A DNA stretch of 44,518 nt from Burkholderiales bacterium (GCA_035540415.1 DATLGR010000016.1:1-44518); one strand, 5' to 3'. Positions 1 through 44,518 are shown, numbered from the stretch's first letter. Translations and numbers: made by a program. Notes: generated by a model not told the origin, from the sequence alone.

Positions 1-496
1 GACGCATATCGCCGAGCTCGCTGCCGTCGAGTTGACGGCGCTCGACGCAGATCCGGTTCGTTGCGAGCGCATCGGGGCGAACCTCGCGCGGCTCGGGCTG
101 CGTGCGGCGGTGCGCGCGGCCGATTGCACGCGGCTCGACACCTGGTGGGACGGCGCCCCGTTCGACCGCGTCCTCGCCGACGTGCCCTGTACCGCCTCCG
201 GCGTGGTGCGCCGACATCCGGATCTCAAGTGGCTGCGCCGGCCGGCCGACCGCGCCGCGTTTGCCGCGCGTCAGGGCGAGATTGTCCGGGCGCTTTGGCA
301 GGTGCTCGCGCCGGGTGGTAAATTGCTGTATGTCACCTGCTCGGTGTTCCCGGAAGAGAACGAGGCGGTCGTGACAAGCGTCGCGGCGCGCACGGGGGCG
401 CGACGCCTGCCGCTCCCCGATGGCGGGCCCGCGCAAGGGCTGCCCGCGCCGGAGCACGACGGGTTCTTTTACGCCCTGATCCAAAAACCCGCCTGA
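1..496 (+). CDS. rsmB: 16S rRNA (cytosine967-C5)-methyltransferase RsmB, C-terminal part (5' end outside window, reading frame 2)
   Basis: Frame is open to the window edge. Translation contains FDRVLADVPCTASGVVRRHPDLKWLRR and GGKLLYVTCSVFPEENE, the two catalytic-Cys motifs of the RsmB/Sun SAM-methyltransferase core. Confidence 0.9.
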   Translation, partial: THIAELAAVELTALDADPVRCERIGANLARLGLRAAVRAADCTRLDTWWDGAPFDRVLADVPCTASGVVRRHPDLKWLRRPADRAAFAARQGEIVRALWQVLAPGGKLLYVTCSVFPEENEAVVTSVAARTGARRLPLPDGGPAQGLPAPEHDGFFYALIQKPA

Positions 497-504
497 CGCG
501 ACGC

Positions 505-1122
505 GTGGTGCGCCGCATGGCCTTTCTGTCGAGACTTGTCGTCTTGCTCGCGTCGCTCGGCGTCGCCGGGGACGCCTTCGCCGACGAAATCGAAGTGCGC
601 TCGATGACCTTGAGGGCGACCGAAGAGGGCCTCGTGCTCGACGCCGACTTCGCGTTCCAGCTCACGCCCCGGCTCGCCGACGTGCTGGCGAACGGCGTAC
701 CGCTGTACTTCCGCGTAGACTTCGAGCTCACCCGGCGTCGCTGGTACTGGTTCGACGAGACGACCGCGACGCGGCGCTTGCATGTGCGGCTCAATTACCA
801 TGCTTTGTCGCGGCAATATCGTCTGTCGACCGGCCTGCTCCAGCAGAACTTCGCCACGCTGGAGGAAGCGCTCAACGTGCTGCAGCGCCTGCGAAACTGG
901 CTGGTGGTGGAGCGCACGGTCTCGCTGACCGGCGGCCAGTACGAGGCGGCGGTGCGAATGCGCCATGACACCTCGCTCCTTCCGCGGCCCTTTCAGCTGA
1001 GCGCCCTGACGGCGCGCGACCTGCACCTCGAGTCCCCCTGGCGGCGCCTGACGGTGCGCACCCTTCAGCAGGCGCCCGCTCCGGTGGAGACGCGCGACCC
1101 GGCGGAGGCGAGCCTGCGGTGA
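505..1122 (+). CDS. DUF4390-like exported protein
   Basis: 205-aa ORF with a signal-like N-terminus (LSRLVVLLASLGVAGDAFA). It sits between rsmB and the NtrY-like kinase, as DUF4390 genes do in Betaproteobacteria. GTGA overlap with the next gene. ATG at 517 is an alternative start. Confidence 0.65.
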   Translation: MVRRMAFLSRLVVLLASLGVAGDAFADEIEVRSMTLRATEEGLVLDADFAFQLTPRLADVLANGVPLYFRVDFELTRRRWYWFDETTATRRLHVRLNYHALSRQYRLSTGLLQQNFATLEEALNVLQRLRNWLVVERTVSLTGGQYEAAVRMRHDTSLLPRPFQLSALTARDLHLESPWRRLTVRTLQQAPAPVETRDPAEASLR

Positions 1123-3191
1123 GGCTCGTGCTCATCGTAGGCGCTGCGGTGGCGGCCGTGGGCCTTTTCCTGCTCGCCACCGCGAGCGGCGAGACGGGAC
1201 TGCTCGAGCGCCATTACCCCGCGTTGCTAGCCCTGAACGCCGGTCTCGCCGCGCTGCTCGCCGGCATTGTCTTCTACCAGCTCGCAAGCTTCGTGCGCCG
1301 GTACCGCGCGCGGGTTTTCGGCGCACGCCTGACGTTGCGCCTGCTGACCCGGTTCGCAGCCCTGGCGCTGCTGCCGGGCCTCATCGTCTACGCGGTTTCG
1401 GTTCAGTTCATCACCCGCTCGATCGAGTCGTGGTTCGACGTCAAGGTCGACGCGGCGCTGGAGGGCGGCATCAACCTGGGCCAGCAGGCCATCGACCAGA
1501 TGATGCTGGAGCTGCAGGGCAAGGCGAGCGCCATGGCCCTGGAACTGGTCGAACGCGCGCCCACCCAGGTGGCCGCGCGGCTGGAGCGGCTGCGCGCTCA
1601 GGCGGGCGTGGACGAGGCCGTGGTCGTGAGCGCGAGCGGCCGTGTGGTCGCGAGCGCCAGCGCCGATGTCACGCGCCTGGTGCCCGAGCTTCCGGGGCGC
1701 GAGCTGCTGCGCCAGGCGCGCGCCAATCGCGGCCACACCGCCATAGACCTCGCCGGCGGGCGGCCCGGGTCGCTGCGGGTGCTGGTACCCCTCGACGCCC
1801 CGGCCCTCGGCGAGGAGACGCGCTTTCTGCAGCTTCGCAACGGCGTTCCATCCTCCTTCGCGCGCAGCGCCGAGGCCGTCGAGGCCGCCTACCGCGACTA
1901 CCGGGAGCTCGCGCTCGGCCGCGAAGGCCTGCGCCGCATCTACCTGGTAACGCTGACGTTCGCCCTCCTGATGGCGCTGTTCGCGGCGGTGGCCGTGGCG
2001 GTGACACAGTCGAATCTCCTGGCCGAGCCGCTCGCCAACCTGGCCCAGGCCACTCAAGCGGTGGCGCGCGGGGACTTCAGCCGCCAAGCGCCGGTGACCA
2101 GCCGCGACGAGCTGGGCGTGCTCACGGAATCGTTCAACTCCATGACCCGCCAGCTCGGCGAGGCGCGCCGAGGCCTGGAGCAGCACCGGACGGCGCTCGA
2201 GGAGGCGAAGTCGCATCTGGAGAGCATCCTCGCGAACCTTTCGGCGGGGGTGCTGGTCTTCGACCCGCGGCTCGCTCTGAGCATCTCCAATCGGGGCGCG
2301 CAGGAGATCGCAGGCGAGGATCTGGAGAGCTTCACGGCCCGCGTGCGCGAGCGCTTTCAGGAGCATGAGAACGACGACTGGCAGCTCGATCTCGCCTTGA
2401 GCGGCGGCAAGACTGTGCACGCGCGCGGCGCGCGCCTTCCGGCGGCAACCGGCGGCGGCTACGTAGTGGTATTCGACGACATCACCCAGATCATCCAGGC
2501 GCAGCGTGCGACGGCGTGGGCCGAGGTGGCGAGGCGCCTCGCCCACGAGATCAAGAACCCGCTCACGCCCATCCAGCTTTCGGCCGAACGGCTGCAGATG
2601 AAGCTCGGCGAGCGGCTGTCCCGGGAGGATGCGGAGACCTTGCAGCGTGCCACCGGCACCATCGTCAGCCAGGTGGCTGCGCTCAAGGCGATGGTCGACG
2701 ATTTCCGCGACTATGCGCGCCTGCCGGCGCCCGCGCCGGCGCGGCTCGATTTGAATGCGCTGGTGGCCGAGGTGCTCGCCCTCTACGAGCATTCGCCGGT
2801 GACGATCGTGCAGTGCCTTGGGCCCGCGCTGCCGCCCGTCTGGGCCGACGGAGCGCAGATCCGGCAAGTGATTCACAATCTGGTCCAGAACGCGCAGGAT
2901 TCCCTTGAAAATACGCGGCATGCCGGCGCGGCGCCGGCGATCGAGGTGCGCACCGAGCTTGCCGGTGACAAGGTCCGGCTCGCGGTCTCCGACAATGGCG
3001 GCGGATTTCCGGAGGCCCTGATGGCGCGCATCTTCGAGCCGTATGTCACCACGAAGCCGCGCGGGACGGGACTGGGGCTTGCCATCGTGAAGAAGATCGT
3101 GGATGAGCATCACGGCAGCGTAGCGATCGACAACCGCCCGAGCAGGGGCGCGTCGGTCAGCGTGCTGCTGCCGCTCGCGAAGGCGGCATAG
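1119..3191 (+). CDS. ntrY: NtrY-like sensor histidine kinase (TM, HAMP, PAS, HisKA, HATPase)
   Basis: 690 aa with N-terminal hydrophobic helices. H-box AHEIKNPLTPIQLSAERL, N-box HNLVQNAQDS, G-boxes DNGGGF and GTGLGLAIVKKIV. Confidence 0.9.
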   Translation: MRLVLIVGAAVAAVGLFLLATASGETGLLERHYPALLALNAGLAALLAGIVFYQLASFVRRYRARVFGARLTLRLLTRFAALALLPGLIVYAVSVQFITRSIESWFDVKVDAALEGGINLGQQAIDQMMLELQGKASAMALELVERAPTQVAARLERLRAQAGVDEAVVVSASGRVVASASADVTRLVPELPGRELLRQARANRGHTAIDLAGGRPGSLRVLVPLDAPALGEETRFLQLRNGVPSSFARSAEAVEAAYRDYRELALGREGLRRIYLVTLTFALLMALFAAVAVAVTQSNLLAEPLANLAQATQAVARGDFSRQAPVTSRDELGVLTESFNSMTRQLGEARRGLEQHRTALEEAKSHLESILANLSAGVLVFDPRLALSISNRGAQEIAGEDLESFTARVRERFQEHENDDWQLDLALSGGKTVHARGARLPAATGGGYVVVFDDITQIIQAQRATAWAEVARRLAHEIKNPLTPIQLSAERLQMKLGERLSREDAETLQRATGTIVSQVAALKAMVDDFRDYARLPAPAPARLDLNALVAEVLALYEHSPVTIVQCLGPALPPVWADGAQIRQVIHNLVQNAQDSLENTRHAGAAPAIEVRTELAGDKVRLAVSDNGGGFPEALMARIFEPYVTTKPRGTGLGLAIVKKIVDEHHGSVAIDNRPSRGASVSVLLPLAKAA

Positions 3192-3193
3192 CG

Positions 3194-4438
3194 ATGGCGC
3201 AGATCCTGGTCGTGGACGACGAAGTCGGGATCCGGGAGCTGCTGTCGGAAATCCTGGCCGACGAGGGCCACCAGGTGCTGCTCGCCGAGAGCGCGGGCGC
3301 GGCGCGCCGCGTGCGGGAGCGCGGCCGCCCGGACCTCGTCCTGCTCGACATCTGGATGCCCGACACCGACGGCGTCACGCTGCTCAAGGAATGGGCGGCG
3401 AGCGGCCAGCTCACGATGCCCGTCATCATGATGTCCGGCCATGCCACCATCGAGACCGCCGTGGAGGCGACGCGCATCGGCGCGCTTGATTTCCTGGAAA
3501 AGCCCGTGGCCTTGCAACGGCTCCTGAATACCGTGCGCCGCGCCCTGCGCAGCCCCGAGGCGGCGTCCTCGCCGCGGGTCACCCTGGCAACGCTGGGGCG
3601 CTCGGCAGCGCTTGCGGACGCCAAAAAGCGGCTCGCGCAGCTGGCGCAGTCCGGCGCGCCGCTGCTGCTGCGCGGCGAGCGCGGGATGCGGGCCGAGCTT
3701 TTCGCGCGCCTTCTGGCCCCGGCCACGGCGCCGTTCCTCATCGGCGACGAGCAGCTGGGCGAGCCCCCCTCGGAGCTCCTGACCAAGGCGGCGGGCGGGA
3801 TCCTGTTCCTGCCCGACCTGCTGCGGCTGGGGCGCACCGAGCAGCGCAGCATCGAGTTTCTGCTCGGCCGGACCGACAAGCACAAAGTGCGCATCGTCAG
3901 CTATTGCGCGCTGGACGCACGCACCCTGGTCGAGAAGCACGAGTTCGACGCCGACCTTGCGGCGCGCCTCTCCGAGCTCACGCTGCGGCTGCCGGCGCTT
4001 CGGGAGTTCGCCGAGGATATTCCCGACCTCGCCAGCCTCATGCTCGCACAGCTGGTGGAAAGCCGTGCCTGTCCGCCCCGCCGGCTCGCGGTCGCGGCGC
4101 TGAACGCCTTGCGCCATCATGCCTGGCCCGGCAATCTCGCCGAGCTCGAGGGCGCAGTGAAGGACCTTGCGCTGAGCTCTCTCGAGGAGGAGATCCAGCT
4201 CGAGGACGTAGAGCGTGTGCTCGCGGGTCGCGCACCGCCGAGCGCGCTGCCCGAGATCCTGCTCGACCGTCCGTACCGCGAAGCGCGGGAGGCCTTCGAG
4301 CGGGTCTACTTCGAGCACCTGCTCGCGCGCGAGCAGGGCAGCATGTCGCGCGTGGCGGAGCGCTCCGGGCTGGAGCGCACGCACCTGTACCGCAAGCTAA
4401 AGGCGCTCGGCGTGCCGGTGGGACGGCGCGAGGAATGA
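3194..4438 (+). CDS. ntrX: NtrX-like response regulator: REC domain, degenerate AAA+ core, Fis-type HTH
   Basis: REC motifs VVDDE, LLDIWMPD and KP. C-terminal HTH MSRVAERSGLERTHLYRKLKALG. Central domain has GERGMRAE where GESGTGKE is expected, FLPDL where FLDE is expected, and no GAFTGA. Confidence 0.85.
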   Translation: MAQILVVDDEVGIRELLSEILADEGHQVLLAESAGAARRVRERGRPDLVLLDIWMPDTDGVTLLKEWAASGQLTMPVIMMSGHATIETAVEATRIGALDFLEKPVALQRLLNTVRRALRSPEAASSPRVTLATLGRSAALADAKKRLAQLAQSGAPLLLRGERGMRAELFARLLAPATAPFLIGDEQLGEPPSELLTKAAGGILFLPDLLRLGRTEQRSIEFLLGRTDKHKVRIVSYCALDARTLVEKHEFDADLAARLSELTLRLPALREFAEDIPDLASLMLAQLVESRACPPRRLAVAALNALRHHAWPGNLAELEGAVKDLALSSLEEEIQLEDVERVLAGRAPPSALPEILLDRPYREAREAFERVYFEHLLAREQGSMSRVAERSGLERTHLYRKLKALGVPVGRREE

Positions 4439-5808
4439 GAATCGTCATTCTCGGCGCAGGCCAGGTGGGGGCCTCGGTCGCCGAGAGCCTGGTCTCGGAG
4501 CAAAACGACATCACCGTGGTCGACATCGAACCCCAGCGCCTGAAGCTTCTGCAGGATCGTCTCGACCTGCGAACCGTGCTCGGCAGCGGCTCACATCCGA
4601 CGGTGCTCGCCGAGGCGGGCGTCGAGGACGCAGACCTCCTCGTGGCGGTGACGCAGTCGGATGAGACCAATCTCGTCGCCTGCCGCCTCGCGGCGCGCAT
4701 GTTCAACGTGCCCCGCCGCATCGCCCGCATCCGCGCCACCGACTACCTGACCAATGAGCGGGTGCTCGGCGAGCAGGGATTCGACGTCGACCTCTCCATC
4801 TGCCCGGAGCAGGTGCTCACCGACTACATCGTAAAGCTGGTGGAGTTTCCCGAGGCGCTGCAGGTACTGGATTTCGCCGGCGGCCGGGTGAGCCTCGTGG
4901 CGGTGCGGGCCTTCAGCGGCGGACCGCTGGTGGGTCATCCCCTGCGCGACATGCGCCGGCACCTGCCGAACATCGACACGCGGATCGTCGCCATCTTTCG
5001 CGGCGATCGTTCGATCCTGCCGGAGGGCGATACCGTGGTGGAGGCCGGCGACGAGGTGTTCTGCCTCGCCGCCTCCGGCCATATCCGGCAGGTGCTGCGC
5101 GAATTGCGGCGCATGGACCGTCCGGTGCGGCGCGTGATGGTGGCGGGGGGCGGGAACATCGGCCTGCGCCTGGCGCGCGCTCTCGAGCACAGCTACTCGG
5201 TGCGCGTCATCGAGCACAACAAGCGCCGCTGCGAGCTTCTGGCCGCGCAGCTCGGCTCGGCGCTCGTGCTCAACGGCGACACCACGGACGAGGAGCTGCT
5301 CGAGGACGAGAACATCGCGGACATGGATTTGTTCGTGGCCGTTACCAACGACGACGAGAACAACATCATGAGCTCGCTGCTCGCCAAGCGCATGGGCGCG
5401 CGCCGCGTGGTGTCGCTCATCAATCGTCGCTCCTACGTGGACTTGCTGCAGTCGGGACAGATCGACATCGCCATCTCGCCGGCGCAAGCCACCATCGGCA
5501 GCCTGCTCGCCCACGTCCGGCGCGGCGATATCGTCTCCGTCCACAGCTTGCGGCGCGGCGCGGCCGAGGCGCTCGAGGCGGTGGTGCACGGCGACCGCAG
5601 CTCGAGCAAGCTCGCCGAGCGGCGCGTCGAGGAGATCGAGCTCCCGGCGGGCGCCAGCATCGGCGCGGTGGCGCGGGGCGACGAAGTCATCATGGCGCAC
5701 CACGACACCGCCATCCGCGCCGGGGACCACGTCATCGTCTTCGTCGCCGACAAGAAGACGCTGCCGCGCGTGGAGAAGCTGTTCCAGGTGAGCGCCGGCT
5801 TCCTGTGA
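4435..5808 (+). CDS. trkA: Trk potassium uptake protein TrkA (two NAD-binding/RCK repeats)
   Basis: Starts MRIVILGAGQVGASVAESL. Second Rossmann repeat at VMVAGGGNIGLRLA. ATGA overlap with the ntrX stop. The ORF-track extension back to 3904 is Arg/Ala-rich junk overlapping ntrX. Confidence 0.95.
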   Translation: MRIVILGAGQVGASVAESLVSEQNDITVVDIEPQRLKLLQDRLDLRTVLGSGSHPTVLAEAGVEDADLLVAVTQSDETNLVACRLAARMFNVPRRIARIRATDYLTNERVLGEQGFDVDLSICPEQVLTDYIVKLVEFPEALQVLDFAGGRVSLVAVRAFSGGPLVGHPLRDMRRHLPNIDTRIVAIFRGDRSILPEGDTVVEAGDEVFCLAASGHIRQVLRELRRMDRPVRRVMVAGGGNIGLRLARALEHSYSVRVIEHNKRRCELLAAQLGSALVLNGDTTDEELLEDENIADMDLFVAVTNDDENNIMSSLLAKRMGARRVVSLINRRSYVDLLQSGQIDIAISPAQATIGSLLAHVRRGDIVSVHSLRRGAAEALEAVVHGDRSSSKLAERRVEEIELPAGASIGAVARGDEVIMAHHDTAIRAGDHVIVFVADKKTLPRVEKLFQVSAGFL

Positions 5809-5815
5809 GCTGACC

Positions 5816-7276
5816 GTGACCGGGCGCCTTGCCGTCGTGGTCAAGCTGCTGTCGCTCGTGGTGATGATTTTCGCCGCGATGATGCTCGTCCCGCTCGCGG
5901 TTTCCTATGCGCTGCAGGACGGCGCCACGCGGGCGCATGCCGAGGCGTTCGTCTACACCGGGCTCGCCGGCGCCGCGGCGTGGGTGCTCACGCGGCATGT
6001 GCGCGCGGACCTGCAGACGCGCGACGGCTTCATTTTCGTCGCGCTGGTCTGGACGGTGCTGCCGGCGTTCGCAACGCTGCCGCTGCTGCGCCTTTTGCCG
6101 GAGCTGTCGTTCACCAAGGCGTACTTCGAGGCGATGTCCGGGCTCACCGCCACCGGCGCCACCGTGCTGTCGGGCCTGGACGCGCTGCCCGCTTCGCTCA
6201 ACCTGTGGCGCACTCAGCTGCAATGGCTCGGCGGGATGGGGGTGATCGTGCTGGTCGTCGCCATCCTTCCGCTGCTGGGCGTCGGCGGGCGCCAGATTCT
6301 GCGCGCCGAGACGCCGGGTCCCATGAAGGAAACCCAGCTCACGCCACGCATCGCGCAGACCGCCAAGGGGCTTTGGTACGTCTATGCGGCGCTGACGCTG
6401 CTGTGCATGCTGGGGTATCGCCTCGCCGGCATGGAATGGATCGAGGCGCTGACCCACGCTTTCTCCACCGTGAGCCTGGGCGGCTATTCCAGCCATGACG
6501 CGAGCTTTGCCCATTTCAACTCGGCGGCGATCGAGGCGGTGGCGATCGCCTTCATGCTCGCCGGCGCCATCAACTTCGCCACCCATTTTCTCGCGCTGCG
6601 CCATGCGAGCTTGCGCCCCTACCGGCTGGATGCCGAAGCCAAGGCCGTGCTCGCGGTGGTGCTGGGCAGCGCCCTGATGGTGGCCGGCTATCTCTATGCC
6701 GCCGGCGTCTATGGCGACTTCCACGTCGCACTGCGCGCGGCGGCTTTCAACGTCGTCTCGGCGGCGACCACCACCGGCTATGCCACCGTGGACTACAACG
6801 CCTGGCCGATCTTCGCGCCGCTGTGGATGCTGCTGCTGTCTTCCTTCTGCTCGTGCTCGCTGTCCACCGGCGGCGGGATCAAGATGATGCGCGCGTTGCT
6901 GATGTTCCAGCAGGCGCTCCGGGAGCTCACGCGCATGGTGCATCCGCGCGCCATGGTGCCGGTCAAGCTGGGCGGTCGGGTGGTCGAGAGCACCATCATC
7001 TTCGCGGTGCTCGCCTACATGCTGATCTACGGCGTCACGTTGACCGCCACCACCATCGCCTTTGCCGCCACGGGGTTCGATTTCCTGACCGCGTTCTCCG
7101 CCGCCGCCGCGTGCCTGAACAATCTCGGCCCGGGCCTGGGGCAAGTGGGGCCCGCGTCCAACTACGCGTCGCTGACCACCGTGCAGGCCTGGATCGCCAC
7201 CGCCGCCATGATGCTCGGTCGGCTGGAGCTCATCACCGTGTTCGTGCTGCTCAGCCCGGCGTTCTGGCGGAAATGA
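5816..7276 (+). CDS. trkH: Trk potassium uptake membrane subunit TrkH
   Basis: 486-aa polytopic membrane protein with TrkH-type pore-loop motifs (TATGATV, SLGGYS, TTTGYAT, STGGGIK). Confidence 0.93.
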   Translation: MTGRLAVVVKLLSLVVMIFAAMMLVPLAVSYALQDGATRAHAEAFVYTGLAGAAAWVLTRHVRADLQTRDGFIFVALVWTVLPAFATLPLLRLLPELSFTKAYFEAMSGLTATGATVLSGLDALPASLNLWRTQLQWLGGMGVIVLVVAILPLLGVGGRQILRAETPGPMKETQLTPRIAQTAKGLWYVYAALTLLCMLGYRLAGMEWIEALTHAFSTVSLGGYSSHDASFAHFNSAAIEAVAIAFMLAGAINFATHFLALRHASLRPYRLDAEAKAVLAVVLGSALMVAGYLYAAGVYGDFHVALRAAAFNVVSAATTTGYATVDYNAWPIFAPLWMLLLSSFCSCSLSTGGGIKMMRALLMFQQALRELTRMVHPRAMVPVKLGGRVVESTIIFAVLAYMLIYGVTLTATTIAFAATGFDFLTAFSAAAACLNNLGPGLGQVGPASNYASLTTVQAWIATAAMMLGRLELITVFVLLSPAFWRK

Positions 7277-7586
7277 CTGCCCACGCGAACGCGAGCCAGC
7301 CGGCGAGCAAGGCCAAACCGCCGAATGGCGTGACCACGCCCAGGGTGCGCGGCGCTCCGAGCGCGAGCGCATAAAGGCTGCCGGAGAAGAGCACCATGCC
7401 GGCGGTCAGAAGCCACCCCGCCGCACCCATCCAGCCCGTCTCGCGCAGGTGGAAACCCGCCATGCCGACGGCGAGAACGCCGAGGGCGTGCCAGAAGTGG
7501 TATTGGACCGCGGTGTGCCACACGGCGAGCGGCTCGGGCGCAAGCCGAGCCTTGAGCGCGTGCGCGCCGAACGCCCCTGTCGCCAC
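7251..7586 (-). CDS. DUF423 (YgdD-like) small membrane protein; true start probably upstream, see finding
   Basis: TGAFGAHALK ... HALGVLAVG ... VLFSGSLYALAL ... TPFGGLALLAGW matches the YgdD/DUF423 layout. 26-nt convergent overlap with the trkH 3' end. First canonical start (GTG 7586) removes the first TM helix. Confidence 0.8.
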   Translation of the reverse strand: MATGAFGAHALKARLAPEPLAVWHTAVQYHFWHALGVLAVGMAGFHLRETGWMGAAGWLLTAGMVLFSGSLYALALGAPRTLGVVTPFGGLALLAGWLAFAWAVISARTPG

Positions 7587-7627
7587 GGCGGCCGCGGCGA
7601 GCAGCGCTCCGAGGGCGAGAAATTCCC

Positions 7628-7735
7628 TCAGCTCTTGGCCCGCTTGGCCGTCTTGTTCTGGCGGTGCGGCCGCTTCTTGCCGTAGCTGCCCTTGTAGATC
7701 TTGCCGCGCCGCGTGCGTTTGTCGCCTTTGCCCAT
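7628..7735 (-). CDS. 30S ribosomal protein bTHX (35 aa)
   Basis: ATG at 7735, TGA at 7628. Product MGKGDKRTRRGKIYKGSYGKKRPHRQNKTAKRAKS closely resembles the Thermus Thx N-terminus as I remember it (MGKGDRRTRRGKI..GTYGK). It is hidden inside a spurious 226-aa ORF in the track. Confidence 0.8.
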   Translation of the reverse strand: MGKGDKRTRRGKIYKGSYGKKRPHRQNKTAKRAKS

Positions 7736-7742
7736 GGGGCGA

Positions 7743-11423
<3,681 letters not shown>

Positions 11424-11437
11424 CGGGTCCAATGAGA

Positions 11438-11518
11438 AAGCCCGTTCAGCTTGCGCTACGAAACGGGCTTGGCGGCGCGTCTCTTTAGCGGCATTTGTAA
11501 CGCGCCCGCAAGCTGAAC
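11438..11518 (-). promoter_or_regulatory. Structured metH 5' leader with mutually exclusive helices (candidate attenuator or riboswitch-like element)
   Basis: Perfect 12-bp long-range helix 11444-11455 / 11507-11518. Nested 7-bp helix 11474-11480 / 11500-11506. Competing 9-bp hairpin 11438-11446 / 11462-11470, followed on the mRNA by UCUCAUU about 15 nt before the ATG. Confidence 0.4.
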
Positions 11519-11579
11519 ATCAAATCGGCGCGGCAAGTGGGATTCTGCCCATCAATGCGGCCCGGCGTCAATGCTGCCC

Positions 11580-11585
11580 TATAAT
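11580..11585 (+). promoter_or_regulatory. Candidate -10 box (TATAAT) for the rhodanese gene
   Basis: Perfect TATAAT ends 14 nt before the ATG at 11600, with no Shine-Dalgarno between them, implying a very short leader. No convincing -35. Confidence 0.3.
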
Positions 11586-11599
11586 GCCGACCCGCCCGT

Positions 11600-11995
11600 A
11601 TGGACCATCTGCCCCCGAAAAAGGCGTTCGAGTTTCTCCACCAGCACGCCGACGCGCTGTTCATCGACTGCCGCAGCGAGATGGAGTATCTGTTCGTCGG
11701 CCATCCGGTCGGCGCCCTGCACGTGCCGTGGAATGACGGCCCGGAGTGGAGCGTCAATCCGCACTTCGTCGCCCAGGTCCGCAAGCTCGCCGGCGCACAG
11801 CACGCCCTGCGGCCGATCGTGCTCATCTGCCGCTCGGGCAACCGCTCGCGGGAGGCCGGCGAGGAGCTGGAGCGCGCCGGATTCGCCCGCGTGTACAACG
11901 TGGAGCACGGCTTTGAGGGGGAGCTCGACGAGCACCACCACCGCAATACCCGTGCGGGATGGCGCCACGACGGCCTTCCCTGGGAGCAGTGCTAG
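11600..11995 (+). CDS. Rhodanese-domain sulfurtransferase
   Basis: 131 aa with active-site loop CRSGNRS and the typical FIDCRSEMEY ... HVPW context. Confidence 0.85.
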   Translation: MDHLPPKKAFEFLHQHADALFIDCRSEMEYLFVGHPVGALHVPWNDGPEWSVNPHFVAQVRKLAGAQHALRPIVLICRSGNRSREAGEELERAGFARVYNVEHGFEGELDEHHHRNTRAGWRHDGLPWEQC

Positions 11996-11999
11996 AGCG

Positions 12000-12437
12000 A
12001 TGCACGACGAGCCGTTTCGCTCAAAGGTGAACGTCTTCCCCTGTCAGGTGCACTGGGGAGACTGTGATCCTGCGGGCATCATCTTCTACCCGACCTACTT
12101 CCGCTGGATCGACGCGGCCAGCTGGATGCTGTTCGATTCGGCCGGCTACGGGCCGGAATGGATGCGCGCCGAGCACATGGCGATGCCGCTGGTGTCGGCC
12201 GAGTGCCAGTTCATCGCGCCGGCGAAGCACGGCGACCGCTGCGAGGTGCGCTCGCGCATCGCGCGCTTCGGGGGCAAATCCTTCGTGGTGGAGCACGACA
12301 TCGTGCGAAGCGATGGCACCCTGCTCGCCAAGGGAAAGGAGACGCGCGTCTGGGGCCGCCACGTCGGCGGTCCGGGCACGCCGATGAAGGGCGAGCCCAT
12401 CCCCGAGGCGCTCAAGCAGAAGTTTCGCGCGCCCTAG
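12000..12437 (+). CDS. 4HBT/YbgC-family hotdog acyl-CoA (aryl-CoA) thioesterase
   Basis: 145 aa from ATG 12000. N-terminal VHWGDCDPAGIIFYPTYF matches the catalytic-Asp motif of 4-hydroxybenzoyl-CoA-thioesterase-type hotdog folds. The track ORF start at 11571 is an upstream extension overlapping the rhodanese gene. Confidence 0.8.
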   Translation: MHDEPFRSKVNVFPCQVHWGDCDPAGIIFYPTYFRWIDAASWMLFDSAGYGPEWMRAEHMAMPLVSAECQFIAPAKHGDRCEVRSRIARFGGKSFVVEHDIVRSDGTLLAKGKETRVWGRHVGGPGTPMKGEPIPEALKQKFRAP

Positions 12438-13665
12438 CCCAGTCCGCGAGCATGCGTTCGGTCAGGTCCCGGGCGGAGCCGTACGAGCCCGCGGGCTCGA
12501 ACAACGACTCGAGCTCCTGCGGCGTGACGCTGCCGGCCACCTCGGCATCCGCCCGCATCACGTCGCGCAACTCGGCGCCGTCCCTGGTGGCGCGGACGCA
12601 GAGCCGGTCGGCCGTAGCACGCGAAAGGCGCAGCGCGACAGCCTCCGAATAGACGAGCCCTCGGCTGCGGGCGAGATTCGCCCGCATCGCGGCCACGTCG
12701 AGCACCAGCCCCTCGAGGACCTCGGCCATGGCGGCGAGGGCGCTCCCAGCGGCTCCGGTGAGCTCGCGCAGCGTGAACCACTGGCTTTGCCATTGGCCCA
12801 GGCCGCGCTCGTGCTCCGGGCCGAGCGCCCCGAGCAGAGTGGCGGCGAGCCCTGGGGTCCGCCCCGCCGCTTCCAGGGCGAGCAGGCAACCGGCGGGATT
12901 TCGCTTGTGCGGCATGCTGGAGGACCCGCCGCGACCAGGCGTCGACGGCTCGGCGGCCTCGCCGACTTCCGGCTGCATCAGCAGCGCCACGTCCCGGGCG
13001 ACCTTCGCGGCGCAGCCGGCCAGCACGGCGAGCTCGCTTCCAAGACGGGCAAAGGCGTCCCGCGCCCCGTGCCATGGGACTGCGTACGTTAGCCCAAGGG
13101 CGGCGGCCACCGCCGCCGAAACCTCCTGCCCGCGCCCACGGAAGGCCGACAGCGTTCCGGCCGCACCGCCGAGCTGCAGGACGCAGGCTTCGCCGGCCGC
13201 GCGGCGAAAGTGGCCGAGGCTGCGGGTAAGGGGCAAGAGCCAAAGGGCCGCCTTCCAGCCAAACGGCACCGGCAAGGCCGGCTGCAGCAGCGTGCGGGCC
13301 ACCGTCGGCGTATCGAGGTGGCGCCTCGCGAGCTCGGCCGCGGCATCGCCGACCCGCACCGCCAAGGCGTCCACCCGCTTCGCCGCTTCCTTCAGGCATA
13401 GCGCGGTCGCGGTGTCGATGGCGTCCTGACTGGTAGCGCCGAAGTGTACGAACCGCGCGGCCTGCGGGCAGCGCTGCTCGACCGCGGCAGTGAGCGCTCG
13501 CACGAACGGGATGGCCAGCGTCCCGGCGGTGCGTGCCTCGCGCGCAAGCGCGGCCGCATCGAAGGCCGGCTGCGCGCACACGGCGGCGATCGCCTGTGCG
13601 TGCGTTGGCGCGAAGAAGCCGGCGCTGGCGCCGGCGTGCGCCAGCGCCGCCTCGAAGCGCGCCAT
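12412..13665 (-). CDS. pcaB: 3-carboxy-cis,cis-muconate cycloisomerase (fumarate-lyase superfamily); N-terminus uncertain
   Basis: GATSQDAIDT and the signature GGSSSMPHKRNP. The first canonical start (ATG 13665) appears to remove about 24 N-terminal residues that are encoded in frame upstream (see finding). Confidence 0.85.
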   Translation of the reverse strand: MARFEAALAHAGASAGFFAPTHAQAIAAVCAQPAFDAAALAREARTAGTLAIPFVRALTAAVEQRCPQAARFVHFGATSQDAIDTATALCLKEAAKRVDALAVRVGDAAAELARRHLDTPTVARTLLQPALPVPFGWKAALWLLPLTRSLGHFRRAAGEACVLQLGGAAGTLSAFRGRGQEVSAAVAAALGLTYAVPWHGARDAFARLGSELAVLAGCAAKVARDVALLMQPEVGEAAEPSTPGRGGSSSMPHKRNPAGCLLALEAAGRTPGLAATLLGALGPEHERGLGQWQSQWFTLRELTGAAGSALAAMAEVLEGLVLDVAAMRANLARSRGLVYSEAVALRLSRATADRLCVRATRDGAELRDVMRADAEVAGSVTPQELESLFEPAGSYGSARDLTERMLADWARARETSA

Positions 13666-13755
13666 AGCCCCCAGGTAGCGCTCGTCAGAGAGCGCCCGGG
13701 CGCAGGGTTCGTCCCAGAACGTGAGCGCGAGGCTCAGAAATCGCTCAAACGCCGC

Positions 13756-14319
13756 TCAGAAATCAAAGAACACCGTCTCGTGCTTGCCTTGCAGCACCAC
13801 GTTCCACTCCAACCGAGCGTCGCCCTGCTTGCGCGCGACCAAGGTGCCGCGCCGCGCCGCCGGCACCAGGCCGAGGACCGGATCGTCGGCGTTGCGGGGG
13901 TCGTCGGGGAAATACAGCCGAGTCACCAACTGCTTGAGAAGCCCCCGCATGAAGATCGTGACCACCAGGTGCGGCGCCTGCTCCCGTCCGCCCGGCCCGG
14001 GTACCGGACCCGGCTTGATGGTGCGAAACCGGAACGCGCCGGCGTCATCGGTCAGCGAGCGTCCGTAGCCGCGAAATGCCCGGTCGAGGCTCGTCGCCCG
14101 CGGATCCTCGGGGCTCGCGTACCTGCCCTCGCTGTCGGCCTGCCAGATCTCCACCGCCGCGTCGTTGACCGGCCTGCCGTCGGCATCCACGATGGTCCCT
14201 TCGATCGCGACGCGCTCGCCCGCAACGCCCGGCGCGGCGAGATCCTCGATTTGCATCCACTCCAGGCCGATGCGCAGGTACGGGCCGATGGTCTGGGAGG
14301 TCGTGGCGCGCAGGCTCAT
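13756..14319 (-). CDS. pcaG: Protocatechuate 3,4-dioxygenase alpha subunit
   Basis: 187 aa from ATG 14319 (MSLRATTSQTIGPYLRIGL ... VEIWQADSEGRY ... FRFRTIKPG). ATGA overlap with the pcaH stop. The track ORF extension to 14592 overlaps pcaH. Confidence 0.9.
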   Translation of the reverse strand: MSLRATTSQTIGPYLRIGLEWMQIEDLAAPGVAGERVAIEGTIVDADGRPVNDAAVEIWQADSEGRYASPEDPRATSLDRAFRGYGRSLTDDAGAFRFRTIKPGPVPGPGGREQAPHLVVTIFMRGLLKQLVTRLYFPDDPRNADDPVLGLVPAARRGTLVARKQGDARLEWNVVLQGKHETVFFDF

Positions 14320-15026
14320 CGGCGGTTCTCCATGGGCGTGGCCTCGCGCCCGCGCAGGACGATGTCCCAGCGATAGCCCAGGGCGTACTCGGGCATCGTC
14401 GTCTCCCAGTCGAAAGTGGACACGAGGCGCGCCCGCGCCTTCTCGTCCGCTACGCAGGTGAACATCGGGTCGTAGTCGAGCAGCGGGTCGCCGGGAAAGT
14501 ACATCTGCGTGATCAGCCGTTGCATGAGTCCCCGGCCAAAGAGCGAGAAATGGATGTGCGCCGGGCGCCACGCGTTGTGGTGGTTGCGCCAAGGATATTC
14601 GCCCGGCCGGATCGTCAGGAACCGGTAGTGGCCTTGCGCGTCGGTGAGCACCCGGCCCGCGCCCGAGAAATTCGGGTCGATCGGCGCATCGTGCTGGTCG
14701 ACGCGATGGTGATAACGACCGGCCGCGTTGGCCTGCCAGATCTCGATCAGGATGTTCGGGACTGGCCGTCCGTCCTCGTCCAGCACGCGCCCGCTCACCA
14801 CAATGCGCTCCCCGAGCGGCTCGCCCGGGTGCTGCTTGGTGAGATCGCCGTCGGTGGGCTTGATGTCGTCGTGGCCGAACACCGGTGCGGTCACCTCCGA
14901 AAGCGTGTGGGGCAGCACCACGAGGGGCTGCGCAGGCGCCCGCTTCACGGTCGAGGCGTATTTCGGGAACAGGTACTCCGGTTGGGTATTCCAGTAGGGG
15001 CGCCGGTAAGGGGCGGGGTCTTTCAT
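14316..15026 (-). CDS. pcaH: Protocatechuate 3,4-dioxygenase beta subunit
   Basis: 236 aa with the intradiol dioxygenase core IEIWQANAAGRYHH ... YRFLTIRPGEYPW ... RPAHIHFS (Tyr/His iron-ligand context). Confidence 0.93.
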   Translation of the reverse strand: MKDPAPYRRPYWNTQPEYLFPKYASTVKRAPAQPLVVLPHTLSEVTAPVFGHDDIKPTDGDLTKQHPGEPLGERIVVSGRVLDEDGRPVPNILIEIWQANAAGRYHHRVDQHDAPIDPNFSGAGRVLTDAQGHYRFLTIRPGEYPWRNHHNAWRPAHIHFSLFGRGLMQRLITQMYFPGDPLLDYDPMFTCVADEKARARLVSTFDWETTMPEYALGYRWDIVLRGREATPMENRR

Positions 15027-15030
15027 GAAA

Positions 15031-15666
15031 TCACTCCGCGTCGGGCTGCTTGGAGGGCTGCGCGCGATCGAAGGCCTCGAGCTGCATGCAGGCGTCGAAC
15101 ACGCGCATCACGGTGGGATAAGGCGCGAGCTCGCACCCGTAGCGCTTGGCGTTGAACACCTGGGGGACGAGACAGCAGTCGGCCATGGTGGGGACGTCGC
15201 CGCAGGCGTAACGGCCGGAGCCGCCGCGCGCAAGCTCCGCCTCGAGCTTCGCCAGTCCGTCGGCGATCCAATGGCGGTACCACGCGTTGACCTGCTCCTC
15301 GGTCTGGTTGAGCTGGCGCTTGAGGTGCTGCAGCACGCGCAGGTTGTTGAGTGGGTGGATTTCGCAGGCCACGAGCAGCGAGAGGCTGCGCACGCGCGCG
15401 CGGCCGAGCGCATCGCGCGGCAGCAGCGCCGGCTGCGGATGCGCCTCCTCGAGATACTCGAGGATGGCGAGCGATTGGGTCAGCGCGGCGCCGTCGACGA
15501 GCAGCGTGGGCAGCAGACCCTGCGGATCAACCGCGGTGTACTCGGAGCGGCGATGCTCGCCCTTTGCGAGGTGCACGAACACCGGGTCGTACGCCAGGCC
15601 CTTCAGGCCCAGCGCGATGCGCACGCGGAACGCCGCCGAGCTGCGGAAGTAGGTGTAGAGCTTCAC
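15031..15666 (-). CDS. maiA: GST-zeta-class maleylacetoacetate/maleylpyruvate isomerase
   Basis: 211 aa from GTG 15666 (KLYTYFRSSAAFRVRIALGLKGL ... VDPQGLLPTL ... QSLAILEYLEE). GTGA overlap with the FAH stop. Confidence 0.85.
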   Translation of the reverse strand: MKLYTYFRSSAAFRVRIALGLKGLAYDPVFVHLAKGEHRRSEYTAVDPQGLLPTLLVDGAALTQSLAILEYLEEAHPQPALLPRDALGRARVRSLSLLVACEIHPLNNLRVLQHLKRQLNQTEEQVNAWYRHWIADGLAKLEAELARGGSGRYACGDVPTMADCCLVPQVFNAKRYGCELAPYPTVMRVFDACMQLEAFDRAQPSKQPDAE

Positions 15667-16355
15667 AGCGCGGGGGCGATCCTCACCTTGAGCTCGCCCA
15701 CGGCGTCGATGCCGGCGAGCAGCTCGTCGCCCGGCTTCACCGGCCCGACCCCGGCGGGCGTGCCGGTGAAGATGACGTCGCCGGGCTCGAGCGTGTAGTA
15801 CTCGGAGAGATACGCGATCTGCTCGGGCACCGACCAGATCATGTCCGCCAGGTCGGCTTTCTGCCGCTGCTTGCCGTTGACGTTGAGCCAGATCGCGCCT
15901 TTGGACGGGTGGCCGATCTTCGCCGCCGGGGCGAGCTCGCTGCACGGCGCCGACTCATCGAAGTTCTTGCCGAAGTCCCAAGGCCTTCCGTGGTCCTTGC
16001 CCCATTGCTGCAGGTCGCGCCGCGTCATGTCCAGGCCGACGGCATAGCCGTACACGTGCTCGTTCGCACGCCGCGCATCGATGCGCCTGCCGCCGCGCGA
16101 GAGCGCCACGACCAGCTCGGTCTCATAGTGGTAGTTCGACGTCTTGGCCGGATAGTGCACCTCGCCGCCGCGCGGCATGAGCGCGAACTCGGACTTCAGG
16201 AAAAAGAACGGCTGCTCGCGGCCGTCGCCGCCCATCTCTTTCTGGTGCTCGGCATAGTTGCGGCCGACGCAGAAGATGCGCCGCACCGGAAAGGAATCGG
16301 CCGAGCCGGCCACCGGAATCGCCGGCGCCGACCACATCGCGATCACGTAGCTCAT
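15663..16355 (-). CDS. Short FAH-family hydrolase (fumarylpyruvate-hydrolase-like)
   Basis: 230 aa with FCVGRNYAEH ... YETELVVAL ... DVIFTGTPAGVGPV. The size and its pairing with a GST-zeta isomerase resemble the lower gentisate pathway (NagK/NagL type). Confidence 0.85.
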   Translation of the reverse strand: MSYVIAMWSAPAIPVAGSADSFPVRRIFCVGRNYAEHQKEMGGDGREQPFFFLKSEFALMPRGGEVHYPAKTSNYHYETELVVALSRGGRRIDARRANEHVYGYAVGLDMTRRDLQQWGKDHGRPWDFGKNFDESAPCSELAPAAKIGHPSKGAIWLNVNGKQRQKADLADMIWSVPEQIAYLSEYYTLEPGDVIFTGTPAGVGPVKPGDELLAGIDAVGELKVRIAPAL

Positions 16356-16380
16356 GAGACCCTCGAACGAAAATGGAATT

Positions 16381-17868
16381 CTAGTCCTTGCGTGCGAGCT
16401 CCCGCTCCAGGATTTCGCGCAGCTTGAAGCGCTGCACCTTGCCGGTGGCGGTGCGCGGCAGCTCGTCGATCGCGCGCACCCACTTGGGCCGCTTGTGGCG
16501 CGGCAGCAGGCGCTGGCAGGCTTCCGCGGCGTCGTGCTCGGCCTGCAGCGGGTCGCTGCGCGGCGTGATGAAGAGGGCGAGGCGCTCCAGGCCGTCCCCG
16601 TCGGGCACCGGCACGCACGCGGCCTCGATGACGGCGGCCTGCTGCGCCGCGACTTCCTCGAGCTCCGCGGGCTGCACCCACTGCCCCGCCACCTTGATCA
16701 GCTCGTCCGCGCGTCCCTGGTGGACATAGTAGCCCTCGGCGTCGCGCAGGAAGAGATCCCGGCTGCAGAACCACCCGTCGCGAAACTGCTCGCGAGTGCG
16801 CTCGGGCAGGTTTGCGTACGCCGTCGCCTGCGCCGGATGGCGCAGCCACAGGACGCCCGGCTCGCCGGGCGCCGGCCGTGCGCCCTGCGCGTCGCGCAGC
16901 TCGACCTGCACGCCATCGAACGGCAGGCCGGTACGCGCGCCGTTGGCGGTCCCCGGCGGCGTCATCATGCAGGCGCAGAACGTCTCGGACATTCCGTAGA
17001 GGTTGAGCAGCTCGCCTCCCGTTGCCTCGCGCCACTGCTCCACGAGTTGGCGCGACGTGCGCTCCCCGCCCGCGACGAAGTGGCCTACCGCTGCAAGGAC
17101 GCCGAGCCGTGCGGGCGGCTGGGCGAGCAGCCGCCGGTAGACCGTCGGCACGCTGAACATCGCCTGCGGACGATGGCGCGACACGAGGTCCAGGACTGCG
17201 TCCGCATCGGGCCAGTCGGGGTGGACGATGGCGGTCGCGCCCAGGGCGAGCGTGGCGAGGAACCCATGTTCCAGCCCGTACGCGAAGAAGTACTTGGAGG
17301 TGCACAGCACCCGGTCGCCCTCCCCGAGGCCGAGGCGACGAAACGCGAGCCCGAGCGAGGCGAAGCCGCGATGCACATGCACGATGCCCTTGGGGCGTCC
17401 GGTGGTGCCGGACGAGTACAGCATGAAGGCCGGAGCCTCCGGCGCCATCGCGACGGGCGCCGCCGGCGGCGTGCTCTCGGCGCGGGTGCGAAGCGCCGAG
17501 CCGGCAAGCGTGGTCAGGGTGCCGCAGGGCCGCGTGGCGAATGCGTCGTCGACGATGACCAGGCGCGGCGCGCTGTCGGCGAGCACGTGCTCGAGCTCGG
17601 CCGCGGTCAGCCGGTTGTTGAGCGCGACCGCAACGGCCCCGGCGTGCACCGCGCCCAGCCAGGCCGCGGCGAATTCGGGCGTGTCGCGCATGAGCAGGAC
17701 GACGCGATCGCCGGGCCTCACGCCGAGCGCCTGCAGGGCCGCGGCGGCGCGCGCGGTGCGCTCGGCGAGCTCGGCGAAGCTCACCTGCTCCTGCCCGCAG
17801 ATCAGGGCGACGCGCTTGCCATGGCGTGCGACCGCATCGGGTCCGAGCAGCCGGTCCGCGGCGTTCAT
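16381..17868 (-). CDS. Benzoate/4-hydroxybenzoate-CoA-ligase-family aryl-CoA ligase (AMP-forming)
   Basis: 495 aa with AMP-binding motif YSSGTTGRPKGIVH, then YGMSET, GRADELIKVAGQWV and LPRTATGKVQRFKLRE. Confidence 0.88.
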   Translation of the reverse strand: MNAADRLLGPDAVARHGKRVALICGQEQVSFAELAERTARAAAALQALGVRPGDRVVLLMRDTPEFAAAWLGAVHAGAVAVALNNRLTAAELEHVLADSAPRLVIVDDAFATRPCGTLTTLAGSALRTRAESTPPAAPVAMAPEAPAFMLYSSGTTGRPKGIVHVHRGFASLGLAFRRLGLGEGDRVLCTSKYFFAYGLEHGFLATLALGATAIVHPDWPDADAVLDLVSRHRPQAMFSVPTVYRRLLAQPPARLGVLAAVGHFVAGGERTSRQLVEQWREATGGELLNLYGMSETFCACMMTPPGTANGARTGLPFDGVQVELRDAQGARPAPGEPGVLWLRHPAQATAYANLPERTREQFRDGWFCSRDLFLRDAEGYYVHQGRADELIKVAGQWVQPAELEEVAAQQAAVIEAACVPVPDGDGLERLALFITPRSDPLQAEHDAAEACQRLLPRHKRPKWVRAIDELPRTATGKVQRFKLREILERELARKD

Positions 17869-18339
17869 TCAGAAGATCGCGAAGCGTGCAGCGTACACCC
17901 CGAGCGGCCAGCGACCGCCGCAGTATAGGGCGTACTTGCGCAGGAAAGGATGGCTCGGCGCCATCCCGGCGGCTTGGGCGAGGCGCGCCTGGTAGGCGGC
18001 GTAGCTTGCCGCGCCCGCCGCCGCGCGCACAAGCGCCGCATCTGCGCAGCCGGCGCGGGCCGCCGCCACGGCGGCCGCGCCGTGCAGCGCCTCATTCAGC
18101 CGCAACCACTCGCGATCCGCCGGATCGAGCCGGACGCGCTGCTCGAGCCGTTCGCGCTCCGCCTCCTCCGCGTGCCACCACGCCTGCGCAGGCTGCCGGC
18201 ATGCGGCGCCCGCCTCGTCCCACGAGGCGATCGGCTGCACTGCCGCCGGCAGCGCCAGCGCGCCGAGATAGCCCGCAATCTCGGCGAGCTCCGCCTCGCC
18301 GAGCGGCTCGCCCAGCGCACTGAACCAGGCTTCGGTCAC
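17869..18339 (-). CDS. Hypothetical 156-aa Ala-rich protein, no recognisable motif
   Basis: Exactly fills the gap between two solid genes. Its GTG start overlaps the upstream stop (GTGA) and its TGA abuts the ligase ATG. Strong third-position G/C bias is visible in this frame. Confidence 0.6.
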   Translation of the reverse strand: MTEAWFSALGEPLGEAELAEIAGYLGALALPAAVQPIASWDEAGAACRQPAQAWWHAEEAERERLEQRVRLDPADREWLRLNEALHGAAAVAAARAGCADAALVRAAAGAASYAAYQARLAQAAGMAPSHPFLRKYALYCGGRWPLGVYAARFAIF

Positions 18340-19040
18340 GCCGCGAGCCGCACGTCGGGCAGGCGGATGCCGAGCGGCTCGACGGTGGACCTGGCGCGCG
18401 CCATGTAGTCCGCGCGCATGTCCTCGTTGCTGCGCAGCTTGAGGCCGTAGCGGCGGAAGATCTCGTTGTTGCGCGAGCCGGCTGCGCCGAAGAACTTCGG
18501 CGCCTCGGGATAGAAGTCGTCCACCGCCCGCTGCACCCGCTCGCGGCCCTCGGCCGTCTCCACCAGGTCGACGCAGAAGTCGAGGCCGAACTGGGCGTGA
18601 AACTTCTCCTCGGGCATGGTGGTGCGCGCGATGTTGCGAAGCGGCACGAACGAGCAGTGCAGCAGGTCCTCCACCTGGAGGATTTCGGCAAGATCACCCA
18701 GCATCTTGATCACGCAGAACTGCTCCCAGCTGCGCAAGGGCACCTCGAAAATGTTGAGCGGCCGCTTGTGATGCGGATCCATCTCCTCGGGCTGCACGCC
18801 GATCTGGTCGGCCAGCTCCTTGAAGCGCACGTGATGGTGGTATTCCTCCATCGCCACCCGGCACGCGAGCCATTTCGCGTACGGCGTGGGGGCGAGCCGG
18901 ATCGCCGGCTCGTCGAAAACCTGCGCGCCGTAGAGCTCGTTGAGCGCGTGGCTGCGCACGATCTTGCGCGCCGCAACTTGGTACTCCTCAGGCTGGCGGC
19001 GGAATTCTTCGATGGTCTTGACGGGCGGATACGCGGACAT
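18336..19040 (-). CDS. Short PaaA/BoxB-like ferritin-fold di-iron protein (putative aryl-CoA oxygenase subunit)
   Basis: 234 aa. Acidic residue plus ExxH pattern occurs twice: E35 ... E65-E-Y-H68 and D116 ... E145-K-F-H148. GAGGAG Shine-Dalgarno upstream of ATG 19040. Confidence 0.7.
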   Translation of the reverse strand: MSAYPPVKTIEEFRRQPEEYQVAARKIVRSHALNELYGAQVFDEPAIRLAPTPYAKWLACRVAMEEYHHHVRFKELADQIGVQPEEMDPHHKRPLNIFEVPLRSWEQFCVIKMLGDLAEILQVEDLLHCSFVPLRNIARTTMPEEKFHAQFGLDFCVDLVETAEGRERVQRAVDDFYPEAPKFFGAAGSRNNEIFRRYGLKLRSNEDMRADYMARARSTVEPLGIRLPDVRLAA

Positions 19041-19052
19041 GGCTCCTCGAAG

Positions 19053-19967
19053 TCAGACTAGGGGATCGCCGGAGAACGCTTCCAGGTCGGTCACGAGCTC
19101 CGCGAAGTGCGGCTCGAGCACGCTCATCGCGGCGGCCAGGGCCGCCAGGTCGTAGGCGCCGCGCGGGTGCAGCACGCGGGCGCTCGGCCGGGGCTGGGAG
19201 AAGACGAACAGCTCGCGCCCCCGAGCGCCGAAGAGCTGGCCCGAGATCTTGGCCGCCGCATCGCTCGCCAGATAGCTCACCAGCCGGGCGACGTAGAGGG
19301 CAGGGACTTGCAGGGCCTTGTCCTTGTAGGCGGCCTGCGCTGCGTTCGCCGGCTTGATGCTCTCGGTGACGCGTGTGGCGGCGAATGGCGCGACGGCGTT
19401 GCAGCGGATGCCCGAGCGCGCCAGGTCGTGCGCCACGACGCGCGTCAGGCCGAGCAGCCCCGCCTTGGCCGCGCCGTAGGCGCCTTGGCCGAAATTGCCG
19501 TAGATGCCGGCGGTCGACACCAGGTTCACGATGGCGCCGGGGGCGCGCCCCGCCTTCGCCTGCTCGCGCATGGGCGGGGTCGCGGCGGCGAGCAGCCGCT
19601 GCGCGCCGGTGAGATTGGTGCGGATGACTGCGTCCCAGGCGGCGTCGTCGGACTTGAAGATGAAGGCATCGCGGAGGATGGCGGCGTTGTTCACCACGAT
19701 GTCGAGCGTGCCGAAGCGCTCCAGTGCCATCTGCACCGCCGCGCGCGCGACGGCGGACTCGGCGATGTCGCCCGCCAACGGCGCAGTGCCCGGCAGCCCG
19801 GCGGCGGTGCGCTCGGCGATGTCCGGTTCGTCGGGAACACCGCCGATGGACACGCCGGCATCCACGATCACGACCCGCGCGCCGTGCGTAACGAGGTCCT
19901 CCACGATGGCGCGCCCGATGCCACGGGCGCCGCCGGTCACGATTGCCACTCGCCCTTCGAGGTTCAT
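19053..19967 (-). CDS. Long (304-aa) classical SDR oxidoreductase, hydroxyacyl-CoA-dehydrogenase-like, with C-terminal extension
   Basis: TGGARGIG, NNAA and catalytic YGAAK motifs. About 50 extra C-terminal residues relative to 250-aa SDRs. First gene of the operon. Confidence 0.85.
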   Translation of the reverse strand: MNLEGRVAIVTGGARGIGRAIVEDLVTHGARVVIVDAGVSIGGVPDEPDIAERTAAGLPGTAPLAGDIAESAVARAAVQMALERFGTLDIVVNNAAILRDAFIFKSDDAAWDAVIRTNLTGAQRLLAAATPPMREQAKAGRAPGAIVNLVSTAGIYGNFGQGAYGAAKAGLLGLTRVVAHDLARSGIRCNAVAPFAATRVTESIKPANAAQAAYKDKALQVPALYVARLVSYLASDAAAKISGQLFGARGRELFVFSQPRPSARVLHPRGAYDLAALAAAMSVLEPHFAELVTDLEAFSGDPLV

Positions 19968-19990
19968 GCCGGATGGCCTTCGCAGGTGGT

Positions 19991-20020
19991 TTGCACGGCC
20001 GCCGGAGGCCGGGCTAGGAT
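19991..20020 (+). promoter_or_regulatory. Candidate marR promoter (TTGCAC-N18-TAGGAT)
   Basis: Hexamers at 19991-19996 and 20015-20020 in the 80-nt divergent intergenic region. Recognised by eye only. Confidence 0.3.
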
Positions 20021-20047
20021 GCTAGCAATTGTTTGCCCCCCAAACAA
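20019..20047 (-). promoter_or_regulatory. Candidate promoter of the nine-gene catabolic operon (TTGTTT-N17-TAGCAT on the minus strand)
   Basis: Reverse complement of 20042-20047 is TTGTTT and of 20019-20024 is TAGCAT, with a 17-nt spacer. It overlaps the inverted repeat below. Confidence 0.3.
20029..20047. promoter_or_regulatory. Inverted repeat TTGTTTG-N5-CAAACAA, candidate MarR operator
   Basis: Perfect 7-bp arms at 20029-20035 and 20041-20047, immediately before the marR ATG and across the putative -35 and spacer of the divergent operon promoter. Confidence 0.45.
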
Positions 20048-20479
20048 ATGAAGCTGAACGGTAGCGCCCTGCACCCCGGGGTGCTTCCCGGTCTGCTGGG
20101 GTACCGGCTGCGGCTCGCGCAGCAGGCGGTGTTTCGCGACTTCGCCGAGCGTGTGGGCGAGCTCTCTCCGGGGCGCGTGGGCCTGCTGTTGCTGGTCGAG
20201 GCGAATCCGGGAGTCACCCAAAGCCGCCTCGCTCAGGCCTTGGGCGTGGACCGCTCGACGCTGGTGGGGCTCATCGATGTCCTGCAGAAGCGACGGCTGC
20301 TCGAGCGGCGCCGCGGCGAGGACCGGCGCACCAACGGGCTGTGGCTGACCGCCGTGGGCGCGCGCGCGGTGGCCACGCTCAAGCGCCGCATCCAGCGCCA
20401 TGAGCGACGGGTCGCGGCGCGCTTGAGCGAGGGGGAGCGCGCGCAGCTCGTCGGGCTGCTGGAGAAGCTCACGGGGTAG
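20048..20479 (+). CDS. MarR-family transcriptional regulator
   Basis: 143 aa from ATG 20048 (the track TTG at 20033 is an alternative). Winged-HTH region LLLLVEANPGVTQSRLAQALGVDRSTLVGLIDVLQKRRLLERRRGEDRR. Divergent from the catabolic operon. Confidence 0.88.
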   Translation: MKLNGSALHPGVLPGLLGYRLRLAQQAVFRDFAERVGELSPGRVGLLLLVEANPGVTQSRLAQALGVDRSTLVGLIDVLQKRRLLERRRGEDRRTNGLWLTAVGARAVATLKRRIQRHERRVAARLSEGERAQLVGLLEKLTG

Positions 20480-20482
20480 GAG

Positions 20483-20512
20483 AAAAAAGAAGGGCGCCCG
20501 CAGGCGCCCTTC
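20483..20512 (-). terminator. Rho-independent terminator of amtB
   Basis: 10-bp GC-rich stem 20489-20498 / 20503-20512 with a 4-nt loop, followed on the minus strand by UUUUUU (plus-strand A-run 20483-20488). It lies 19 nt after the amtB stop. Confidence 0.8.
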
Positions 20513-20530
20513 TCCAATGGGCGGAGTGGA

Positions 20531-21991
20531 CTAGAGGCGGTACGCGGCCTCTCCGTGCGCCGTGGTATCCAGGCCTTCGCGCTCGTCCTCTTCGGTCACC
20601 CGCAGGCCGATCACGAGATCCACCAGCTTGAACGCGATGAACGCCACGATGCCGGACCACAGGACCGTCGTCAGCACCCCGGTCGCCTGCGTAAGAAGCT
20701 GTCCCGCGATCGAGTAGTCGGGGGACACCTGGTTGGCAACGTAGTCGAAGATCCCCGAGCCGCCCAGCGCCGGCGCTGCGAACACGCCCGTGAGGAGCGC
20801 GCCGAGGATCCCGCATACGCCGTGCACGCCGAAGACGTCCAGCGAGTCGTCGGCGCCGAGCATGCGCTTCAGCCCGTTCACGCCCCAGAACCCGCCCGCG
20901 CCGCCGACCATGCCGATGACCAGCGCGCCGCCGACGCCGACGAACCCGCAGGCTGGCGTGATCGCCACCAGCCCCGCGACAGCGCCCGACGCCGCGCCTA
21001 GGGCCGAGGCCTTGCCGCGCGCGAGCGACTCGACCAGCAGCCATGCCAGCACCGCCGCGGCGGTGGCGGCGATGGTGTTGAGAAAGGCGATCGTTGCAGT
21101 GCCGGTCGCTTCCAGGTTGGAGCCGGCGTTGAAGCCGAACCAGCCCACCCACAGCAGGCAGGCGCCGATCATGGTGAGCGGCAGGCTGTGCGGCGGCATG
21201 GACTCCTTGCCGTAGCCTATGCGCTTGCCGACGACGTAGGCGCCGACCAGGCCCGCCACTCCGGCGTTGATGTGCACGACCGTGCCGCCGGCGAAGTCGA
21301 GCGCCCCCTTCTGCCACAGCCAGCCCGCGGCCGCGGTCACCGCCTCCAGGCTTTTCGCGTCGGTGATGGCGTCGGGCCCGTCCCAGTACCAGACCATGTG
21401 GGCGATGGGAGCGTAGGCAAAGGTGAACCAGATCACCGCGAACACGAGGGCCGCGGAAAACCGGATGCGCTCGGCGAAGGAGCCCACAATGAGCGCGCAG
21501 GTGATGGCGGCGAAGGTGAGCTGGAAGGCGATGAAGGCCATCTCCGGGATGGCCACGCCCTTGGAGAAGGTGGCGCCCAGCGACTCGCCGTCGACGCCCC
21601 TGAGGAAGAGCTTGTCCAGGCCGCCGAAGAACGCGTTGCCGCCGGTGAACGTGATGGAGTAGCCGTAGACCACCCACACCACCGCGATGAGGCAGAAGGT
21701 GACGAACACCTGCATCAGCACCGAGAGCGTGTTTTTCGCCCGCACCATGCCGCCGTAGAACAGCGCGAGCCCGGGGATGGTCATCAGGATGACGAGCGCG
21801 GTGGCAACCATCATCCAGGTGGTGTCGCCCTTGTCGACCTTGGGCTTTGCCGCCTCCGTGGGCGTGACCGGCTTCGCCGTCTCCAGCGCGGCGGGTCTTT
21901 CCGGCGCGGGCCCGGCCTTGTCCTGCGCCAGCGCAGCCCCGGCGAGCGCCAGACCGAGGCCCATGGCGATCCATGCGAACCAGTTTCTCAT
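20531..21991 (-). CDS. amtB: Ammonium transporter AmtB
   Basis: ATG 21991 is preceded by TAAGGAG (glnK stop plus SD). Signal peptide MRNWFAWIAMGLGLALAGAALA, then the typical Amt core (FAGGTVVHINAG, GWFGFNAGS, DVFGVHGVCG). The track start at 22054 would overlap glnK. Confidence 0.93.
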   Translation of the reverse strand: MRNWFAWIAMGLGLALAGAALAQDKAGPAPERPAALETAKPVTPTEAAKPKVDKGDTTWMMVATALVILMTIPGLALFYGGMVRAKNTLSVLMQVFVTFCLIAVVWVVYGYSITFTGGNAFFGGLDKLFLRGVDGESLGATFSKGVAIPEMAFIAFQLTFAAITCALIVGSFAERIRFSAALVFAVIWFTFAYAPIAHMVWYWDGPDAITDAKSLEAVTAAAGWLWQKGALDFAGGTVVHINAGVAGLVGAYVVGKRIGYGKESMPPHSLPLTMIGACLLWVGWFGFNAGSNLEATGTATIAFLNTIAATAAAVLAWLLVESLARGKASALGAASGAVAGLVAITPACGFVGVGGALVIGMVGGAGGFWGVNGLKRMLGADDSLDVFGVHGVCGILGALLTGVFAAPALGGSGIFDYVANQVSPDYSIAGQLLTQATGVLTTVLWSGIVAFIAFKLVDLVIGLRVTEEDEREGLDTTAHGEAAYRL

Positions 21992-22001
21992 TGCAGTCTC
22001 C

Positions 22002-23097
<1,096 letters not shown>

Positions 23098-23134
23098 GAG
23101 TTCTCCCTGAGGTTGGTAAATGACCCCTTGCGTT

Positions 23135-23150
23135 AGCACCGGCTGTGCCA
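23135..23150 (-). promoter_or_regulatory. Sigma-54 (-24/-12) promoter for the porin-glnK-amtB operon
   Basis: Minus strand reads TGGCACAGCCGGTGCT, with GG and GC at exactly consensus spacing (TGGCAC-N5-TTGCW). It lies about 38 nt upstream of ATG 23097. Confidence 0.65.
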
Positions 23151-23272
23151 AGAGGAATGTCGCGTGTCTTCAAGCGCTTAGGAATTTTTGCGGCGGTGCA
23201 GCGCCCTGTCTTGGTGCGCTCCAGACCCCGCGCCGCCCGCCTTCGGTGCGGCACCTGCGGTACCTTGCGCCC

Positions 23273-23515
23273 ATGGTCGACAAACGATTCTTCGAGGAGA
23301 TGAACGAGCGCATCGGCGAGGCGTTCCGCAATTCGCCGGCGCACGACGTGGAGAAGAACCTGAAGGCGCTGCTCGCCTCGGGCCTGGCCCGCCTGGATCT
23401 CGTGCTGCGCGAGGATTTCGACGTGCAGCAGAAGCTTCTCGAGCGCGCGCAGGCGAAGCTCGCGGAGCTCGAAGCGCGCATCGCCGAGCTCGAACGTAAA
23501 CGGGACGGCGCCTGA
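23273..23515 (+). CDS. ubiK: UbiK/YqiC-family accessory factor (coiled-coil)
   Basis: 80 aa, MVDKRFFEEMNERIGEAF ... LARLDLVLREDFDVQQKLLERAQAKLAELEARIAELE, matching the conserved LDLV-REEFDVQ core of the family. Confidence 0.85.
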   Translation: MVDKRFFEEMNERIGEAFRNSPAHDVEKNLKALLASGLARLDLVLREDFDVQQKLLERAQAKLAELEARIAELERKRDGA

Positions 23516-23539
23516 AGCGTTGCTCACGGCGGAGGGCTC

Positions 23540-25039
23540 ATGTCCATTGCTGCCGTGGCGAGCCGCGCGCTCGCGGGAATTGAAGCGCCCGAGGTGACCG
23601 TGGAAGTGCACCTGGGCCCGGGCCTGCCCGCGTTCCACATCGTCGGGCTGCCCGACGCGGAAGTCCGCGAGGCGCGCGACCGGGTGCGCGCGGCGCTCAA
23701 CCACGTGCGCTTCGAATTTCCTGCCCGGCGCATCACCGTCAACCTCGCCCCCGCCGAGCTGCCCAAGGATTCAAGCCGCTTCGACCTGCCGATCGCCTTG
23801 GGCATCCTGGCCGCCAGCGGGCAGCTGGGCCTTGCGGGTCTCGCGGAGCTCGAGTTTGCGGGCGAGCTGTCCCTCACCGGCGAGTTGCGACCGGTGCGCG
23901 GCGCTCTCGCGATGGCGCTCGCGGCGCGCGCAGCGCGGCGCGTCTTTGTGTTGCCCGAGGGCGATGCGCCGCAAGCCGCGCTCGCCGAGGGCGCACGCAT
24001 CTTGCCGGCGCGGACGTTGCTAGAAGTGGTTGCTCACCTCGCAGGAGAAGCGCCGCTTGCGGAATACAGCCCCGTGCCCAGGCGCACCGCGCCGGTATAT
24101 GCAGACTTCAACGACGTAAAGGGCCAGCAGCAAGTGAAGCGGGCGCTGGAGGTGGCTGCCGCTGGCGCGCACAGCGTTCTCATGCTCGGCCCGCCGGGCA
24201 CGGGCAAGTCCATGCTCGCGGCCCGCTTCCCCGGCATCCTGCCCCCGCTCACCGAGGGTGAGGCGCTCGAAGTTGCCGCCGTGCATTCGGTGTCCTCGGC
24301 CGGCTTCGACGCGACCCGCTGGGGCGAGCGGCCCTATCGGGCGCCGCACCACAGCGCGTCCGGCGCCTCGCTCGTGGGCGGCGGCGTGCATCCGCGCCCG
24401 GGCGAGATTTCGCTCGCTCATCACGGCGTGCTGTTTCTCGACGAGCTACCCGAGTTCGACCGCGATGTGCTCGAGGCCCTGCGCGAGCCTCTCGAGTCGG
24501 GCCGCGTGTGCATCACGCGCGCCGCCCGGCAGGCGCAGTTTCCGGCCCGTTTTCAACTGGTCGCGGCGATGAACCCCTGCCCTTGCGGCCACTGCGGCGA
24601 CCGCAGCGGCCGTTGCCGCTGCACGCCCGAACGCATCGCGCGCTACCGCGGGCGCATTTCCGGTCCGCTCGCCGACCGCATCGACATCAAGCTGGAGGTG
24701 CCGGCGCTGCGTGAGGCGGAGCTCGTGGCCCCGGTCAGCGGCGAGGGCTCGGGGGCGATCCGCGCGCGCGTCGAGCGCGCCCGCGCGCTGCAGATCGAAC
24801 GCCAGGGGATGCCCAACGCCCTCCTGGGCACGAAGGACATCGACCGGCACTGCGACACCGACCGCGACGGCGATCAGCTCCTGCGCCATGCGCTCGCCCG
24901 GCTGCTGCTGTCGGCGCGCGGCTATCACCGGGTGTTGAGGGTAGCGCGGACCATCGCCGACCTCGCGGGCAAGCCCTCGCTTTCCGCCGAGCACATCGCC
25001 GAGGCGATTCAGTACCGGCGGCTGGACGCGAGCTTTTAG
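23540..25039 (+). CDS. yifB: YifB/ComM-family Mg-chelatase-like AAA+ ATPase
   Basis: 499 aa. N-terminal Lon-like domain (GIEAPEVTVEVHL ... FHIVGLPDAEVREARDRV), Walker A GPPGTGKS, Walker B VLFLDE, and a Cys-rich insert CPCGHCGDRSGRCRC. Confidence 0.93.
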   Translation: MSIAAVASRALAGIEAPEVTVEVHLGPGLPAFHIVGLPDAEVREARDRVRAALNHVRFEFPARRITVNLAPAELPKDSSRFDLPIALGILAASGQLGLAGLAELEFAGELSLTGELRPVRGALAMALAARAARRVFVLPEGDAPQAALAEGARILPARTLLEVVAHLAGEAPLAEYSPVPRRTAPVYADFNDVKGQQQVKRALEVAAAGAHSVLMLGPPGTGKSMLAARFPGILPPLTEGEALEVAAVHSVSSAGFDATRWGERPYRAPHHSASGASLVGGGVHPRPGEISLAHHGVLFLDELPEFDRDVLEALREPLESGRVCITRAARQAQFPARFQLVAAMNPCPCGHCGDRSGRCRCTPERIARYRGRISGPLADRIDIKLEVPALREAELVAPVSGEGSGAIRARVERARALQIERQGMPNALLGTKDIDRHCDTDRDGDQLLRHALARLLLSARGYHRVLRVARTIADLAGKPSLSAEHIAEAIQYRRLDASF

Positions 25040-25047
25040 GCGGGAGG

Positions 25048-25851
25048 ATGGCGACGTACGCGATCGGCGACGTGCAGGGCTGTTACGACGAGCTCGTGCG
25101 GCTGCTGCGCGAGATTCGGTTCACGAAGAGCCGCGACCGGCTGTGGTTCGTCGGTGATCTGGTCAATCGCGGACCGAAATCCCTCGAGGTGCTGCGCTTC
25201 GTGCGGGATCTGGACGATCGCGCCGTCGTCGTTCTCGGGAACCACGACCTGCACCTGGTGGCCCTTAACGAGGGCCTCAACCGGGTGCGCGCGGACGACA
25301 CCTTCGAGGCGGTGCTCGAAGCTTCGGACCGGCAGGCGCTCATCGGCTGGCTTCGCACGCGACCGATGATGCATGTGGAGGGCAAGTGGGCCATGGTGCA
25401 CGCCGGGCTGCTGCCGCAGTGGTCGGTCGACAAGGCCCTCGGGCTCGCCAAGGAAGTGGAGCAGGCGCTCGCGGGACCGGACTATCGCGAGTTCCTGCGG
25501 AACATGTACGGCAGCACGCCCGACCAGTGGAGCGATTCCCTCGCCGGCTGGGACCGCCTGCGCGTTGTCGTCAACGCGATGACGCGGCTGCGCTTCTGCA
25601 CGCCGCAGGGGCGCATGGACTTCCACGCCAAGGGGAGCGCTGCCCCCCCGGGCACCGTGCCCTGGTTCGAGTTGCGCCGGGATGCGCAGGCGATCGTGTG
25701 CGGCCATTGGTCGGCGCTCGGGCTAAAGCTCTCGCAGAACCTGGCCGCGCTCGACAGCGGCTGCGTGTGGGGCGGCAGCCTGAGCGCGCTGCGGTTGGAA
25801 GACCGCGCGCTCGTCCAGCTGCCCTGCGCCGCTTACCGGCCGATCGAATGA
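25048..25851 (+). CDS. apaH: Bis(5'-nucleosyl)-tetraphosphatase, symmetrical (ApaH)
   Basis: 267 aa, MATYAIGDVQGCYDEL ... GDLVNRGP ... GNHDLH metallophosphatase motifs. Confidence 0.93.
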   Translation: MATYAIGDVQGCYDELVRLLREIRFTKSRDRLWFVGDLVNRGPKSLEVLRFVRDLDDRAVVVLGNHDLHLVALNEGLNRVRADDTFEAVLEASDRQALIGWLRTRPMMHVEGKWAMVHAGLLPQWSVDKALGLAKEVEQALAGPDYREFLRNMYGSTPDQWSDSLAGWDRLRVVVNAMTRLRFCTPQGRMDFHAKGSAAPPGTVPWFELRRDAQAIVCGHWSALGLKLSQNLAALDSGCVWGGSLSALRLEDRALVQLPCAAYRPIE

Positions 25852-25852
25852 C

Positions 25853-26302
25853 TCAGGGCGAAACGCGCGTCATACCTGCGGAGGAGATCAAGCGTACGCG
25901 CTGGCCTGGGACGAATATGTCGCCCTCCTCCTGCACGATGGCGCGCAGCTCGCCGTTCTCGAGGCGCACGGTGATCTCGACCCCCGGCCGGCGCGTCGCG
26001 CCTTCCTCGATCGCCTGACCCGTGACGCCGCCGCCCACCGCGCCCAGCACGCCGGCTACCGTCGAGCCCCGGCCCTGGCCCACGCCGCTGCCGGCCACGC
26101 CACCGACCACCCCGCCGGCCACCGCGCCCACGCCGGAGCGCGTGCCCTCGATGGTCACCGGACGCACCGATTCCACCGTGGCCAGGCGCACGGTCTGCTC
26201 GCGCAGCGCTTCGCCGCGGCTGTAGACGTCGCCCGAGCGCGGGCTCGCGCAGCCCGCGATGAGCGCGGCGCCTAGCGCGGCCAAGAGCATCGTTCTAGAC
26301 AT
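25853..26302 (-). CDS. Glycine-zipper outer-membrane lipoprotein (SlyB/Pcp-like)
   Basis: Lipobox LIAGC, then glycine zipper GVGAVAGGVVGGVAGSGVGQGRGSTVAGVLGAVGGGVTG. ATG 26302 (TGATG junction with the upstream gene); GTG 26305 is an alternative start. Confidence 0.85.
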   Translation of the reverse strand: MSRTMLLAALGAALIAGCASPRSGDVYSRGEALREQTVRLATVESVRPVTIEGTRSGVGAVAGGVVGGVAGSGVGQGRGSTVAGVLGAVGGGVTGQAIEEGATRRPGVEITVRLENGELRAIVQEEGDIFVPGQRVRLISSAGMTRVSP

Positions 26303-27243
26303 CACTTATTCCAAGGCGAGTAGCCGAAGGCGCGCTTGAAGCGCTCCTCAATGTCTTCGCGCGAGGGCGCATGGTTCTGCCCGCCGCGATAGGCGATCTT
26401 GATGGCACCCAGCACCGCGCCCAGCCGCCCAATGCTGGGCCAGTCCCAGCCGCGCACGATGCCGTAGAGGAGGCCCGCGCGATAGGCGTCGCCGCAGCCG
26501 GTGGGATCGACGATGCGCTCCGCGGGCACCACTGGGATGTCGAAGCGCTCGCCGCCGGCGAAAATGGTCGAGCCTTCGGCGCCGCGCGTGGCGATGAGCG
26601 CCCTCACGTCCCGGGCGATGGCCTCCAGGCGGCGGCCGGTCTTTTCCTCGAGCAGCTTGCCCTCGTAATCGTTGACCGCGACGTAGTCCGCGAGGCGCAG
26701 GAACTCCGCCAGTTCCTCGCCCGAGAACATCGGCAGCCCCTGGCCGGGGTCGAAGAGGAACGGCACGCGGTGCTCGGCGCATTCGCGGGCGTGCTGCTGC
26801 ATGCCCTGCTTGCCGTCCGGGCCGATGATGGCGAGGCGCGCGCCGAGGGTCTTGTCGACCCGGTTCTCGTGCGAGTAGTTCATCGCCCCCGGGTGGAAGT
26901 TGGTGATCTGGTTGTTGTCGAGATCGGTCGTGATGAAGCCCTGCGCGGTGAATTGCCCGGCAATGCGCTTCAGGCGCTCGGTGGCGATGCCCAGGCCGCG
27001 CAGGCGCGCAACGTAGGGGTCGATGTCCTCGCCCACGGTGGCCATGACGATCGGCTGCTCGCCGAGCAGCCGCAGGTTGTAGGCGATGTTGCCGGCGGTG
27101 CCGCCGTACTCGCGCCGCATCTCCGGCGTCAGGAAGCAGACATTCAGGATGTGAAGCTGGTCGGGCAGCAGATGGTTCCGGAAGCGATCCGGGAACACCA
27201 TGATGGTGTCGTACGCAATGGAGCCGGTGACGAGGATGGTCAT
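26302..27243 (-). CDS. PfkB/ribokinase-superfamily carbohydrate or nucleoside kinase
   Basis: 313 aa with the C-terminal anion-hole motif DPTGCGDAYRAG. ATGA overlap with the upstream gene. Confidence 0.85.
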   Translation of the reverse strand: MTILVTGSIAYDTIMVFPDRFRNHLLPDQLHILNVCFLTPEMRREYGGTAGNIAYNLRLLGEQPIVMATVGEDIDPYVARLRGLGIATERLKRIAGQFTAQGFITTDLDNNQITNFHPGAMNYSHENRVDKTLGARLAIIGPDGKQGMQQHARECAEHRVPFLFDPGQGLPMFSGEELAEFLRLADYVAVNDYEGKLLEEKTGRRLEAIARDVRALIATRGAEGSTIFAGGERFDIPVVPAERIVDPTGCGDAYRAGLLYGIVRGWDWPSIGRLGAVLGAIKIAYRGGQNHAPSREDIEERFKRAFGYSPWNK

Positions 27244-28010
27244 GATGGATAGAACAATACAAGCTCGTATCCGCTCGCGCGAGCCTTGCTCGCGTCCAGA
27301 TACACCGTGAGCGAGGCCTCGCCGCCGGGCGCAAGGCCGCGCGCAAGCCGCTGCGGGGCCTCGGCAGGCTCAAGGTATTCCGGCGGGGCGAGCGCGCGGC
27401 TCACGACCGGCAGGTTCGCCTCGTCGGTGAGCGTCAGGTGCAGCGAAGGATACTGCTGCGGAAACGGAGCGCGGTTGCGGATCACCGCATGCAGCACGAT
27501 GAGACCTTCGCCGCGTGCGTCTTCGCGCACCTCGTAGGAGTCGATGCTGAGCAGGCGTAGCTGCCGCGGCAGCGGCACCTCGCAGCCGAGCGGCCGGCAC
27601 GCAGCCTCGAGCGGCGCGCGCGCCGCGGGCACGCTCACCGCGAGCTCGGCGCGGAAGTGATAGACCGCCTGGGCCAGAAGCACGACGAGCGCCAGGGCGG
27701 CGAGGCTCCACCACAGCGCGCGCCGCGGCGCCGGCGGCTCGGCGAGGAAGGCGGGCACCGGCGCTTGCCCAGGCGGGGACGGCCTGGGTAGCGGCGTCGG
27801 TGCTGCCGCTCGGCGCGCCGCGTCGAACAGGCCGAGCTGCGGCGAGGGCTCCAGGCGCAGGCGCTCTGCGCTCGGGTCCATCAGGTTCGCGATGCCATCA
27901 AACACCTCGCCGCACTTGCCGCAGCGCACCTGCCCGCGATGCGCGGAGAGCTGCGGCGGCGCCACGCGAAAGGCGGTGGCGCAGGCCGGGCAGCGGGTGG
28001 CGAGGCTCAT
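27240..28010 (-). CDS. MJ0042-type zinc-ribbon plus DUF3426 membrane protein
   Basis: 256 aa from ATG 28010. MSLATRCPACATAFRV ... VRCGKCGEVF zinc ribbon, Pro-rich linker, one TM helix (WWSLAALALVVLLAQAV), C-terminal DUF3426-like domain. ATGA overlap with the prmA stop. Confidence 0.75.
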   Translation of the reverse strand: MSLATRCPACATAFRVAPPQLSAHRGQVRCGKCGEVFDGIANLMDPSAERLRLEPSPQLGLFDAARRAAAPTPLPRPSPPGQAPVPAFLAEPPAPRRALWWSLAALALVVLLAQAVYHFRAELAVSVPAARAPLEAACRPLGCEVPLPRQLRLLSIDSYEVREDARGEGLIVLHAVIRNRAPFPQQYPSLHLTLTDEANLPVVSRALAPPEYLEPAEAPQRLARGLAPGGEASLTVYLDASKARASGYELVLFYPS

Positions 28011-28831
28011 GCGCGGCCGCCGGCGACCAGCGCCCAGCCTTCGAGGAGCGCCTCGGTTCGCAGCTGCAGCCACGGTGCGTATGCCGCCGCCACTTCCGGC
28101 GCTTGCGCCCCGAGAATGCCGGCGAGCGCCAGCCGCCCGCCCGGAGCAACGCGGGCCGCGAGCAGCGGCGCAAGCTCGATCAGCGGCTGGGCGAGGATGT
28201 TCGCGACCACGATATCGTAGGGACCAGGGTGCCGGCCCTCGGGCAGCGTCGGACGCAGCACGACGCCGTTGGCAAGCGCGTTGGCGGTGGCGGTCTCTAC
28301 GGCCTGAGGGTCGATGTCGACCGCGTCCACCCGTGCCGCGCCGAGCTTCGCGGCGGCGATCGCCAATATACCCGAGCCGCAGCCGTAATCGAGGACCGCC
28401 TCGCCGCCGTGCACGTGGCGCGCGAGGAACTCGAGCATCAGGCGCGTCGTGGGATGCGAGCCGGTGCCGAACGCGAGGCCCGGGTCGATTCGCACCACCG
28501 CGCGCTGGGAAGGCGGCACGTGCCAGGTTGCACCGACCCACAGCCGTTCGCCGATCTCCACCGGCGCGAACTGCGACTGGCTGCGCCGTACCCAGTCCTC
28601 CTCGACGACGGCACGGACCGAAAACAGGGGCGTCTGCAGCTTTGCCCGCGCGCAGGCAGCGCCGAGGACCTCGGCCGGATCGTGCGAATCGGCCAGGAGC
28701 ACCTCGAGCGTCGTGCGCGGCGCCTGCACGTTGTCGTGCGCCACCGACGCGGCGCCCGCATCCAGCAGTGCCTCGCTCAGCGCCTCGGCGTCCTGCGCGG
28801 CGATTTCCAGGCTGAGCGCGCGCAGCGCCAT
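28007..28831 (-). CDS. prmA: Ribosomal protein L11 methyltransferase
   Basis: 274 aa from ATG 28831. FGTGSHPTTRLMLEFL and VLDYGCGSGILAIAAAKLGA motifs. TAATG junction with the accC stop. Confidence 0.92.
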   Translation of the reverse strand: MALRALSLEIAAQDAEALSEALLDAGAASVAHDNVQAPRTTLEVLLADSHDPAEVLGAACARAKLQTPLFSVRAVVEEDWVRRSQSQFAPVEIGERLWVGATWHVPPSQRAVVRIDPGLAFGTGSHPTTRLMLEFLARHVHGGEAVLDYGCGSGILAIAAAKLGAARVDAVDIDPQAVETATANALANGVVLRPTLPEGRHPGPYDIVVANILAQPLIELAPLLAARVAPGGRLALAGILGAQAPEVAAAYAPWLQLRTEALLEGWALVAGGRA

Positions 28832-30186
28832 TACTTCTTCTTTTGTTCCTGCGCGAGCTTTTGCTCGAGGTAGTGGATGGAGACGCCGCCGCGCATGAAC
28901 CGGCTGTCGTCGAGCAGCTCCCGGTGCAGCGGAATGTTCGTCTGGATGCCTTCGACCACCATTTCGGAGAGCGCGATGCGCATGCGCGCGAGCGCCTGCT
29001 CCCGGCTCGCGCCGTAGGCGATCACCTTGCCGACCATGGAATCGTAATACGGGGGCACCGTGTAGCCTTGGTAAACGTGGGAGTCCACCCGGATGCCCGG
29101 CCCCCCGGGCGGGTGGTAGGACGTGATCTTGCCCGGCGAGGGCGTGAAGCGGTAGGGGTCCTCGGCATTGATCCGGCACTCCAGCGCATGGCCGCGGAAC
29201 TGGATGTCCTTCTGGCGGAAGCGCAGCTTCTCTCCCGAGGCGATGTGGATCTGCTCCTGCACGATGTCGATGCCCGTAATCATCTCCGTGACCGGGTGCT
29301 CCACCTGCACCCGCGTGTTCATCTCGATGAAGAAGAACTCCCCGCCCTGATAGAGGAACTCGAAGGTGCCGGCGCCGCGGTAGCCGATGCGCCGGCAGGC
29401 ATCGACGCAGCGCTCGCCGATGCGGTCGCGCAGCTTTGCCGGCAGCTCGGGCGCGGGCGCCTCCTCCAGCACTTTCTGGTGGCGGCGCTGCAGCGAGCAG
29501 TCGCGCTCGCCCAGGTAGACGGCGTTCTTGTGGGCGTCGGCGAGCACCTGGATCTCGATATGGCGCGGCTGCTCGAGGTAGCGCTCGAGGTAGACCATCG
29601 GGTTGGCGAACGCGGCCTGCGCTTCCGTGCGGGTCATGGTGACCGCGTTGAGCAACGCCGCCTCGGTGTGGACCACGCGCATGCCCCGGCCGCCGCCGCC
29701 GGCGGCGGCCTTGATGATCACCGGATAGCCGACCTTGCGCGCGATGCGCACGATTTCCTTGGGGTCCTCGGGCAGCGCGCCCTCGGATCCCGGCACCGTG
29801 GGTACGCCCGCCTTGGCCATCGCCTGCTTGGCGCTCACCTTGTCGCCCATCAGCCGGATGTTCTCGGGCCTGGGACCGATGAACACGAAGCCGGATCGCT
29901 CCACCTTCTCGGCGAAATCCGCGTTCTCCGAGAGGAATCCGTAGCCAGGATGGATGGCCTCGGCGTCGGTGACCTCCGCGGCGCTGATGATCGCCGGGAT
30001 GTTGAGGTAGCTCGCGGCCGCCGGCGGCGGGCCGATGCAGACCGACTCGTCGGCGAGCTTCACGTACTTCGCCTCAGTGTCGGCCTCGGAGTGCACGACC
30101 ACCGTGCGGATCCCAAGCTCCCGGCAGGCGCGCTGGATCCGCAGCGCGATCTCGCCGCGGTTGGCGATCAGGATCTTGCCGAACAT
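28831..30186 (-). CDS. accC: Acetyl-CoA carboxylase biotin carboxylase subunit
   Basis: 451 aa, [26 protein letters not shown] ... with ATP-grasp motifs throughout. Confidence 0.98.
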
Positions 30187-30648
30187 CTAGCCGAGCACGA
30201 ACAGCGGCTGGCCGTACTCCACGGGCTGGCCGTTCTCGACAAGGATGGCCTTCACCACGCCCGGGGCGTCCGCCTCGATCTCGTTCATCAACTTCATCGC
30301 CTCGATGATGCAGACCGTGTCGCCCTCCTTGACGGTGTGGCCGACCTCGACGAACGGCTTCGCGTCGGGAGAGGCTGAGCGATAGAAGGTGCCCACCATG
30401 GGCGCCTTGACCACGTGGCCGTCCTGGCCGGCAGGAGCTTCGCCGACGGACCTGCTCGACGCGTCGGGCGCAGCCGGTGCGACGACCGGGGGCGGCAGGG
30501 CCATCGGCGCCGGGGAGTTGATGGGCGTTACGCTGACCGTTCCCCCTCGTACGATCTTGACCTTTTCTTCTCCTTCGGTGATCTCGAGCTCCGCGATGCC
30601 CGACTCCTGCACGAGGTCGATCAGCTTCTTCAGCTTACGCAGATCCAT
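30187..30648 (-). CDS. accB: Acetyl-CoA carboxylase biotin carboxyl carrier protein
   Basis: 153 aa with an Ala/Pro linker and the biotinylation motif [11 protein letters not shown]. Confidence 0.97.
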
Positions 30649-30701
30649 GTTATGCGCCCCAAGCGGCTTTTTGTTCGACTTTCGCCGCAGAACGCCGGAG
30701 T

Positions 30702-31226
30702 TTAGCGCAATAGCGCTTCCAGCTCTTTCCGAAGCTCCTCGGGGGAGTAAGCACCCAGCTTCCGCGCTTGCAGGCCCCCGTGGCGGTTCAACAGGACGCT
30801 GAACGGCAGCCCGCCCCCTGGGTTGCCCAAACGACGCATAAGGTCGATCGCGTCCATACCGCCGAGAAGGATGGGATATGTCAACGGAACTTTTAGGAGA
30901 AATTCCTGCACGTTAGCTGCATTATCGACGGCGATCGCCACTATACGCAGTCCCCGCGCGGAGTAGGATCGGAGCGCGTCGTCGAACAGCGGGAGTTCCT
31001 CCCGGCAAGGGGCACACCAGGTCGCCCAGAAATTACAGAGCAAGGCATTCCCCTGCCACTCCGCTACGCGGCGGGTGCGCCCCTCGAGGTCGGCAAACTC
31101 GGCGGTGAGCAAATCGGGTGCGCCGCTTCGGGATTGCAAGGCCAGCACGCCGAAGATCCCGCCCGCCGCGGCGGCCCCGAGCGCGACCCCCCCGAGGACT
31201 AGCGCCTCACGCCTGCCCGGCCGCAT
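30702..31226 (-). CDS. TlpA-family periplasmic thiol:disulfide oxidoreductase
   Basis: 174 aa with a signal anchor and thioredoxin-fold motif [15 protein letters not shown]. Locally lower G+C than its neighbours, by eye. Confidence 0.85.
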
Positions 31227-31824
31227 TGCGAACGAGGGCCCCGACTTCGCTGATGCCGGCGCGATCGGCGACCCGACCGGCGACGGATGTCTTGAGGGCC
31301 AGGCGCTCGTCGCGCGGGTCGAAGATCGATAGCCGCAAGGGTGCGCCCCGCCACTGAAGCGTGATTACGCTGACCGCGCGCGCGCGGTCGCCGGCAAAGT
31401 GCCGCGTCTCGCGCGTGTCGTAATTGAGATTGCGGTCCAGAAGAAAGATTTCGACCTCCTTCGCGCTGTCGGGGAAAAGCTGCAGCTCGATCTCGGCATA
31501 CGGTCCGGCGGTGCCCTTGAGAACCGGACCGGTCAGGTAAGGGTGAAACTGCCGCAGGGCCTGCATGGCTTCGAATGCGATTTCGCGCAGTTGCGCGACG
31601 CGTTGCGGGTGCTCCTCGGGCTGGTAGAGCGCCAGATAAGCGCGCAGCTCCGCTTCGATCTCGTCGTTGCGCGGCAGCACCTGGGCATCGGCCGCGCCCA
31701 GCTGGCGAGCCGCCTTGCGTTTGGCGAGGGCGAAATCGTCGATGCCGTCCTCGGCCATCAGCCGCGCGGCGGCCGCCGCGATGCGCGCCCGGGTACCGGT
31801 CTGCCTGTTGCTCTTGCGGCTCAT
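31207..31824 (-). CDS. Conserved hypothetical protein (205 aa)
   Basis: Good coding bias. 20-nt overlap with the tlpA-like gene. The N-terminus (RARIAAAAARLMAEDGIDDFALAKRKAARQLG) is faintly HTH-like. No motif I can name. Confidence 0.6.
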   Translation of the reverse strand: MSRKSNRQTGTRARIAAAAARLMAEDGIDDFALAKRKAARQLGAADAQVLPRNDEIEAELRAYLALYQPEEHPQRVAQLREIAFEAMQALRQFHPYLTGPVLKGTAGPYAEIELQLFPDSAKEVEIFLLDRNLNYDTRETRHFAGDRARAVSVITLQWRGAPLRLSIFDPRDERLALKTSVAGRVADRAGISEVGALVRNAAGQA

Positions 31825-31884
31825 CGTCGACGCTCTCTCGCTGAATATAGCTTAAGGAGCTCGCATAGAATCCGCCCCTCGCCC

Positions 31885-33255
31885 ATGCGCATGCACCTCC
31901 ACATCCTCGGCATCTGCGGAACATTCATGGGCGGAATCGCCGCAATTGCCCAGGCGGCGGGGCACCGCGTGACCGGCTGCGACGCCAACGTCTATCCGCC
32001 GATGAGCGAGCAGCTCCGCGCTCTGGGGATCGAGCTCACCGAGGGCTTCGCCGCCGACCAGATCGCCTTGCGCCCCGACGTCTGGGTGGTCGGCAACGTC
32101 GTCACGCGCGGCAACCCTCTCATGGAAGCAATTCTCGACCGCGGCGAGCGCTACGTCTCCGGGCCGCAATGGCTGGCCGAGCAGGTGTTGCTGGGCAAGC
32201 ACGTCCTTGCCGTCGCCGGCACGCATGGCAAGACTACGGTCTCCGCGATGCTCGCGTGGATCCTCGAGCGCGCGGGGCGCCAGCCGGGGTTCCTGATCGG
32301 GGGCGTGCCCGTCGACTTTCCGGTTTCCGCCCGTCATTCGGGGTCGGACCTCTTCGTGATCGAAGGCGACGAATACGACACGGCCTTTTTCGACAAGCGC
32401 TCGAAATTCGTGCATTACCGGGCGCGGACCGCCATTTTGAATAATCTGGAGTTCGATCACGCCGACATCTTCGACGATCTGGCAGCGATTGAGCGTCAAT
32501 TCCATCATCTCGTTCGAACCGTCCCGCGCTCGGGTCTGCTCGTGGTCAACGGGGCAGACGAGAACCTGAAGCGTGTACTCACAAATGGCGCCTGGACCCC
32601 GGTAGAACGGTTCGGGATAGCCGGCGGTTGGGAGGCTTCCGAGGCCGATTCGGACAACAGCTTCGAGGTGGGCTGGCAGGGGCGCCCCCTCGGGCGCGTG
32701 CGGTGGCGACTGCAGGGGCACCACAACCGGCTGAATGCGCTCGCGGCGGTCGCAGCCGCCCGGCATGTTGGAGTCGAACCGGCCGTTGCGCTGGAGATCC
32801 TCGGAACCTTTTCCGGGGTGCGCCGCCGGATGCAAGTGCGCGGACAGGCCGCCGGCGTGACGGTCTATGACGATTTTGCCCACCATCCCACGGCCATCCG
32901 CGTAACCCTGGAGGGACTGCGTCAACGCGTCGGCCGGCAGCGCATTCTGGCGCTGCTCGAGCCGCGCTCGAACACCATGAAGCGTGGCGTCATGAAGGAT
33001 GCCTTGCCGGCGAGCCTTGCCGAGGCTGACCGGGTCTACCTCTACAGCGCAGGCCTGGAATGGGACGCCGCGGCAGTGCTCGGCAGCTTGGGAGAGCGGG
33101 CACGCTGCAGCGCGGATTTGGAGGCCCTGGTGTCGGCCGTGTCGGCGGAAGCCCGGGCCGGCGACCATGTGCTCGTCATGTCCAATGGCGGTTTCGGCGC
33201 GGTGCACGAGAAGCTGCTCGCGAGGCTCGGCGCGCGGCAGGAGAGCGCCGCGTGA
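31885..33255 (+). CDS. mpl: UDP-N-acetylmuramate:L-alanyl-gamma-D-glutamyl-meso-diaminopimelate ligase
   Basis: 456 aa from ATG 31885 (MRMHLHILGICGTFMGGIAAIA ... AGTHGKTT ... Mur ligase motifs). The track ORF start at 31399 is an upstream extension. Confidence 0.93.
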   Translation: MRMHLHILGICGTFMGGIAAIAQAAGHRVTGCDANVYPPMSEQLRALGIELTEGFAADQIALRPDVWVVGNVVTRGNPLMEAILDRGERYVSGPQWLAEQVLLGKHVLAVAGTHGKTTVSAMLAWILERAGRQPGFLIGGVPVDFPVSARHSGSDLFVIEGDEYDTAFFDKRSKFVHYRARTAILNNLEFDHADIFDDLAAIERQFHHLVRTVPRSGLLVVNGADENLKRVLTNGAWTPVERFGIAGGWEASEADSDNSFEVGWQGRPLGRVRWRLQGHHNRLNALAAVAAARHVGVEPAVALEILGTFSGVRRRMQVRGQAAGVTVYDDFAHHPTAIRVTLEGLRQRVGRQRILALLEPRSNTMKRGVMKDALPASLAEADRVYLYSAGLEWDAAAVLGSLGERARCSADLEALVSAVSAEARAGDHVLVMSNGGFGAVHEKLLARLGARQESAA

Positions 33256-33821
33256 TCGTCTACCTCCACGGCTTCAACTCATCGCCGCAGTCGCACAAGG
33301 CGCGCGTGCTGGAGCAGTACATGGCCGAACGTGGCTTGGCCGCCGAGTACCGCTGTCCCAGCCTGCCGCCGCTCGCCTCCGAGGCCGTGCGCGCGATCGA
33401 GCGCTGCCTGCCGCCTTCGGGGCCGCTTTGCTTCGTGGGCTCGTCGCTCGGGGGCTTCTACGCCACCCACCTCGCCGAGAGGCTCGACGCCCGCGCGGTG
33501 CTCATCAATCCTGCGATCGAGCCGCACGTCGGGCTGCGCGCCTACCTCGGCCCGCAGAAGAACCTGCATTCCGGCGAACCCTATGAGCTCACCGAGGCGC
33601 ATCTGCGCGAATGGGAGGCGCTCATCGTGCCCCGGGTCACATCGCAGCGCTACCTGCTGCTGGTGGAAACCGGCGACGAGGTGCTCGACTACCGGGCTGC
33701 AGTGCGCCGCTACGCGGGTGCCGAGCAGGTAGTGATCGAGGGCGGCGACCACAGCCTGCAGAGCTTCCCGCGGCATCTGCCGCGAATCCTGGCGTTCGCA
33801 GGCCATGCAGATCCTGTATGA
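33252..33821 (+). CDS. yqiA: YqiA/YcfP-family alpha/beta-hydrolase (esterase)
   Basis: 189 aa from GTG 33252 (GTGA overlap with the mpl stop). IVYLHGFNSSPQS and nucleophile elbow GSSLGG. Confidence 0.82.
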   Translation: MIVYLHGFNSSPQSHKARVLEQYMAERGLAAEYRCPSLPPLASEAVRAIERCLPPSGPLCFVGSSLGGFYATHLAERLDARAVLINPAIEPHVGLRAYLGPQKNLHSGEPYELTEAHLREWEALIVPRVTSQRYLLLVETGDEVLDYRAAVRRYAGAEQVVIEGGDHSLQSFPRHLPRILAFAGHADPV

Positions 33822-35670
33822 AGAAGATGGCGAGCTGAAGGTCGGCGCGGTCCTCGCCCAGGCACCGGCTTCGCTGCAGGTCGAGAGCCCGCACGGGCGG
33901 CGCTCGAAAGTGAAGGCCGCTAACGTGCTGCTCAGCTTCGAGCGGCCTTCGGGGGCCGAGCTTCTCGCCGAGGCCGCGCGTTTCGCCGCGGAGCTCGACG
34001 TCGACTTTCTCTGGCAATGCGCCGGCGCCGGCGAATTCGAGTTCGGCCGGCTCGCCGCCGAATACGTCGGCCGGGAGCCGACTGCCGCCGAGGCGGCCGG
34101 CGTGCTGCTCAAGCTTCATTCGGCGCCCATGTATTTCTATCGCCGCGGCAAGGGGCGTTTTCAGCCGGCGCCGCCGGAGACGCTGCGGCTCGCCCTTGCC
34201 AGCATCGAAAAGAAGAAACGCCAGCAGGAGGCGATCGAGGCGTGGACGGCGCGGCTCTCCCGGTTCGAATGCCCACAGGAGGTTGCGGCGCTCCAGGACG
34301 AGCTGCTGTACGCCATGGATCGCAACAAGCCGGAGGCGAAGGCGCTGGAGCAGGCTTGCCGTCAGACCGGGCTCGCGCCCGCGCGGCTGCTCGAGCGCTG
34401 CGGGCTGCTTCCGGACCTGCATGAGTACCACCTCAGGCGTTTCCTGCACGAGTTCTTCCCGCGCGGCGTCGATTTTCCCCCGCACCCGGTGCCGGTGCCC
34501 GCGGGCGCGCTGCCCCTGTCCGAGGCCCAAGCGTTCAGTCTCGACGACCTGGGCACTTCGGAAATCGACGACGCATTTTCGGTGGCGCGCACCGCCCACG
34601 GCTTTCGCATCGGCATCCATATCGCCGCCCCCGGCCTGGCCATCGCGCCCGGCTCCGCGCTCGACGCGATTGCACGCGAGCGCCTGTCGACCGCGTACAT
34701 GCCGGGGCGCAAGTTCACGATGCTTCCGCCGGACGTGATCGAGCGCTATTCGCTCGACCATGGCGGCGAGCGGGTGGCCGTTTCCTTGTACGTGGATCTC
34801 AACGAGGCCGATCTCGCGATCCGCGGGCGGCACACGCGGCTCGAGCGGGTTCCCGTGGTGGCGAACCTGCGCCATGCCCAGTACGACGTGCTGAACGAGG
34901 CCTTCGAGCAGCAGCGAAGCTGCGGGCTCGCGCACGAGGAGGACCTGCGCCTGCTCTGGCGGCTGGCGGTACGCCTGGAGGCGGCGCGCGGCCGCCCGAG
35001 CGCCGGGGCCATGCTTCTCGACTACAGCTTCCACGTCGAGGACGGGCGGGTGAGCCTTCTGCCGCGCAAGCGCGGCGCCCCGCTCGACAAGCTCGTCTCG
35101 GAGCTCATGATCCTCGTCAACACCACCTGGGGAGAGCTGCTCGCCGAGCGCGACATCGCCGCGATCTATCGCGTGCAGTCGACCGGCAAGGTGCGCCTGA
35201 GCGTGCACCCCGAGCCGCACGAAGGGCTCGGCGTGTCGTGCTATGCCTGGATGAGCTCGCCGTTGCGGCGCTACGTCGACCTGCTCAACCAGTGGCAGCT
35301 CATCGCCGCGCTGACCGGACAGCGCGCGCCGTTCGCGCGTAATTCCGATGCGCTGCTCGCGGCGTTGCGCGCCTTCGAAGTCACCTATGCGCGCTACGAC
35401 GAGCACCAGCGCGCCATGGAAACCTACTGGACGCTGCGCTGGATCGAGCAGCAGGCGATCACGTCGCTGGAGGCCACGGTGTTGCGCGAGAACCTGGTGC
35501 GCGCCGAGGGCTTGCCGCTGGTGGTGCGGGTGCCGTCGCTTCCGGCGCTCGCCCCGGGCACGCGCGTGCGCCTTGGGGTGGCGGAAATCGACTATCTGGA
35601 GCGCACCATCACCCTGGTGCACCGCGAAACGCTGGCGGCAGCCGTGGCGGATGGCACAGGTGCCCCCTAG
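33805..35670 (+). CDS. RNB-domain exoribonuclease (RNase II/R family)
   Basis: 621 aa with RNB catalytic motif DDLGTSEIDDAFSV and downstream conserved blocks (YAWMSSPLRRYVDL). Confidence 0.88.
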   Translation: MQILYEEDGELKVGAVLAQAPASLQVESPHGRRSKVKAANVLLSFERPSGAELLAEAARFAAELDVDFLWQCAGAGEFEFGRLAAEYVGREPTAAEAAGVLLKLHSAPMYFYRRGKGRFQPAPPETLRLALASIEKKKRQQEAIEAWTARLSRFECPQEVAALQDELLYAMDRNKPEAKALEQACRQTGLAPARLLERCGLLPDLHEYHLRRFLHEFFPRGVDFPPHPVPVPAGALPLSEAQAFSLDDLGTSEIDDAFSVARTAHGFRIGIHIAAPGLAIAPGSALDAIARERLSTAYMPGRKFTMLPPDVIERYSLDHGGERVAVSLYVDLNEADLAIRGRHTRLERVPVVANLRHAQYDVLNEAFEQQRSCGLAHEEDLRLLWRLAVRLEAARGRPSAGAMLLDYSFHVEDGRVSLLPRKRGAPLDKLVSELMILVNTTWGELLAERDIAAIYRVQSTGKVRLSVHPEPHEGLGVSCYAWMSSPLRRYVDLLNQWQLIAALTGQRAPFARNSDALLAALRAFEVTYARYDEHQRAMETYWTLRWIEQQAITSLEATVLRENLVRAEGLPLVVRVPSLPALAPGTRVRLGVAEIDYLERTITLVHRETLAAAVADGTGAP

Positions 35671-35719
35671 CGCAGCCGAGAGCAAAAAGCCTAGAATATG
35701 AAGGGGTTGCCAAACCGAC

Positions 35720-36604
35720 GTGAGAATGTACTTAATGTTCTCGGACTCCAACCGGGTGCTCGGTGCTGCGCTCGGCCTGTCCATTGCGCTGCACGCGGCG
35801 GCGCTGTCGGTCCATTTCAGGTTTCCCGACCCCGCGCGACTCAAGCCCCCAGTCCAGCCGCTCGACGTGGTGCTGGTCAATGCGCGCACCAAGGACCGGC
35901 CCGCGCGCGCCGACGTGCTGGCGCAGGTGAACCTCGATCGCGGCGGCAACGTGGACGAGAGCCGCCGCGCCCGCACGCCGCTGCCGGTGACCGACCCGCG
36001 CGCGCCCGGCAGAGATCTTGCCGATGCACAGCGCCGCATGCAGCAACTGGAGGCGCAGCAGCAGGCGCTGCTTAGCCAGGCGCGCCAGGCGCCGGTGCAG
36101 GTGCCGCCCGAGGCGCCGAGGGCTCCGCCCTCGGAGCAGGCGGCTGCCCACACCGGCGGCCGCGACCTCGCGGAGCTCAGGTTGGCGGCGCTGAGGCTGC
36201 AGGCGCAGATCGACCGGCAGGTGGAGGAATATCAGAAACGTCCGCGCAAGGCCTTCGTAGGCGCAAGCGCGCGCGAGTACCGCTTCGCGCAGTACGAGGA
36301 GGACTGGCGCGTGCGCATCGAGCGCATCGGCACGCTGCACTATCCGCCAGAGGCACGCGGGCGCCACTACGGGCACCTGCGCCTCACGGTCACGATCCGT
36401 CCCGACGGCACCGTGGATTCGATCGAGCTCGACCGCTCCTCCGGCCTCAAGGTGCTCGATGCCGCGGCGTTCAAGATCGTGCGCCTCGCCACGCCCTTCG
36501 CCGCCTTTCCTCCCGAGATTCGGCGCGACACCGACCTTCTGGTGATCACCCGCACCTGGTTCTTCGGCAAGGGCGACCGGCTCTGGACCGAATCGCGGCC
36601 GTGA
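35720..36604 (+). CDS. TonB-C-terminal-domain membrane protein
   Basis: N-terminal TM helix (VLGAALGLSIALHAAALSV) and C-terminal TonB_C-like YPPEARGRHYGHLRLTVTIRPDGTVDSIELDRSSG. Start ambiguous: GTG 35720, ATG 35726 or ATG 35735. Confidence 0.75.
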   Translation: MRMYLMFSDSNRVLGAALGLSIALHAAALSVHFRFPDPARLKPPVQPLDVVLVNARTKDRPARADVLAQVNLDRGGNVDESRRARTPLPVTDPRAPGRDLADAQRRMQQLEAQQQALLSQARQAPVQVPPEAPRAPPSEQAAAHTGGRDLAELRLAALRLQAQIDRQVEEYQKRPRKAFVGASAREYRFAQYEEDWRVRIERIGTLHYPPEARGRHYGHLRLTVTIRPDGTVDSIELDRSSGLKVLDAAAFKIVRLATPFAAFPPEIRRDTDLLVITRTWFFGKGDRLWTESRP

Positions 36605-37323
36605 AGCGCCGCCGCCGCTTCCGCGGCGTAGTGCTTGCCTGGAAGGCCTTCTGCTATGCGCTGGGCATTGCGGTCGTGCTCTTCGCCGGCCTGCAGCTGT
36701 ACTACTTCTCGCATCTCCTCTATTGGCGCTCCTTCGAGCCGGCGACCAGCGCCTTCATGGAGCGCCGCCTCGCCGCGCTGCGCGAGCACGACCCCCGCGC
36801 GGCGCTGCGCCACCACTGGGTGCCCTATGAGCGCATGTCGCCCCACCTCAAGCGTGCGGTGGTCGCGGCCGAGGACGCGCGCTTCCTCGAGCATGAGGGG
36901 TTCGACTGGGAGGCGATTCACAAGGCGCTGGCGAAGAACGAGCAGCGCGGGCGCGTGGTCGCGGGCGCCTCCACCATTTCCCAGCAGCTCGCCAAGAACC
37001 TCTTTCTGTCGGGCAGCCGCACGTGGCTGCGCAAGGGGCAGGAGGCGCTCATCACCTGGATGATGGAGCGCACGCTGTCCAAGCGCCGCATCCTCGAGCT
37101 CTACCTCAACCTCGCGGAGTGGGGCGAGGGCGTGTTCGGAGCGGAGGCCGCTGCGCGCCATCACTTCGGCGTGAGCGCGGCAGCGCTCAGCCCGGAGCAG
37201 GCCGCGTGGCTCGCCGCGGTGCTTCCGAGTCCGCGGCGCTACGAGCGCGGCCGCACCACCGCGTATCTCGAGGGCCGCGTGCGCACCATCCTCGCGCGCG
37301 CGGCCGTCGCGCAGGTGCCCTGA
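36601..37323 (+). CDS. mtgA: Monofunctional biosynthetic peptidoglycan transglycosylase
   Basis: 240 aa with GT51 motifs AAEDARFLEHEGFD, GASTISQQLAKN and RKGQEA. GTGA overlap with the upstream stop. Confidence 0.93.
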   Translation: MKRRRRFRGVVLAWKAFCYALGIAVVLFAGLQLYYFSHLLYWRSFEPATSAFMERRLAALREHDPRAALRHHWVPYERMSPHLKRAVVAAEDARFLEHEGFDWEAIHKALAKNEQRGRVVAGASTISQQLAKNLFLSGSRTWLRKGQEALITWMMERTLSKRRILELYLNLAEWGEGVFGAEAAARHHFGVSAAALSPEQAAWLAAVLPSPRRYERGRTTAYLEGRVRTILARAAVAQVP

Positions 37324-37334
37324 TACAGTGGTCC

Positions 37335-38720
37335 ATGTCTGAGACGATGAACCGGCCGGAGCGCGCGCGCCTCGAGATCGAGGAGCTGAAGCAGAACCTT
37401 GCCCGGGTGCGCGAGCTGTTGCCCGAGGCCGAGCGCCGCGCCGAGTTGCGGCAGGCGCTCGACGGGCTGCACGTCGCCGATATCGCCTACATCCTCGAGG
37501 CGCTGCCCCCCGAGGAGCGCCTCGCGGTGTGGGAGCTCGTCAAGGCCGACCGCGACGGCGAGATCCTGGTTGAAGTCTCCGATGCGGTGCGCGAATCGCT
37601 CATCGAAAGCATGGATTCGGCGGAGCTCGTCGCGGCGGCGGAGACGCTGGAGGCTGACGAGCTCGCCGACATCGCGCCGGATCTGCCCCCGGCGGTCGTC
37701 GCCGCGGTGGTGCAGTCGCTGCCGGCGGAGGAGCGCGAGCGGCTGCGCGCGGCCCTGTCGTATCCGGAGGGCACCGTCGGCGCGCTGATGGACTTCGACC
37801 ACGTCGCGGTGCGCGAGGAAGTGACCTTGGAAGCGGTGACCCGCTACCTGCGGCGCATGGACAAGCTGCCCGATCACACGGATCAGCTGTTCGTGGTCGA
37901 CCGCGCGCAGCGCCTGAAAGGCAGCCTGCCGCTGACGCGCCTGATCGTCTCCGACCTCGACCTCGCCGTGGCGCGGGTGATGATTCCCGAGCAGGTGCAG
38001 CTGCACGCCGAGGACGCGGCCGAGGACGCGGCGAGCGCCTTCGAGCGCTACGACCTCATCTCCGCTCCGGTCACCGACTCGGCCGGGCGCCTGATCGGCC
38101 GGCTGACCGTCGACGCGGTGGTCGACTACATCCGCCAGCGCAGCGCCGAGTCGCAGCTGGCCGAGGCCGGCCTGCGAGAGGAAGAGGACGTGTTCGCGCC
38201 GGTGCTCGACAGCTTCCGCAACCGCTGGGCATGGCTTGCCATCAACCTGGTGACCGCGTTCATCGCCTCGCGGGTGATCGGGCTTTTCGAGGGCTCGATC
38301 GCGCAGCTCGTGGCGCTCGCCGCGCTGATGCCCATCGTCGCCGGCATCGGCGGCAACTCCGGCAACCAGACGATCACCATGATCGTGCGCGCCGTGGCGC
38401 TCGGCCAGATCCAGAGCCCGTACTGGCGCAAGCTGGTGGCGAAGGAGATGGGAGTGGCGCTGCTGAACGGCGTGGTCTGGGGATCGCTGCTCGGCGCAGT
38501 GACCTATCTCCTCTACGGCAACCTCGCGCTCGGCGGCGTGATGGCGCTCGCCATGCTCCTCAACCTCCTGCTCGCCGCCGGGATGGGCGTCGCCATTCCC
38601 TGGATCCGGGTCAAGCTCGGGCGCGATCCCGCGCTCGGCTCCTCGGTGCTCATCACCGCCTGCACCGACTCGGGCGGGTTCTTCATCTTTCTGGGGTTGG
38701 CGACGCTTTTTCTGGTGTGA
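37335..38720 (+). CDS. mgtE: Magnesium transporter MgtE
   Basis: 461 aa from ATG 37335 with an MgtE N-domain, a CBS pair and the TM domain (PIVAGIGGNSGNQT, DSGGFFIFLGLA). Confidence 0.93.
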   Translation: MSETMNRPERARLEIEELKQNLARVRELLPEAERRAELRQALDGLHVADIAYILEALPPEERLAVWELVKADRDGEILVEVSDAVRESLIESMDSAELVAAAETLEADELADIAPDLPPAVVAAVVQSLPAEERERLRAALSYPEGTVGALMDFDHVAVREEVTLEAVTRYLRRMDKLPDHTDQLFVVDRAQRLKGSLPLTRLIVSDLDLAVARVMIPEQVQLHAEDAAEDAASAFERYDLISAPVTDSAGRLIGRLTVDAVVDYIRQRSAESQLAEAGLREEEDVFAPVLDSFRNRWAWLAINLVTAFIASRVIGLFEGSIAQLVALAALMPIVAGIGGNSGNQTITMIVRAVALGQIQSPYWRKLVAKEMGVALLNGVVWGSLLGAVTYLLYGNLALGGVMALAMLLNLLLAAGMGVAIPWIRVKLGRDPALGSSVLITACTDSGGFFIFLGLATLFLV

Positions 38721-38726
38721 CCAGCA

Positions 38727-40004
38727 TCAGGCGAGGTCGGCGAAGGCGGCGCGGGCGGCGCGCAGCGTCTCGTCGATTTCCGCGCGACCGTGGGCTGCGG
38801 ACACGAATCCCGCTTCATAGGCGGAGGGCGCCAGGTATACGCCGCGCGCGAGCATGGCATGGAAGAAGCGGTTGAACCGCTCGCGGTCGCACTGCATCAC
38901 CTCGGCGAAGGTGGTCGGCGGCGCCGCGCGGAAATAGACGCCGAACAGGCTCCCGGCCGATTGCGCGCAGAAAACGACGCCGGCCATGCGCGCCTGCGCC
39001 TGCAGGCCTTCGGCCAGCGCCCGTGCGCTCGCCTCGATGCGCGGCTGGAAGTCGTCCGCGGCGACGAGCCGCAAGGTCGCGAGGCCGGCCGCCACCGCGA
39101 GCGGATTGCCCGACAGCGTGCCGGCCTGGTACACCGGGCCGAGCGGCGCGAGCTTGTCGAGGACCTCGCCCCGGCCCCCCACGGCACCGACGGGCAGGCC
39201 GCCGCCGATCACCTTGCCCAGCGTGGTGAGATCGGGCCTCACGCCGTAGCGCGCCTGAGCCCCGCCCCGCGCCACGCGAAAGCCGGTCATCACCTCGTCG
39301 AAAATGAGCAGCGCGCCATGCCGCGAGCACTGCTCGCGCAGCGTCTCGAGAAAGCCCGGCGCCGGCAGCACGAGGTTCATGTTGCCGGCGACCGGCTCCA
39401 CGATGACCGCGGCGATCTCGGCGCCGCGCGCGGCGAACAGCTCGCGCACCTTGGCCGAGTCGTTGTAATCGAGCACGGCGGTGTGCGCCGCGGTCTCGGC
39501 CGGCACGCCGGCGGAGCTCGGGTGGCCAAAGGTGAGGGCGCCCGAGCCGGCCTTCACGAGCACCGCGTCGGCATGGCCGTGGTAGCAGCCCTCGAATTTC
39601 ACGATGAGGCTGCGGCCGGTGAAGCCGCGCGCCAGGCGGATCGCCGTCATGGTGGCCTCGGTTCCGGAGGACACCAGGCGCAGCCTCTCGATTGACGGCA
39701 TGAGGCGGATGACGAGCTCGGCGAGCTCGACCTCCGCGGCGGTGGGCGCGCCGAAGGACAGCGCGCGCGAGGCGGCGTCCTGGACCGCTTCCACCACCGC
39801 GGGATGGGTATGACCGGCGACCATCGGTCCCCACGACCCCAGGTAGTCGATGTAGCGGCGGCCTTCGACGTCCCACAGGTGCGGCCCCGAGGCGCGCTCG
39901 AAGAACGGCGGCGTTCCGCCGACGGCGCGGAACGCGCGCACGGGCGAGTTCACGCCGCCGGGAATGACCCGCTGGGCGCGCTCGAACAGGTTTTGGTTCG
40001 TCAT
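38727..40004 (-). CDS. hemL: Glutamate-1-semialdehyde 2,1-aminomutase
   Basis: 425 aa from ATG 40004 ([25 protein letters not shown] ...). ATGA overlap with the thiE stop. Confidence 0.96.
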
Positions 40005-40603
40005 GTGAACAGCCTTCCATAGTCGAGGGCGCGCCGGCGGACGTCCGGGGCGTCGAAGAGGTCCGAGACCACGGCGAGGAGCTGCGCGCCGGCCGCAATG
40101 ACCAGGGGCGCGTTCTCGAGCGTGATGCCGCCGATCGCGCACCGCGGGACCGGCAGCGGCGTGCTGAAAAGCGACAACGGCGCGCGTACCGCTTGCGGCT
40201 TGGTGGGGGAGGGGAACACCGAGCCGAAGGCGATGTAATCGGCGCCCGCGGCCACGGCGCGGCGTGCGAGCGCGAGATCGTCGTAGCAGGACGCGCCCAG
40301 CAGCTTCGTGCCCAGGCGCGCGCGCGCCGCGGCCAGCTCACCGTCGCCGCGGCCCAGGTGCGCGCCGTCGGCGTCCACCGCGAGCGCGAGCTCCACATCG
40401 TCGTTCACGATCAGCGGCACGCCGCGGGCGCGGCACAGGCGCCCGAGGGCGGCCGCCTCGCGGCGGCGCTGCGCGGCCGTGCCCGACTTCGCGCGGTACT
40501 GCACGGCGGCGACGCCGCCTTCGAGCGCGGCGCGCACGCGCGCCTCGATCACGGCGAACTCGGGTCCCTCGGGGGTGATCGCGTAAAGGCCGCGCAGCGT
40601 CAT
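40001..40603 (-). CDS. thiE: Thiamine-phosphate synthase
   Basis: 200 aa from ATG 40603 ([12 protein letters not shown] ... VQYRAK ... [10 protein letters not shown] ... IGGI). The rest of the 828-aa track ORF is a stop-free artefact. Confidence 0.9.
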
Positions 40604-41385
40604 GCGCCGGGAGCGAGCCCGCGATGCGGCAGGTGCTGTCCGGCGCCCGGTCGGAAGCCGCGCGCGAGCGCCTGCCAGGTGAAGGCTTGCGCTTCGCGTG
40701 CCGCCTGCGGAACGTCGAGGCCGCGAGCGAGCCCGGCGGCCAGGGCAGAGGCGAGCGTGCAACCCGAGCCGTGATAGCTCGCGGGCAGGCGCGGCCAGCG
40801 GTCTTCCCGCACCGCGCCGTGCGCGCCATAGAGCGTGTTGGTCACTTCCGGCGCCTCCTCGTGCGTTCCGGTGACGAGCACGTACCCGGCGCCGCGCGCG
40901 AGGAGCGCCTTGGCGCAATCGGCGAGCGCGGCGCATCCACCGAGGCGGCGCGCCTCCACGCTGTTCGGCGTGGCGACGGTCGCAAGCGGCAGCAGGAACT
41001 CGCGCAAAGCGTGCACCGTGTCCTCGCCGGCGAGCGGGTCGCCCCGACCGGAGGCGAGCACCGGATCCAGCACCACCGGCACGCGCGGGTGCAGTGCAAG
41101 CAGCTCGGCGACGGCGCGCGCGTTCTCGCGCGAGCCGAGCACGCCGAGCTTGAACGCGGCGATGCGCAGGTCGGCGAGCAGGGCGTGCGCCTGGGCGCGT
41201 ACCAGGGCGGCGTCCACCGCGTGCAGCGATTCCACACCGCGCGTGTCCTGCACCGTGATCGCGGTCAGTACCGATACCGGATGGCAGCCGCAGCTCGCGA
41301 TGGTGAGCACGTCGGCCTGAAGCCCCGCGCCGCCGGTCGGGTCGCTGCCGGCGAACGTGAGCACGATCGGGGGAGAAGAGGACAT
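40600..41385 (-). CDS. thiD: Hydroxymethylpyrimidine/phosphomethylpyrimidine kinase
   Basis: 261 aa, VLTFAGSDPTGGAGLQADV ... GSGCTLASALAAGLA. ATGA overlap with the thiE start. Confidence 0.93.
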   Translation of the reverse strand: MSSSPPIVLTFAGSDPTGGAGLQADVLTIASCGCHPVSVLTAITVQDTRGVESLHAVDAALVRAQAHALLADLRIAAFKLGVLGSRENARAVAELLALHPRVPVVLDPVLASGRGDPLAGEDTVHALREFLLPLATVATPNSVEARRLGGCAALADCAKALLARGAGYVLVTGTHEEAPEVTNTLYGAHGAVREDRWPRLPASYHGSGCTLASALAAGLARGLDVPQAAREAQAFTWQALARGFRPGAGQHLPHRGLAPGA

Positions 41386-41434
41386 GCGCTAATATCCGGC
41401 CGATTCTACTGCCGCCCGCGGTGCGGGCTCCCGT

Positions 41435-41620
41435 ATGGCTGAAAACCAAGTAGCGTTCAAAACCTGGATGTGCCTCATTTGCGGCTGGGTTTACGACGAG
41501 GCCGCGGGACTGCCCGACGAAGGCATCGCGCCGGGCACGCGCTGGGAAGACGTGCCGATGAACTGGACCTGCCCGGAATGCGGCGCGCGCAAGGAGGATT
41601 TCGAGATGGTGGAAATCTGA
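41435..41620 (+). CDS. Rubredoxin
   Basis: 61 aa with two CxxC knuckles (CLICGWVYD and CPECGARKEDF). Confidence 0.95.
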   Translation: MAENQVAFKTWMCLICGWVYDEAAGLPDEGIAPGTRWEDVPMNWTCPECGARKEDFEMVEI

Positions 41621-41692
41621 GCCCGCGGCCGCCAAAACTTTAGCGCGGAGGCCGCCTCTAACCGCTTTCGCAGTAAACTGCCGGGTGGCCGC

Positions 41693-42265
41693 ATGTCCTC
41701 GCGAATCTCCTCCATCAACCTGACGCACCACTTCCTGATCGCCATGCCGAACATGGCCGATCCGTACTTCGCGAAGACGCTCACCTACGTCTGCGAGCAC
41801 AACGAACAGGGCGCGCTCGGGCTGGTCGTGAATCGACCTATCGACCTCACTCTGCAGGCGCTGTTCGAGCGCCTGCAGTTGACGCTGCGCGACAACGAGC
41901 GGGCCGACGCGCCGGTGTACTTCGGCGGCCCAGTGCAGACCGACCGCGGCTTCGTGCTGCACTCGCCCGCCGGCGCCTGGCAGTCGACACTGCGCGTGGC
42001 CGATCACATCGGGCTCACCACCTCCAAGGACATTCTGGAGGCCGTCGGGCGCGGCGAGGGGCCGCAGCAGCTGCTCGTGACGCTCGGCTATGCAGGCTGG
42101 TCCCCGGGGCAGCTCGAGCACGAGATCGGGCAGAACGCCTGGCTCACGGTCGAGGCGCGCGACGGCATCCTGTTCGACACCCCTGCCGAGGAGCGGCTGC
42201 CGGCGGCGATGGAGCTGCTCGGGCTGGACTTCGCCCGCCTGCAGGACGAAGCAGGACATGCCTGA
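41693..42265 (+). CDS. YqgE/AlgH-family protein (UPF0301)
   Basis: 190 aa, [38 protein letters not shown]. Confidence 0.9.
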
Positions 42266-42671
42266 GCGCCTCGCGCGCTCCGCTGCGCGTCCCGTCCGCA
42301 CCGTCCTCGCCTTCGATTTCGGCCTCAAGCGCATCGGCGTTGCCGTCGGCGAGCCCGAGCTTCGCACCGCGCATCCGCTGCCGGCGATTGCGCGCTTCGA
42401 CGACATCGCGCCGCTCGTCAGCGAGTGGGGCCCCGCCGCGCTGGTGGTGGGCCGGCCCACCTCGGCGCAAGGCGAGCCGCACGCCATGACCCGCCGTGCG
42501 GAGGAGTTCGCGCGCCGCCTGGAGCGGCGCTTCGGCCTGCCGGTGGCGCGCGTCGACGAGCGCTACAGCTCGCTCGAGGCCGAAGCGCGCCTGCGCGGGC
42601 TCAAGCGCAAGCAGGTGGACTCGGTGGCCGCCCAGCTCCTGCTCGAGCAGTACTTCGATGAAGCTGCCTGA
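42258..42671 (+). CDS. ruvX: Holliday-junction-resolvase-like nuclease RuvX (YqgF)
   Basis: 137 aa from ATG 42258, [17 protein letters not shown] ... [10 protein letters not shown]. 8-nt overlap with the upstream gene. Confidence 0.9.
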
Positions 42672-43161
42672 CGCCGAGGCGCTCTGCGCCGGGCTCGCGC
42701 GCGAGCTCGAGCCGCGCGTCGGACCCAACACCGCGATGGTGGGCTTGCACACCGGCGGCGCCTGGCTCGCAGAGCGGCTGCACGCGGCGCTCGGGCTCGA
42801 TGCGGGGCTCGGCCTCATGGACATCGCCTTCTACCGCGACGACTATGACGCCCAGGGCCTGAAGCACGATCCCAAGCGAACCCGCATCCCGTTCGACGTC
42901 ACCGGCAAGGACCTGCTGCTGGTGGACGACGTCCTCTACACCGGGCGCACGGTACGCGCCGCCATGAACGAGCTGTTCGACTACGGCCGCCCGCAGAGCA
43001 TCACGCTGGTGGTGCTCGCCGACCGCGGCGGCCGCCAGCTGCCCATCTGCGCGCAGCACTGTGGCGCGCGCCTGGAGGTGCCGCCCGGGCTGCGGCTGCG
43101 GCTGCGCCGCGCGGCCGACGGCCGCCTGGACCTCGCGCTCGAGCCCGCCCGTGGCCCGTAA
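42658..43161 (+). CDS. pyrR: PyrR (pyr regulator / uracil phosphoribosyltransferase)
   Basis: 167 aa from ATG 42658 with PRPP-binding motif [17 protein letters not shown]. Confidence 0.9.
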
Positions 43162-44101
43162 CCCGCAGCTCAACGCCCGCGGCGAGCTGCAGCACCTGCT
43201 CTCGATCGAGGGCCTGCCGCGCGAGATCGTGCTGCGCATCCTCGACACGGCCGAGTCCTTCGCCGGCGTCACCGAGCGCGAGGTGAAGAAAGTGCCGCTG
43301 CTGCGCGGCAAGAGCGTGTTCAACCTCTTCTTCGAGCCCTCGACGCGCACGCGCACCACCTTCGAAATCGCCGCGAAGCGGCTCTCGGCCGACGTCATCA
43401 ATCTCAACATCGCGGTGTCCTCGGCGAGCAAGGGCGAGTCGCTGCTCGACACCGTGGCCAACCTCTCGGCGATGCAGGCCGACATCTTCGTCGTGCGCCA
43501 CGCCTCCTCGGGCGCGCCGTACCTGATCGCGCGCCAGGTCAAGCCGCACGAGCACGTGGTGAACGCGGGCGACGGGCGCCACGCGCATCCGACGCAGGGG
43601 CTGCTCGACCTCTACACCATCCGTCACTACAAGCGCGACTTTACCGCGCTCACCGTGGCCGTGGTCGGCGACATCCTGCACTCGCGCGTGGCGCGCTCGC
43701 TGATCCACGGCCTCACCACGCTCGGCGTGCCCGAGGTGCGGGCGATCGGCCCGCGCACCCTGCTGCCGGCGGGGGTCGAGGCGCTCGGGGTGCGCGTGTT
43801 TCACGACATGCGCGAGGGGCTGCGCGACTGCGACGTCGTGGTGATGCTGCGGCTCCAGAACGAGCGCATGCGCGGCGCGCTCCTGCCTTCGGCGCAGGAG
43901 TTCTTCAAGCACTACGGCTTGACCGCGGAGAAGCTGGCGCTTGCGCGCCCCGACGCCATCGTCATGCATCCGGGGCCGATGAACCGCGGCGTGGAAATCG
44001 ACTCGGCGGTCGCCGACGGCGCGCACTCCGTGATCCTGCCGCAGGTCACCTTCGGCATCGCGGTGCGCATGGCAGTGATGAGCCTGGTGGCGGGCGGCTG
44101 A
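43151..44101 (+). CDS. pyrB: Aspartate carbamoyltransferase catalytic subunit
   Basis: 316 aa from GTG 43151 ([21 protein letters not shown] ... STRTR ... HPTQ ... HPGPMNRG). Confidence 0.95.
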
Positions 44102-44518
44102 TGCGGCTGCACATCCGCAATGCGCGCGTGGTGGATCCGGCGAGCGGGCGCGACGCGCCCGGCGAGCTCTTCGTCGAGGATGGCCGCCTGGTGGAAAGCC
44201 TGCGCTCGGCCGAGCGTGTCATCGACGCCCGGGGCCTCGTGGTGGCGCCGGGCTTCATCGACCTCTCGGCGCGCTTGCGCGAGCCGGGCGCCGAGCACAA
44301 GGCGACGCTGCACTCGGAGCTCGAGGCGGCGGCGGCGGGCGGCGTCACCAGCCTCGCCTGTCCGCCCGACACCGACCCGCCGCTCGACGAGCCCGGGCTG
44401 GTCGACATGCTGCGCCGGCGCGCCAAGGCGCTCGGGCGCGCGCGCGTCTACCCCGTGGGAGCGCTGACGGTGAAGCTGAAGGGCGAGGCGCTCGCCGAAA
44501 TGGGCCAGCTTGCGGAGG
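44101..44518 (+). CDS. Dihydroorotase-like protein, probably the non-catalytic PyrC' type (3' end outside window)
   Basis: ATG 44101 (TGATG junction with pyrB). My own translation: [16 protein letters not shown] ... APGFIDLSARLREPG ..., where the HxH metal motif of active type-I dihydroorotases is replaced by SAR. Absent from the ORF track because the frame runs off the window. Confidence 0.8.
   Translation, partial: MRLHIRNARVVDPASGRDAPGELFVEDGRLVESLRSAERVIDARGLVVAPGFIDLSARLREPGAEHKATLHSELEAAAAGGVTSLACPPDTDPPLDEPGLVDMLRRRAKALGRARVYPVGALTVKLKGEALAEMGQLAE

Follow-up and report, generated by a model that had tools for sequence, protein, structure and literature searches.

The locus analysed here, a 44,518-nt stretch of DNA referred to below as the window, poses a question: do the four minus-strand genes at the head of its operon form a self-contained set of enzymes for the oxygenation of aromatic CoA thioesters, as an initial annotation had proposed, and to which product would such a set lead? 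The four genes are real. All four open reading frames (ORFs) of that annotation were found with unchanged coordinates (Table 1), and their junctions show the 12-nt gap with GAGGAG, the GTGA overlap and the abutment of TGA and ATG that it had described. The operon is likewise one of nine genes, the four being followed by five co-directional ones (FAH, MaiA, PcaH, PcaG and PcaB), preceded by spacings of 25, -4, 4, -4 and 90 nt, respectively. For comparison, 80 related genome loci around the di-iron gene (labels L001 etc.) were used.

Table 1 Features of the operon and its surroundings in the window
Feature	Coordinates	Strand	Characteristics
MarR-family regulator	20033..20479	+	divergent; homologue divergently upstream in 52/80 loci
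Inverted repeat TTTGTTTGG-N4-CAAACAA	20026..20050		divergent promoter region; inverted repeats I3, I4
Remnant of deleted reductase gene	19964..19996	-	33 nt
SDR, 304 aa	19053..19967	-	resembles (3R)-hydroxyacyl-CoA dehydrogenase of MFE-2
PaaA-like di-iron oxygenase, 234 aa	18336..19040	-	ligands E35, E66, H69, D116, E145, H148
P156, conserved protein	17869..18339	-	predicted mostly helical, two short strand segments; GTGA-coupled to di-iron gene
AMP-forming aryl-CoA ligase, benzoate-CoA-ligase family	16381..17868	-	PF00501 276 bits
FAH-family hydrolase, fumarylpyruvate-hydrolase type, 230 aa	15663..16355	-	PF01557 191 bits
MaiA, Zeta-class GST, maleylpyruvate/maleylacetoacetate isomerase	15031..15666	-	TIGR01262 279 bits, cut-off 171
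PcaH, protocatechuate 3,4-dioxygenase beta subunit	14316..15026	-	TIGR02422 364 bits, cut-off 296; variable add-on
PcaG, protocatechuate 3,4-dioxygenase alpha subunit	13756..14319	-	TIGR02423 211 bits, cut-off 126; variable add-on
PcaB, 3-carboxy-cis,cis-muconate cycloisomerase-like	12412..13665	-	PRK09053 421, TIGR02426 325 bits, both under their cut-offs, alignment from model position 24-31; variable add-on
Hotdog aryl-CoA thioesterase, 4HBT class I type	12000..12437	+	convergent; PF13279, PF03061; catalytic GDCDPAG

The placement of the 234-aa protein in the PaaA/BoxB family was borne out by a profile search with Pfam PF05138 (PaaA_PaaC), in which it scored 87.6 bits (cut-off 28.5). PaaA is also its best match among solved structures, both by sequence (HMMER, E 4e-13) and in a Foldseek comparison of folds (E 5e-7, TM 0.68), for which the model was only modestly confident (pLDDT 68). 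In HMMER and MAFFT alignments, residues E42, E72, H75, D126, E155 and H158 of E. coli PaaA correspond to E35, E66, H69, D116, E145 and H148; the proposed six-ligand site is thus complete and of the PaaA type, but its first ExxH pair is E66..H69 and not E65..H68, as had been assumed. Both pairs satisfy ExxH within the motif MEEYHHH, and E65/E66, H68/H69 and the other ligand residues are invariant across the family. The protein is indeed shorter than the family enzymes, ending without the last ~65 C-terminal residues of PaaA. Judged by its sequence, it is a PaaA-family di-iron protein with a full ligand set. Homologues are numerous (2042 in a metagenome protein search, 211 genome stretches), and one relative with 46% identity is encoded in a biosynthetic cluster, where a 205-aa ORF separates its gene from that of an aryl-AMP/CoA ligase two genes downstream.

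Across the 80 loci, the conserved core consists of three genes in fixed order, encoding a BenC/MmoC-type reductase, then the long SDR and then the di-iron protein. Genes for gentisate 1,2-dioxygenase (GDO), P156, the FAH hydrolase, an ADP- or AMP-forming CoA ligase and MaiA commonly come after it. The four-gene set is not a conserved unit: P156 is missing from the 11 AMP-ligase-bearing loci nearest the window (L001-7, 9, 10, 12, 13), and the AMP-ligase is missing from most other loci. P156 occurs in 52 of the 80 loci, other near relatives (L008, L011, L014 and L015) among them, and always with the di-iron gene or GDO immediately before it. It has no recognised motif, in agreement with the first reading, since Pfam and NCBIfam searches returned nothing, and all of its 440 homologues are unnamed. 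Its AF2 model (pLDDT 92, pTM 0.87) found nothing better than E 0.5 in a Foldseek search of the PDB, and its sequence did not match PaaA-D. A structural or effector subunit, as had been suggested, is a guess, there being no likeness to PaaB, PaaC, PaaD or solved folds; P156 is an optional accessory of the module.

The SDR, by comparison, immediately precedes the di-iron gene in all 74 of 74 loci, and this adjacency persists at di-iron identities of 48% (L081) and 36% (L084). Domain and structure-relative searches identified it as a classical SDR whose C terminus is extended, as had been described (PF00106, 141 bits; TGGARGIG at 11-18, the NAD-type Asp36, Y164xxxK168). Its nearest solved relatives, the (3R)-hydroxyacyl-CoA dehydrogenase 2et6 (216 bits), 17beta-HSD4 and mycobacterial SDRs of ~320 aa, use aliphatic and steroid 3-hydroxyacyl-CoA substrates. 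Such tight coupling of the SDR to the oxygenase makes the previously proposed order, oxygenation and then dehydrogenation, a reasonable one.

Does the system work without a reductase of its own, as the window seemed to suggest? The BenC/MmoC-type gene was found directly upstream of the SDR gene in 65 of 71 related loci, its products scoring highest against BenC and MmoC, with BenC as the best NCBIfam match; the lack of a dedicated reductase is thus not a trait of the system, and the window is without one only because the gene was deleted. What is retained is the first ~8 codons, in a remnant that reads GTG CAA ACC ACC TGC GAA GGC CAT CCG GCA TGA (VQTTCEGHPA and a stop) and whose stop forms an ATGA overlap with the start of the SDR gene. 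At the equivalent position in L001, MQITLEGHDRP... begins a 335-aa Fer2-FAD-NAD reductase. In the blastn alignment, window positions 19968 and 19967 are joined to L001 positions 6157 and 7086, so that 928 bp are missing from the window. The identical reductase-less junction is present in an independent JGI metagenome contig (L091, 99.7% identity), the reductase is also missing in six other loci, and no reductase homologue was detectable across the 44.5-kb contig. The window genes are members of a widespread, uncharacterised catabolic enzyme set, and the window is a derived copy of that module without its own electron-donor gene, not a self-contained four-gene unit.

As to the substrate, the aryl-CoA ligase and aryl-CoA thioesterase that the initial annotation had placed on either side of the di-iron chemistry are supported by family matches. 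The ligase (motifs SSGTTGRPKG and PRTATGK) belongs to the benzoate-CoA-ligase family, as had been stated, with benzoate-CoA ligase 2v7b as its best PDB relative (278 bits); it scored 349 bits against benz_CoA_lig (cut-off 375). Of the 57 loci having at least 6 kb of downstream sequence, no fewer than 36 encode a CoA ligase of the AMP- or ADP-forming type, but approximately one third of loci show no ligase in the sequence available for them. The best solved relatives of the thioesterase are the 4-hydroxybenzoyl-CoA thioesterases 5wh9 (E 1e-21) and 1bvq, and the gentisyl-CoA thioesterase BH1999 belongs to the same subfamily (PMC516016). Enzymes of the 4HBT type were found in 18 related loci; in L001-L013 the gene converges on the end of the operon, and in L017, L018 and L020 it lies within the operon. 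CoA-thioester substrates are suggested by these ligases and thioesterases, by the SDR relatives and by the 46%-identical di-iron gene near an aryl-AMP/CoA ligase. A substrate of the benzoyl-CoA type is suggested by the ligase family, by BzdR/BoxR-family regulators directly upstream in seven Polyangiaceae loci (NF006015, 321 bits, cut-off 204) and by LIV-type ABC transporters in 8 related loci. Characterised BzdR/BoxR-family members sense benzoyl-CoA. In the window, the divergent regulator has the Saro_0803 family as its best NCBIfam match (92.7 bits, under the cut-off), and its L060 homologue matches Pfam MarR; the inverted repeat beside it, whose sequence is conserved in L001, is a candidate MarR operator.

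The ring-cleavage genes point to the product. GDO adjoins the di-iron gene in 54 of 80 loci, and adjacent bicupins, at 508 and 546 bits, exceeded the cut-off of 442 that NCBIfam sets for gentisate 1,2-dioxygenase; FAH lies downstream of the module in 56/80 loci and MaiA is present in 45/80. We consider it somewhat more probable than not, at about 0.55, that the module uses CoA esters and its di-iron enzyme to lead from benzoate or 3-hydroxybenzoate through gentisyl-CoA to gentisate, and not to protocatechuoyl-CoA; gene content and homologies are observed here, and the chemistry is deduced from them. The ligase would convert a benzoate-type acid, most likely benzoate and secondly 3-hydroxybenzoate, into its CoA thioester, whose ring the di-iron protein, with electrons from the reductase, would oxygenate, most likely by epoxidation, by analogy with PaaA and BoxB. 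Addition of water to the epoxide, a step to which no enzyme is assigned, would give a hydroxy-diene (2,5-dihydrodiol) thioester, and the NAD-type SDR would oxidise the hydroxyl beta to the thioester, yielding re-aromatised gentisyl-CoA. Gentisate would then be freed by the thioesterase and converted into fumarate and pyruvate by GDO, MaiA and FAH. In the window copy, the AMP-ligase occupies the usual GDO position and pcaHGB is appended.

Gentisyl-CoA could also be formed if the di-iron protein were a simple aromatic hydroxylase (3-hydroxybenzoyl-CoA 6- or salicylyl-CoA 5-hydroxylase), a di-iron analogue of SdgC, with the SDR acting in another step or on another substrate. The best NCBIfam match of the ligase, which weighs against benzoate, is HbdA, a 3-hydroxybenzoate-CoA ligase (402 bits, cut-off 1000), and precedents for reaching gentisate by CoA-dependent hydroxylation are sdgC, encoding salicylyl-CoA 5-hydroxylase (PMC13215587), and the gentisyl-CoA thioesterase (BH1999) cluster of B. 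halodurans (PMC516016). However, plain hydroxylation leaves the invariant SDR, adjacent even in remote relatives, hard to explain, and the BzdR/BoxR-type regulators at seven loci also speak against it. The characterised family enzymes, PaaABCE and BoxAB, epoxidise non-activated rings. We regard such a hydroxylase as unlikely.

Slightly less probable is the original model, in which the di-iron protein and P156 oxygenate an aryl-CoA, the SDR converts the dihydrodiol into protocatechuoyl-CoA, and, after the thioesterase, PcaHG and PcaB consume protocatechuate. It accords with the 4-hydroxybenzoyl-CoA type of the thioesterase and with the gene order, since pcaH, pcaG and pcaB run in the same direction as the module in the window and in L002, L003, L004, L010, L012 and L013. 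In L005-L007, pcaG-like and pcaB-like genes lie nearby on the opposite strand, and none of the pca-bearing loci, L005-L007 included, has GDO within 8 kb. Nevertheless, the pca genes are variable among the window's near relatives: PcaH is present in only 6/80 related loci, and the closest relative, L001 (90% di-iron identity, same flanks), is without pcaHGB and has FAH, MaiA and the thioesterase. FAH and MaiA, which are gentisate lower-pathway enzymes, would have no role after PcaHG, a true GDO is coupled to the module in 54/80 loci, and a beta-hydroxyacyl-CoA-type SDR, judging from its relatives, would suit oxidation at ring C2 better than a 3,4-diol. Protocatechuoyl-CoA is therefore disfavoured as the product of the module. 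No member of the window's subclade (L001-L013) has GDO within 8 kb, and six of them and the window carry pcaHG in its place; this subclade may form a product other than gentisyl-CoA.

Could the module in the window genome instead be a non-functional relic that has lost its reductase and ring-cleavage dioxygenase and no longer oxidises anything? The 33-nt remnant would fit, as would the lack of both genes on the contig, from which it follows that the window copy either borrows a reductase and a ring-cleavage enzyme from elsewhere or is decaying. Against decay, none of the nine downstream ORFs is disrupted and their coupling is tight, the remnant still overlaps the SDR start, and the same junction recurs on the independent contig, as does the lack of a reductase in six other loci. 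The order SDR, di-iron protein, P156, ligase, FAH, MaiA, PcaH also occurs in assemblies from several other samples, so the lineage persists. Generic ferredoxin reductases are frequent substitutes in such oxygenase systems, and we find a relic doubtful. If the substrate were not aromatic but an alicyclic or aliphatic CoA ester, the di-iron protein would desaturate or hydroxylate the acyl-CoA and the SDR would be an ordinary beta-hydroxyacyl-CoA dehydrogenase. Such a reading would agree with the substrates of the SDR's closest relatives and with seven Polyangiaceae loci in which thiolase genes and long AMP-binding genes lie close to the module, but it is very improbable given the GDO, FAH and MaiA genes joined to the module in most loci, the aryl type of ligase and thioesterase, and the BzdR/BoxR-type regulators.

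No paper describing a CoA-dependent di-iron route to gentisyl-CoA or gentisate was found in the literature, which agrees with the earlier statement that no characterised pathway has this composition. One of the closest counterparts of the proposed gentisate route is the phenylacetyl-CoA 1,2-epoxidase PaaABCE (E. coli; 3pvr, 4iit), with which it shares the ferritin-like di-iron fold, all six aligned ligands, an aryl-CoA substrate expected from a dedicated ligase and, in the related loci, an NADH-FAD-[2Fe-2S] reductase. PaaA, however, has 309 aa, and the window protein reached 75 bits with the model of the PaaA equivalog, whose cut-off is 280; no homologues of paaB/C/D/E or GDO were detectable anywhere in the window, as had been noted for the paa genes. 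The [2Fe-2S] domain of the related reductases is N-terminal, as in BenC and MmoC, whereas that of PaaE is C-terminal, and the SDR and gentisate lower pathway replace PaaG, PaaZ and PaaJ. In the benzoyl-CoA 2,3-epoxidase BoxAB, too, a di-iron enzyme epoxidises the CoA thioester formed from benzoate, as proposed for the module, and the two have in common the ligase family and, in seven related loci, the regulators. BoxB is approximately twice as long, resembles the window protein weakly in structure (Foldseek E 0.01) and is absent from the NCBIfam matches; BoxA- and BoxC-type genes are absent from the window module, and the ring, cleaved hydrolytically in the Box pathway, would be kept and re-aromatised.

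The CoA-dependent gentisate routes (SdgC, PhgB and the BH1999 cluster) follow the same sequence of ligase, ring oxygenation of the thioester, 4HBT-type thioesterase, GDO, isomerase and hydrolase. PhgB, of the Phg system, is reportedly a p-hydroxybenzoyl-CoA hydroxylase. Hydroxylases of the SdgC/PhgB type are flavoproteins that are not known to need an SDR, in contrast to the two-component di-iron enzyme with its obligatory SDR neighbour. Benzoate dioxygenase with its cis-diol dehydrogenase (BenABC-BenD) has a reductase like that of the related loci and probably the same redox logic, NADH spent in oxygenation being regained by a re-aromatising SDR; its oxygenase is of the Rieske and not the di-iron type, whereas the module would act on a CoA ester, with an SDR of the hydroxyacyl-CoA dehydrogenase type, and yield gentisate in place of catechol.

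The 234-aa di-iron protein, accession HVL34122.1, matches the Pfam family PF05138 (PaaA_PaaC) over residues 10-229 with 87.6 bits against a gathering threshold of 28.5, and its NCBIfam matches are to the PaaA and PaaC models only; with the PaaA equivalog TIGR02156 it scores 75.1 bits, under the cut-off of 280. PaaA is both its closest solved relative by sequence and its closest fold (Foldseek E 5e-7, TM 0.68), followed by PaaC and Sulfolobus SSO1313, with BoxB at E 0.01; the structural model is of modest confidence (pLDDT 68), good for fold assignment and not for pocket analysis. Alignment with HMMER and MAFFT equates the PaaA ligands E42, E72, H75, D126, E155 and H158 with E35, E66, H69, D116, E145 and H148. 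All six ligands of a PaaA-type site are therefore present and aligned, and they are invariant among 36 family members; the initial annotation had read the first ExxH motif one residue out, as the PaaA alignment places its ligands on E66 and H69. The MEEYHHH stretch fits either register, and all residues concerned are invariant. The last ~65 residues of PaaA are missing. The protein thus belongs to the PaaA family as a catalytic-type member with a full set of ligands, and it is not a PaaA orthologue. More than 2000 homologues were found in metagenomes; in the plasmid collection every match was below 30% identity and was an ordinary paaA.

The four minus-strand reading frames that head the operon were confirmed, together with their junctions: a 12-nt spacer including GAGGAG, a GTGA overlap and a direct abutment of TGA and ATG. 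Co-directional genes for a FAH-family hydrolase (FAH), a maleylpyruvate/maleylacetoacetate isomerase (MaiA), PcaH, PcaG and PcaB follow the ligase gene, with gaps of 25, -4, 4, -4 and 90 nt. Upstream of the operon lies a divergent MarR gene, with an inverted repeat within the 66-nt intergenic region, and a strong terminator-like hairpin after the neighbouring amtB insulates the operon. PcaB may have a shortened N-terminus, or it may be a cycloisomerase that has diverged. The metH-like frame of the right flank has no bearing on the oxygenation module.

Features of the window and their coordinates
Feature	Position	Strand	Remarks
metH-like ORF	7743-11432	-	1229 aa; cobalamin-dependent methionine synthase, assigned by eye; conserved right flank, as in the related locus L001
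Rhodanese-like ORF	11600-11995	+	131 aa; CRSGNRS as active-site loop, by eye; 4 nt between its end and the start of the thioesterase gene
PcaB	12412-13665	-	Family-model match begins at position 24-31; below both equivalog cut-offs; 90-nt gap from pcaG
Aryl-CoA ligase	16381-17868	-	
P156	17869-18339	-	156 aa
Di-iron protein	18336-19040	-	234 aa
SDR	19053-19967	-	
Reductase remnant	19996-19964		33 nt
Hairpin	20486-20515	-	13-bp stem; downstream of amtB
amtB and glnK-like ORFs	20531-22340	-	Large ORF taken as amtB, 112-aa glnK-like ORF beside it; from sequence and conserved synteny, no family scan

An important question is whether this composition, with P156 as partner and without a reductase, characterizes the module or only the lineage. 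A scan at one genome per species yielded 211 relatives of the di-iron gene, and the best 80 of these 211 loci were examined, with counts that allow for contig ends. The carriers include MAGs of Burkholderiales and other Betaproteobacteria, Polyangiaceae, Alphaproteobacteria (among them the isolates Iodidimonas muriae JCM 17843 and I. nitroreducens Q-1), Sulfurifustis and Acidiferrobacteraceae. An SDR lies directly upstream of the di-iron gene in all 74 of 74 loci, preceded directly by a Fer2-FAD-NAD reductase, with top scores for BenC and MmoC, in 65 of 71. Of the AMP-ligase-bearing loci, the 11 nearest to the window (L001-7, 9, 10, 12, 13) have no P156. The reductase-less four-gene composition with P156 as partner is thus a peculiarity of the lineage.

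The same loci bear on the product, for which protocatechuoyl-CoA, on its way to PcaHG, had been proposed. A bicupin is encoded directly downstream of the di-iron gene in 46 of 69 loci and anywhere in the locus in 54 of 80; with TIGR02272 (cut-off 442) the L042 protein reaches 508 bits and the L060 protein 546 bits, which identifies the bicupins as genuine gentisate 1,2-dioxygenases (GDO). FAH occurs in 56 of the 80 loci, MarR in 52 and MaiA in 45; an ADP-forming CoA ligase was found in at least 25 loci, an AMP-forming one in at least 19, a 4HBT-type thioesterase in 18 and PcaH in six. Among related loci pcaHGB is variable: pcaHG is present in L002, L003, L004, L010, L012 and L013, as in the window, L005-L007 carry pcaG-like and pcaB-like genes on the opposite strand, and in L001, whose di-iron protein is 90% identical to that of the window, MaiA is followed directly by the convergent thioesterase. 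In L001-L007, L010, L012 and L013, no GDO lies within 8 kb. The frequency of GDO and the lack of pcaHGB in L001 disfavour protocatechuoyl-CoA, and gentisyl-CoA is the more likely product.

Several loci carry further genes beside the di-iron gene. In seven Polyangiaceae loci, a regulator with HTH-XRE and shikimate-kinase domains (NCBIfam BzdR-family, 321 bits, cut-off 204) lies directly upstream and is of the BzdR/BoxR type, and in eight loci a LIV-type ABC transporter is encoded within the operon. The association also holds in more distant relatives: L081 (48% identity) has the long SDR upstream and L082 (46%) a P156 homologue downstream, while the di-iron gene of L084 (36%) is accompanied by MarR, an ADP-forming ligase, a TRAP transporter and fragments of an SDR and of a GDO-like gene. 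The biosynthetic-looking cluster L083 2833-7872 (GCA_040639575.1; 46% identity) comprises a divergent NRPS module, the di-iron gene, a 205-aa ORF, an aryl-AMP ligase and a fused GATase/chorismate-binding (chorismate-utilising) enzyme, which suggests a further role of the di-iron family in natural-product synthesis, the tailoring of aminobenzoyl- or hydroxybenzoyl-type units. As a separate observation, 16-19 Betaproteobacteria loci of the L050-L080 type (e.g. L060 11082-14244) have three additional genes separating FAH from the ADP-forming ligase: a BKACE-family gene, a PdxA-like dehydrogenase gene and a four-carbon-acid-kinase-like gene (SBD_N/NBD_C). The ADP-forming 'ligase' of many loci (L042 11134-12531; L060 14305-15747) is ~465-480 aa long, with CoA-binding, Succ_CoA_lig and Ligase_CoA_2 domains and no ATP-grasp among its Pfam matches; the Polyangiaceae versions are ~690 aa.

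A tblastn search of the window at E 10 revealed no credible reductase, GDO or ADP-forming ligase. Three related loci (L001, L004 and L022) share both flanks of the window, on the left an amtB/glnK nitrogen-uptake-like pair and a porin-like ORF and on the right metH, and encode a reductase of 330-351 aa between MarR and the SDR. By blastn, window positions 19968/19967 join L001 positions 6157/7086, so that 928 bp are missing from the window. A 33-nt remnant of the reductase gene (GTG CAA ACC ACC TGC GAA GGC CAT CCG GCA TGA) encodes VQTTCEGHPA and a stop, compared with MQITLEGHDRP in L001, and this stop overlaps the SDR ATG. The absence of the reductase from the window is a deletion. Misassembly as its source was rejected, since L091, a JGI metagenome contig of independent origin, has the reductase-less junction too, at 99.7% identity; the arrangement SDR, di-iron protein, P156, ligase, FAH, MaiA and PcaH recurs in several other samples. 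The case shows that 'missing partners' in one window need checking against orthologous loci before a system-level reading.

P156 has no Pfam or NCBIfam match, and its 440 homologues are all unnamed; its AF2 model is confident (pLDDT 92) and has no PDB neighbour. The role of a PaaB/C/D-like or effector subunit was rejected on these results and because the P156 HMM did not match E. coli PaaA-D. An Fe-S protein is unlikely, as the Cys residues are not kept in distant homologues. By HMM, the gene is present in 52 of the 80 loci, always directly 3' of the di-iron gene or of GDO, and in all seven reductase-less loci (L026, L040, L044, L046, L047, L062 and the window), a coincidence of ~5% by chance that is suggestive and not significant. 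This trend may hint at a compensating or interacting role of P156 in electron supply.

The SDR, the ligase and the thioesterase are consistent with CoA-ester chemistry. The SDR has the motifs TGGARGIG and Y164xxxK168 and the NAD-type feature Asp36; among solved structures it comes closest to the MFE-2 (3R)-hydroxyacyl-CoA dehydrogenase domain (2et6, 216 bits), 17beta-HSD4 and ~320-aa mycobacterial SDRs, and it matches PRK07792 over residues 2-290. It is predicted to be a classical, (3R)-hydroxyacyl-CoA dehydrogenase-like SDR, and its long C-terminus, shared with MFE-2-type enzymes, is thus a family trait of CoA-ester dehydrogenases; an exact-sequence look-up gave no match. The ligase has HbdA as its top NCBIfam score and benzoate-CoA ligase 2v7b as its top PDB relative, and with TIGR02262 (benzoate-CoA ligase; cut-off 375.25) it scores 349.3, below the cut-off, compared with 379.6 for the L005 orthologue; it is a probable member of the benzoate-CoA-ligase family. 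The top PDB matches of the convergent thioesterase are the 4-hydroxybenzoyl-CoA thioesterases 5wh9 and 1bvq, the latter with the same catalytic motif, GDCDPAG; it appears to be a 4HBT class I aryl-CoA enzyme of the Pseudomonas kind (4-hydroxybenzoyl-/gentisyl-CoA thioesterase type), and the gentisyl-CoA thioesterase BH1999 belongs to the 4-hydroxybenzoyl-CoA thioesterase subfamily (PMC516016). It is probably co-transcribed with the rhodanese-like ORF rather than standing alone. With MaiA (TIGR01262, 279 bits, cut-off 171) and FAH (PF01557, 191 bits), the window appears to carry the isomerase and FAH-hydrolase part of the gentisate pathway.

In the boldest reading, to which we give a probability of about one in four, the core enzymes (reductase, SDR and short di-iron protein) and P156, an accessory of new fold, would make up a previously unknown three-step 'dihydroxylating' system. 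Benzoyl-CoA would be epoxidised, the epoxide hydrated conjugatively to a 2,5-dihydrodiol, and this dehydrogenated in beta-hydroxyacyl fashion, leading directly to gentisyl-CoA. As the most likely function of the module, an aromatic acid would be activated to its CoA ester and its ring oxygenated by the reductase-fed di-iron protein; benzoyl-CoA as substrate and an epoxide as product are favoured because the characterised PaaA/BoxB relatives epoxidise non-activated rings. Water would open the epoxide to the 2,5-dihydrodiol thioester, whose C2 hydroxyl the NAD-type, beta-hydroxyacyl-CoA-type SDR would oxidise, re-aromatising the ring to gentisyl-CoA; the thioesterase would then release gentisate to GDO, MaiA and FAH. 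One NADH would be spent and one regained. The main rival, plain hydroxylation of 3-hydroxybenzoyl-CoA, fits the HbdA-like score of the ligase but leaves the invariant SDR without explanation.

To our knowledge, PaaA/BoxB-type di-iron enzymes have only two established functions, and in both the ring is opened without a ring-cleaving dioxygenase. If the conversion to gentisyl-CoA is true, it would be a third use of this fold, in which the aryl-CoA is oxygenated, its aromaticity restored and the product fed into a classical dioxygenase pathway, and would add a further aerobic 'hybrid' aryl-CoA pathway to Paa and Box. A direct connection of benzoyl-CoA to gentisate, an idea put forward in the 1990s and dropped in later years, would thereby be provided as well. 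The module is common, occurring in soil Burkholderiales, Polyangiaceae, Alphaproteobacteria and sulfur oxidisers, and its complete version in the two Iodidimonas isolates makes the pathway directly testable. Public annotation names the di-iron protein 'PaaA' or 'phenylacetic acid catabolic protein', and the consistent 'PaaA' label mis-predicts phenylacetate degradation.

The initial interpretation is partly supported. Its view that the aryl-CoA oxygenation module is undescribed stands, as literature searches and the papers PMC9765128, PMC6449761, PMC13215587, PMC4005966 and PMC516016 gave no description of the gene set. By analogy, the module would work like a PaaABCE- or BoxAB-type aryl-CoA oxygenase, yet it groups with neither. 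The partners of PaaABC(D)E are lacking, with no tblastn match of E. coli PaaB, C, D or E to the window at E <= 0.01 and a single PF05138 gene per related locus among the loci with gene calls inspected; as to BoxB, the NCBIfam matches are confined to PaaA/PaaC models, the Foldseek match is weak and the loci with gene calls inspected showed no box genes. The dedicated adjoining reductase of a two-component di-iron oxygenase is absent from the window but usual in the related loci, and of a gentisate operon the window has the isomerase and FAH but not GDO. The flavoprotein CoA routes to gentisate (Sdg, Phg and the BH1999 cluster) follow the same pathway logic, from which the module differs in its oxygenase class and its SDR, and the NADH balance of the proposed scheme would be the same as that of BenABC-BenD.
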